Positions 1 through 61,059 of a DNA stretch of 61,059 nucleotides are shown piece by piece. Origin of the DNA: Craspedostauros australis (lineage: Eukaryota); contig JALAGF010005986.1 in the NCBI GenBank assembly GCA_030167865.1, positions 1-61,059 on the forward strand, written 5' to 3'. The notes below the pieces were generated by a model. The model did no database searches, was not told where the DNA came from, and saw only the letters and a program-made list of their open reading frames with translations. The translations under genes were made by a program, and so were the position numbers. The stretch's first letter is position 1. The number at the start of each line of letters is the position of its first letter.

Positions 1-2150
1 TCGTTCACCCGCTATTCTCTCATACGCACTTGGACGGTATAACTACATTCGTGTCGATAGTATGCTGTGATTCGTCAGAATTACCGGGGAAATGGAACAC
101 ACGAAAAGGGGCAAGATTTCTGGAGGAAATTTGCAAATAACGATTTCTGAGAGAATTGGAAGATCGTCCGTCCATCCATCAATGGTACCAAGAGAATCTC
201 AAGGTACTTCCCAACTAAACCTCAGATGACGATATCATCTGACAGGCTACTGCATCACCAATGGAATATGACATCTGGAGAGCAGAAGGACGCCTACTGA
301 TGTTGACAGGATGTCATCATGTCACCACGTCGACATCTGTCTCCAAGTCAGAGCAGGAGGCGAAGATCCGATGATCCATGAAGATCATGGATACTGAAGG
401 TGAACTTCAAATGGTAAGTACTCATGGAGTAGGAACCAGTACTGAATGAACGGAGTGTCGAATGCGGAGTATGCATCGAACATGGAGTATCGTATAGCAC
501 GAACACACAATGTTGAGAGAGAGAAAGAGAGAATGCAGAGAGGAGCGAGAGAGCATCTCACGTACCGACTCATAGTCGGAAACTGAATCTACAAAACAGA
601 TTGAAACACCAAGAGCATCAGGCAAGAGAACGGGCGTACACCAAGAGGATCGGAGTAGCCAAGTAATGAAATAGCAAACAGACGACTATCAACCAACATC
701 ATCTTCCACAATCGTAGGTTACCGTGAGCGGAACTTGCCAACAAAGGATCTCTGCCCATTGAATGTAGAGGAAAGATCCCAACCTGGATGCCAACGCCGG
801 AACTGGTACAAGGATGGATGATCTTCATGGATGAATAGATGGGTGGGTGGGTCCTGTGCTGCGGCCAATATGGCATGCCCACCATCAAAGCAGATGCCCC
901 ATAAGTGAAGTTGCCAAAGCTGCAATCTTGAATTCAACCCATATTGCAGGCCACAGTGGTGACTGTGACCAACAGCAGCGTGTTTACGCCATTGTAATCA
1001 GCATTGTCATTTTTGTTATTGGTTTGCTGTGATGTGCGCATGTGTTGCATATGGCCGGTGTGCCAAGTATTGTGTACATTTGTAGCGTGANCTCATCCTG
1101 CTAGCGAGCACAGACCTGTGGGTACTTGTACTCGACGACAGCACCGATGCCATTGTCGATCTTGATGCCGATGTTGTTGTTGTTGTCTGGTGTCACACAA
1201 AGACCCAGAATCTCACTCACAACTGTGTTCACAAAGTCACAGCCGACAACATGATACCAAAATGGATACTACCAACAGAAGTACCTCAACAGCCAACTGC
1301 TGTGTCGCCGTTCACATCAAAGGAACACTTCTGTCCTTGTTTTGTTGGGATTTTGTAGAAAACAATTTTGTCAATTTTGCGTATGTCTTGGTACTATTGC
1401 GGTAATACTACTACTAAACGACAACAATACTGAGCATACTATAGTACCATATCAACGATATCATGAACGTATCGGTCGGAATCGTCGTTCTGTTACGACA
1501 ATGAAGTTTGTCGCCTCGAGATACTCAAACGGAGATACTGCACGAAAAAATAATTGCAGTTTATTTGCTCAATACGTGATTTCTGAGAAAGTGTCAAAGT
1601 TCCACAGTTCCTCGTGCGAAACCAACCACGCAATCCCACCGCCTCTGTCAGCGTTCACAACGAGAATCGATCCGACAGGGAACAGATCGTCTGCGTCACA
1701 NGGTNCCAAATGAGAACCCCAAGCGCAACAAAGCTGGGGAAAATTGACCCAAACTCCCCTCAATTCACCCTTCAATGGGATGGCTTGCTCGTAGCAGTGA
1801 TATAGTCTAAGCCATTTGATTGGCTGGGGTCGCCGGCCATGCCAAAAAATAGCCACTCGAACCCCTCTATTATGGGTTTTGCCGTTGAGTACCGCGTGGT
1901 TTTATTCTCCATCGTCCCGCGAAAGAAGCCAGATGGCGACCATTATCATTTGGTCTCATTTTCGTGCCAGTCCTCGTCCCGAATTGCAATCACAATCACA
2001 ATCACACAAAATCACAGAGCGCCGCCACACATTCTGCGTTCCCATCATCGCAACCATCCACACCACCACCGCCGCCACTGCTGTCGTCATTGCCACCGCC
2101 ATTGCCATTGCCATTGCCCGCACGACCTCATTTCATTCTCCTCCTCAATC

Positions 2151-3167
2151 ATGGTCAAACCAACAAACCCATTCGCCACATCCGCAACAACAGGGGCGTC
2201 CTCCGCGCCAACGCAGCAATCAAGGCTGTCATCGCCATTGCGTGCGAACGACACAGAGCTCACGTCTGCTTCCGCATCTCGTGTGGCAGCAAGCGGAACG
2301 GCTGCCCGCTTTGGAACGCAAGAACAGGCGCGGCAATCTGACCAATTGTCGTTGCTCTCCCTGTTTTCTCACCACAACTTCGTTCATCACGTCGCTGAAC
2401 AGCCACCAAGTTCCCGCTATGGGCCCAGTGCTCACAACGGCCAGCATCATCGGTACCAACAGCAACATCGCAGCGATGACAACCGTTACGCCGGAGCTGA
2501 CGAAATCGAACGATCCATCATGAACGTCCCGTTTCTTGGAAACACTCCGTTCGAACACGAGAACTATCAGTCCGCCATGTCCAACAACACCCATGATCTG
2601 GTCGACATCATCGACAACGTCCTCATGGTCCTAAGCGAACCAATGGGCATCGCGAACGACCACGTCGACAACAACGACAACGTCTTCTCGATCGATGGTC
2701 ATGAGGGAAGCCAAGACGAACACCACGCCCACCAGCGCCAGAACAACCATGAACAAGCAGCCCTGAATACTATTGGTGGTACGAGTACTAATGTGCCAAT
2801 GCAGGACGACGATGGCAACAGCAATGGCGATGGGGAGCATCCACAGAGCATGGCACAGGCTGGCAACGCTTCGCATCGCGATGCCCCTATGGACACAGAT
2901 CTGCCGCGCTATCACTTGTCGCCTCTGATCCAGCCGCCGCTGAACGGCCCATCTTCGTACCAATACTCGCAAGCCGTGGTCAATCACAGTCGCACCCGCT
3001 CCCTTGCATTTTCGGTGACACGCCCAGCACGGAGACAGCAGCAGCCCAATGTTGGCTGGGACATGCATCCAGCGGAAGTTGCGAGCAACCAACCCCAGGA
3101 GTACGATGTCACCTCACAATCCAATGACGGGCACACCCATACGAGTAGCGCTTCTCCGCGGCAATAA
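2151..3167 (+). CDS. hypothetical low-complexity (S/Q/N/H/D-rich) protein
   Basis: ATG at 2151 lies inside the long open frame 1839..3167 (MVKPTNPF...SPRQ*). Composition resembles disordered algal proteins; no domain recognised. Confidence 0.5.
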   Translation: MVKPTNPFATSATTGASSAPTQQSRLSSPLRANDTELTSASASRVAASGTAARFGTQEQARQSDQLSLLSLFSHHNFVHHVAEQPPSSRYGPSAHNGQHHRYQQQHRSDDNRYAGADEIERSIMNVPFLGNTPFEHENYQSAMSNNTHDLVDIIDNVLMVLSEPMGIANDHVDNNDNVFSIDGHEGSQDEHHAHQRQNNHEQAALNTIGGTSTNVPMQDDDGNSNGDGEHPQSMAQAGNASHRDAPMDTDLPRYHLSPLIQPPLNGPSSYQYSQAVVNHSRTRSLAFSVTRPARRQQQPNVGWDMHPAEVASNQPQEYDVTSQSNDGHTHTSSASPRQ

Positions 3168-4645
3168 TTCCATCAATAGTAGAGAAGAACTCCCCATTAT
3201 CTCTTCGCTCTCTATCTTGCTCCACGACATGGTGTATCACCAATGATCAGAGAAGCACGTGGAGTAGAGCAGCGCCAGCCATGATACGACACCCAGCACG
3301 CCTGGCGAGGGTGATCGTTGAAAGCTGGAGAGAGGGAATGGCCCACCGCGAGTAGAAGGAGGAATCGCATGTGCCCCCTTGGTGTGGCGGCTCGTGATGG
3401 TGGGTGTTGGGGAGCAGCTGCTTCGGAGGGTTGGTAATCCCCAGCTTCGTTCAGTCGGATTTCTGTACGCCCCACTCTCCATCAATCGCTCCTCCGAATC
3501 ACGAGTAAAACCGCAACAGGGCACAAAGTTGAAAGAAATGAATGTGGGGGAGCCACGACGAACTGAGAGAAGCAACACATCGCACCGAGCAGATGGAGCA
3601 GACAACTCGCAACCCACTACGTGTATGACACACAGCGCATTGTGCAGAGAGGGAGGAAAATCTGTGCGCTGCCACTGTAGAGGTGAGTGTTGATTTGACG
3701 ATGGACACTGTGGCTATCATACGTGTAATACTATTATATTGTATTATACCTCCTATCGGTGCAACTCAACTACGAACGGATAGGGAGCAGTTCCGCATTT
3801 TGAGACTCCAATTGGCTGGAAAGTTGCCAATGCGGGCACGGCATCGCCGACGATGACGCGACTGCAGCACGTACGACTATGGATGCCATACGAGTTACAA
3901 GCGCATCTCCGCCACGAGTTCTCACAACCAGAGGTGGTGATCATTTGGTGAGCATCAGACCTCCGGCACAGTATGGACATTGTCTGACACTTCCTGACAT
4001 CTTGTCATGCAAGGGAACGGCAGAACAATCCACCGCCTGTTGGGCATGTAATCGAGTTGCGGAGATACAGCTATCAGTGCTGGCGATATCTCTTGTTGGT
4101 ATGCTGTGTCTGTTGAATGATGAGTCGACGAATTGACCGAACGCGCCACACATTCTCGCCTCCTCGGATGTACCTGGCGCTGGTCTCCGCTGACACCAGC
4201 CTTCCTCCGAACTTCCGGAGGATGTGGCCCAAGGGAGAATCCTCATTGGAGCAGTACCTCTGTTCATCCGATCGCACCGCCACTGTCCCATCATTTGTAG
4301 CATAGGTCGTAAGTCCAACCTACCCAGTTCTCTGTCCTCACGACGTGTTCCTCTGACAAATATCTTTTGCGAAGAAACCCAAGACCACAAGGCTCGCTGA
4401 GGGCTGTTCGTCCGGAACTTGCCTACTCTACCATACGACTACTCTGCGCCACGCGATTGGTGGGTGGAGAGGTGGCGATTTAAAAGGAAGGAACAAAGCA
4501 GCGCACAACGCACGATGCACAACGTCCACAATTTGGCTCCGGACGTGATCACGCGTGCGAACTCGGCAACGGATCCAACCGACACTGATGGCCAGAGCTC
4601 TGAGATCTTGCGCTTCGCGCCCTGCCGCTTCTCCTTCTCCCACAG

Positions 4646-6193
4646 TCACCTCGGCACAAGAGGAACATCGACCACGATCGGAGGATTGACTGGGCGATAG
4701 ATCATGTCGCACGAAGCTGCATTAACAAGAAGGGTTGATCGTGGCAAGTCTCCACGTGTTACCGCGCAAGCGGCATCACGACTCGTGAGGGTGTCAATAC
4801 CGTATTGATCATGGAAGTGGCCATGAGCCCACACTCGTGGGCAGATGGTGCTGTCTGGGTCCATCAGCATTGTCTCGATGTTGCCGCATCTCGCATGTGT
4901 CACCAGCAGATCAATCTGGTCGCGCCTGCGAATGTGGTTGTGGCTGCGGTTGCGGATGCGGATGTGATCGCCAGCGATACCACCGTCTTTATTTGCGCTT
5001 TTGCTGTTGAATGGGTACGAGTCGCCATATTTTGATGCACTCTGGATGCTCGCCCCGTTGTTCCCTCCTTCGCCATTCTCATTGACGGCGCCATCGTCAC
5101 CACCGATACCAGCATGCGCTGAGAATGAAGTTGCCACCATGTTCTGCTCATGGTGTTTCCACATCTCCGGCCGTTGGAAGGCCCTATTGGAGGTGACGCC
5201 CGGAGGAGAGTACGGGGAACCAAACAACCGCAATCCACACACATCGTGGACGATCGAGCCATCCAGCAGCACCCCATTATTTGGCCTCCACGAGTACAGG
5301 CCTGACGCCAGCGTAGATTCGTCGGCCTCCATCTGGGTATCATGGTTCCCACCGATAACGAACTTGTGTCGGGCAGGCACTTGGCCCAACCACTCATCAA
5401 ATTCTTTCAATCCTCGCTGCCCAGCGCCATAGTCGCCAAGGTACCCGTAGCGTTGCAACACATCGCCGCAGTGGATCAAAATGTCGCATTGCGGGACCTG
5501 AATGCATTCGTGCTTTCCGTGAGTATCCGAGATGAATACAACGCGTGCGACACCCCTCGCGCCGGCTTCCACTGAAAAGTCCACTTCTGGCATTCCATCA
5601 TTCCAGACTTCGTTCCAAGACCATTCATTCGTTTCGGAATCCGCCGACAATTGTCGGGTTGCTGTCGTTGACGTGGGCCTTGGCACAGGTGTTGGAGTTG
5701 GTGCGGATACGTAAAGGACCTTGCTTTTGGGCGATTTCGCATTCAGCCCCTGCCTTCCTCTCGCACTTGAGCTGTTGATCGAGATGGAACCTCTTCTATC
5801 GATGTCCACGCCCATTGCCGCTGACAACTCTTTTTGATACCGCTGCAACCGCTTGTCCCATTTCACACCCCATGGCCCAATGTGCACCAGCTGCCGTATG
5901 CCGCGCCATGGCGGCACGGGTATCAGGTCTCTCCTCGATGTTTGTTGCCACGCATTCCCCCCTTCATTTTGCTGTGATGCACTGGTGCGATCGTCCGGTC
6001 CCTTTGTCGCTTGCATGCGCGTGCAACAGCGCATCGCGCTTCTGCATCTCAATGCATCGGCCTCAGCTGGAATGCGCCGACCTCGTGAAGAAGATCCACG
6101 CGCCGCCAGAGATCGGCTCCACGCAGACGCACGAGTGGCCAGCACGGCGAAGATGAGGAGGGCTGCTTCTCGCATGGCTGACGCATGTCGCAT
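4646..6193 (-). CDS. calcineurin-like metallophosphoesterase (MPPED/Metallophos family), probably plastid-targeted
   Basis: All five metal-binding motifs occur in order: FISDTH, IHCGDV, IGGNHD, LVTH, AHGHFH. N-terminus MREAALLIFAVLATRASA|W (alternative ATG at 6175) reads as a signal peptide plus an R/S-rich transit peptide. Confidence 0.9.
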   Translation of the reverse strand: MRHASAMREAALLIFAVLATRASAWSRSLAARGSSSRGRRIPAEADALRCRSAMRCCTRMQATKGPDDRTSASQQNEGGNAWQQTSRRDLIPVPPWRGIRQLVHIGPWGVKWDKRLQRYQKELSAAMGVDIDRRGSISINSSSARGRQGLNAKSPKSKVLYVSAPTPTPVPRPTSTTATRQLSADSETNEWSWNEVWNDGMPEVDFSVEAGARGVARVVFISDTHGKHECIQVPQCDILIHCGDVLQRYGYLGDYGAGQRGLKEFDEWLGQVPARHKFVIGGNHDTQMEADESTLASGLYSWRPNNGVLLDGSIVHDVCGLRLFGSPYSPPGVTSNRAFQRPEMWKHHEQNMVATSFSAHAGIGGDDGAVNENGEGGNNGASIQSASKYGDSYPFNSKSANKDGGIAGDHIRIRNRSHNHIRRRDQIDLLVTHARCGNIETMLMDPDSTICPRVWAHGHFHDQYGIDTLTSRDAACAVTRGDLPRSTLLVNAASCDMIYRPVNPPIVVDVPLVPR

Positions 6194-7268
6194 TGTGCAT
6201 CCAACCTCGACGGGTGCGTGTTGTCTTGATGATGAAGATGAAGAATATCTGGGGATGTCGCTATTCTGTATCCGACTTGGTCGTATGCGTGTATAATAGC
6301 TCGTACGACTATGCTGCCCACACGCAAGCTGCTCAAGAGTACGAGGATGACAGAGTATGCAGAGTGCAATTACTCAACACTGACCTCCTGTTTCTTGTCA
6401 TGGCTCGCTGTGGACCACATGCTTGTGTGTGTCTCTGCGTTTGTGATTTGGTTGAATGGAGAAGGCGTTTGATCGTGACGTCGGCAATTTGTGATGAAGA
6501 AGCTGCCGTTCCAAATCTGAATCATCGTAACCGTTATAACGGTGTATTTGTAATCGTTTGAGTCGGTAAATCCATCAGAATGGAGATGGTTCCACGACTC
6601 CAAAGAGATCCCTGAATTCAAATTTGGACAGGCGCAAACAAGACGCTTTCATTCGCGTGATTTCTGGCTGCGGAGCAAGGAAGAAGCACGAACGCCAACG
6701 CCATCCACGATGGAACCGATGCCAAGGCAAGGCAAGGCAAGCTGTGCCACGAGCTACTTCCTGATTGCGGATTTCCCAGACGCAATGCCTCGAACGAGGG
6801 GCAACGGTGACTTTTGTCCACGATGTTCGATGTGCACAATGGGCTTGCGCGGCGATGGATGGGTGGAATTCAAATCATACCTGCGCGTCAAGGCGTGGTG
6901 GGGGCTGAGTAGGTACACATGGTACAGGACTGTGATGCATCGTAATGCGGCAACGCCTGTAAGTACGGAGATGGTACCATAGCTCGTACAATACCACACA
7001 AGCACGAGCACGAGAGTCTTACCGTGTTACCACTTTCTCCTCACCTCACATCACAACCCAAGACTGTACACTGCACCCATCCACAGCATTTCATCATCAG
7101 TGCGACGACAACTCTCGAACCAGTGTTGCACGAAGGACACCTCTCACCTCCACAAGACTGGTCCTTCATTGCGCCGGCCTCATACATAAGTTGACTTCTT
7201 TGCCATCGTCACCGCTGCCATTCCAAACAAAGATTGCTTGTCGCAGCAACTACATCATCGATTCCACC

Positions 7269-9473
7269 ATGAGCTCACGAAGCACCAATGCGATCGACGG
7301 TCACCCGCGCAACCTGAAGAGATCTGAATCATTGCCGATGTCATCGCCAACATCGTTGCAAACACCAACGATGGATCAGTCATCGCCACCATCGCCACCC
7401 CTGTTTCCATCATGGCGCACGGCGTCGTCATCGTTGACGTCGGCATCCGGACATGTCCGCAAGTTCGGTATCAACGACGATGCCAGCGACGGATACTACA
7501 GCGCAATGGAGACGTTCGGATCGTCGCGTTCGTTGGCAAGCCACCGTCTGAGCAGCGATACATGGCACAGCACCAACGATTTGCAAGATTTTGTTGGAGC
7601 AAACGCAGATGCGGACGATGACTCACGACGTTCGCTGGATACATCGGCTGACAGCATCAACAGCCTGAACACCCGCAACAATAACCAAAGCAGTATCGAC
7701 ATCGACATCGATGATTGCACAGGGTTTTGCTCTGCCACATCACGCTCCAAACCCACACTCAAACCCAATTCCAACTCGCCCTCCTCATCCCAATCCTCAG
7801 CAATGCGCTCTTCCTCCTCATCGTCATTGTCGTCATCGTCTTCCTCTTTCCAATTCGTATTTGAAACAATCGAAGACCACGAGACGATGATGGTGATTGG
7901 ATCAAATGACAGCAATGGCTCCAATCGTACCACAATCGTCACAGCCCCTTCAAAGGTCGCTCCCAGAGGCCACATTCCTGGCTTTGGTATGGACGCACCA
8001 TGTCCCGAACAACGCCGACGACGCACCGTCACCGACGAGATCGCAGAAACGATACAAGCACCGAACGTGAAGAAGCCAAGACGCCGACGCAAAGATTCCA
8101 CGAGCATGCCGATTCCCACATCCATCGAAGTGCTCGACTTCGAATACGACCCAAACAGACTGGAGCAGCTGATCGAGATCCTGCAGGCGGCGACCTCCAA
8201 CAAGAGCCTCCCACTGGATGGCATGCCCCTTGACCTGCGCCGTCGCATTCAAGAGTTCCGATTCGCGCAGCTACAGCGTCGACGGAAGTTCATGACCATG
8301 CCGTACGGGATCGCCGGGATGTACACCAACCTTTCCGATATCCGGATGGACCTGCGCTGGGCTGAGGATACGTCCTGGCGCCGCGAACGCAATCTCCCGT
8401 ACGTGCGTTGGGCAGACTACGAAGAAGCCCGTCTGAATGGCGTCGTGCGTCCGTACTTCAGCTACGGCGTGCTCCTCCTCAACGTGGCCATGATGCTATA
8501 CGCCTTCCATCTGAACGACTGGGTCGTTGAGCCGCTTGACGTCAATCTTCTCATCGGCCCCAGCACGGACGCCCTGATTGCCGCCGGCGCCCTGCAAAGC
8601 TCGTTGCTGATCGAGAATGGCGAGCTGTACCGCCTCGCGTTCGCCGTGTTTCTCCATGGTGGAGTCATCCATCTGGTGGCCAACATGTGCGCGCTGTGGC
8701 TGATCGGGCGGGCCGTCGAGCGCAACCACGGCACGGTGACCACATGCGTCATCTACATGGCATCGGCTCTCGGTGCCAACCTGCTCTCCGTCATCATGCA
8801 GCCTGGCTACATCCTCGTGGGAGCATCGGGCGCCATCTTCGGTCTTGTCGGCATGTGCCTCGCGGACATCGTACTGAATTGGCGGCTGCTGTTCGTCGTC
8901 TTCCGCCAACGCAGCGGGCACACGTGGTCCATAGCGGCCTGCAGCATCATCTGGATCCTGTTCGACCTGGCATTCAACTCCATTCTCGGCTGGACGCCGT
9001 ACATTGACAACTTCGCACATCTGGGGGGTCTCCTGTACGGCTTCCTGATGGCCTGCACCTTCCTGCGGCGGCTGCCACTGAAGTTCTTTGGCAAGCGAAG
9101 CGGGGTGCTCCACAAGATCCAGATCAAGCTGCTGCGTCTGTTCGGCGCTCTCCTCGTGCTGGTCATGATGCTGGTGTCCGTCTTCCTGCTGATGCGCAGC
9201 GATGGCTTGACCAGCCCCTGCTGGAACTGCCGCTTCATCTCCTGCGCTCCATTCCCATTCTGGGAAGAGCAGAAATGGTGGACCTGCGATGGCTGCGACA
9301 GCATCTCAGCCCAGACCATCCGCGACGAAGCCAACGAGTACTACCAGCAAGTGGATCTGACATGTCCGCAGGGCAACGTCGAGCTCATCGACGTGCGATC
9401 CCTCAACATCTTGGAGAAGGCAAACCTCGCCAAAGCACTTCCTGGCCTCTGCCAACAGCACTGTTTTTCGTAG
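7269..9473 (+). CDS. rhomboid family intramembrane serine protease with long disordered N-terminus
   Basis: Motifs FLHGGVIHLVANM, catalytic VGASGAIFG and DNFAHLGG; about 7 TM helices; Cys-rich C-tail (PCWNCRFISC..WWTCDGC) like secretase-type rhomboids. First ATG at 7269. Confidence 0.93.
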   Translation: MSSRSTNAIDGHPRNLKRSESLPMSSPTSLQTPTMDQSSPPSPPLFPSWRTASSSLTSASGHVRKFGINDDASDGYYSAMETFGSSRSLASHRLSSDTWHSTNDLQDFVGANADADDDSRRSLDTSADSINSLNTRNNNQSSIDIDIDDCTGFCSATSRSKPTLKPNSNSPSSSQSSAMRSSSSSSLSSSSSSFQFVFETIEDHETMMVIGSNDSNGSNRTTIVTAPSKVAPRGHIPGFGMDAPCPEQRRRRTVTDEIAETIQAPNVKKPRRRRKDSTSMPIPTSIEVLDFEYDPNRLEQLIEILQAATSNKSLPLDGMPLDLRRRIQEFRFAQLQRRRKFMTMPYGIAGMYTNLSDIRMDLRWAEDTSWRRERNLPYVRWADYEEARLNGVVRPYFSYGVLLLNVAMMLYAFHLNDWVVEPLDVNLLIGPSTDALIAAGALQSSLLIENGELYRLAFAVFLHGGVIHLVANMCALWLIGRAVERNHGTVTTCVIYMASALGANLLSVIMQPGYILVGASGAIFGLVGMCLADIVLNWRLLFVVFRQRSGHTWSIAACSIIWILFDLAFNSILGWTPYIDNFAHLGGLLYGFLMACTFLRRLPLKFFGKRSGVLHKIQIKLLRLFGALLVLVMMLVSVFLLMRSDGLTSPCWNCRFISCAPFPFWEEQKWWTCDGCDSISAQTIRDEANEYYQQVDLTCPQGNVELIDVRSLNILEKANLAKALPGLCQQHCFS

Positions 9474-9768
9474 CTCGTGCGGCTATGAGTAGTAGTACGA
9501 CCCAAAGATCGTGGAATGGGAAGAGGAACCGCATTCCCCGATTGCGAACAAGGGGCACACGCGCGAAACGTGCACTTCGGTTGTGTTCCTAAAATCTAAA
9601 ACACGACTCCATTTCAAAGATCTTCCGCTGCCACAAACATCATTCCACAGTGCCTTGTTTCTCCTCCTTCTCGTGGGTGTTGCTATTGCCATTGCCATCG
9701 CTGTTGCTGCTGCTGTTCCCGTTGTTGTCGTCTTTCTCATTCGACACAAAAAAGAAGTAACCAGCAAC

Positions 9769-11808
9769 ATGACATCACCAGCTGAGATCATCCTGGTAGA
9801 GGAGGAGGCCAACGTCCTCGTGGAGCCGTTGCTGCCGAGCGATCATCGAACACCGTCGCCTTCGCCAGAACCTCAAGGTGAGCAGAGCGTCATGCAATTG
9901 CGTTCGAGTAGAGTAGAGTACGGTAGAGCAGAGCGTGTATTTGTGTTCTGGCTATGCCACGATGTGAAGATTTTCTCACGATTGCCCGTCTGCTGCAAAC
10001 AGTCACATGGGAAGACGAGCCTCTCATCGAGGAGGACTGGGATCATGGAGAAGTGCAGGAGGCCGTATGCCAGGACAAGATCTTCGCGGTGGCCTTCCTA
10101 TTGCAGTTCATCGGGATGGTGGTATTGGCCGTGCTGGGACTGCAGGAGATGACGGCGGATGCGGATTTCTTTGAGGACTTTGAAATCACAATAGATGTGA
10201 ACGGGCATGATGCAGAGATGGACCTGGATAGCGGACGGTACATCCTGTTCCATGCCATCGTGGCCGCAACGAGCATCGGCTGGGGCATCGGCGCGCTGCT
10301 TCTGTACGGAGCATGCGCGGAGACCATGGTGCAAATCTCCCTGTTGGTATCGCCCTTCGTCTGCTTCGCGTTGGCCTTGTGGAGCTTCATCGCATCCAGC
10401 ATCGCTCTCGGCGTCATCCTGCTCGTGATCGGTCTCTTCGGGTCCTTCTTCGCCTATTCCAATTGGTATCGCGTTCCGTTTGCGGCCGCCAACCTCGTCG
10501 CCGGCATGACGGCCGTGCGCAAGAACTTCGGGCTGGTCTTCCTCAGCTTCCTCACCGTCATCAAGACATGGCTGTGGATCTCGACTGCGGGCTTTGCGTT
10601 AGTGTACCTTTACCATCATGCTGGCTGTCACGAAGAGTGCGATCAGCACACCTCCGTATCGGACAGCGCAGATCTGACCGGAGACAGCATCGAAGTCGAC
10701 TGCGAGCAAAAATGCAAACACGTGGAGCTCTACGCCTTGCTCTGGTTCCTGTCCTACTGCTGGACATACGGCGTCCTCAAGTACATGCTGCACACCAACG
10801 TGGCCGGCGTCGTGGGGAGCTGGTGGTTCGTGCCGCAGGAGGCATCGGCCTGCTGTTCCCAGGCATTGTGCGATTCCATGTACCGCACGTCCGTCTACTC
10901 CTTTGGTTCCATCTGCTTCGGATCCCTCGTGCTGTCTATCACGCAGGTCCTGGAGGCCGTCGTGCGCATGGCCAGGTTGGACAATGAGCGGCGTCGGGAG
11001 AATAATGAAGGCGGTAGCGCCGGAGCATCGGTGCTCTTTTGTCTCTTGGAATGCCTCGTGCAGCAGTTGCAACGGTTGGTGCAGTACATCAACAAATGGG
11101 CGTTTGGTAAGTTTGCGACATTATGTGCTGCATTGTAGTGGGCTGGGTATGGGTATGGGTATATTGCTATGGCGCCGCGCGCTTGACATGGCCATCTTGT
11201 CTCGCGCTTGTGTGATTCTCTCCTTCAGTTCCTCACAATCTTCCACTCCATTTCTCTTCCTGTTCAATTCCACGACATTCTACTCTACCCAATGATCCAA
11301 CGATGCGATTGTGCGCGGCCACATTTCAGTGTACGTTGGTATCTACGGCTTCGACTACATGACAGCAGGGTCCAAGGTGTACGCCCTCTTCCAGGCTCGC
11401 GGTTGGTCCGTCGTGCTGAACGACGTGCTCGTAGCGCGAAGCTTGCAAATCATCACACTGCTCGTGTCAGTCTGCACCGGAGTCACTTCCGTGCTCCTCT
11501 ACATCCTGGTGCCAACTTGGTGGGATGGCGTGCCCGAGGACTCCGAACCATCTCACGACATGATAGACGCCGATCACACCATCTTTGCAATGCATCACTG
11601 CAGGAGTTGCTGGATCACCTTTGCAGTGGGATGCATCTACGGCGCCCTGCTTTCGTCCGTGGTTCTCAAGGTCGTGTCGAGCGCTGTAGAGACCGTGATC
11701 GTCTGCTTTGCTGAGAATCCCAACGCGCTGCGCGAGAATCACCCGGAACATTCACGTTCCATGACGCAGGCTTGGAGGAAGGTGTATCCCGAGGAGTTTG
11801 GGAATTGA
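9769..11808 (+). CDS. choline transporter-like (CTL/SLC44/Pns1 family) protein, 3 exons
   Basis: Exons 9769-9877, 10003-11106 and 11330-11808. GTGAGC..CAG and GTAAGT..CAG introns join in frame (…EPQ-V-TWEDE…; …NKWAF-V-YVGIYG…). Family motifs QDKIFAVAF, AGVVGSWWF, SFGSICFGSL, SSAVETVIVCFAENP. Confidence 0.9.
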
Positions 11809-12456
11809 CGGGGGTCTTACTGTCTCGAAGGAATGGAAAGGAGAGAAGAGAAGGGAAAGTGGGACAACATAAGGCAGTGGATGCGCAGATAGGACGAGAT
11901 ACGGGTGCCGCACTGTTGTCGTCTATGCAAAGCCAATCAGCCAGGATGTGAGCACGCGTGAATTTCCGCAACGAGCAGCTCTTTCACAGAGGAATGCACT
12001 TGAGTACTCCACCATTCATCGCCAAGTAGTATTGTACGTACTTACACATAGCCCTCTACATGTACATTATACATGCGTTTTTACACAGAGCAGATTGCAG
12101 TACAATGTCGTAAATAGATGTGGATGTAGTCTTGTGATGCATTATTTACTCAATCTTGCGCACTCTGGATGTGTCCGAACAGTCGAGTTGAAAATTGTGA
12201 GCATGAAACTAGAGCGTAGACTGATTGCCTGACGTCACACACAAGGCATCAACCACACAGAAGATCCATTCATTTGTTGCTTCGTTTTCTGTGGCGTCAC
12301 CAGCACAAACAAGCACAAATAGGAGAGCCTCGCCACCCGCACAACCCATCTCTTTCCATTACCAATACTCACTACATCTCGGAGAACTCGAACATTGCAG
12401 CACATTGATCGTGACTCTTGTGAACTTTACGTTGGCAACACCACGAACACAGCAGG

Positions 12457-13488
12457 ATGAGATCCAACACTCATTTGGCGTCAACACCAATGTGCTCGGC
12501 AAGGCCGATGCGATTGACAAGGATCGGGATGACGGTGGTTGCAACAGCAACCATGATGATGGCATCGCAAACGCGCACGGCCACGGCATTCACAGCACAA
12601 CCCGTCCTCAGTGGGATCCATTGTCGTAACCACCATTCCCAACCAACACCGACATCCACGCAACTGCGGGCCGAAAAGACCAAAGGCGTCTACGTGCGGC
12701 CATCGGGTGCCATTGAACGCGGCTCCGGATTCTTCGTGCCGGGCTTGGAAGGGTCGCGCGTGCGGTTGGCCTTCGGTGCCTTGCTTCTGATCCTGACCGG
12801 AGTCAACCACGCCTTGTCGAGCGTCGCGACGTGGACGTTACCGGAAGGCGTGGTGCTGGTCTACAGCCTGCTGGTCCTATTCCAGGCGCTGATCGAGTTC
12901 AGCAAGGAGACGAAGTTGGAGGCGGGCGACGCGGTGGTGGAGACTGCAGCAGCATCGCAATCAACTTCGGCGCAGCAGGACGCCACCGCCAATTCGAATG
13001 CGCTGGCACAGACGTGGTCATCCGATGCAGACGAGAGCATGCTGCGAGAAAAGGAAAAGATCCAATGGACCGCAGCAACGTACATCGCTCTGACGCCCGC
13101 AACCGAGATGCTGCTGCTATCATCACGTTCCGCAAAGAAGGATGGCGCAGCTACCTACGATGTCGTGTACCGCCTTGGTGGAACGCTCGACAGCAGGAAT
13201 GACGATGCCAGCATCCAGACGGGCATTCGGGCAGCATTCGAGGCGCTGTCCAAGTCCAAGAGCGGCCGCGTGGCTCTACCTGGCGACAGCCACCCCACGG
13301 CGTTGGCATTGATTACTGATGAATCGCATCGTCGCAGCGTTATCTTGCAGCGCGCCACCGTGCGTGACGATGTTGCTGAAGATGAGGGCGCCACACAGGA
13401 ATACTGTTGGTTGGTGAGCTCCGACCAACTGCTGGCCAAATACCGCAAGGAGGATCTGCGATGGCTGGGTCAGCTTGCGAAGTATTAG
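12457..13488 (+). CDS. CCB2/CCB4-like cytochrome b6 haem ci assembly factor, plastid-targeted
   Basis: Signal peptide ending TATA|F then a transit-like stretch; FFVPGLEG..RLAFGALLLILTGVNH plus a second TM; EKIQWTAATY and C-terminal YRKEDLRWLGQLA resemble the CCB2/CCB4 pattern. Start could be at a later ATG. Confidence 0.65.
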   Translation: MRSNTHLASTPMCSARPMRLTRIGMTVVATATMMMASQTRTATAFTAQPVLSGIHCRNHHSQPTPTSTQLRAEKTKGVYVRPSGAIERGSGFFVPGLEGSRVRLAFGALLLILTGVNHALSSVATWTLPEGVVLVYSLLVLFQALIEFSKETKLEAGDAVVETAAASQSTSAQQDATANSNALAQTWSSDADESMLREKEKIQWTAATYIALTPATEMLLLSSRSAKKDGAATYDVVYRLGGTLDSRNDDASIQTGIRAAFEALSKSKSGRVALPGDSHPTALALITDESHRRSVILQRATVRDDVAEDEGATQEYCWLVSSDQLLAKYRKEDLRWLGQLAKY

Positions 13489-14560
13489 AGTACAGCAGAG
13501 CGGGTCAGGGCGCGGTATTGGAACGAAGTAGATCTCTCTCTCTCTCTGTGTGTGGAGATCAGGTTCTTCGATCGGGAAAACACAAGTTGAGACGCAAACC
13601 TGTAGGTGAACTAACCAACAAACAACAACGCTCAATGTATAATACAATACAATGCGTATAACACTATACTATACTTGGGATGTTCCAATACTTCCACTTT
13701 GCTTGCCCTACCACACGCTGATAGGATTTCCCTGGGACGCTCTGCTGCGCACGCTGTCGCAACAGATGATGATTTCGGAAAGGGCACAACAAGACTACCT
13801 GTCTCTCTCTTGTTTCCACAGCCAGCCCATTCCCGTTGTTCTTTTTTCTTGCGCTCATTCACGAGCACCCGGATGACCCATCCGACTGAATATGGACCAG
13901 AATTGTGTGAGACTCCGACCATCGCTAATGTGGCGGGAGGTGGAGCATGTGTCCGTTGGTGAGCGTTGTGCAACATGTGTGAGCGACACACATGGAAATG
14001 CCCACGCTTGGCGCACAGCATTCATCAATTCGTCGAACGGCGAGATTTGTGAGGAAGGTGTGTTGGCACGCGAGGTGGAGGCGGCATCGCGTTCTGAGCG
14101 GAGGGCAAGACCGGAAGAGGTGAGGCCAAAGCCCAAACAAGCGGAGTTGGCCTTGAACTCAGGTGAAGAGCGTGAGAAGAAGGAGCAAGAAAGGAGAGGA
14201 GAGTTGACGACTGAGAATCCGTGTTCCTGTTGCCGCCACCACCTTCCGTTGTATTCTCGACAGAACCCTGCTCGTATCGAGCGCCATTGCCTCTGTTTCC
14301 TTTGCTATCCGGCTATCCGACTATACGACTATACCTCTCCCTTGCTATCTCCATCTCATGTCAAGGCGGCAAATCGTTGTCTTTGGATGAGAGTTGGGGT
14401 CAATGAATTTGTGGATGCGCACTGTGTTTGCAAATTCGAAACGCGAAGAGAGACAACCCACAAAGAGAGAACGGAAGCAAGATCGACCACGGTTGGCAGA
14501 GCGAGAAAAGACCGTGGATCGCTGTTCATTCGTTCAGACCATCTTGCTTTGCGCAGCAAG

Positions 14561-14594
14561 AAGCCATTGGTATTAAGCCATTGGTATTAAGCCA
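14561..14594. repeat. 14-bp tandem repeat (AAGCCATTGGTATT x2.4)
   Basis: aagccattggtatt-aagccattggtatt-aagcca read directly. Confidence 0.85.
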
Positions 14595-15903
14595 AGTGAG
14601 CATCTCATCTTTGTGAAGAATAGCAGAGTTGGAGTGGAGTTGGGATCTGCATCCATCCTGCTCTCCACTCCATGCTCACATCTTCACTTGGAGCAAGAAG
14701 GAGCAAGACGAAGGCAAGGTTGGAACAAAGCAACGCAAAAGGACACGGACAACAAGGTCGGCGTTGTGGCGCGCAAGGCAGGCACACACGCGCGTGGGCA
14801 CTTGGGTTTCTCATCCACACCACCCGCCATCGCGATTGCAGAGACGAATCGTGCCAATAGAGGACGAGTGCTCTCCAATACGCTGCCCTGCAATTGGTAG
14901 CGTGCTCCATCCACGGCAGCATCAGCAGAGTTCGTTCTGGCGGGTCTGCTTCTGCCATCACAACAATCTTGTGGGAATGGTGGTGGAGACGGTCGTGGAA
15001 ACGATTTCGCAGTCGCCTTTCATGGGACCGATGAACTCGGCAACAACATCAGCAATGACAGCGCCTGCTCGTCTCGAGACGGAGGATGGCACTGCGCAGA
15101 GAGCGACAGACACAAAATCGGGGACAAGTGGGGAAATCGACTGCTGTTTTGCGGATATGAGGATTGAGATGGACGGAACAAGTGCGGATCGTGTATCCCA
15201 GTATGCTCTTGCACCATCATCATCGTTAGCAGGAGCAGCAGGAGCAGCATCGTTCAATGATGAAACGGATGCGACATCCCAACAACAGCAGCCGCAGCAC
15301 CATCCGCAGCACCATCCGCAGCACATTGATGCGAGTCAGGCGATCGCTGTTGAACAAGGAGAGGCCATCACAAGATGTAACGGAAACGCCTCTCACCGAC
15401 GACAGGGGCAATACTCGAGCACAGCTCAAGTGCAGGCGCAAACAGAAACGCGAAGACGCCAAAGAGAGCTGCATCGCAACTGTCCAGAGAGCTCACAATG
15501 TCGGAGGTCGCCTCAGTGCACAGATGATGACCATTGCTGCGGAGGCTATCAGAAGACGCCTGCTTGGGCAGAAACGTTGATAACAGCATGCAGGATACGA
15601 GGACGATCCTCTCATCGTCTCTGCTGCCTTCACTTCACACAACAGAATCGGAGCCATCATCAACAGAAACATCAATCCACACAGGTTCATGACTTGAGGC
15701 AACAGCCCACGTGTCAATGCAAGCCGCAACAACAACAACAACAACATCTGCAAGACTATCATGCATCTCTCATTGAGGATCACCTAACTTGTACGAGTAT
15801 TGTGGCTGGCACCACCAAATCAGCCTTGAAGCAATGCGCGGACAACAGAAGCAACCGATCTTCCAAGATCAATTCAGATACGAAGACGAAGAAAATCACG
15901 ATC

Positions 15904-18684
15904 ATGCGGCTGGCAATGCCACTTCGATCCGTCTTTCTCTTGGCTCTCTTCTTCATCTGCACAGACACGACTCTGATCTCTGCTCGTCAGCTTGATTCCG
16001 AGTTACCGCTCTCCACCTCATCATCATCGAAAGCAACAGCGAGGGCAACAAAGTCAACATCAGCGGTGGAATATCGCTCCTCTCGTCTGCGTGCCACCAC
16101 ACTCCGTCGAGCGATGCTTGGCACAGATGATGCTCGTGCTGTTGCTGTCACTTCTGCACGCAAAGCAACAGAAACAAACTCGACTTCTGCCTCTTCGTCG
16201 TCCAACACAACCATGGCGCCCACGCAAGCACCCGTCCTGCCAAAAACGCCAGCGAACATCACGGTGGCACCCACCCTCGAGCCAACGCAATTCAACGCCA
16301 CCTACAGAGACAACAAGCGAACCACGCCAAACGCCACTGATCCGGACATTGACAGCGATGAGGATGATGACAATGGCAATAACACCGGCATCGAAGTTAC
16401 TACGGAAGCACCGACAGATCGAGTCTTTGAAGTTGTCACATTCGAGCCCACAACGTCACCCACGCAAGCGCCATCTTTCGCTCCAACCATCTCGCAGTCT
16501 CCATCTTCCACGCCGACGCAGGAGCCCAGCGTGGTTCCGTCGCAGTCGCTCATGCCATCGCAGAGGCCGTCCGTTTCGCACCAACCGACGCATTCCATGT
16601 CGCCCTCATCCCTTCCGAGCCCGCAGCCTTCTGTATTTCCCACGGGCTATCCGTCAGCCACGCCGTCCGTCGCGCCAACAGATATTCCATCCACTCAGCC
16701 CACGCATATCCCAACGGCGCTACCATCCGCGACGCCCACCCTCGCACCCTCCAGCCAACCATCGTCGGCCCCCACCCTCACCTTGATCACGGTCGTCGAG
16801 CCGCGCATCTTTCTCACCCTCGATGGACTTTTCGCAGGCATCGACACGGCGGAGGAGATCGCCCTCTTCGAGCAGCTCTTCAACCAGCTCATCAAGGAGT
16901 ACTACGACAATCTGGCGCGTGAGGTTCCGCAACTTGTGCCCGTCGCCATCGTTCACGTCGACACCTTGCTGAAACAGAAACGCTTTCTGCCCAAGGTGCA
17001 ACCGAGGAGTTCTGCTGTCAAGCGGGCGCCCACGTCGTCGTCCAACGACGGAGATCGGCGATTGCAGTTGCAACACGAAGCGGAGTTGCTTCCCTTGGAA
17101 CGAGGAACAGAGCGTGTTTTGCAATTTGGTGGAGTCAATGACACGAACACCACAGACGATGGACAGAACTCCACCAACACGTCATCACCAACGGCGCCTC
17201 CGACCCTTATACCATCAGCATTGCCCACAACGTCGCAGCCCACATCGAATCCGACGCAGATACCAACAGGCCTACCGACGTCGTTGCCAACCTCAATGCC
17301 ATCCATCCAACCAACATCCGCGCCAACTGTCACACCCACCGCCTTACCAACCGCCACACCAACCACCTTACCAACCGCCTTGCCCACGAATCAGCCAACT
17401 GCGCAGCCGACGGTGGAACCCACGAAGGAGATCGACAAATCCGTTTGGTTGCAACTGGAGTACCAGCAGACCATCGTATACTCGGTGCTGCCCGATCTCG
17501 ACGGTGTGCCCAACATGCAGTGGACGCCGGAGGAGCTCTTCACGTTCCCAATCCTCAAAAACGAACAGGAGATGCTCATTCGGTTGACGCAGCTCTTTGG
17601 ACGGGGAGAGTTTGTGCGTCTCGTGGACTTCCAAGTGGAGCACGCCCAACCACCGCCGTCGCCGGTCGGCACGACGGCACCGAACACCACGCCGACGGCT
17701 GCGCCCACCGCCACCGAAGTGCAGCAGCCCACGGTCCTCAACCCCAACACCGACAATGACAATCCGGGATCCGGTTCCAGCAGGATGTCACCCACGCTCG
17801 TGGCCATCATATCATCCGCCATCGTTATTGTGACGCTGTTCTTCGTGGCCGGTTTCCTGTTTTACAAGCTGAAGAAGGACGAGCGGCGTCTGGGCGCTTA
17901 CGACCCGGACGACAACCTCATGGTGCAGCAGGACGAGACCATGGAATTCGACAACACATCCGCCTTCCACAACCCGCACTTCCGACCCGACCGCGGCCAG
18001 CGCGAGGTCGCCGATGATGCCGAACCACCGAATGGACGGGATAAACCCGCCAACGGCAATAACACGCGCTGGAAGAACACCATCTTCAGTTCCAGCACGG
18101 CGCAGGTCCACAACGGCGCCTTCCCGCGACAGGAGCACACCGCCAAGTCCACACCCAAACGCAGCACGCATCTGCAAACCGTCGACGCCGTCGACAGCGC
18201 CCACCATCACAGCTACGCGAACGACATCCACAGCCGCACCATGAGCGCGGTGGCCAGCGACATCACGGGCATCTCCGACAAGGCGAGCTTCGACGATGAC
18301 GCCGCCGGCAGCGCCTGCGGTCCATCGTCCACGAGCCTGGCCTCGCCCAATGGCGGCACACCGCCCAACAGCCGCGACTTCAACCTCCACATGTACCCCA
18401 AGAACGACGCGTCGCCGCGCAATCGTCTGCCGCCGCTGTCGCCCGTCGCACCACCGTCGTCGTCCGTGTCGCCCGTGCACATTCCGGAGAACTTCGACAA
18501 CGAACTGAGCTCGTACCGATTCAACCGCTCGCCGCCGTCGTCCATGCGCAACACGCCGCAGCGCACGATGTCGCCGCCCACCGAGCTGAACTACGAGACG
18601 GAAGAAGATGGCTTCAGCGTGCCCGACGATGCCACGGATCCGTCGTTGTCGGGTTTCAATCTGAAGATTCAGCATTTGGAGTAA
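15904..18684 (+). CDS. mucin-like PT/PS-repeat type I membrane glycoprotein with diatom SEA-like domain
   Basis: Signal-like MRLAMPLRSVFLLALFFICTDTTLISA; two blocks of PTxx/PSxx tetrapeptides; many NxS/T sites; TM LVAIISSAIVIVTLFFVAGFLFY followed by KLKK; P/S-rich cytosolic tail. The frame is open from 14629, so the start may be further upstream (e.g. ATG 14977). Confidence 0.8.
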   Translation: MRLAMPLRSVFLLALFFICTDTTLISARQLDSELPLSTSSSSKATARATKSTSAVEYRSSRLRATTLRRAMLGTDDARAVAVTSARKATETNSTSASSSSNTTMAPTQAPVLPKTPANITVAPTLEPTQFNATYRDNKRTTPNATDPDIDSDEDDDNGNNTGIEVTTEAPTDRVFEVVTFEPTTSPTQAPSFAPTISQSPSSTPTQEPSVVPSQSLMPSQRPSVSHQPTHSMSPSSLPSPQPSVFPTGYPSATPSVAPTDIPSTQPTHIPTALPSATPTLAPSSQPSSAPTLTLITVVEPRIFLTLDGLFAGIDTAEEIALFEQLFNQLIKEYYDNLAREVPQLVPVAIVHVDTLLKQKRFLPKVQPRSSAVKRAPTSSSNDGDRRLQLQHEAELLPLERGTERVLQFGGVNDTNTTDDGQNSTNTSSPTAPPTLIPSALPTTSQPTSNPTQIPTGLPTSLPTSMPSIQPTSAPTVTPTALPTATPTTLPTALPTNQPTAQPTVEPTKEIDKSVWLQLEYQQTIVYSVLPDLDGVPNMQWTPEELFTFPILKNEQEMLIRLTQLFGRGEFVRLVDFQVEHAQPPPSPVGTTAPNTTPTAAPTATEVQQPTVLNPNTDNDNPGSGSSRMSPTLVAIISSAIVIVTLFFVAGFLFYKLKKDERRLGAYDPDDNLMVQQDETMEFDNTSAFHNPHFRPDRGQREVADDAEPPNGRDKPANGNNTRWKNTIFSSSTAQVHNGAFPRQEHTAKSTPKRSTHLQTVDAVDSAHHHSYANDIHSRTMSAVASDITGISDKASFDDDAAGSACGPSSTSLASPNGGTPPNSRDFNLHMYPKNDASPRNRLPPLSPVAPPSSSVSPVHIPENFDNELSSYRFNRSPPSSMRNTPQRTMSPPTELNYETEEDGFSVPDDATDPSLSGFNLKIQHLE

Positions 18685-19463
18685 TATACCGATTATAACA
18701 TATTATAGAATACGCTACTGAATTTGTGGGTATGGTGTTGATGCAGCCATCTGCACGATGCGAGGACGGTAGAGTAGAGTAGAGTAGAGCAGGGGCGTTA
18801 TGATGGTGTCGCTATGTGCTTCTAGCGTGCTCTGCGGGATTGTATTGAGTCACGTGAGTCCACGAATGAATCGATTGAGCAAAGAGGAAGAAAATCGTGT
18901 CAACGTGTGGAAACATGCGCTTTTGTGGAGGCAAAAAGAGAAAAGGAAAACCAGGGACAAAGACGAGAACCCACATGAACAACGCCGGCACTCGTGCATC
19001 AACACGAGCAGAGACAAACGAACAGAGACAACAACAAGAAGGCAGTTCCCACACGCAAAGGCCCCAAACCAGTCGACGGAGGAGAAGCGTGACAATACCG
19101 ATACTCTACTATACCGATACTCTACCATACCGATACAGACAGGGAGAGACAGAGAGAGAGCACTAGCAACAAAGAGAATACGAAGCCTTGTGTGTGATGC
19201 GCGCAACGACGCAAAGTCCATGGATGGATCGATACCATAATTGCAACTGTATTTGTGATTGGAGATAGCAGCAAAACAACGCGAGGACGACCATTCGCGG
19301 AGCCAAGCGGAGGAGGATACTCGCACAGTAGAGAGCGGAGGAGAATAGAGAAAGGAGCAATAGAGAGCCTTCCTCTTCCTCTTCTTCCTTTTCTTCCTGC
19401 TGCCTCTGTCACCTCTGCTGTCGCTTGCATCGCTCGCTGCCTCAAGGAACGGTAAAGAGCAAC

Positions 19464-22400
19464 ATGGCTTCCAGAAGGAGATCGTCCTTCAGCGACCATC
19501 TTCCCATGCCTTCCTCCTCCACCAAGGCGAATGCAAGCAAAGCCAGCAGGAACAACAGCAGCAGCGGAGTCAAAGGACAGAGGATGAATGGATCGACGGC
19601 AGCATCAGGGAGCACTAATACAAACGCAAACGCAAGCGCAAACAGAGAAGGAGGCTCGAGAACCCCGCTGCCTTTCCCTCCGCAGCCACCCTTGACTCCT
19701 TCCGAATTCTTCCATGGCATTGGCAGCAGCAGCAGCGTCACCCACAGCAACACGCAAGGCAATACTCACGGCAATACGCAAGGCAATAGCAACACCAACA
19801 CATCATCGCAGCTGCCAATGCATCCGCAGGCCCGGCCAATCGCCAACCTCACCACGCAGACCATCTACTCTGCCCCATCCTGGGCTCGACAACAGGCGCA
19901 GCGGAAGCGGCAGCAGCCCTCTGGCTTGGCTATACCCATGACATCCCTCACGTTGCCTGCTCAGCACAAAAAGGGACAGATAAATGCGAGTCCCAGTATG
20001 TATGCTCCTGACAAACCGATTGTCACGGACGCAACAGCAACAATTCCATCGGCAACCACACCTCCTGCCTCGGGCCTCAAATCGCCTTCTGCCAGAGCCA
20101 ACAATGCTGTCAATGGCAATGGCAATGGCAACTTCCTGGCTGCAAGTCCGGTCGCGCAATCGAATCGCAAATTTCGCGATCGAAGGAATCAGGACGGGAA
20201 CAAGCTCAGTCGTAATGGTGGTGGTAGTGTTGGTGGCAGTAGGCACAATGAAGGAACGCCGCAGCAGCGCAATCGCAGGTTCTCAAAGCATCCTGCGACA
20301 TCGACAACAGCAACAACAACAACAACAACAGCAGCATTGAATGGTCGCATAACACCGACCCAACCACTTGCAGCAGCAGTAGCAGCCTCATCTATGACGA
20401 ACGGACCCAAGGTGGAACTGCCGAACAACACCAAACGCCATCGACGGAACAACTCGCACGATCAATTCATGGAGATGCTTGCGACCGGTAGCAATCATTC
20501 CAACGACAACAACAGCAATAACAGCAACGCGAACAGCAACCTCCACAACAAGCTCCACAGCAGCGGACCCATACAATTCGACATGGCAGACACAAAGAAC
20601 ACCACCAAGGACAGATTCAGCAAGGCGGCCTTCGGTCTCAACATCAGCCATCACAGCGACAAGCAATATCAGCGGCGCGGTACCAGCCAGGCAGTGGACA
20701 GCATCAACTTCGACTTTCAGAGCTCCGCATCCTCCTTTGCCTTATCTCCCCTCGTCACGCCCAAGCCAGCCCTCTCGCTGGCGTCTCCCATACGGGATAG
20801 ACGCAACCAAAAGAAACGCAACCGAAGACCATCACATCGCAGCCAGCAACCACGGTCGTATGGACAGCGGAAACCGACGCAGGCAGTGCGGTCGTCCAAC
20901 CACAACAGTGGTGACAACAACTCGACCGTCTTGGATGGAAACGGGTTTGCCGATGTGCCTGCGACTGCCAGCAACAGCAAGCGCGCCGCGGTTTCAAACT
21001 CATTTACGGAAGCATCGAACAATCCCAAATCCGTCCCTCCCGGAAATCCTCCAGGTTGGGACCGTTGGAGCAGTCAAAGCGTGACCATGCGGGGTGCTTC
21101 CAATCCTAGCGGTCACCGCCATCACACGTCGCCTCTGCGTTCCAATTCGTGGGAGCTGGGGACCTTGCACACGACGAGCCAGCTGCAACCCGCGACAGTG
21201 CCCATCGTCGGTCTCGATCATCCTCTCTCACCCTCCAGCGATTTGGATTCGGATATTGAGATCGATTTTGATGGCGAAGAGGAAGATGAAGACGATGATA
21301 TCAACGACATGGAGCCGACCATCAGCGATCATTTTCGGTCCATGCATATATCCGTCGATCCGCAGCGTTCGCAGGATTTCTACGACATCGGTCTTGCCAT
21401 TGACACCAACGAAGATGATGACGTCAAGAGCTTTGCGAGCGACATCGATATGGACATTGATCTCAATGATGACAATAATGAGCAGGGTCCAGCTACCGTC
21501 ACCACGCCGCCGCTTCATCTCATGCCATCCAAATGGGATTCCATCGATCCGCCATCGTGGGACATCACAACACCACGTGCGGCCAATGTCATGTCGCCAC
21601 ATCTCGTTGACCGTCGCAAGGGCCGTTCCACGAACGCGCATTCCACCAACGTCCATATCAATCAGTCCAACACGCACAGCAACCACACCAGCAACAATGG
21701 CAGTAACATCTACCCATATCGCAAGACGGGAGCAAGCGCGAGCGTCTCCGCAACAGCGACGGCAACAACACCTACCTACGTGATTGACGATGGGCTCATC
21801 GACGACATCGAGTGTGGAAGCACCACAGCGCAATCCTTCGCGAGTCCCATCACGCACACTTTCGTATCGGGCCGTGCTCGCCGCAGACGAAGGCGTCACC
21901 AGCAGCAGCTGCAGCAGCAATCCAACGCCACCACGAGCAACTACTGGGCACCGCAGCACAACGAGTTCTACAAGAATTGTCTGAGACGCATGTCCTGTTT
22001 GAAACGCAGCATTTTCCCCACCACCAGCTTTCTGTGGCAGCTGCTCGTTCTGCTGGCCTTCGGATGTGGTATCCACCTGCACGCGTCACACCGCATCGCC
22101 ATCGCCCACGAGGAGCTGCATGCCACTCACGTCGAAAAAACGCAAATCCTGCAGCAGATGGAATGGATGAACCGCAAGTCGAAGGAGCAGCGGTTCAAGA
22201 AGGACTCGGCGTTAGATCCGCAGACGGACGGCAGGGCAGCGCAGATGCAGCTGCAATTTCAACTGCGGCAGCAGCAGGATGACGTCGAGCTGCGGCAGCA
22301 ACCGCATGATCCATCGGCGTTTGATTCCGTGTATGCGGCCTTGTTCGGTCCCGACGATGAGATGCCACCCACCACACCCGAGGAAGAAGCGCAGAAGTCG

Positions 22401-23297
22401 GATCTGATGCTGGCGGATGCGGAATTGTCGGCCATGAAGGCGTCGTCGGAAGCGTCGTTGCAGTTCGAACGCAACGAATTGTTGCAAGAAGTGGATTCCC
22501 TGCAATCTTCGTTGCGCGAATTCGCCAAGGAACGTATGGAGCAGGCCTTCGCCTCGGCCATGGCCAAAGGCATCGCGCCGCAGATCAAGTTCAAGGTCGC
22601 CAAGACGATGGATGACGGTCTCGGTGAACACGATGAAGAATTTGAGCTGCTGATTGAGCTTTCCTCGGGCGTGTATCCTTACACGACGTGGATGATTGTG
22701 CATCAGGTGCAGAATGAGCTGTGGGATGAGGCCGAAGTGACCTTGCCCATTGTGACGTCCAAGACCGCGGATGGTGGCATCCTCGATGACGGTATCGAAC
22801 CGCTGACCATGTACGATATCCAACCATCGCCCACCAAGTACGAACGCTTCGATGACTTCAAGATGCATTGGTTCGAACTGTCGGAGCCGGATCTGCAAGG
22901 TGTTAAGGAAACGGCGGACGGTCCTGTCGAAGAAGCGAAGCAGGGCGGCATTCGAGGCAAACCGAAGGCGCCACTGGACGCAAAGTCGAAAGAGCACGGC
23001 CAGCCCGATAGCACTATCTGGTCCGTGGGAATTCGTCGTCATCTCGTCCATCGTCAAGAACCGGATGACGCCAACGACGATGCCTCGCCTGATCCCACCT
23101 TCCCCGACATGATCAAGACGCTGCCCCACTTGTCCTTGCACAAGGATGGTTGCAAAAACACGCTGCGCAGGGACATGCTGGAGATTTGCTTTGGAGAGAT
23201 CGTCGTGGAAGATGACCTTCTTCTATCGCTGGCGCAAGTGGCAGAGACGCAACCCTCCAATCCCTTTGTCATTGTCGATGCCAGCATCGTGACATAA
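19464..23297 (+). CDS. type II membrane protein: disordered N-terminus, TM, coiled coil, degenerate cyclophilin-like C-terminal domain (paralog of 32677..34953)
   Basis: Continuous ORF of about 1,280 aa; TM FLWQLLVLLAFGCGIHL; coiled coil; C-terminal LIEL..YPYTTW..HQV..ELWDEA..WSVGI..ICFGEIV aligns by eye with the 32677 protein. Confidence 0.75.
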   Translation: MASRRRSSFSDHLPMPSSSTKANASKASRNNSSSGVKGQRMNGSTAASGSTNTNANASANREGGSRTPLPFPPQPPLTPSEFFHGIGSSSSVTHSNTQGNTHGNTQGNSNTNTSSQLPMHPQARPIANLTTQTIYSAPSWARQQAQRKRQQPSGLAIPMTSLTLPAQHKKGQINASPSMYAPDKPIVTDATATIPSATTPPASGLKSPSARANNAVNGNGNGNFLAASPVAQSNRKFRDRRNQDGNKLSRNGGGSVGGSRHNEGTPQQRNRRFSKHPATSTTATTTTTTAALNGRITPTQPLAAAVAASSMTNGPKVELPNNTKRHRRNNSHDQFMEMLATGSNHSNDNNSNNSNANSNLHNKLHSSGPIQFDMADTKNTTKDRFSKAAFGLNISHHSDKQYQRRGTSQAVDSINFDFQSSASSFALSPLVTPKPALSLASPIRDRRNQKKRNRRPSHRSQQPRSYGQRKPTQAVRSSNHNSGDNNSTVLDGNGFADVPATASNSKRAAVSNSFTEASNNPKSVPPGNPPGWDRWSSQSVTMRGASNPSGHRHHTSPLRSNSWELGTLHTTSQLQPATVPIVGLDHPLSPSSDLDSDIEIDFDGEEEDEDDDINDMEPTISDHFRSMHISVDPQRSQDFYDIGLAIDTNEDDDVKSFASDIDMDIDLNDDNNEQGPATVTTPPLHLMPSKWDSIDPPSWDITTPRAANVMSPHLVDRRKGRSTNAHSTNVHINQSNTHSNHTSNNGSNIYPYRKTGASASVSATATATTPTYVIDDGLIDDIECGSTTAQSFASPITHTFVSGRARRRRRRHQQQLQQQSNATTSNYWAPQHNEFYKNCLRRMSCLKRSIFPTTSFLWQLLVLLAFGCGIHLHASHRIAIAHEELHATHVEKTQILQQMEWMNRKSKEQRFKKDSALDPQTDGRAAQMQLQFQLRQQQDDVELRQQPHDPSAFDSVYAALFGPDDEMPPTTPEEEAQKSDLMLADAELSAMKASSEASLQFERNELLQEVDSLQSSLREFAKERMEQAFASAMAKGIAPQIKFKVAKTMDDGLGEHDEEFELLIELSSGVYPYTTWMIVHQVQNELWDEAEVTLPIVTSKTADGGILDDGIEPLTMYDIQPSPTKYERFDDFKMHWFELSEPDLQGVKETADGPVEEAKQGGIRGKPKAPLDAKSKEHGQPDSTIWSVGIRRHLVHRQEPDDANDDASPDPTFPDMIKTLPHLSLHKDGCKNTLRRDMLEICFGEIVVEDDLLLSLAQVAETQPSNPFVIVDASIVT

Positions 23298-23724
23298 TAT
23301 GAGCATGAGCCTGAGTATGGCGTGGAGGGGGAGATGGGCATGTTGAGTGACAGGCACAGAGTTAACATTGAATGGAAATAGGTTATGACATCTGCAACAA
23401 TAGGTACTCTTTTTGTGACTTGTATACCATAAGCAGAGTCAACTGTCATGTGTCTACGGGGCATACAGCTCTCAGCAACAGTGTAGACAACAAAGTGTTT
23501 GGGATGAGGCTACTCTGGACTTGCCCACTCGTGGCATGATGCTCTGCTCATTCATGATTGATTCGTGACCGAATCGACAATCAACGATTGCGTTGATTTC
23601 CTCACATCGTGCAAGTCCCTCACTCGTACGACTACTATATGATGTATCCACAATCACCAACACTTCCTGCCACCCGCTCCGCCATTCCATTCTGCCCAAG
23701 GAGAGCACCCATTCCAACCCTCCA

Positions 23725-25038
23725 ATGATCTCTTCGTCGCAACCATCATCGACGTCGATGGTGTCGCCACAACCGTCGTTTGCCAACGTTGCCAAGCAAA
23801 GGAGAAGAACAACAGGCCAGCATCCGCACAAGCAAAGATCCTTCTGGCGAATACAGCACGTGCTGCTGCTTCTGATTGCATTCAGCGCTCTCACGTCTCT
23901 CCGATTGCTGCCGCAGCACATCGACGATGGCAGCGATGGGCGCATGGATACTGCGAGTGACAGTGGCATCCTGGCATCGATGCAGAGGTATGCCGCTTCC
24001 ATGAAACGTCAGCAGCAACAGGACGAGCAACCACAGAGACAGACATCATCGCTGCTCCAGTCGTCGCCGCTGAATCCCTTCGTTCAGCCGGTCCGCAAGT
24101 TCAACAGCACGCTGCACTTCGTGGTCTTCGTCGGCCTGGAGGGATCCGGCCATCACCTGATGCAGCTGCTGGTCAATGGTTCTCACGCCTACGAAGACCT
24201 GGTGGCCCTCAACATCCATCCCACCCTGACCGAACGCATGTACAAGCTGCTGTTCCGCTCCGTCAAGACGGGCGATCCCCAGATGGCTTTGTGGAGCGCG
24301 CCATGCCGCAGATCGCTGTCGAATCACTGGATGTCCAACATCAAGGAACCCAATATCACGCGCATCGAGGAACGGCTTGTTCATGCCATGCAGAACATGG
24401 AGAGCAAGGCGCAGAGCGGGTGGCAGGACGTGCGGCATGGTGGGACGAGCAAGCAGTTGGCATTGCCAGTCAACACGCTGTTCAACACCCCGAGTTCGGG
24501 GTTGCTGTCGTACCCCAGCTTCCTGGGACCATGCCGTCCCCTCACTTATCCCAATCTGGATGTCTGGTACAACACGATCTGTGAACGCGCACAGGTGGAC
24601 TGCTCGCACGTGTACCTGTACCGCAATCCGTACGAGATCATCAAATCCACGAGCGTGAAGCGGCATCTCAATGAGGACGCTCTGATGGGCATCCACGTCT
24701 ACACGACCCTGCTGCATGTGCTGTTCTCGCAGCTGCTGCAGCATGGGGATCGCACGTTGGGATGCATCAACTTCTTTGACTCGGATGCGTCGGGCGTGTT
24801 GCAAGGAGGTCGAGATAGGAGCGTCATCGGGAAGCTGCTGGACTATGACGGCGACGATGAATTCCAGAAGTACTACGACTCCATCTTCCATCCTCCGGCG
24901 CCGTTTGATTGGAGCACCACGGATGAAGTCGTGCCTCCTCACCAGCGGCAGTACATGGAGTCGATGGTCCGCATCCATGATCAGGTGGTGAAGCTGTGTC
25001 GTCAGCAGCAACGCGATCGTCACAACTCAATATCTTGA
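23725..25038 (+). CDS. sulfotransferase-like (P-loop, PAPS-binding) type II membrane protein
   Basis: N-terminal anchor IQHVLLLLIAFSALTSL; 5'-PSB-like FVGLEGSGHH; 3'-PB-like YLYRNPYEIIKS. Confidence 0.65.
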   Translation: MISSSQPSSTSMVSPQPSFANVAKQRRRTTGQHPHKQRSFWRIQHVLLLLIAFSALTSLRLLPQHIDDGSDGRMDTASDSGILASMQRYAASMKRQQQQDEQPQRQTSSLLQSSPLNPFVQPVRKFNSTLHFVVFVGLEGSGHHLMQLLVNGSHAYEDLVALNIHPTLTERMYKLLFRSVKTGDPQMALWSAPCRRSLSNHWMSNIKEPNITRIEERLVHAMQNMESKAQSGWQDVRHGGTSKQLALPVNTLFNTPSSGLLSYPSFLGPCRPLTYPNLDVWYNTICERAQVDCSHVYLYRNPYEIIKSTSVKRHLNEDALMGIHVYTTLLHVLFSQLLQHGDRTLGCINFFDSDASGVLQGGRDRSVIGKLLDYDGDDEFQKYYDSIFHPPAPFDWSTTDEVVPPHQRQYMESMVRIHDQVVKLCRQQQRDRHNSIS

Positions 25039-26463
25039 ACAGAATAGATGCAGTCAGGGACACACAGGTATTGAGATAGAGATAGAGATAGATGCATGGA
25101 TGGTATATGCATGGATGGTGTAGGTATGGCGGAGATCCATGCTATTGTAGATTCGAGGGGAGTATAATATAATAGGTGACAGAGGCCAGGTTTGTGGAGA
25201 TGGAGGTGCTTGCCTCATTTGGCTTCGCCTTGCGCCTTCACTCTCTAGACTCGTTTCTTAGATTGTTGTGTTGAGTTCGTGGAGTTCGATTTGTCGACTG
25301 GACACGGTCATGGCACTGTGTGAATGACCTTGAGAAGTTGTCTGAGTGACCTTTGACATTATTGAGTCATACGGGAATGAGAGAGGAACAACCTTCGTCG
25401 CTTCGGTGTGGCCATTCCTGGGTGATGCGATGACTCTTGGCGTTCGGCGGCGATCTGTTTCGGCGACAAAAGTCAGCCAAGGGTGCAGAACATCGTCACA
25501 TCATCACCACCAACAGCTGTGCCCGCCGCCTCTTCCGTTGATAGCTCGAACAACACGCGTATCACTATCACTCTGCATCCACACCAACGACAGCTACTTT
25601 AGGCCAAACCACAATTACCATACATCCAGACTGGTCTGGATCTGCTTCATTCGAACACGACGACAACACCGACCGAAGAGACAGTCAACAAGAGCACCAC
25701 CGTTGTCTCCTTGTCTTTGCCTTCCTTGTTGCGGTGTCTGTTTGTTTGCTCACTCTTTGTTTCAGATTGTTCATTTGTGTGTGTGTCGCGGAAGCCGTTC
25801 GGGCAACTTCGCAGACCTCTTACGAACACGCGAGTACAATTTGTGCGCAATACGAGCTCCGCCAGAAAAGACGAAGAGAAGACACCGCCAAATTTGTCAG
25901 ACAGCACAACGCGGAAGACCGCACAGGCACGGAGGAGTGCAAAGCGTGCGACAAGAAGACGAAGAGGCAAAGCCAAACCAAAAGTCGCACCATCAACAAG
26001 CGAGAGACAGGGATCTGAACATTTTCATTGCAGCAGTTCATCACAATAACGCAGAGGAGAGTGAAGCAAAGCAAAGCAAAGCAAGGGCAGAGCGACAGCA
26101 ACCACATTGGACAGTTGGTAGTCTGCATACCTGCGCGTACATCCATCCAACGATACATCTTGCAAGAGGACACAAACGAAGGCCATCGCTACTCGCACAG
26201 CACCGCTTTGTGCGCACTCAGCTCGTATTCTTGCTCTTGCATTGTGGACGTTATTCGTGCTTGATCGTGCGATCCCGAGAGAGCGCAGGTCTCATACCAC
26301 CACCAACGCAGGAGCAACCGCGGCAAGGTCATTGACTTGATTCGCGAAGGACTGGAGGCGCGTTGTCGTTGTGCGGCTTGGAGTGAATTGTGCATCATCA
26401 CAGTACCGTATAGTACAAACACGAGTATTGGGCGAAGGCCGTCACTACTCAGCATCACTAGTC

Positions 26464-26504
26464 TCAGCCCTTGTATCGGCCCTTGTATCAGCCCTTGTAT
26501 CAGC
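26464..26504. repeat. 12-bp tandem repeat (TCAGCCCTTGTA x3.4) upstream of the HECT gene start
   Basis: tcagcccttgta-tcggcccttgta-tcagcccttgta-tcagc. Confidence 0.8.
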
Positions 26505-26572
26505 ACTAGCAATAGCACTAGCAGAGACAACAGCAGAAGCAGCAGACACAACAGCAACAAACGACGGCAACC

Positions 26573-29291
26573 ATGTTGAAGAAATTCTTCAAGAGCAAGA
26601 AGAGCAGCAATGGCGGAAGCGACGAAAAGCCAAAGAAGACCAAGAGCACCGGCGGCCCAGGCGCGACTTCCGTGCCAGGCGGCTCCACCGTCTTCCGTGT
26701 GACGGTGCCAGAGAGCGTCAAGCCAGGAGAGGAGTTCCAGGTCTACGCCGGCAACCGAATTGTCAGGGTCCGATGTCCCATGGACTCCAGGCCCGGCCAG
26801 TCCCTGCAGATCACCGTGCCCAATGATCCCGGTCCTCCTGCGGGCGGCGCCCCTGCCGGCCAGAACATGCCCCCTGACTCTGACAACGTCAGGAAGCTAG
26901 ACGACAACTCCGGCGCCTACATGGTCACCATCCCGGAAGGCGTCGGCGACAACGAGCAGTTCCCCGTCACCATCCGCGGCCAGCAGCTCATGGTCACCTG
27001 TCCTCCCGGTGCGCGGCCCGGTCTCAGCGTCCGCATCGTGCCTCCGCCGGCGCCCACCAACATCACGCGCCCACCGGAGCCCCCCTCCTCTCTGCGCACC
27101 GACTCCATGCGATCGGAGCAATCCAACGGCTCGGCCACCAATGGCACTGCCGCACCGCCCAAACCCGCCCCAAAGAAGAAGGACGACGACACGCAGCTCT
27201 TCGAGGTGCAGGTGCCCGGCGGCGTCAAGCCCGGCGCCCCCTTCGCTCTGCTGGCCGGTGGCGTGCGCGTCCTCGTCACGTGTCCTGCCAACGCCGGACC
27301 TGGCCAGCGCATCCGTTTCAAGCTGCCAAAGGCGCTCACGGAGCAGAAGCAGCAGCCGAAGAACGAGGCGGCGCAGATCAAGCTCAAGTACGACAAGGAC
27401 GGATGGACCAGAACCGTCCGCGTCACCGACATGAAATTCCAATGGATCCGCATGGACGACAAGGGAGACGTGGACATGAACAAAAGATTTGACACGGATA
27501 AGTCCGCCTACGTCAGAAGGCTGGAGTTCCGCCCTGGCGACGATCCCAGAATCCGCACCGGCGTCCTCTCGCTCGTGCCTGCCACGGAGGCCGTCGTGGA
27601 TTCGAAGATCAAGAGCACCGACAACACGGACCTCGTCACCTACCGTCAGATCGCGGAGGCGCAGGACAAGGACTTCTCAGAGAAGGCGCAATGGTTCCAG
27701 GATACCTGCGCCAGACTCTGCGTGGAATGGAACGAAGGCCACATGCGAATGAACGTGCGTCGCCAGTACCTCCTAGGAGACAGCGTCGACGCCGTCATGT
27801 CGCTGTCGCGAAAGGATCTGCGCAAGCTATGGCGATTTGAATTCATCGGCGAGATGGGGATCGATGCCGGTGGCCTGGCGCGTGAATGGTTCCAGCTCGT
27901 CACGCATGAGATATTCGATCCCGATATGGGACTGTGGCAGTCGTCCGCCGTCAATCAAATGTGCATGCAGATCAATCCAGCATCCGGTACGTCGTTCGTT
28001 TCTCAATTGCATTTGTGCTTGTGCAGTGGAGAAGGCATTCTTCGTGTGGTTGGCAGTAGTGGTATCGTTGTCATGGTATTGTCATTGACATCGTCAACGT
28101 CAATGTTGTTAATATTCATCACTCACACACATACACACATACACACATACACACATATATACACACGCACCTTCATGATGCCTACATGTTCCATCACACC
28201 ACATTCCATTCTGCGTCCACGCTCCCGTGCCATTCTCCCTCCTCTCGCAATCAACAGAGTACTGCTGCGAGGACCACTTGGTGTACTACCGATTCCTTGG
28301 CCGTGTCATGGGCAAGGCGCTCTTCGACAGACAGCTCGTCGCAGGTCACATGGTGCAGCACTTGTACAAGCACATCCTCGGATGGCCAATCCAGTTCAGG
28401 GATCTGGAAACGATTGATGAGGAATACTACAACAGTCTCAAGCAGCTCAAGCAGATGGCGGACAACGGCGATGACCTATCCATGCTCTGTCTAGACTTCA
28501 CCGTCTCGCAGGAGATACTGGGACAGAAGGAGGAGGTCCAGCTCGTCGAGGGCGGAGCGGACATCGAGGTCGACAACACAAACTTCCCGGAATACCTCGA
28601 GGCATGTCTCAAGTACAAGCTCCTGGACCGCGTCAAATTCCAACTCAACGAACTGCTGCTCGGATTCTTTGACGTCATCCCAGAGCCGCTCCTCACAGTC
28701 TTTGACTTCCAGGAACTAGAATTGCTCATGTGCGGTCTGCCCGAAATTGACATGGATGATTGGCAGGAGCACACCGAGTACTCCGGCGAGTACGATGATA
28801 TCGGTGGCGACCACCCATCCTGCCGATGGTTCTGGGAAGTTGTGTCCGATTTTGATCAGGAGATGAAGGCGCGATTACTGCAGTTCGTCACGGGAACATC
28901 CGGCGTTCCGTCACGTGGCTTCGGTGTCCTCCAAGGAAATGATGGAAACATCCGTAAATTCACCATTCACGGTGTCGGGCTCGGAGTCTGTCTGTATCCG
29001 CGAGCACAGTAAGTATTGCACTCTCGCTGTGATGCGAAAACAGGGCAGATACAAAGACATGCACATACATCTGCATTTGCTTTCACGTTCCCTCTCTCAC
29101 ACAAAATCAATTCTTGCCATCTGCTTCCGCGAATCCATTTTTTATTTGGTTGCTACCACTTCCACGCTCCTCGTATCCACAGCACTTGCTTCAACCGAAT
29201 TGACTTGCCGCTGTACGAGTCCAAAGAAGCGCTGAAGGAGAAGCTGAACATTGCTGTGACGATGGTTGCCACCGGATTCGATATCGAGTAA
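26573..29291 (+). CDS. HECT-type E3 ubiquitin ligase, 3 exons
   Basis: Exons 26573-27986, 28258-29008 and 29183-29291. GTACGT..CAG and GTAAGT..CAG introns rebuild INPAS-E-YCCEDH and the catalytic PRA-H-TCFNRIDLP. Also FIGEMGIDAGGLAREWF, LLQFVTGTS and terminal GFDIE. Confidence 0.95.
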
Positions 29292-29797
29292 ATGCGAGGC
29301 GAGTTGATCGATCGATTGATTGGTGGCTTGTGCTCCCCCGTTTCCTTAGTCTAGTTTTTTGCGAGAAAAACAAGCACAGTGACCCGGATCGAGCTTTTTT
29401 GATAGCATACGTAGTGCCGTGCCATACACATTCATGTCCCCAAGTAGAATATCATACCAGTTGTTTTTACAGCAGTACGCACTCTACACTCCATCTCCTT
29501 GACTCGTATGCATGATGTCAATCAGTGAATGAATGGTGGGTTGTGTCACCCAGCGATGCCATTGCAGCCATCTCGAAAAGTTCTACTCTATGAGGCTTGA
29601 AGAGCATAGTATGGAACTACGATTCCTGTTCGCAGATTGCATCTTTGGTTTACATCCACGTTTGTACCAGACATTTGATTAAGTGTTGAGCCATTGCCTC
29701 CGATGCATTGCCAGTGTGCGATTGCACGAGGAAGTATGGTTCGTTGCGATACCTACTGAGTTTCCCAACAACAACGTTTCCACATGGGCAATAGGTA

Positions 29798-31042
29798 TCA
29801 CCGCAGCAACCGATACAGCTCTTCCACCACATCCCACACCGCCAGATCCGCATGACTCCCCAACGTCCCTGTGCAGGTGTGTCCCTTCGGTGCCGTGCCG
29901 CACGTGCTTGGCAGTTGCCGTTCCCCCAAACGGTCGATGGAACTGCACTCGCCCAGCTCCTCCATGTACCGTCTGGCATTGAGGAAAGCGATGTTCGACC
30001 GTCGCTGATCCGCAGGAGACTGCTGCAGCTGGGTCTGCATGCCCTTCATCTGCCGCAGAAATCCACGCTGGTTATATCGCGAGAACATGGACAGGAAGAG
30101 AATGGGTCCATCGTACAGCCTGACGAAATGCTCCAACCGCGGCGGAGGTATCCTCGTAAAATCGACGCCGTCCATGTGCTGCGATAACTCCAGCATGGCG
30201 CGTTCAAAGCTGGTGCCCTTGCTCTCGCCCACCGTGTTGAAGCGCCCCAACACGATGGCATCCACATCCTGCCAACTCGGCACCCACTGCCGCAACCGCG
30301 CTTGCCAATCGCTGGCATAGACGATGGGCGAATTGATGATGGCCACGATGCGGCTGCCGTTGTCCCGAAATGTGATCTCCGCATACTGTCCACACGGCAT
30401 CGGTTTGCTGGACTTGCAGTCCGGTGGCGGCGGCAAGGTCTTGGCGGAGATACGGCTCTGCGCATACTGCCCCACGAGCTGCACGAGGACCTGCCGCATA
30501 TGCGAATTGCCCAGCACGACGACCGTCGCGTTGGGTTTGCCGATGGGCAACTTGCGCCGGCCCCAATCGCTATCGCGTTGCCCGCGGGCACGAATCAGCG
30601 CCTGAAACTTCTCGCCGAAGCGCTCGTACTTGGATCCGGTGCATTGGTAGAGCCGCGCGAAGCTGACCTTGTCAATGACGTCGATCTTTGTGGTGCAGAT
30701 GTTCCAGTGATCGTCCTTGGCCGGTACGATGACACGCAGTTCTTCGGAAATTGCATCGACGCGCGGCTGTTGTTGTTGTGTCGGCGTCTCCGTGGCAGTA
30801 TCGTCTTGCATGACTTGTGATGCGAAGGCAGCGATCCTTACTTGGCCGGCCATGGTGACAAGAGGCACGACGATGAGCAAGGCGCATTGCAGGATGCTGA
30901 TCCTTCGTTTCTGTGGTGGTGGTGGCGGCATTGGCGATGCCGTTGACGTCGATGCTGATTGCGGCTGGGGCAACACCACGGTCTGCATCCACATCGACCT
31001 TGTCAGGGGCATCATCATTCGAGTACAGCACCACAGATGCAT
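29798..31042 (-). CDS. SGNH/PC-esterase-like (possible polysaccharide O-acyltransferase/esterase) type II membrane protein
   Basis: TM ISILQCALLIVVPLVTMAG; block-I-like VVVLGNSHMRQ; DAIVLG; C-terminal KGHTC..ADLAVW. Start uncertain (ATGs at 31042, 31018 or later). Confidence 0.6.
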   Translation of the reverse strand: MHLWCCTRMMMPLTRSMWMQTVVLPQPQSASTSTASPMPPPPPQKRRISILQCALLIVVPLVTMAGQVRIAAFASQVMQDDTATETPTQQQQPRVDAISEELRVIVPAKDDHWNICTTKIDVIDKVSFARLYQCTGSKYERFGEKFQALIRARGQRDSDWGRRKLPIGKPNATVVVLGNSHMRQVLVQLVGQYAQSRISAKTLPPPPDCKSSKPMPCGQYAEITFRDNGSRIVAIINSPIVYASDWQARLRQWVPSWQDVDAIVLGRFNTVGESKGTSFERAMLELSQHMDGVDFTRIPPPRLEHFVRLYDGPILFLSMFSRYNQRGFLRQMKGMQTQLQQSPADQRRSNIAFLNARRYMEELGECSSIDRLGERQLPSTCGTAPKGHTCTGTLGSHADLAVWDVVEELYRLLR

Positions 31043-31907
31043 TGCTGCGACGATGCGTCTGCGACGAGAGTACACGTATGATCCGAGTCCGAGAATGGTG
31101 TGCTATCTTGGTCTTTCCACGAGCGGTGCCCAAGATGAAGGAAGATGAGATTGTGTCATCGAGTGTAATGCGATCGTTGCTTTCCTTTTGGGATGGCATG
31201 TATAGAACGAGTGGATCGTATAATACGAGTATCATTGAGGCAGCGCCCATTTGGATACGGAGACCATGTTTGTGAGAGAAGCTCTGTTGTTGTTTGTTGA
31301 AGATATTAGGTTTCGTGCAAATTATGAAATTCGAATTAAAATGAGCTTAATTCGGCTAACAGTTGACTTCAAGCGCTGTTTCTTAGTCTGGCTAGATGCC
31401 ATTCTGGACGACGCGACAGAATCCCGACAGATCTGCAATGACCTGCTGGGCCAAAATAGGAGAGAAAGAACACGGCGCGTTTGCTTGTGCTGATGTCAAT
31501 GGATAGACGTACAGACGACAGAGTCATTCCGTGGTGGTTTTGGTGTGTCTTTTTCTTTCCTTTGTCTTGGTGCGACACCGCGATGATGTGATACTTGAGC
31601 CTCAGAGGCACAACAACACCAACATCGATGCCAACACCGACACCAACATCCACGGTAACATCAACGGCAACGACAGCGACAACGGCAACGACAACAAGAA
31701 GAGGAAAGGAGAGGAGAAACCACAACACGGGAGAAACGATACCTCCTCCTTGGAAACGGTTGCACCGACACTCTCTGCCACCACTCCTCTCGGCTACAAC
31801 CTATCGCTGTGCCACATCGCTACGTGTTGCGTTTCACTTGTGCAAACACAAGCAACAAGTACCGATTAATATAGTCCTTTGCGGTAGCACCACATCACTC
31901 AAAGAGA

Positions 31908-31946
31908 GCATACATTGCATACATTGCATACATTGCCTACATTGCA
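31908..31946. repeat. 9-bp tandem repeat (GCATACATT x~4)
   Basis: gcatacatt-gcatacatt-gcatacatt-gcctacatt-gca. Confidence 0.75.
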
Positions 31947-32676
31947 AATCGCTCTGCAACAACATCAAAGAGCACTCTCAGACATCATCAAGAAGTGGAA
32001 CACAAGACACCAGCGTTGACTCCATCGGAAGCGTTCGTTGAGAGAGCAAGTCACAAACGACCTCTCACTCCAGAGAAAAGAAAGGTGAAAAACAACGTGG
32101 GTCTTTTGGATCGCATCCTCCGCAGCAGCAGCTTCATTGTTCATCATCAATCTGAACCCAGAGAGTCAACGTCAGAAGGAGTGACAATCCACCGATTATC
32201 CCATCCATCAAGCAGCGGCGGCGCAAATCAATCCAATTCAGCTCAACCTCAATACAAAGAAGGCAACGAAGGTCATTGATCACATTACAAGGACCTCGTT
32301 GCAAACTCATTGCCCATCAACCCATTTCCATCGCAGGAGGCAGCAAAGGCATTTCTGGACTGCACAACGTATCGCATCACACCGCATCGCAATCACTCAA
32401 CCGTCTGTTCACCAGAGGCAACAGAAGGCATCCGGCATATCATAGAATACAAAAGTGAGCCGGTTGTGTGTTGTGTGACAGCCAAATCGGTCCATCCACT
32501 GATTCATCCTCCAACTCATCCTCCGATTCATTCATTGATTGATTGATTGATTGATCAGCTTCTATTTCTCCGGCTATCACATCATATCATATCATACCAT
32601 ATCATATCATACCTGCAATCATCAATTGCAATCAGGTACTCCAACGTGCAATTCACTCACCGACTGCCTGGCTGAC

Positions 32677-34953
32677 ATGCCCCGAATGGGTCGTAAGAAC
32701 CTAGGACAGGCCTACCTCGTGAGTTCATCTGGAAGTCTGGAGGGCGACACAAGCATCATCTCAAGCACCGGCACGATCAGCAATACCGATAGTACCGGCA
32801 GCATCGGCAATACCAACAGCACAATCAACACCAACAGCACGCAAACCGACCGCAGGCGAGCCAGTTCTGGCAACAACAGCATTATCACGACCAACACTGC
32901 CACCACAGCATCCACCAGCGCCCATAGTCGCAACGACAATCCGGCCTTGTCGCCAGAACACAGCATCACGTCCACCATCTCCTCCAAAAGGTCCAAGCCT
33001 AAGGTCACCATACCGAGCATCCCGGCTTTTCCGGCACGGAATACTGTCATGATCCGACATTCCTCTTCGCCTGTGCCACCAAGCCAAACCCACTCAACCA
33101 TCGGAACATACGCCCACAATGGAATTGGCACCCATACCTACTCACAATCCCATTCGCAACAGCAGCAACAGTCACACCAACAACATCAACATCAATCACA
33201 GCAGCACCAATCACAGCACCAGGCACATCAACAGCCGATGAATCAGCCGCGGACGCACACGCCTCTCAAGAACAGCCACTCCATGCTTCTCAATCGCAAC
33301 ACATCTGCCGGGGCCTTGTCACCACGCGTGCCAATGCGTCAAACCGCAAGTTCGATGGACTTCGGCGGCATGCGGGCAGCCCAGCCAACGCAGCAGCTGG
33401 TCCTCCCATCATCAACGCCGCTCGTTGGTGTGCCAGATCAGGCACCCAAAAAGCCATCCAGAGTCGTCAAGGCATCAGAGCCGGGCAAGGGCACCCTGCT
33501 GCCGGACTTTTACAGCCGTGGCAGCAGCGACAACATCTCTGGCATGGGCACCAACAGCGGCAACAGCAACGGTGGCAGACGAACCACGAGGAGGAGGGCG
33601 GATGCACGTCGTGAAGCGCCGAGGCCCAGCAAATCATCCTCATCCTTGGCTTCTGGAATCAGCATGGGAGGCATGAATGGCAGCATGTCCACCGGCAACA
33701 TCGGAACGGCCAACAACAACGGCAATGGACCGCATTCGCCCGTGCTGCCAACGCATCACATTCTCAACGATCTCAAAGCGACCAAGCAATCGCAGAATGG
33801 AAACAGCAAAACCGCCATCCTGCGGCGGCGCGCCGGTACGGCCGGCACATCGTCCGATGACGACGAAGATGGCTGGGGCACGTCCGCCAGCGGAAGGAGC
33901 ACGCGCAGTATCGGAGGCAACAGCGGCGGCGGCGGTGGTGGCATCACCAGCCGCATCTCTCCGTACAGACTGTCCAGAGCCAGGGCACGGCGGATATCCG
34001 TCTTTCGACTCTCCAACTGTCGACTTGGCCACGTCCTGCAGCTGTGCATCGTACTTGCCGTCGGTCTGCTGGTCTGGGAGTCGCACCACAAGGCCCTGTT
34101 CGCCGCGCAGCAGTTAGACCAGTTCAAGGAGGAAGAGTCCTTCGTGCTGCTGCATCTGCAGGAAATCGAACGTCAGTCCATCCAGCTGCATGAGAATTTG
34201 TCGCGGTGGGCGCAGGCGGCCAAGGAGCTGCAGGAGGACGGAGAAGGCAATATCGACTTCTTTTCGGACAGGCAACCAATCGACGGCGACAGGGCCGACA
34301 TCGACGTCGATCTCATCGAGAAGCAGAAGAAGCAGCTCTACCGCATGGAGGAGGAGATCAATCACAAGGTGAATGCCCTGGAGAAGCGCATCCAGCAATC
34401 CGCGCGCGCGCACATCATCCAGGAATTCGGCGAAGGCCCCGTGCAGGTCAACCTCGAGCTCGACTTTTCCAAAATCGATCAGCTGCAGGGCGATGACAAG
34501 ACGAAGGGTCAGATCAAGCCGCAGCTGATATCCATCCTCCTGTTCCACGACACGCCGCATGCCGCCTGGACGTGGTTGGAGCAGATAGGACGACACGTCT
34601 GGGACGGCGCCGAAATCGCATGGTCCCAGGCCCACGTCGTCGACGTCGTGCCATCGCACAACGATCCGGCAGGATCGAAGATCGAATTCATCGAGAAGGG
34701 CAAGTCGGAGCATCAGATCTGGACCGTCGGTCTGAGAGGGCAGCAGTCGGGCGGGTTGGCGATGTACATCAACCTGCAGGACAACAAGCACTATCACAAG
34801 CGCGAAACGTGCGTCGGCAAGGTCATCAGCGGTTTCGAGACGTTGCAGCGCGTGCTGGAGATATCGAGGAGCCAGAACTACGACATTTCCGACTCCGGCA
34901 TCCACATCAAGTTGGTGACGGCCACGCACGTGGCCATGCGAGGGGATGTGTAA
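32677..34953 (+). CDS. type II membrane protein with coiled coil and diatom-type cyclophilin-like domain
   Basis: TM VLQLCIVLAVGLLVW; coiled coil; FGEGPVQV..TPHAAWTWLEQI..WDG..HVV..FIE..WTVGL..MYINLQDN..CVGKVISGFETL, which parallels the cyclophilin FFIN..DN..VFGKV.EG. Confidence 0.8.
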   Translation: MPRMGRKNLGQAYLVSSSGSLEGDTSIISSTGTISNTDSTGSIGNTNSTINTNSTQTDRRRASSGNNSIITTNTATTASTSAHSRNDNPALSPEHSITSTISSKRSKPKVTIPSIPAFPARNTVMIRHSSSPVPPSQTHSTIGTYAHNGIGTHTYSQSHSQQQQQSHQQHQHQSQQHQSQHQAHQQPMNQPRTHTPLKNSHSMLLNRNTSAGALSPRVPMRQTASSMDFGGMRAAQPTQQLVLPSSTPLVGVPDQAPKKPSRVVKASEPGKGTLLPDFYSRGSSDNISGMGTNSGNSNGGRRTTRRRADARREAPRPSKSSSSLASGISMGGMNGSMSTGNIGTANNNGNGPHSPVLPTHHILNDLKATKQSQNGNSKTAILRRRAGTAGTSSDDDEDGWGTSASGRSTRSIGGNSGGGGGGITSRISPYRLSRARARRISVFRLSNCRLGHVLQLCIVLAVGLLVWESHHKALFAAQQLDQFKEEESFVLLHLQEIERQSIQLHENLSRWAQAAKELQEDGEGNIDFFSDRQPIDGDRADIDVDLIEKQKKQLYRMEEEINHKVNALEKRIQQSARAHIIQEFGEGPVQVNLELDFSKIDQLQGDDKTKGQIKPQLISILLFHDTPHAAWTWLEQIGRHVWDGAEIAWSQAHVVDVVPSHNDPAGSKIEFIEKGKSEHQIWTVGLRGQQSGGLAMYINLQDNKHYHKRETCVGKVISGFETLQRVLEISRSQNYDISDSGIHIKLVTATHVAMRGDV

Positions 34954-35693
34954 GTATGATGTGGTCGGGCTCCACGAGTAGTTGCAAAACATGATTGCAC
35001 ATGATTCAAAAACGTACGTACGTTACAGAGAACGGGTCGAGACGAAGCCGAAACGGAGGGATGCAGAAGAGCACACATTCAGTTCGGCAGTCAAGCAGGC
35101 ACGATCTGCATACACAACACACAACGAATGTGAAGGAGAGAGAAAGAGAGAATCGGCGCGGAGTAAAGCAGTGCGCTCTTGTTTGAGAAAGTGAAAACCA
35201 CGCAGCCATCTACCCGTCCGAGCAACCAGGAGAGCAGACGGTGTAAACTACTATAATGAATTCAAGATAGAGAGAAAGGATGGCGTATGCCAATGAATTT
35301 GTGCTTACATGTGTGCGTGTGTGCCTGAGAAAGGTAAGCAAGGCGCAGCTCTTTGCGCTCTCTGTCGATGGATTCCAAAGAGGAACAGTTTGCGTAGCTC
35401 TTTGCGATTGTAGAATGGTATAGAGAGGGAGGTATTTTAGTTTGGGATGATACCCTTGCAATCGTTCTGCTTCTGGGTTGCTCTGTTCTCTCTCTCTCCT
35501 GAGGGTGTTGCTGTTCCCACTCGTTCCTCCATGAATTCTCTGTTGTTCGCTTGGCTTCTCATCAGCAACAGCAACGTCATTACGCCCGCAAAACGACACG
35601 TTGGAGCGCTCACCAAGAAACTCACTTTGTCAAGAGCAACAACATCAAGAACAAACACACGTTGCGATACCATAAATTGAGCCGACCACGCAG

Positions 35694-36533
35694 ATGATCA
35701 TCCTTTCTGCCCTCCCTCTCTTTACCCTCACAATGCTGTCCGTCTCCGAATTCGCCGCCAAACCCTTCGTGCAGCGCGCCATCAAGACGCCATCGAAGCT
35801 GGAATCCGTCCTCAGCTTCTTCTTCGGCGTCGACTTCGAAGACAAGGACCTGTACGCCAAGGACATGCGCGAAGGCGTCCCACAGCGTACCATGGAGAAG
35901 CTGTGGTACATGGGCGGTGCGGAGTACGATGACCTGTGCAAGCAATTCATCCCCACGATCCGACAGGCATCCAACGCCAACAGCGAGATGATCACGTCCG
36001 ACCCAAGATGGCAAATCACAGTGGACGGCAAGGTCGGACAGCTCCTCTTGTTCGATCAGCTCGCGCGCAACGCGTTCCGTGGGCAAGACGAAGCCTTCGC
36101 GTACGACGATCTTTCGGAGAAGCTGGCGTTGCAGGTGCTGCAAAACCAGCTGAAAGAGATCGCGCATTCCAACGACGCACCGCCCGCGGAGGAATTGGAA
36201 GGCGAGATGTACCCGCCGTACGTCATCATGTCCATCATGCCGTTGATGCATTCCGAATCTGCCACAAGTCACGAATACGGCAACGCCGTGCTGGACTGGT
36301 GCATCCAGCAAAAGTACGGCTCGTCGGAGCTGTTCGAGAAGCAATTCGCCATGACCAAGGATTTCATGATCGATCATACGAAGGTCATCGACCGCTTCGG
36401 ACGGTATCCGCATCGCAACGACAAGCTCAAGCGCGACAGCACGCAGGACGAGATCGATTGGTTGAACGACACCGACAATCTGCCAATGTGGGCCAAGAGT
36501 CAGGGGCTTCCGGCAAAGCCACAGCTCGAATAG
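35694..36533 (+). CDS. DUF924 family protein
   Basis: LLLFDQLARNAFRG..AFAYD, MPLMHSE, HTKVIDRFGRYPHRN..RDST..E. Start may be ATG 35733. Confidence 0.88.
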   Translation: MIILSALPLFTLTMLSVSEFAAKPFVQRAIKTPSKLESVLSFFFGVDFEDKDLYAKDMREGVPQRTMEKLWYMGGAEYDDLCKQFIPTIRQASNANSEMITSDPRWQITVDGKVGQLLLFDQLARNAFRGQDEAFAYDDLSEKLALQVLQNQLKEIAHSNDAPPAEELEGEMYPPYVIMSIMPLMHSESATSHEYGNAVLDWCIQQKYGSSELFEKQFAMTKDFMIDHTKVIDRFGRYPHRNDKLKRDSTQDEIDWLNDTDNLPMWAKSQGLPAKPQLE

Positions 36534-37778
36534 GGAGGGCAGTGACGAGTCAGAATTTTGGAGCGGAAGCAGGAGCAATGTAGAGTATCAGTATCGGTTG
36601 ACACTTCACCGATGCACGATGGTGGGATCTCATTTCATCTCACCTCATCTACTCACGAACAGAAAGTAAAGAACAGCGTGTATTTGTATGTACGACTCCC
36701 TATGCCAGGACCCATTCTCTCTAGTTTGCACAATGTTCTTCTGGAAGGGGGCATGTTCCCTTGTTGTTCTTTGGTGTGGACGTGTTGATTTTGAGTGAAC
36801 AGGGGAACGCTGTTGACATAGGGTTTGTTCATCAGCCTCTCTCTCTCTCTCTCTGCTCACAGAGTCGTAGAGTTGTATTGTGGCGAACGTCGTTGTCATC
36901 GCATAACCTACTTTCCAAACTAGCCTGCTGCACTGAAGAATCACAAGACTCGATTCATCGTGTTGGTCGTGTTTGAATCGAGTCAATCAATGTTGGTTGT
37001 ACGATTTCGGGGGCTGAATTTTGGGGGACAAACAGACCGCGCGATCGCAGAAGTGAACAAAACCGCTGACGAAAATGTTCGTTCTGGTTCGGTTGTCATC
37101 GGACAAGCAGTCCTACTTCCATTGATACAGTGAATTCCAGGGGGCGGTTCTTCTTGTGGTGCACAATTCGCGCAGTTGGTTTCGGATGTCGCCGGAGTTT
37201 GTTCTTTGGTTATTACCGATTCTATCACCTTCTTCGGCGACGTGATGATCCTATCTGCTACCGCAAGCATGGCATCAAGTGTCACCGATTGGCCTGCTCG
37301 GCCTTGGGGAAGTTGTGCCGGATGAAGTGTTGAATGTCGCGCACGCCCCCAAGAAACCCAGACCAATCGCAATCGTGTGCAATACGAACTGCATACGAGA
37401 CTGGAGAGAAAGAGCAGTCTGCATGCGTGGACCGATGAGGCAAGTATGGGTGGCATTGGCGTGTCCATGTCCAAGCCATCGTGGGACACAAGTAACTGGA
37501 CATGATCTACTCTTTGGCGATGCAGGTCGCAACGCATATGTCACACCGATAGGTCGTATAATAGGTTCTTGCACGATACGTGTACCCGCAAGTACAATTG
37601 CACTTGATTCTGTTCGTGAAGTGTGTTCACTTAAATCATGTGCGCGTACGGTACATACTCCACAAGATATTCTATGACTTTGGTCGTAGACTCAGCATCT
37701 TGAGCAACTGCATTGTCCCTAACTTTGCTAATGGGGAGAGGAGATGGATTATTGCTAGCTTGTCCGCTTGACGGTAAC

Positions 37779-40121
37779 TTAAACAGATGCCACCGAGCCG
37801 CTGCGGTCATCCCTCTTCGGTTTGCCGCTTGTGGATTTGCGCACAGTCAATCGTCTTCGTGTGGTTGTTCGCTTCCTGGATCTTGCATTGACCAGATCCA
37901 TCTCCCTCTTCTTGCGGAAGCCGTGGGCAACCTTTTCTCGGGCCCTCGTCCAGCTCACTTCGGCCCAGCGACCGGTAGGCTTGTCCTTTTGCAAGAACCG
38001 GCCAGATCTGTTCTTGATCATCTGCGTCACCTTCTCGGCGACAGCAAGCTTGCCCCAGCGAGGTGACTGGTCGTACTCATCGTACTGAGTGGCGATCAGT
38101 GACTTGAGGAACCTGTTGCCTTCGTGATCCTGGTAGGGACGGCCTCGACCCATCAGGATGTCGAACTTTGTCGGCGATTCCACCAAAGAAAGACGAACTT
38201 CGCCTGCTGCGTCATCACCGCTCGTAGCCTGGGACTGATGGCGCTCTCCGTTTCGCTTGCCTGATCGCAGTTGACCGTGGTTGGCTGCATGCCGTGGGCT
38301 TGCCTCGCTTTCGGAGTCGACCTTATCGTCGTTCTTGGATGCACTGGTACTTGACGACGAATCCCCATCGTAGAAGCCAGCTGCATCTTGCAACCGTTCG
38401 CTGGAACCTGCATGATCTGCTGTGGGCGTTGCTGCTGTGGCTGTTTCTGGCACTTCATTGAAGAGGTCCAAAAAACCGTCATTGTGTCCGAAGATCGCCA
38501 TGTGTGGATCGTCGTGTCTTGAGACAGAGTCAACCTGTGCCATTCCGTGCATCCGAGATGCCATGTTCAATGATGCAGAGCCAGCGGCACCGATGCCAAT
38601 GATGGACGCATGGTTAGGCGATGCCGATGCCGTGTTCATTGATCGTGACGACGGTGTTGCTGCTGTTGTTGACGATTGCTGGCGTTCAAGCCATACGCGG
38701 TGATTAGATAGGTCAGCTCTTCCGTTGGCATCGAATGGCAAAACGCAAACAGGAATGCCCAATGAAATGAGCTCTCTCTGGTTCTGAGACATGGCTGCGT
38801 GGCGGTAGATACGCATGCGGTGTCCGGCGTATCGTGGTAGCGACAGATGCAGCACTGAGGCAATGAGCCGTGATGCGTTCGATGCGTCAGCCAAGTAATG
38901 CACTGCGCGTAGCTTGATTGGCAAGGCCCTGACCATCTGCGCGAACGACACGAAGTGCTGTCGTTGCGTGGTGGTCATGCCGAAGGAGAACTCGTGGAGG
39001 GCGTGGATCCACACCAAACCCTGCCGCTGTGCGGCCTGATCGTTCATGAGCTGCGAGCACACGTACAGCATCGCCTTGGAGATGGCCGTGCTTGAGAAGT
39101 GGCGGTAGCTGAACTTCATCGACACTAGGATCGTGCGGCCGGCGACGTCTTTCGCTGGTGCAACCTGAAAGGCCCCATCGTTGAGGAGTTGCCGAGATTC
39201 GGCGCACAGATCGGAAAGGGCAAGATCCCGTGCCAGGGAATCGGAGCCAAACAGTTCCAGCTTGTGTTCGAACCAGCTCATGAGTCTCGTCATCGCCTTG
39301 TGTGGATTGTAGCTCTCGGATCGCAGGAACGCCAGGCGAAGTCTCCTGCCTCGCACGTACTGCGCGTCTAGCTGCCTTGCCAGATCGTAGGCACGCCTGT
39401 TGTCACCCATGGTGAGTTCCACCTCCATGTCATCCAGCTTGGCGCTGATGAATGCCTCTGTCTCTTCCATCACGGGGTGGACGCCATGTATGTCCTCCCA
39501 GACGCGGCCTCTCTCCTGCAAGTTCATCGAGTTCATGTCGTTACCTATGATCACGGAGGTGTCAATCATGTCCACCACCTTGCCGTCATGTCCATCCTTC
39601 GGAGCCATTGCGCAACCACCTGGAACGACTGACACTGGGTATTGGTGTCGTGGCGTTGATGATAGCACCGTTGATGCGTGTGACGAAGAGGTGGACACTT
39701 CTCGAATCGCAGCGTGTTGCAAGCCTGACAATGACTTGGTCTTGCTCAGATGACCGCTGTTGGTGCTATTGTAACTTTTGTAGCTGTCGTTCTTGTTGAC
39801 ATTGACGGAGATTTCGTGCGTCGGGAGTGGTACTATGGTTGACGTGCGAGTATGATGACCATACCCTTGATTTCGCGTGGTGGGCACTTGTTCGGCATCA
39901 TCTGTGAACGGACATTTCATGGTGGAGGAAGGCGTTGGGAGTTGTTGCGCCTGTTGTTGTTGAGGTTGTTGAGGTTGCGGCTGCTCGGCTTGCGATTGTT
40001 CGGTTTGTGTTCCTTGTGCTGCGGATGGTCGCGATGTGTGTGTTGTGTGTGTTGTTTGTGCTGTTTGTGCGGAAGTTGCGAGTTGTTTTTTGGTGTTGCT
40101 TGTGCTCTGATTATGATTCAT
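37779..40121 (-). CDS. CRAL-TRIO-like + DUF6824 domain protein
   Basis: EDIHG..AYDLA..RLAFLRSESYN..KLELFG..LSDL..KDVAGR..LPIKLRAVHY is CRAL-TRIO-like. C-terminal DILMGRG..HEGNRF..GRFL..W.EV..AREKVAHGFR is DUF6824-like, followed by a basic NLS-like tail. Confidence 0.85.
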   Translation of the reverse strand: MNHNQSTSNTKKQLATSAQTAQTTHTTHTSRPSAAQGTQTEQSQAEQPQPQQPQQQQAQQLPTPSSTMKCPFTDDAEQVPTTRNQGYGHHTRTSTIVPLPTHEISVNVNKNDSYKSYNSTNSGHLSKTKSLSGLQHAAIREVSTSSSHASTVLSSTPRHQYPVSVVPGGCAMAPKDGHDGKVVDMIDTSVIIGNDMNSMNLQERGRVWEDIHGVHPVMEETEAFISAKLDDMEVELTMGDNRRAYDLARQLDAQYVRGRRLRLAFLRSESYNPHKAMTRLMSWFEHKLELFGSDSLARDLALSDLCAESRQLLNDGAFQVAPAKDVAGRTILVSMKFSYRHFSSTAISKAMLYVCSQLMNDQAAQRQGLVWIHALHEFSFGMTTTQRQHFVSFAQMVRALPIKLRAVHYLADASNASRLIASVLHLSLPRYAGHRMRIYRHAAMSQNQRELISLGIPVCVLPFDANGRADLSNHRVWLERQQSSTTAATPSSRSMNTASASPNHASIIGIGAAGSASLNMASRMHGMAQVDSVSRHDDPHMAIFGHNDGFLDLFNEVPETATAATPTADHAGSSERLQDAAGFYDGDSSSSTSASKNDDKVDSESEASPRHAANHGQLRSGKRNGERHQSQATSGDDAAGEVRLSLVESPTKFDILMGRGRPYQDHEGNRFLKSLIATQYDEYDQSPRWGKLAVAEKVTQMIKNRSGRFLQKDKPTGRWAEVSWTRAREKVAHGFRKKREMDLVNARSRKRTTTRRRLTVRKSTSGKPKRDDRSGSVASV

Positions 40122-42918
40122 GCTGTTGTCCTCTTTGGGGCCCTTTCAGATTTGTGATCCTCTCGTTTGCTTTCCAAGAATCTGATCGATGTACCCAGTG
40201 CTGCTGCTGTTGTGCTTGCGGTCGATGTCGATGTCGATGTCGATGTGGCTGATCCGGTTGTTCCTGTTTATGCCGTTGGTGATGTGCTCGTTGTTGTTGT
40301 TTCGGTGTTGGCTTTCGCGGTTGATGCCTGCTGGATGTGCGGAGCAGTGAATGTACGTACTCGTCCTCGTGAAGTATGAGTGCTTGTCGTTGCGATTTGG
40401 ATGGTTTTGATGTGGTGTGGACAAGCTCTTCTTGCTGACGCAAGCATACGACTACTTGTAGTATTAGCCGAGAGTGGGGGCGCCGCGTGTCCACCAGGGG
40501 CGGATGGCAGAGTGATGGAGGAGCCACACCACAGAGAACGAAAGAGAGCCTTGGCTCTCCGCGATTTCGCAGGAACATGGTGGAGATGCGTTTCTATTTT
40601 CCGGTCACGCGGCCATTTTCCTGTGGCTGATTCGTGACGGCTCAGGATCGGTGACCTTTGTCCTTTTGGTTCGGTCGGGTACCTCTGCATTTCGCTGTTC
40701 TCGAGAACGACCACCCATAATTATTCATCGCGAACATGGGACAGGTAGAAAGGATATCCTTGGGGAACCCCATTCGTCCTTCAATCAGCCCCATGGGCAT
40801 TGGATGGTCTTCGGTGTGATTTCTGTCCATGGGCCGTATAGTACAAATGTCACACAAACACATGCGACACGTGCGTGTGCACAATAGTCCAAGCCCATGC
40901 GGTTGTTTGTTCACCGTGTTGTTTACGCCCTCTTTGGTGTGTGACAGAGTTTTGGAATTGTTCCAAGAGAGCGTCTTCATCGCTGTTCGCCCAATTCGCC
41001 GCTCAAGAACACGCAAGAAGAACGCCAACCAGGGCAAAAACAATGAGAATGCGTGCTTTGTGCTCGCGTACTCCACGAATACAAGTCAATAGCAGCGTGG
41101 GTACCTATGTTGGTAGAGTATGCGGATACTACCACAGCCGCGACTTTTATCTCCATCAGAAAAGCAACGACATCTTGGTGTGCGAAGCCATGCCCGAGAA
41201 TCTTCAGGAAGATCCATCTTCGTGTGTGACTCGAACATAACGCCGCGTAACATTGAAACAAGAGTAGAAGGTGAAACCTCCACATTTCATGGGATCCATC
41301 CGACGCGTACGAGCTACAAGTTGACAGCTCGATCCCAGAGGCAAACAGCCGCTCACCACTACGGGTATGGTACGATTGCTTCGTCGCTAGCGGCTTTCTC
41401 CGTCTTCTACAACATGTGTGGTGAGAGCACACACGGTACCAAGAATGACCCTCGTGCGTATATTCCCACACGAAATGCTTCTTGCTGATCTAACTTGCAT
41501 GTTGTGGAACACGAGGGATCAGCACGAGTCATCCAACTTCAAACTGCAGACGGTTGGGCGTTCCACAATGGTATGGTATCTTGGCTATCTCTATCGTCAG
41601 GAGGCTAAGCCGTCGAGCTGCAATATCGACATCGTGATCATCTGCTCAGTCGCTCTGTTCCTCTAGGAGCACCAGTCTGGACGCATATGTATTCCATCCT
41701 TCACGATGTGATGAGAAGAACTGCGAACGAAATGAAGGAAGGGCAGCGACAGCTCTTCATCGCATGGCAGAGGCATCATCCTTTGGTGACCTTGTCTGAA
41801 CTTTGTTGTTGTTCTCGAACTGCTGGGAACGATCTTGCACAAGTACGTACCATACGTGTCATACACACCAGAATATTCGTGCCTGCAGATCTTACACAGA
41901 AGAAAGGAGAAGAATTCAAGGAAAGTCGACAGAGTCCACATGCGCAGAACAAACCAAAGGAAACCACATCAATCGTGCCATTACTATCAAGGTTTGCGGC
42001 TAGTATCATCCTTCATCGCATGGCCGTGGAGTGCCTACAATCAATTCATGCTGAGGAGATCAGAGTAGTCTTTCGCGCAGAGTACGCAGCGCTGTCTTCC
42101 CCCTCGAGAGAGACAATCGCCTGGGATGCGCCTTCTGGCACATCTGCCCCCCTGCGAGAGTCTCTCAACCCTAATTTGGCTACCGCACGAGTAGTACATT
42201 GCAGGTCACTAATGCGGTAATACGCTTGCTCTTCAGTACACGTGCTTGCATTGAAGAATATCTGAAAGTGGATCGGCACACGAGAATCGATCGATCGGAA
42301 GCCACGTTGTGTGCTTCTCCGTCTCTGTACAAGTCGATGGCTGATGGGCATCCTTGACGGCTTGCAAACTAATGGAGTGGGTTGGGTGTGTTTCAGATGG
42401 TTCCCAAAGTACCGGCTTGGATGAGCGTGGGATTCGCCAGCTGGTTGTTGCTGACAGTCCACAAGTCGGCATGGGTGGAGGCGGAGCCGCCGTTGGTGAT
42501 GTGTGTAGGTATATTTGCCATAATTATCTGTTCGCCGACCGGATCAGGCTCGATCAGGACGACTTCAACGACAACTTCATCAAGGCAACACAAAGTCGGA
42601 CACCCTCATCGTATATGATCGGTTTGATCAAAACGTGGCTTGGTCTTGCGGGATTCATTGAGTCGGAGTTGAAGTTTGGGCTTGGATTGGCCACAAAACA
42701 AACAACGCAGCCGATCATCGCAACCAATCATCGCAATCGATCATCGGAATCGACAACAACAACAACAACAGGTCACCAATCCAATACGATCCTTCCGAAG
42801 ATTGGGCCACATCTCGTCCCGTTCCGCTCCCTCTCGGAGCATCCACCATTTTTCAAGTATTGCATCACACACATTACGCACTCCGCGTTCACACGATATC
42901 AATCAACAAGCTGCAACC

Positions 42919-44715
42919 ATGCTCACTCGAAGTATCGCCGTGCCACGAGCGTCGGCGTCGGCGTCGGCGTTTGTGTTGGTGTTGGCTGCTTTCGCCTGCG
43001 TCGCAAATGAGAATGATGGCATCTTCGTCGAAGCATCGGCCTCGACATCGTCGTCATCGTCATCATCATCGGGTGCGTCAGGAATGCAGAAGCTCCCTGG
43101 ATGGCTGGATCCGTCGCTCGCGGGTCCCGCCTCGACGGCGATGCCCAAGTGGATCGATCTCAGCCGCAAACGACATGAGGAAGCTGTGCAGAAAGCCAAG
43201 GAATCCTACTTTTCTGCGGGATCTGATTCCGCGTCAGCATCGGAAGCTGCCGCATCATTCGATCTGACCGCGCTGGAGTTCGATGAGTACACCATCGAAG
43301 CTCATGGGCAGATACCGGATTTCGTCGACGAATTGCAACGCGATGTCTTCGTCACGAAATCCACGACGCCGTTGTTCACGGCGGACGAATGCGCCGACGT
43401 CGTGAAGAATGCGGAGGCTCATTTCGCAGCCACCAGCGACGGACAATGGACGACCCTGCCCAGCGGACAGTACGACGTGGCCGGGTTTTGGATCCGCGAC
43501 ATCCCGGCCGTGCATCAATGGTTCAATGACATGGTTCGGGACCGGCTCTTTCCCCTTCTGTGCGCCAAGTTCCCCCACTTCGTGTCCTCGATGGAAGATC
43601 TGGTGGTGGACAACGCCTACCTCTTCAAGTACACTCAAGAGACGGGCCGTCGCACAGATGTCCACACCGACAGCGGGTGCCTCTCCTTCACCATCGCGCT
43701 CAATCCTAACGACGAGTACCAAGGCGGCGGCACGTGGTTCGAAGGATTGCAAGCCAAGAACCGTGGCGAAAACGCTGGCGGGAGTGCCGACAGCCATAGC
43801 AGCATCGTGGAGATGGACGTCGGCCAGTGCACGGTGCGGCCAGGCGGCGTCCGACATTGCGGCAACGCAGTGACGGGTGGAACGAGGTACATCATCGGCG
43901 GCTTCTGCATGAACTCCAAGAAGGTCGAGAAGGTGCGCATGTTGCTGAGATACGGCAGCGAGCAGGTGCAACGCGACAGCTGGGATGAGGCGCAGCAAGC
44001 CCTGGAGGCCGCCGTGGCGTTGAACCCGGACTTTGACGGGCCGTACTCCCATCTGGCGGACCTCCTCCAGAAGAAGGGCGAGACGTCCAAGGCTCAGAAG
44101 GTGCTGGAGCATTGCCTGGAGCACGTCAACCCCAACAGTGGCGAGGTCGCGTACTCGCTGGGAACGATCTACCTCGACCAAGGCAAATTCGACGAGGCCA
44201 GGCGTTGCATGGATGTCTGCCTCGAGGCGGATGATTGCGACGCCGACGCTATGATGGTGTGCGCGCAGGCCGCCGCCAGGAAGCAGGACGATGCGACTGA
44301 GACGGCTTGGTTGCTGCGAGTCGTGGATGCGCCAGGCGCAGCGTCCAAGACAGTCGCGAAGGCCTACTGCAACCTCGGCGTCCTCAACGAGGGCACCATG
44401 AAGGAGGTGGAGTACTATCGCAAGTCGTTGCAGCTCAATCCCGACGCATTCCCGCCCTGCTACAGCCTCGCCTGCGCTTACGCATCGCACAAACAATGGG
44501 ATTCCGCGGTCGATCAATTCCGACGCGCTGTCGACCTGGCGCAAGACAGATCCGATGACGAGTCGCAAGCATTGCAGAATCTGTACCGAGTCGCAATGGC
44601 CAAGCTGCAAGCCGAGAATCCAACCGGAGCCGCATCGCGCGAAGAGATGATGAAGACGTTTGTGTCCGTGATTGGGGAGGAGAATTATCGCAAGCTGTCG
44701 GCCATGCGCCGGTGA
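42919..44715 (+). CDS. 2OG-Fe(II) dioxygenase (prolyl/lysyl hydroxylase-like) fused to TPR repeats, with signal peptide
   Basis: YLFKY..HTD..LN..YQGGGT.F..RHCG..V.GGTRYIIGGF supplies HxD..H..R; several C-terminal TPRs (AYSLG, AYCNLG, YSLA); hydrophobic N-terminus FVLVLAAFACVA. Confidence 0.88.
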   Translation: MLTRSIAVPRASASASAFVLVLAAFACVANENDGIFVEASASTSSSSSSSSGASGMQKLPGWLDPSLAGPASTAMPKWIDLSRKRHEEAVQKAKESYFSAGSDSASASEAAASFDLTALEFDEYTIEAHGQIPDFVDELQRDVFVTKSTTPLFTADECADVVKNAEAHFAATSDGQWTTLPSGQYDVAGFWIRDIPAVHQWFNDMVRDRLFPLLCAKFPHFVSSMEDLVVDNAYLFKYTQETGRRTDVHTDSGCLSFTIALNPNDEYQGGGTWFEGLQAKNRGENAGGSADSHSSIVEMDVGQCTVRPGGVRHCGNAVTGGTRYIIGGFCMNSKKVEKVRMLLRYGSEQVQRDSWDEAQQALEAAVALNPDFDGPYSHLADLLQKKGETSKAQKVLEHCLEHVNPNSGEVAYSLGTIYLDQGKFDEARRCMDVCLEADDCDADAMMVCAQAAARKQDDATETAWLLRVVDAPGAASKTVAKAYCNLGVLNEGTMKEVEYYRKSLQLNPDAFPPCYSLACAYASHKQWDSAVDQFRRAVDLAQDRSDDESQALQNLYRVAMAKLQAENPTGAASREEMMKTFVSVIGEENYRKLSAMRR

Positions 44716-45215
44716 TGCATTCATTCATGCGCCAGTACTACTAGTAACGAGAAAGCTCTGCCATGGCTCGTAGAGTAGCTGTTTAGTTCAAGCGAGTAGG
44801 TTCGATTGAGGAGACATGTTGCTGGTGCATGGAGTACTGGCCATGGTACATACGATCGCGCTGTCGCTCATTTGCATGTGTATGGTCCCATGAAGGGATA
44901 GCACTCTGTCAGGATGCAAGGGACCTACTCGTAAAATAACAGAATGTCTGAGCGAATTGGAGTGTCCTATGGAGCTTGGCGTTGCTTGCTTTGGGAAATG
45001 CAGAGAGGGATAGGCATTGGTATTGATAATTGGGTAGATTATTGAAGGCAGAATAGGAATAATCGGTACGTAAAGTGGAATACGAACTAGAGTGGAGTGG
45101 GATGGACCACAGAATGATGCCAATAGTCGCGTGAGCGAGTAAGCACCTAGCAATCGAATCTTGTGTTTTGGCGAAATGACTGTGTTGCCTTTTCCGAGTC
45201 GATCGATTAGGCCCT

Positions 45216-46145
45216 TCATGCTGCTGGAGCGGATTGGTCCTCGCCGTTGGTTCGAGAGAGGGCGTTGTGAGCAGCCAGGAAGAACGTTTCCAGCTTCGAT
45301 GATGATGTCATGGAATGACTCATCCTGCTTCGGCGGCAGTCGATGGTGTATATGCAGATCGAGAGCATGTGCTCGTACAGGTGGTGCGCGGCCTCCGTGT
45401 GGCCTCGGCTGTTGTAGATGACAGCCAGGTTGTTGGCGACGGCAAGGGCGAAGATAGTGTTGTCATCCGCGTTCAGGCCCTGCTCTATCTGGATCGCGTT
45501 GGCGAGTCTGTACAGAGAGACTGCCTTTTGCAGGTACACGTCGCACAGGTTGCGGTTGGTGTGTTCGTACTGCATGGCCTGCAAGTGCTTCGCGAGGGCG
45601 AGGTTGTAGATGAGGCCGGTGGATGCGCATTGGGAGATGATGGCATCATCATCGGTGATGGGCAAGACCACCGCGCGAGTGCACATGGTTGGTGCGTGCT
45701 GTGGGGCGTGGACATGCGAGCTCATATCTTTGAGGTAGCTCGTGCCTTCGTTTGTTGCTGCGGCTAGTACTGATGAAGGAGAAGTCGCTGCGCATTCGCT
45801 TGTGTATGGAGTGCCGCATCGTAGTTGGATGGGCTCGCACATCCATTCATCCATTCCACACGACAGTTCGTCACATGATGGGTTCGTGTACAGAGCTGTC
45901 TTGACCAAGGTCAATGCGTTTGTGAGGTGGTGGACGGCTTCGAGGTAATGCCCTTGCTCCAGATGGAGGAGACCTTGGTTGTTCAGCATGGCGATTGTCG
46001 ACGACATGGTGATGAATGCGGCTGCTTCGCAGATCATGTTTGCTGGTGAGGAACCGCACTCATCGTGGCAGAACTCATCATGACAAGGCCTCTGTTGAGT
46101 GCGGCTGGATTGGCAGGGCATTGCGGTGGTACGGTGTGCGCTCAT
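45216..46145 (-). CDS. diatom-type TPR-like helical protein
   Basis: LNNQG..LEQGHYLEA, IYNLALAKHL, KAVSLYRLA, LAVANNLAVIY and terminal APAA; pattern of an expanded diatom family. Confidence 0.75.
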   Translation of the reverse strand: MSAHRTTAMPCQSSRTQQRPCHDEFCHDECGSSPANMICEAAAFITMSSTIAMLNNQGLLHLEQGHYLEAVHHLTNALTLVKTALYTNPSCDELSCGMDEWMCEPIQLRCGTPYTSECAATSPSSVLAAATNEGTSYLKDMSSHVHAPQHAPTMCTRAVVLPITDDDAIISQCASTGLIYNLALAKHLQAMQYEHTNRNLCDVYLQKAVSLYRLANAIQIEQGLNADDNTIFALAVANNLAVIYNSRGHTEAAHHLYEHMLSICIYTIDCRRSRMSHSMTSSSKLETFFLAAHNALSRTNGEDQSAPAA

Positions 46146-49100
46146 TGTTGTTGCTGTTTTCGGGCGTTGAATTGGTGATGTTGTTGATGTGCTTGGAATG
46201 ACGGAGAGGAGTTAAGTGAAGATTGTACGTTGATTTGGTCCGAGTGCTAATTTTATGAGGAAGAATGGGGTTGGACAAAAGAGGAGGGAGTAGAAAGAGA
46301 AACGGCTCTTTGCGAATTAGCGCCTCTGCTACCATGGCTTGTAGGAGCTGAGAATACGGGTGTGCAGCGTGGTGGCGGTAGTGATGAATGGTGGTGATGG
46401 TGGTGGTTTGTGGGGCGAGAAGCGGGGCGTCCTGGATTAACTCCGCAAACGGGAAAGCAGTGGAATGCACCATACGTGTTATTCGTATTTGCGGCACCAT
46501 CACAGGACGGCAGAAGAGTCGGTACTGTCATTTCTTCGCAGGACAAATTGAGAAGCACAGTGCGAACATGGAGTCCGTCGAATTCTCCATGACCAATGCC
46601 CCACGGACAAAACGGTCTTGCTACGAAGGTGGACATATTTGTGAGGGAACGATCACGACCAAACACGGTGGTGGATGGCAGAAATGCGTTTCGACAAGGA
46701 AGCGGAACCGCAGAAACAGCGGCTGGAATGGCAGCGGCGCCGTTCATGTCGATGTGAAGCTTCACAGTTGGGGGAGGACCTCCGGCTGCCATCCCACGCG
46801 AGCACCAACACAAGTCGGAGTGCAAGGCAGACATCCGTGCTTTTCACTCATTTGTCATGGCGCTGTGGCCACCACCAGCCAACACCGAGCTGCGTGGTAC
46901 AAATGCCGTATTGTTTCATTCCACCGCACTGCCGAGATAGGATTGGACCAATAAGTCACAATCGTGAGATAAAACGGCGTCGACCCACACGCACATGACA
47001 AGCGCATCCTTGTCGTTGAGAAATCTTCTCCCGATTTGTCAACTTGTCATGCATCGCTCTTTGGACAAAAACACGATCACCAACGTGGCAAATGACTTTC
47101 CCAGACACAGACAAACAGAGAGCCAGATTTCGCCCTGGCGGGTCTTCTGACCCTGCTGTGCGTGCTACCACACGGATACAGGGCACCTCGTCTGCTCGCG
47201 AGTTTGGCGAAAGCGCGTTATTCGCCTTGGAGACAAATAGGTCACAGCACTTCGTGCTGGTGTGCAAGGCGACGACATATATGTTGGCTAACCATACGCT
47301 CTTCGGCGAATACTCATGCCACACAATGACGACTACGCTGAAGCCATACAGTCGTCACAGCGAGCGAGAAGGTGCTTCTGGAGAGCGTTATGACGTAAGG
47401 GGAGGGATCGAGCGTCTCTGGTGGAGTGAGTTGCTCCTTGCATGTCGACGAGCCGCGGGTGTGGGTAGCGCCGATGATGTTTCCAGGTCGGAACCGGAAG
47501 CGAACCACCACGCAGTCGGTACCTGGCAAGTGATAGCCGCTCAGGTGGGAGTTGGCAGCTGGTAGTTGGTAGCTGATGACCACCAGCTGGCTTCTCGCGT
47601 TACGGGTGACAGTTGCCTGCGAGGGCCAGCACAAGACTGATAGAGCTGATGGGAGGACGAAGATGTCTCGCCATGTCTCACCAAGTCTCACAAAGGGGAG
47701 ATGGTCTTTTCGTTTCTGGTTGGTTTGCTTTCGTCTGCTTTCTGGAAGCTGAGGGCCGAAGAGAAAGCTCAACTCCATGCCAGTTTCAGCGGGAATGGCA
47801 TGTCTGCACGACAAGAGGAAGTCCAGAGATTCGCAACCCCAACGGAGAGGAGAATTGGGTAACCGCCCAAGATCAGCCAAGACGGAGCAAGATCGCCGAC
47901 TTCCACCATGACGGATTTGATACGGTGGGGCAGTGGTGCGCGCCACCCAAAGCGGTGGAAGCGGACATCACAAAAGCCAAGAACCAAAGAAGGACTTCTT
48001 GCCCCTCGGTGAAGTTGGACATTCTGGTGCAGTCGGTCGGAGCGGGCACCGAGAAAGCTACCGCACCAGGCACGCAGCGCACAACTAACGAAGAGGAGCG
48101 ACAATCTCAGACCATCACCCAGCAACAAACACACGAGAGGTTCACGGTCTGCATCACACTCACACACCATTAGCAAACACGTTCGTCGATGCGAGAGGTT
48201 CACGGTCTGCGTCATTTGTTCGCACTCGGCATCTATGGAGCGAGCAGTTTGTCCTACTCCAACGATTCTACGTTCTGTGCTCCACTGAGGGATTTCACGA
48301 TTCTGTCCGCCCTCTCTTTGTACCCCTCTCCTCTGTCTTCTTCGCGCAAGGGTGACGCCCAGCACTTCGTCCGGGGGAGAATGACGCATCTGGGCGGTTC
48401 CTGTGAAAACGCTCTGATCGTACCCGCGATCCACGAGGTAAATGCGATCTTGGACACGAAACGCGCCTTCGTGCGAAGCGCCGGTTTCGTGATGCCGCGA
48501 TTTCGCAAAGGCTTCGGACGTCCCGAATCTCAACGCAGCATTGTACGAAGATGATACGGTGAGGTTGGATCGATGGTCATGCTTTGGCCCCATGGGTGGT
48601 TGTGTGTCGCAGAGTGAGACATTCCAACCCGGTCTCTGACCTTTTGGGAATTCGTGGCGAATCTTGACTGACACATCTTTCCGAAGCTCTGCTTCTTCGC
48701 TTGTCGTGCCGCAGACCCGCCTCTCCTCTTGATCGTCGGAGAGGAAAGGACGTGCGCGCAACCCGCTATCCGCAACCACAGGACGCGCTTCGTGCGCATT
48801 CCGGCGAAGGAGACCACTCGTTGGGCTGGCTAAATGCAGACACACGCTCACACACACACTCTCTCCCTCTCTCTATATCTATCTCGTATAAGTGTGTTTT
48901 CGTAAGCCATGGACCTAGCTGCGGCACCATTCATGCTGTTGCGTACGTTTATTCGTTGAGCGTCGTCATCGAAACGCAATTATTAGAGCCGCACAAGCCG
49001 CACCATTGTCAGGAACACCTCATCACAAGCGTCCAGCTTTGTTCGGATTCCGTGATGCTGACGATGGTGCGCTCGAGAGCACAATAAATACACTATTCCT

Positions 49101-49768
49101 CCATACGTTCGTCCCGCCAGCAATCGCCAGCCCTGGACGGCATCAACAAGTCGCCCCAAGGCCTCCCCTGACGCACGCCATGCGCGTGGCAGGTTGTGCA
49201 CCTGCGACCTCACAAGACGGCTGTCGCCTCTTGTCGCGCCTGGGGAGCCCCAGAGCAGAGGAGTGGCAATCTTGCTGAGGAGGGCCTCCGCATAGCGGAT
49301 GGTTGAGATGGACCTGCGCAGATAGCGGTACGTTGTCGGGAGACTGATGGATCTGGGTGGATGAAGGTGATGGCATGGATGTCTGGAGGCGATTTGTCTC
49401 TCTCTGGGGAGAGGAGTTTCGCCGCGGCATGCGAGCTCGCTGAGAGTACTTGGTTAGACTCAAAGTGACATCGGTATCTTTCTCCCCGGAACCAACAGCT
49501 GAGAACTGTGATGACTTCGCTTTTCCACAAACGAGGAAGATCGCGAACCATTCTGACCGACGCCAACGACACAGACGACAGTGATGGCAGCACCATCCAT
49601 CCACAACCACAGATCGTCGCAGCAGGCACAACATCGCACCATCGCACTGGCACCGTAAGACCATCGCATCATATAGTATAGCAGGAGAATCGCACAACCC
49701 CTTCCTTCCTTCATCCACCACAACACTTCATTTGCACCTGTATCGTGTATCCTACCGATTCCCAAATT

Positions 49769-50698
49769 ATGAACATCGGACTGTCGGCGCTCTGCCTCCT
49801 TGGCGTGCTGGCTGAACTCACAGCAGGCTTCGTTACTCCATCCAGATCGCCGACATCGCCATCATGGCTAGCACCGTTGTCTTCCCTGGCCTCGTCCAGC
49901 CAGGATGACGTGCTGTCGAAGGCCGAAGAGGAGCACGCCCGTGAGGTATTCGCCATGGTGGACAAGGACAAGACGAACGACATCGACCAATACGAACTCA
50001 GCGATCTCCTCGACATGCTGGACATCTCCGCCGACAACGAAGAGTGCGAGGCGCTGTTTCGCTACTTGGACGTTGACGAATGCGGCAAGGTCGACGTCGA
50101 GGACTTCCTCCCGTGGTACTCCAGCGCTGTGGAGGCCGCACGTTCCTCGGCGGAGGCCTTCCAAGCGATCATCTGCAACCGCCGCACCGTGGGCAAGTTC
50201 GACAAAACGCCCGTCGCCGACGACGTGCTGCGACGTGCCATCAAGTGCGCCATATCCGCACCCAACCGCAGCGGAAGCGAGCCGTGGAGATTCATCCAGC
50301 TGGGGGCTGAGACTGTGGCCAAGGTAGCCGATCTCAATCGGGAACTCGGTGGAACCGAAGGGTCCTTCATGAGGTGGACCAACATTCCGGGTTGGTGCGT
50401 CGTCACCTGCTCCCTCATGGACGATGGATCTGACGAGCCTCATCCTGAGGACTTCAGGAGCGTCTCCTGCGCCATCCAGAATTTCATGCTCTCCATGTGG
50501 TCGGAAGGCGTTGGCAGCAAGTGGACATCTGGTCCTGTGCAGAAAACGGCCGAGTTCGCCAAGCTCTGCGGAGTGGACCAATCAAAGGAGGTGGTCGTGG
50601 GCGTTGTGTGGTACGGTTTCGCCCGCGGCGGGTTGCAAAATACGGATCGCAAACAACGCCAGAAGACAGTCGAAGATGTTCTCTCGAGTATGCCGTAG
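49769..50698 (+). CDS. EF-hand pair fused to nitroreductase (FMN-dependent, YdjA-like), with bipartite presequence
   Basis: Signal MNIGLSALCLLGVLAELTAG|F then an S/P-rich transit peptide; EF loops DKDKTNDIDQYE and DVDECGKVDVED; nitroreductase RRTVGKF, APNRSGSEPWRF, AIQNFML..GVGSKW. Confidence 0.9.
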   Translation: MNIGLSALCLLGVLAELTAGFVTPSRSPTSPSWLAPLSSLASSSQDDVLSKAEEEHAREVFAMVDKDKTNDIDQYELSDLLDMLDISADNEECEALFRYLDVDECGKVDVEDFLPWYSSAVEAARSSAEAFQAIICNRRTVGKFDKTPVADDVLRRAIKCAISAPNRSGSEPWRFIQLGAETVAKVADLNRELGGTEGSFMRWTNIPGWCVVTCSLMDDGSDEPHPEDFRSVSCAIQNFMLSMWSEGVGSKWTSGPVQKTAEFAKLCGVDQSKEVVVGVVWYGFARGGLQNTDRKQRQKTVEDVLSSMP

Positions 50699-52383
50699 AG
50701 TATTGGTAGACGCGACACGACGGTGATGGAACGGAGCTCGTCGTCGGCGTGGGCATAGACTAGCGCGAGCAAACCTGGGAGCACCGAACTCGATATTGGC
50801 ACGGTCAAGCGCATGACACCACATGTACTGGTGCGGCCAACACGTGAGAAGGCGGATCCAGAACAAGACCGGCGGAAGCGAAAACACTCAAACTAAGGCA
50901 ATCTCGGTAGCGCATGGCAGCAGACCATTCATTGCCGCTGTTGCTCTTCCAAGGAAGGGCGGTGCACATGCATGCTCGACCCGGAATGACCTCAAACCGT
51001 CCTCTTCCAGGCCTACGGCGTAGCTTAACCAACACGAGGAAATTCGTAATCATCACTCCAGTCATTGAACATCCAATTTCATCATGTTGGTTTTAGCTGA
51101 GGTGAACGCTGGAAGTCGAGAGCGCAAGAAGAACGCAACCGCAGCACTGCGGCCTGTTTCTCCAACAGGCGCAGCGTCTGAACCCAGGTGTGTCTGGGAG
51201 CGGGGATTTTGGTTGTGCGTGTGCTCATTCTTGTCGAGCATAGTGCTCGTTTGGGTGCCAGTTGAGGTGCGAGTATCGTCTCTTCGGTTTGCAACCATCA
51301 CCAACCAAATGGTTTTCTGATTTTAATACTACCGATTACACGCATATTACCGAGATCCCGCAAGACGAATCCTGAGAGAATGCAAAAGGGACTTCCTACA
51401 TGAAAATGAGCACATGAAATCGTGGATTTGTGTTTCCACGAATAGGACAACAAAACTACTTGCTTATAACTACATTACCGTGGTTCCAAAACCCGCATCT
51501 CCATTCGTGTCAAATTTGGGCTTTCACTTTGTCTGGATCTTCTTCGATCAAATGGGATCGGCACGCGTCCACAACGCCATTATATGCTGACGTCATCGTC
51601 GCCAAACTTCTCCGTCTCCGGTTTGGTGAACACGCCCACGCTCACCAGGCAGCTCGAGTGCCGCTCACATTTTGTTGTTCCCCGCTTTCAATTGGCATCA
51701 TCTTGCTTCTCCGTCTTTCTGCTCTGTCTGACAACGTCAGGCGGGTGGAAATTCCACGATACGTTTGCGACACCGATAGCATCGATTGCAGTACCCACGA
51801 CAATGCTCAGGCAGCAATTCTTCATCAGGGGGATCATCCCAATCAGGTGTGGAAGCCGGAGTATAAAACCAGATGATGGCATCATCATCATCATCATCAT
51901 CGTCGTCGTCGTTGGGTCCACACGAATCTTCAATGAATCAACAACATGATCACCCTACATGAAGGAGGCGGCTTCTTCGCTGTCTATCGGAGATGTTGGA
52001 TTGATCCATTGGTGACCGTGGCGTCGGCTCCACCCATTTCAGATTCAGGTCCCCGAGAGGTATTCAAGAGGCATAGGTGGGCGTCATGTGATGTGGCGCG
52101 GGGTGGTGAGCGCATCATGGCCCTCACACGTACGTATGGCACAATCACCACTGTACCCTGATACTCTCTTGTGCTAGCATTGTGATCCTCGCCACCAGCA
52201 CCTCGTGTCTCGGTGTGCTGTGACAAGTGTGTGCTTGGCATCTTGATCTGATCTGGACACCTTCTCGATCTGCTCACAAAAATCGGATTTGCACAATTCG
52301 GAAGCAACTACGGAACAGACGAGCAAACAACAGCCACCACCACCACCAACCGCAAAGCAAAGTCAAGCAACCCAACCATCAAC

Positions 52384-54481
52384 ATGGTGAGTAACAACAC
52401 GATGTATGCCTTGGAATTAAGGTACTCTTCAATGTGAAATCATCATGCAACTCTCTGCGAAGAGAGAGTACCTGGCTACCCCCGCATGGAGCGGTGTCTT
52501 GCTTCGGTGTGGATACAGTCCCTTGCATGTACCGGCTTTCTTTCATCATGGTATCCTCGTACGGCCATGCTCGACAGCAAACCACATAACTATGTTCTGC
52601 GACACAAGTGTGGTGTGCTGCACTGTCCCCACAAGCGACATCGCTCACACACCAATGTCATTGCTTGTATATAATACGTATGTATAATACAATACACGCC
52701 AACGAACCAATTCCCCAATCCATCCATACACTTCACCACAGGCCGATAAAGATCCACAGCTCGTCAATGAGGAAGCCAAGAGCCGCAAGGACCGTCCAAC
52801 CAACTCCATGCACATTGGAGATGTCGACTTCGAGGTTGAGAACCCAGCGGACATCGAAGACGCCTCTTGGGGGGAGGTTCTGCAGACCTGCTGCTCTCAC
52901 ACTGCCGAGGAGTGGGCGTACGTGTTCTTGGGAGTCTGCACCGTCGTTTTCTTCCTCTACTTCTTCCTCGTCGGACTCGAGCTTCTCGGATCCGGGGCCA
53001 AGGTGATGGGTGGTTGCACCGCCGGAAGTTTGTTCGGTGATGAGACGAACCCAATCGCTGGGCTCATGGTCGGCATCCTCGCCACCGTCCTTCTCCAGTC
53101 TTCCTCCACCACCACCTCCATCGTCGTCGCCCTTGTCGGTGCTGATGCCGTCTCCGTCCGCCAGGGAATCTACATGATCATGGGCGCCAACATCGGAACC
53201 TCCGTCACCAACACCATCGTCGCCATCGGCCATTTGGGAGATGGAGACCAGCTCGAGCGTGCCTTCGCCGGTGCCACCGTCCATGATATGTTCAACTTTC
53301 TCTCTGTCAGCATCCTTCTCCCACTTGAGATCATCACCGGATACCTGAACGCTTTGACCAAGGCCCTCGTCGCCAACGCCGACACCGAGAGCGGTGACAA
53401 GTGGGAGGGACCAGTCAAGAAGCTCGTGTCTCCGCTTGGAAAGAAGATCATCAGCGCCAACAAGAAAGTCATCGAGGCCGTCGCCAAGGGAGGATCCTGC
53501 TCCGACTTCTACCCAATCAACTGCACCGACAACAACAATCCAACCAAGAAGACTTGCTCCAAGGTCGGACTCATTGAATGCGACAAGAAGACCGGAGACT
53601 GCCCAGCCTTCTTCCAAGCAGAGGCCAGCAAGAGGGACGACCAGATCTCAGGATTCATCATCTTCATCATCGCCATCGGAATCCTCTTCGTCTGCCTCTT
53701 CGCCATGGTCACTATCCTCCAGAAGATGCTCCTCGGAACCTCCACCCGCATCATCCACAAGGCCACCAACATCAACGGATACCTCGCCATCATGCTCGGA
53801 GCAGGAATCACCATGGTCGTCCAGTCCTCCTCCATCACTACGTCCGCCCTCACACCACTCGTCGGTATGGGAGTCCTCCGTCTTGAACAGATGCTTCCAC
53901 TGACCCTTGGAGCCAACATCGGAACCACCGGTACCGCCATCCTCTCCGCCTTCGTCACTGATGGAACCAACGCCCTCCGCGTCGCCCTTGCCCACTTGTT
54001 CTTCAACATCTCCGGAATCCTCATCTGGTACCCAGTCCCGTTCATGCGCAACGTCCCACTCATGGCCGCCCGTCAGCTTGGAAAGGGTACCCGCCTCTGG
54101 CGTGGATTCCCATTGGTGTACATCATCGTCATGTTCTTGATCGTCCCACTCCTCTTCCTCGGCCTCTCCTGGTTGTTCACCCAGGACAAGAAGTCCTTCA
54201 CCACGCTTGGAGCGTGCTTGACCGTCGCCGTCTTCTTCATCGTCGTTTATGTTGGCTACTACTGCCAGTTCAACGGCGGTAAGGAGGCCTGTTACGACAC
54301 CATGGTCGCCCGCCAGAACCGCCAAGAAGCCATCCAGGCCCTCCCAGAAGACATGGAGTACCTCAAGGCCCGCATTGCCGCCTTGGCCGAGCACACCGGG
54401 CTCGTCGCTGACGACGAAGACACGGAGATGCCTGAGAAGGAAGCCGACGCTGAGGTCGCCGAATCTGTCGGAGAAGCTTAG
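52384..54481 (+). CDS. Na+-dependent phosphate cotransporter (SLC34/NptA family), 2 coding exons
   Basis: Two QSSS motifs (LQSSSTTTS, VQSSSITTS), two GANIGT motifs and GATVHDMFN. Exon 1 is ATG 52384-52386, intron GTGAGT..CAG 52387-52741; exon 2 from 52742 is in frame with the ORF at 52808. Confidence 0.95.
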
Positions 54482-55005
54482 CGAGGAATAGAGGCGGCGT
54501 CGTCGTCGTCGTCTCTCTCTCTTGTCTTCTCTTGACGCCCGATGTAGTGTGCCACAGTACGTAGAGCACAGTACAACACAAGGCTCCGAATGGAACACAC
54601 CAAAACACACAAAAATGGATGTATGCACCCGCTGTGCGATTCGAGTTCGTCGATGGTCCAGAGATGTGTAAGACACAAAGCTTGAGTGATTGTGCACGCA
54701 CAGGATAATCCGAATTCGATCAACTGTTACCACCAACACTTACCTATTATATTATACTTTCCAGTTTGGTCTGTTGCAGAATTCGAGTACTGCACCTGGG
54801 ACTTGTAGGCACTCTGACGATAGGCGTGCTTGCAAGTTCATCGCATGGTGCAGCTACCGAAAACAGCATAGTATTCGTGTATATTATTATATCATGTAAA
54901 ATGATATTATGTGCACCATGATTGTACTCTGATCGATCATGTCAGTTTGCGAGCATTACGTCACATTCGAACATGTGTTGTTAGCCGTCGTACCATGGCA
55001 ACATC

Positions 55006-55061
55006 TCCACATCCACATCCACATCCACATCCACATCCACATCCACATCCACATCCACATC
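55006..55061. repeat. (TCCACA)9 microsatellite
   Basis: perfect hexamer run read directly. Confidence 0.95.
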
Positions 55062-55902
55062 AATGAGGAGTCGCGTTGCTGAGACGGATCTGTCGTTGGG
55101 TGGGTATCAACACCGAACACACAACACTGCACGAAACACAGAACGCGATGGAAAACTCAGCGCATCGCAGTCACCAATTTGAGTCGTATTGGTCCTCCCG
55201 TCTGAATGAGAACAAATCGCAATCCAAACCTGCAAATGACAAACACACACACACCAACATCATCCACCACGACCAACAACATCACGACACTGCACCACAA
55301 GCGAATCCACAATGATTGTGACCAATTCACAACCCATTCATCTTCGTGCACACGACTACGAGCAGAGAGGACTCTACCTTATCGACACCATTCTGTCACC
55401 TCACTGCAGCTGTTCAAGATCCAACAACGCAGAGCACAGCACCCTTCCTCTCACAAGCAGAGTGGATCGTTTCGTTTCAAGCGCAGATTGCCGTCGACGC
55501 AACATACGTTCAAGTACAGGCTACCTCCGTCCAACGATCTGTCCGTTCAAGGATCTCCTCGCATTCGTACAGGAGCAACCGAATGGCCATGGGTTGGTAT
55601 CAGTGAGTTGCTTGGTTGTGTTACATTTGTGTTTGCGCTTGTGCTGATGCCTTCTGCAGTGGGTGTGTTGATGGTGAAATTCTCTCTGGCACGAACGATT
55701 TGACATCCATCTTCCTGTCTGCGTGCCAGCAGCTGCACTTGCCTCTTGATCGCACCAGTGAACAAAAACAATCGTCCATCCAAAGCGCACAGCTGAGCGC
55801 ACATGACACTGCAATCTCTTTCTGCTCACACTCGCGTTGATGCATCCCTCTCCCTCCTTCTTCCATTCAACTCTGCATGCGTCTGTTGGGGCACATTCTA
55901 TC

Positions 55903-57882
55903 ATGTCGGAATAAAAATGAAACTGATTTGATAACAGTGATGACCCCAACGATACATGGCCAGTGCAATTGTACAAAGCATGCAACAGGAACGACTTGAC
56001 AACGGTGCAAGCCTTGGTCGAATCATGCGAAGAGGGTACATATTGTGGCATCGTGAACACCGATTGCTATGGTATTATTGCAACACCGCTGCATGTTGCC
56101 TGTTACAATGGAAACACAGCCATTGTGAAGTACTTGTTGGAGTCTGATCGAATCAGGGTGGATGTCAATCTCCAGGATGATCGTGGAGTGACAGTGCTCC
56201 ATCATGCCTGCCATCGTGGAAACATAAGCACCGTGAAGTACCTGGTGGAATCAGATCACTTCCATGTGGATGTCAACATTCGAGACGACTGCGGCAATAT
56301 GCCACTGCACAGTGCGTGCATGCGTGGACACAAAGATATTGCCGAGTACTTCATGCAGTCTGATCGAAGTGATGTGGACGTCAACGCCCAAAACAACAGA
56401 GGGCAGACATTGCTCCATCTAGCTTGCAAGGACGGAAACAGAGATCTTGTGGAGTACTTGCTGGAATCTGATCGAATCCATGTCGTCATGGAAGACAACA
56501 GTGGGAACAGCTTACTCCACCATGCTTGCGAACAAGGCCAGACGGATGTATTGAAGTACTTGGTGCAATCTTGTCAAGTTGATGTGGAGGGCTACATCAA
56601 CAAACAGAACAACGAAGGTGACACGCCTGTGCATGTCGTATGTTGGGAGAGAATAAGCAGCCTTCGATGCCTGCTAGAATCAGATGATGTCAGCGCTTTC
56701 ATCAATCCCAACATCCGTAACAACAGCGGTGATTCACTTCTCCACATGGCTTGTCGCATGGACTGGCATGGTGCTGGGAGTGTGATTTCTTGTCTGGTCC
56801 AGTGTGACAAGATCGATACAGAGAGTCACATCCGCACCCAGAACAACCATGGCGACACGCCATTGCATCTTCTTTGCTCTCGCGGGCGCTATAACACTTT
56901 GCCCTTCTTGAAGTTATTGATGGAAGAGTATCAACTCGGCAACGACAATGGCGACAGCGACAGCAATGAGATGAACATCGATGAAATACTCAAGATTCAA
57001 AACAGCTGTGGAAATACACCTCTCCATCTTGCATGCAACCATCAGAAACAAGACGTCATCAGGTACCTGCTCCAGTCATACAAGACCAACAGCAGTCTCA
57101 ACATCCAAAATCATGCTGGCAACACACCCTTCCACATCGCCTTCAACGCAAGCTTGTTTGACACATTCAACGACACCACCAGGCTCACCCACCTCTTTAA
57201 TTTCATCCAACATCAAGTCATCCCCACCGCCAACCTCAGCGATCTCTCCCATCTCAACAATCGCGTGGGAGCCACGGACATCACGAAGCAATTGATAGAC
57301 GAGGCCAAACCAATTGCAAACATCCAGAATCGAAATGGTGACACGCTTCTCCATCTTGCATGCGTGAGCCGGGAAAGTGGAATGCTCACTCTTCGAGATT
57401 TGGTGGGGCATGACTCAGTGAACGCAACACTTCAGAATAGGGATGGTGACACCGCATTGCATTGCATTTGTCATGGCCACGCCAACGACAGGGACGACTG
57501 TGTGGAGAAGATGAAGCTATTGATTGAATCGAGCAATGTGAAGGTGGATGTGAACACGAGGAACATTCAAGGAGACACACCGCTTCACTGTGTTGTGAAA
57601 AGCAACTGCTTGGAGTTGTTCGAGTATCTGATGACGTTGGAGATGACCGACCCGTCCGTGCGAAACAAGGCTGGCGACACGGCGTCAGAACACAGGCAGA
57701 AGGAAAGCCTCCGTGGGAGCATGTCGAAGCTGCACAGGTCAAATGTATCTGCTGTCCTCCCCACAGGCAGAAGATTTCGTGGAGACATGGAAGTGACATG
57801 GTGGCAAAGGGTGCGGCAAAGACTTCGATTCAAACGCCGAGGTCGACCTGACAATGACACACACAAAATAAAGTCACGATGA
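55903..57882 (+). pseudogene. ankyrin-repeat protein (about 13 repeats) with disrupted 5' end
   Basis: TPLHVAC/TLLHLAC-type motifs occur 13 times in the open frame 55927..57882. The nearest upstream in-frame ATG (55903) is followed by in-frame TAA, TGA and TGA. It could instead be intact via an unseen exon or a downstream ATG. Confidence 0.6.
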
Positions 57883-58708
57883 AGATAAACCAGATGGGGC
57901 GAGCATGACACGAAGAGGAATTGGCACAGGCACATCTGCGAGTACACGTATGAGCGCTGTGCCTGAAAATAGTATTATGTGATATAATGCCTCCTCTGGT
58001 ACAAGTAGTCGCATTATTGGCAGTCTTTCGGCTGTCACAACTCGCCGTCCTCTCTTCGCCAGCGGCTGACTCCGACAGGGCGAGTTTTGGTCGTTGATTG
58101 TGCTCTGCTTTCACTGTTGCGGAATACAAATGCGAGAACAGTGGTCTGAATTTGCAGAGTGTACTCTATTTGGTGCTGCGCTTGTGCCATCCCCTTTTTC
58201 GTTGCTACTCTACGTGCAAGCCATTATGATCTCAAAGAGTTTCACGTAGGTAATGTACATGTGGAGTATGTCTAGAGTGTAGAGGTAGCCTTCTGGCTTG
58301 ATGACAGGTGTTGTTTGTCCACAACATTTTCTATTTGCCGCTACTCCGTGTTCGTGTTTGATTCGTAAGTCTGTGTCGTCTGCATCACACGCTTGTGTGG
58401 TGTTCAAGAGTTGCAGCTCGCTTCCCAGACAGCCACGACAACAAGTTCGGACAGACGAACGACTCCAAACAATGGCCACGAAAGAGCGACTCAGACATGT
58501 CGTCGTCACGAATTCGTTTCAGAAACGTGACATAGACTCGGGAACACCCAACATTTTGTCCGATTTTCACTTTTCTAGATCGTGACCTAATTTACCGGGA
58601 CTTAATACACTGCGTTGAGACAGAAAAGTGAATCGCCTGAAATCCTGAAAATCGTGGATAGGGTTACGCTATTGCTCTTCAATTGTCGTTGGTCCAGGCA
58701 CGAGAGAG

Positions 58709-58872
58709 ACCGGACAAAACCGGAGAAACTAGGTCAAACCGGACAGACCGGACAAAATGACCGGACAAACTGGACAGACCGGACAAAACGACCGGACAGA
58801 CCGGACAAACCGGACAAAACGACCGGACAGACCGGACAAAACAAACAAATCAACCGGACAGACCGGACAAAA
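58709..58872. repeat. array of ACCGGACA-core repeats, probable transposon subterminal repeats
   Basis: 12 exact CCGGACA copies plus variants (CCGGAGA, CTGGACA), next to a transposase remnant. Confidence 0.85.
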
Positions 58873-59113
58873 CTCAAGAATTTATCGAACTATTTAACGG
58901 ACTTTTGGTCGAATATAACGGACATTTGGATCGTGAAGAAACAGACAAAACTACTTCGCACGGAGTGACGCAAGCCAACCCAAACCACAAGAACAGATCA
59001 GCGAAACAAGACAACAAGCCAGCTTTGCACTGAAGTATGGCATCATGCCAATGCAAATGCCTGGTTCTATTGCAATACATGTGTTGTTCTTATTAATGTT
59101 TTGTGGTATGACA

Positions 59114-60050
59114 TCAAATCTCGAAGAGTTCTGCTCCATCATCCTGATGGTATTGCACAATGACACAAATGGCTTCAGACACATGCTTCTGCTTTTCTGT
59201 GCCATGCAAAAAGTGATCTCCAGCACGCTGAAGAACTCCAGTCTCTCATTGAAGGTCTCATGNNNNNNNNNNNNNNNNNNNNNNNNNNNNNNNNNNNNNN
59301 NNNNNNNNNNNNAACCGTGCTCTGCTCTTGAAGTTTTCAAGTTCTGGCCCATCGATCTCATTTGGTGTTCACATCATTTTCTTTTTCATACGACTCATCC
59401 TGTGCCCACGATCAGCAATGATGACTTTTCCACCTGTGATCTGATGCAACAATCCTTCACAACAAATAGTCAAGTCATGTTTACCTCCTTGGTGGAGCCC
59501 GTGGATCCAAACACACTTTAAGTGGTACACAGTGATTGCGATCTTGTATTTGAGAGCACCATGGTTGAACTTCTTTGAGCTCCATGCCAGATCTGTGTTG
59601 AGTTTTGAGTGTTTCTGCTCCCATGCATGAAAATCTGTGCTATCAACTGTGGCAATGAAAGCTGTTCCCTCTGGATCATTCAATGAGCTTGGCCAAACAA
59701 TCATGCCAGCTTTCATTGCTGCAATCATTTTGATCCAGCACCATAGATGGTTCCATATTGCATGCTATCAACATATCCCATATGCTGCAGCAAGGATGCT
59801 GGCATTCTTTAGATAGGTCCATAGAAAGCATAGAACTGCAAGGAACATTCAGAAGCCTCTTCCAGTGTTGTCATATTGTGATATTTTTGCTGCGGAAGTA
59901 GTGGTTGTGTGCATGTCATCCCAAATACCTGAAATAGTTTCCAGCCAAGATGCATAGTGAGATCGGAACATGGTATTTCTTTGATCCATTGTCATGTCAA
60001 GAAACAAAGGGCAAATACCAGTTCAGCAATAAAACCTTGTTCCAGGACAC
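59114..60050 (-). mobile_element. degenerate PIF/Harbinger (IS5-like, DDE_Tnp_4-type) transposase pseudogene
   Basis: Across frameshifts, stops and N-gaps: FLAVLCFLWTY..LWCWIKMI..IVWP..VDSTDF..SKKFNHGALKYKIA..VWIHG..GGKHD..IIADRG..HETFNERL..AICVIVQY..LFEI*. Confidence 0.82.
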
Positions 60051-60149
60051 NNNNNNNNNNNNNNNNNNNNNNNNNNNNNNNNNNNNNNNNNNNNNNNNNN
60101 NNNNNNNNNNNNNNNNNNNNNNNNNNNNNNNNNNNNNNNNNNNNNNNNT

Positions 60150-61059
60150 CTCCATTAGGTGTGAAATTGCCAATATGTTTGGTGCATTATGGTTGATCTT
60201 CCCTACTTGAGGATTTGTCAACATCATCGCTGTGTTCTTGGTTGTGAGATTGATGCTGTTGCAATGTGCAAGCGCTGAGTCAAGAGAAAAGAAGTTTCAA
60301 CATAGAAAGTCTGTGTCAGAAATATTCATTCTTGAGGGCATTTTCCACAGGACTCCAATNNNNNNNNNNNNNNNNNNNNNNNNNNNNNNNNNNNNNNNNN
60401 NNNNNNNNNNNNNNNNNNNNNNNNNNNNNNNNNNNNNNNNNNNNNNNNNNNNNNNNNNNNNNNNNNNNNNNNNNNNNNNNNNNNNNNNNNNNNNNNNNNN
60501 NNNNNNNNAGACATTGATGATGCTGTTCCTGTGGCTGCTTACCTTGAGGCAGGCACTGTCATCATGACAAGAAAGGGCAAGAACGAATGAAGTTTGATTT
60601 GTGAGCTTTCTCTCTCTGCATTCTGTTGTCCTCACTTTGGTTGTATCACTGTCTTGTCATTGTGTTCTATGTTTGCTGCAGGTACTTGGCAACTCGGTCT
60701 GTTCTTTGTCTATTCTTGGCACAACACATCAAGTAGTCCAATCAGAGAATGCTTCTTGCTGCTCCTGCATCCGTGGATGGACAAGCTTGCATTTTTGCAA
60801 CAGTTCGTTCTTCTCGAATGTTTGGGGCAAGCTCTCTCATTTTATCTCTCAGGAACTCAGACAGCCAGGCATCATGCCAAGCTCAAAGAATTGCACAGAA
60901 GCCAAATCCTGAGTGAAATCATTGTTGTTCCACAGAATCAACAAGAAAGGAGTGGTCAAGACATAGCACAAACATCACAGCATACTCCAAACATCCCCAC
61001 AATGTCAAGAAGAGAGGGTTGTATCAAGTGAAAGGCTAGCAAAGCAAAATTCATCATTC
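60150..61059. mobile_element. CpG-depleted degenerate sequence, probably remainder of the transposon (possible second ORF)
   Basis: Contiguous with the transposase remnant, TG/CA-rich, interrupted by N-gaps; the minus-strand frame is protein-like but broken by TGA stops. Confidence 0.4.

What the first reader, a model, noticed from the sequence alone, without database searches (positions are those of the whole stretch)
49769..50698. Plastid-targeted EF-hand-nitroreductase fusion: candidate Ca2+-gated flavoenzyme
Seen: a signal peptide ending TAG|F, an S/P-rich transit-like stretch, two EF-hand loops (DKDKTNDIDQYE, canonical with E12; DVDECGKVDVED, with D12) and a complete nitroreductase domain in one intronless ORF. 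Established: nitroreductase-fold enzymes are normally stand-alone FMN dimers, and F at +1 after the signal cleavage marks diatom plastid import. Inference: stromal Ca2+ could control an NAD(P)H/FMN reductase of quinones or nitro-compounds. I know of no characterised protein with this architecture. The next gene downstream is the phosphate transporter, and diatoms are known to use Ca2+ signals on phosphate resupply, but that link is speculative.
Basis: partly seen in the sequence, partly recalled or inferred. Interest (0 to 1): 0.75.

Follow-up and report, generated by a model that had tools for sequence, protein, structure and literature searches.

The report
Diatom calcium-sensor flavoenzyme fusion for chloroplasts
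Diatoms share an apparently unstudied, probably chloroplast-imported protein that joins a calcium-binding EF-hand pair to a flavin enzyme with a remodelled active site, so it could be one way that calcium signals under light stress control chloroplast redox chemistry.

Summary
49769-50698 is one intronless 309-aa ORF: bipartite plastid leader (TAG|F), EF-hand pair (Pfam E 1e-9) and a YdjA-like nitroreductase-fold domain. It is not a one-off. The 120 listed homologues are full-length (48-63% identity), the named ones are centric, araphid and raphid diatoms, and a form occurs in the bolidophyte Triparma.

Added here:
- The main diatom clade fixed a remodelled flavin pocket: H167R, plus K/R230, S231 and Q258 together in 120 of 126, versus 0 of 137 short stand-alone relatives.
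- A Gly-Gly insert tracks the EF-hands.
- A dimer model (ipSAE 0.84, control 0.00) puts EF-linker residues against the partner subunit.

Corrections:
- This gene's EF2 has Cys at ligand position 5, so it is weak.
- 'Nitro/quinone reductase' is only a fold label.
- The phosphate link is unsupported: no shared neighbour, and phosphate resupply does not raise stromal Ca2+ (PMC11663583), whereas high light and H2O2 do.

Ca2+ binding, gating, localisation and substrate are untested. It is a calredoxin-like idea on a different enzyme fold.

The parts
49769..50698 (+). Intronless CDS, 309 aa: leader + EF-hand pair + nitroreductase-fold domain
49769..49828 (+). Signal peptide, residues 1-20, ending T-A-G
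   Evidence: own hydropathy and -3/-1 rule; aligned column has F at +1 in 94 of 120 homologues, 17 gaps
49829..49903 (+). Transit-like stretch, residues 21-45, starting FVTP, Ser/Pro-rich, no acids, predicted disordered
   Evidence: pLDDT under 50 at 16-43
49928..50122 (+). EF-hand pair, residues 54-118; conserved acidic linker D85/position 87
   Evidence: D85: D108/E9 of 120; 85 and 87 listed in the dimer interface
49961..49996 (+). EF loop 1 DKDKTNDIDQYE (E12); the likelier Ca2+ site in this copy
50069..50104 (+). EF loop 2 DVDECGKVDVED (C5, D12); degraded in this copy, the better conserved loop in the family
50096..50179 (+). Continuous helix 110-137 from the EF2 exit into the first helix of the enzyme domain; proposed lever
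   Evidence: H110-137; 127-138 in interface; lever role is inference
50159..50695 (+). YdjA-like nitroreductase-fold domain, residues 131-309
50180..50188 (+). R138-R139-T140, FMN-phosphate motif (role recalled from YdjA), R/R 126 of 126
50258..50287 (+). APNRSGSEPW loop; Arg167 replaces the His of all 137 short stand-alone relatives
50453..50461 (+). F229-R230-S231 (Y-A-A in stand-alone relatives), clade signature
50519..50542 (+). KWTSGPVQ, flavin-ring motif; Q258 is a clade signature (T in stand-alone relatives)
50627..50665 (+). Gly-Gly insert and basic C-terminal arm with near-invariant R297
   Evidence: insert in 136 of 143 EF-bearing rows, 0 of 137 short stand-alone

Best explanation
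A nucleus-encoded protein imported into the diatom plastid stroma. After the leader is cut it forms an FMN-binding homodimer of the nitroreductase fold and passes electrons from NAD(P)H to a small acceptor. The acceptor is unknown; added basic residues (R167, K/R230) suggest an anionic partner or an NADPH preference. Each subunit's EF-hand pair joins the enzyme through one continuous helix that ends in the FMN-phosphate motif and packs on the other subunit, so Ca2+ binding can shift the flavin cleft and change activity. The likely trigger is the stromal Ca2+ rise under high light or H2O2, making it a stress-switched redox enzyme. Shown here: architecture, conservation, fold. Predicted: dimer and contacts. 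Inferred: stromal location, FMN binding, Ca2+ binding, gating, acceptor and trigger.
For: Family-wide fusion and leader. Fold: Foldseek best 2i7h E 4.5e-10, then YdjA 3bm1; VIA Z about 17 to several nitroreductase-fold chains, e.g. 2i7h Z 16.9, rmsd 5.4, 165 aligned. R138, R139, K251, W252, G255, R297 kept in 124-126 of 126. Dimer with FMN and Ca riding along: ipSAE 0.84, best control 0.00, runs share at least 91% of contacts, pLDDT at least 89; the mark was reached by 20 of 30 true pairs and 1 of 23 monomers, and the pass may reflect likeness to solved dimers. That interface lists EF-linker residues 85/87, helix 127-138 and arm 295-299. EF helices and exit helix are conserved (0.61-0.72 mean top-residue frequency; transit 0.23). 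At least one strict E12 loop in 102 of 119; both loops canonical in 8 of 12 His-type forms. The Gly-Gly insert tracks the EF pair. Stromal Ca2+ rises with high light and H2O2 (PMC11663583 abstract). Precedents: KEA3 EF-hand, calredoxin.
Against: No measurement of metal binding, activity or location. Loops are less conserved than the helices around them (0.49 and 0.57). EF1 fails the pattern in 62 of 121, and EF2 ends in Asp in 52 of 113; only 20 of 119 have both loops strict and 17 have neither. This copy's EF2 has Cys5. Monomer pTM is only 0.64. EF-less close relatives exist (P0133, P0134 nest among EF forms). Several EF forms have lost the flavin loop (P0150, P0153). Bacterial neighbourhoods give no substrate clue.
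Confidence: 0.5

Rival explanations
1. An active plastid FMN oxidoreductase whose EF pair is structural or Mg2+-occupied (a stability or docking module, or a light-linked Mg2+ sensor), not a Ca2+ switch.
For: Asp12 in 52 of 113 EF2 loops and EF1 lost in about half; Asp12 favouring Mg2+ is recalled from other EF-hand proteins. Helices and linker surface are better conserved than loops. 17 of 119 have no strict loop.
Against: EF2 ligands are strongly kept (D1 112 of 113; G6 102; D/E12 108). EF2 tends to have Glu12 where EF1 is lost (Fisher p 5e-5), but this is not independent of the tree (4 starred pairs, sign test uninformative).
Confidence: 0.27
2. A flavin-binding sensor or scaffold with little turnover: the Arg167 clade traded catalysis for a binding site and reports Ca2+ plus flavin redox state to a partner protein.
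For: Loss of an otherwise invariant His and fixed changes at 230, 231, 258 and the lid; clearly degenerate EF-bearing paralogues exist; YdjA itself is a weak nitroreductase.
Against: The enzyme domain is the most conserved part (0.79-0.81), and the new pocket residues are fixed (120 of 126) rather than drifting, which fits a new substrate as well as a new binding role.
Confidence: 0.14
3. A component of the phosphate-resupply Ca2+ response, co-located with the Na+/Pi transporter gene, or a protein outside the stroma that sees cytosol-linked Ca2+.
For: Adjacency in this genome.
Against: No transporter hit in 80 related loci, 9 of them EF-bearing with 2.5 kb or more downstream. Phosphate resupply raised cytosolic but not stromal Ca2+. 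Phe at +1 points to the stroma (established knowledge).
Confidence: 0.05

Closest known systems
YdjA-like minimal nitroreductases (E. coli YdjA 3bm1; B. cereus 2i7h; K. pneumoniae 7tmf)
   Same: Fold, RR[ST], P-[ND]-x-x-x-x-[EQ]-P-W and W-x-S-G motifs; best sequence and Foldseek matches.
   Different: Only 15-24% identity in structure alignments; EF-hand pair and plastid leader added; His to Arg and other pocket changes; Gly-Gly insert. YdjA's natural substrate was not found in the papers seen.
Calredoxin (CRX) of Chlamydomonas
   Same: Stromal EF-hand sensor-responder fused to a redox domain (PMC8318260, passages).
   Different: Four EF-hands plus thioredoxin, green algae only; here two EF-hands plus a flavin enzyme in diatoms and bolidophytes. 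An analogy, not homology.
Diatom and ochrophyte plastid EF-hand fusions: KEA3, DSP1, EF-hand-Tic20
   Same: EF-hand pair added to a plastid protein in this lineage.
   Different: Those are a transporter, a PGR5-like protein and an import subunit; this is a soluble flavoenzyme.
Fused nitroreductase-fold proteins (peroxiredoxin-nitroreductase 4eo3; FbiB C-terminal domain 4xom)
   Same: Nitroreductase fold carrying an extra N-terminal domain.
   Different: The partner is catalytic, not a metal sensor. The NCBIfam FbiB and BluB models score 38-43 bits against cut-offs of 150-304.

Membership tests
Nitroreductase superfamily (PF00881) | Profile match above curated cut-off | tested here: met
   66.1 bits against 23.5
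Nitroreductase superfamily (PF00881) | Alpha+beta nitroreductase fold | tested here: met
   AlphaFold2 mean pLDDT 82; Z 16.9, rmsd 5.4, 165 aligned to 2i7h
Nitroreductase superfamily (PF00881) | Homodimer with flavin at the interface | tested here: inconclusive
   Model supports a dimer (0.84 against 0.00), but may do so from likeness to solved dimers; FMN was not scored
Nitroreductase superfamily (PF00881) | FMN binding and NAD(P)H-dependent turnover | not testable with these tools
   Motif residues kept; needs assay
YdjA (NF008088 equivalog) | Score above the model's cut-off | tested here: not met
   28.2 bits against 183
YdjA-like group | His in the P-[ND]-H loop | tested here: not met
   Arg167; His in 137 of 137 short stand-alone relatives and in 2i7h/YdjA
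BluB / FbiB / RutE | Equivalog cut-offs | tested here: not met
   41.6/150, 38.3/249.55, 15.5/152 bits
EF-hand pair | Helix-loop-helix pair above Pfam cut-off | tested here: met
   PF13499 38.8 against 30; helices 51-64, 74-83, 90-100, 110 onward
EF-hand pair | Two canonical Ca2+ loops | tested here: not met
   Loop 1 passes; loop 2 fails (Cys5, Asp12) against a recalled pattern
EF-hand pair | Measured Ca2+ binding | not testable with these tools
   needs ITC or equivalent
Diatom stromal proteins (bipartite leader) | Signal peptide, F/W/Y/L at +1, transit-like stretch | tested here: met
   Own rule only: TAG|FVTPS; 89 of 104 family N-termini against 19% of shuffles. SignalP and ASAFind were not available
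Calredoxin | Four EF-hands plus thioredoxin domain | tested here: not met
   Two EF-hands, no thioredoxin hit

The most novel reading that the evidence does not exclude
A Ca2+-gated member of the nitroreductase superfamily, of which I found no described example. A bacterial YdjA-like enzyme entered algae, fused to an EF-hand pair before diatoms and bolidophytes split, then gained a new active site in diatoms, and now acts as a direct enzyme target of high-light stromal Ca2+ signals, a functional counterpart of green-algal calredoxin.
Probability: 0.3. Interest if true: 0.8.

Novelty: new variant of a known kind. Interest (0 to 1): 0.6.

Why it matters
Diatom stromal Ca2+ signals were shown recently (PMC11663583), and the passages I read name only KEA3 and DSP1 as EF-hand targets. 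This gives a small, soluble candidate effector, widespread in diatoms and with one detected copy in this genome, that can be expressed, assayed and knocked out. It comes with natural controls: His-type EF forms, EF-less close relatives and stand-alone bacterial enzymes. It would also extend nitroreductase-fold biology to allosteric metal control, and the fixed pocket change points to an unknown plastid substrate.

Tried and rejected
- RNA evidence for this locus: no RNA holder listed. The one run laid gave a single contig over 50398-51071, which says nothing on the junction.
- ESM Atlas: no usable hit for P0001 or P0010.
- Longer fused forms: none among 275 candidates (weak evidence). Shorter forms were not searched with that option.
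- Gene-neighbourhood hint from 80 bacterial loci: the most frequent true neighbour occurs in 13 of 80, and these look like lineage synteny (neighbours judged by eye, not scanned against Pfam). No pathway.
- Compensation between the two EF loops: strong in raw counts, not shown on the tree.
- Single origin of all EF-bearing forms: not rejected (p-AU 0.097), not shown; P0180 and P0196 sit apart in the free tree.
- Apparent EF-less members of the Arg clade (P0123, P0125, P0129, P0136): read as partial gene calls, since their N-termini break off at the EF exit helix; not verified on DNA.
- A stand-alone YdjA-like paralogue in G000: none found, few candidates scored.
- A close donor for the EF module in G000: only weak hits.
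- Literature searches: nitroreductase+EF-hand+diatom 0; nitroreductase+Phaeodactylum 15; nitroreductase+EF-hand 14; nitroreductase+plastid+diatom+proteome 6; Phaeodactylum+EF-hand+plastid-targeted+fusion 1; 'nitroreductase superfamily'+YdjA 0; one search was uninformative. By their listings none concerns this fusion.
- Not readable: Prihoda 2012, two ids meant for Meheust 2016 and Akiva 2017, and the supplements of Dorrell 2017. Any of these could list the protein.
- The EF domain was not folded or fold-searched alone.

Full report
Observation. Window 49769-50698 (+) is a 309-aa ORF without stops, with one match in the own genome (13 candidates scored). Pfam gives EF-hand_7 at 54-118 (E 1.2e-9, above cut-off) and Nitroreductase (E 5.9e-18, above cut-off). 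The leader reads hydrophobic stretch, T-A-G|F-V-T-P, then a Ser/Pro-rich acid-free stretch (my own rule, since SignalP and ASAFind were not available). Loop 1 (DKDKTNDIDQYE) fits a recalled PROSITE-type pattern. Loop 2 (DVDECGKVDVED) does not, because position 5 is Cys, found in 1 of 113 scored loops. The downstream gene is a Na+/Pi cotransporter.

A conserved family. The search found 377 proteins; the 120 listed align over 74-100% of the query at 48-63% identity, and 109 of 120 carry precomputed EF-hand plus nitroreductase labels. Named members are all diatoms: Odontella, Pseudictyota, Rhizosolenia, Skeletonema, Fragilaria, Gedaniella, Thalassionema, Thalassiothrix, Entomoneis, Nitzschia, Cylindrotheca, Seminavis, Mayamaea. 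Several are MMETSP transcript products, which argues against separately transcribed domains. Of 57 metagenome loci holding both parts, 49 cross the junction in one frame (after removing L078 and L080, which my script miscounted). Five split loci checked have a GT-AG intron after EF loop 2. Of 126 Arg-type proteins, 104 had a Met start and 30 or more leader residues (17 short, 5 unparsed); 89 of 104 fit the bipartite rule, against 19% of shuffles.

Wider relatives. A search with the enzyme domain alone over 1.84 billion representatives and with a profile of 15 divergent fusions showed EF-bearing forms that keep the canonical His, including Triparma laevis, a bolidophyte; degenerate EF forms; EF-less algal-type forms; and short stand-alone proteins. 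The best genome-titled stand-alone loci are from Rhodothermales, Gammaproteobacteria and Planctomycetes. In a 61-row tree of the enzyme domain (chosen rows), the 10 Arg-type rows form one side of a branch (91/97). They lie inside a starred 25-row group (97/95) that holds Triparma, His-type and degenerate EF forms and three EF-less rows. One origin for all EF forms is not rejected (p-AU 0.097) but not shown. My reading (inference): bacterial origin, fusion before the diatom-bolidophyte split, later duplication, losses and a remodelled diatom clade. The lineages of the unnamed His-type forms were not determined.

Enzyme domain. Closest solved sequences and folds are B. cereus 2i7h and YdjA. VIA-align ties many nitroreductase-fold chains at Z 16-17. 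No NCBIfam equivalog cut-off is approached. Among 341 near-complete domains, R138, R139, K251, W252, G255 and R297 are kept in 124-126 of 126 Arg-type rows; their FMN roles are recalled from YdjA and NfsB, not tested. The clade differs at the pocket: position 167 is His in 137 of 137 short stand-alone rows; K/R230, S231 and Q258 occur together in 120 of 126 Arg-type rows, while 0 of 137 stand-alone and 0 of 12 His-type EF rows have even two of them; lid position 202 goes from mostly R/K to mostly D (this copy keeps R). The groups were defined by residue 167, and the changes probably arose once, so they are a fixed signature, not independent co-evolution. Residues 167, 229 and 230 lie in the modelled inter-subunit interface. 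E. coli YdjA is tabulated as low in nitroreductase activity (PMC9638147, passages). Neighbours of 80 bacterial loci gave no pathway. The substrate is therefore open.

Coupling of the two domains. AlphaFold2 (106 sequences, pLDDT 82, pTM 0.64) shows one helix, 110-137, running from the EF2 exit to the RRT motif. The dimer model of residues 48-309 with FMN and Ca2+ riding along scored 0.84, best control 0.00, with at least 91% shared contacts and pLDDT at least 89. In calibration the mark was reached by 20 of 30 true pairs and 1 of 23 monomers; these counts hold only roughly here, and like dimers are solved, so the pass shows likeness. More telling is that EF-linker residues 85 and 87 appear in the interface list with the basic arm 295-299. 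D85 is D or E in 117 of 120. Which residues they touch was not printed, so an acid-base contact is inference. A Gly-Gly insert just before that arm occurs in 136 of 143 EF-bearing rows, 0 of 137 short stand-alone rows and 4 of 57 longer EF-less rows.

Are the EF-hands live? At least one loop passes the pattern in 108 of 121 (EF1 59, EF2 88). Under a strict Glu12 rule, 102 of 119 have at least one, 20 both and 17 neither. Eight of 12 His-type forms have two canonical loops, so the loops seem to have eroded in the Arg clade. EF2 has Glu12 more often where EF1 is lost (Fisher p 5e-5), but the tree offers only 4 well-supported independent pairs, so this is not shown. Loops are less conserved than flanking helices. 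A Mg2+ or structural role remains a serious rival. In this copy, loop 1 is the plausible site.

Physiological setting. Flori et al. 2024 (PMC11663583; abstract, section 6, passages, supplement search) report that high light and H2O2 raise stromal Ca2+, while phosphate resupply and hypo-osmotic shock raise only cytosolic Ca2+. With no Na+/Pi transporter near related loci (9 informative loci), the phosphate idea is dropped. Precedents seen as passages: KEA3 EF-hand needed for activity (PMC9306478); calredoxin and NDA2 (PMC8318260); EF-hand-Tic20 fusion (PMC5462543); nitroreductase domain enriched among diatom horizontally acquired genes (bioRxiv 2020.01.24.918219). Liu 2022 (PMC9546453), the Flori preprint and the supplement of PMC13187674 do not contain the word nitroreductase.

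Novelty. The architecture is in databases as an automatic label (one JGI name reads 'Nitroreductase family/EF-hand domain pair'). Word searches of the held library found no paper on it (listings only, apart from papers named above). Subscription journals, Prihoda 2012, Meheust 2016, Akiva 2017 and the Dorrell 2017 supplements were not readable and may list it.

Verdict. The gating mechanism is plausible (0.5) and directly testable. Interest 0.6.

Noticed in passing
window 52384-54481 (+): The Na+/Pi cotransporter (PF02690) seems to begin with a first exon of just ATG at 52384-52386, followed by a GTGAGT donor; the long ORF starts at 52808, so its true N-terminus is spliced.
   Followed up: partly
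L058:10112-10218, L060:10211-10302, L061:2914-3005, L063:922-991, L081:10211-10308: GT-AG intron right after EF loop 2 (between residues 112 and 113) in some diatoms; the window's gene has none.
   Followed up: partly
proteins P0128, P0135, P0141, P0145, P0150, P0153, P0275: Relatives with a damaged flavin loop (most still EF-bearing); possible pseudo-enzyme paralogues.
   Followed up: partly
proteins P0133 (Amphora), P0134: EF-less forms nested among EF fusions that keep an insert-like stretch in the C-terminal arm; probable secondary EF loss and natural controls.
   Followed up: partly
window 50246-50248, 50468-50470, 50567-50569 (C160, C234, C267): Conserved cysteines. C160 and C267 are nearly fixed in the Arg clade (124 and 122 of 126) and not typical of stand-alone relatives; C234 meets C234 of the other subunit in the model. 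Possible thiol control.
   Followed up: no
L002:1090-2274 (+) and L003:1345-1926 (-): Two other nitroreductase-fold genes in G000, of a different type; L002 has a signal-peptide-like start.
   Followed up: partly
L168:56-2229 (+): A membrane protein resembling a K+-dependent Na+/Ca2+ exchanger (label recalled, not scanned) with internal EF-hands ending in F-x-x-W-Y; the nearest EF match in G000, but weak (E 5.6e-4).
   Followed up: no
protein P0179; P0219: A YdjA-like domain fused behind an N-terminal region that looks like a thiamine-binding/YkoF-type module (by eye), in algal-type proteins.
   Followed up: no
L098, L102, L109, L113, L124, L139 and others: In one gammaproteobacterial group the stand-alone gene sits among CCA-adding-enzyme-like, NAD-epimerase-like and ferrochelatase-like genes (11-13 of 80 loci; names by eye).
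   Followed up: partly
window 12457-34953: A run of long ORFs (301-1277 aa) with almost no Pfam match at E 0.001, one with PT repeats.
   Followed up: no
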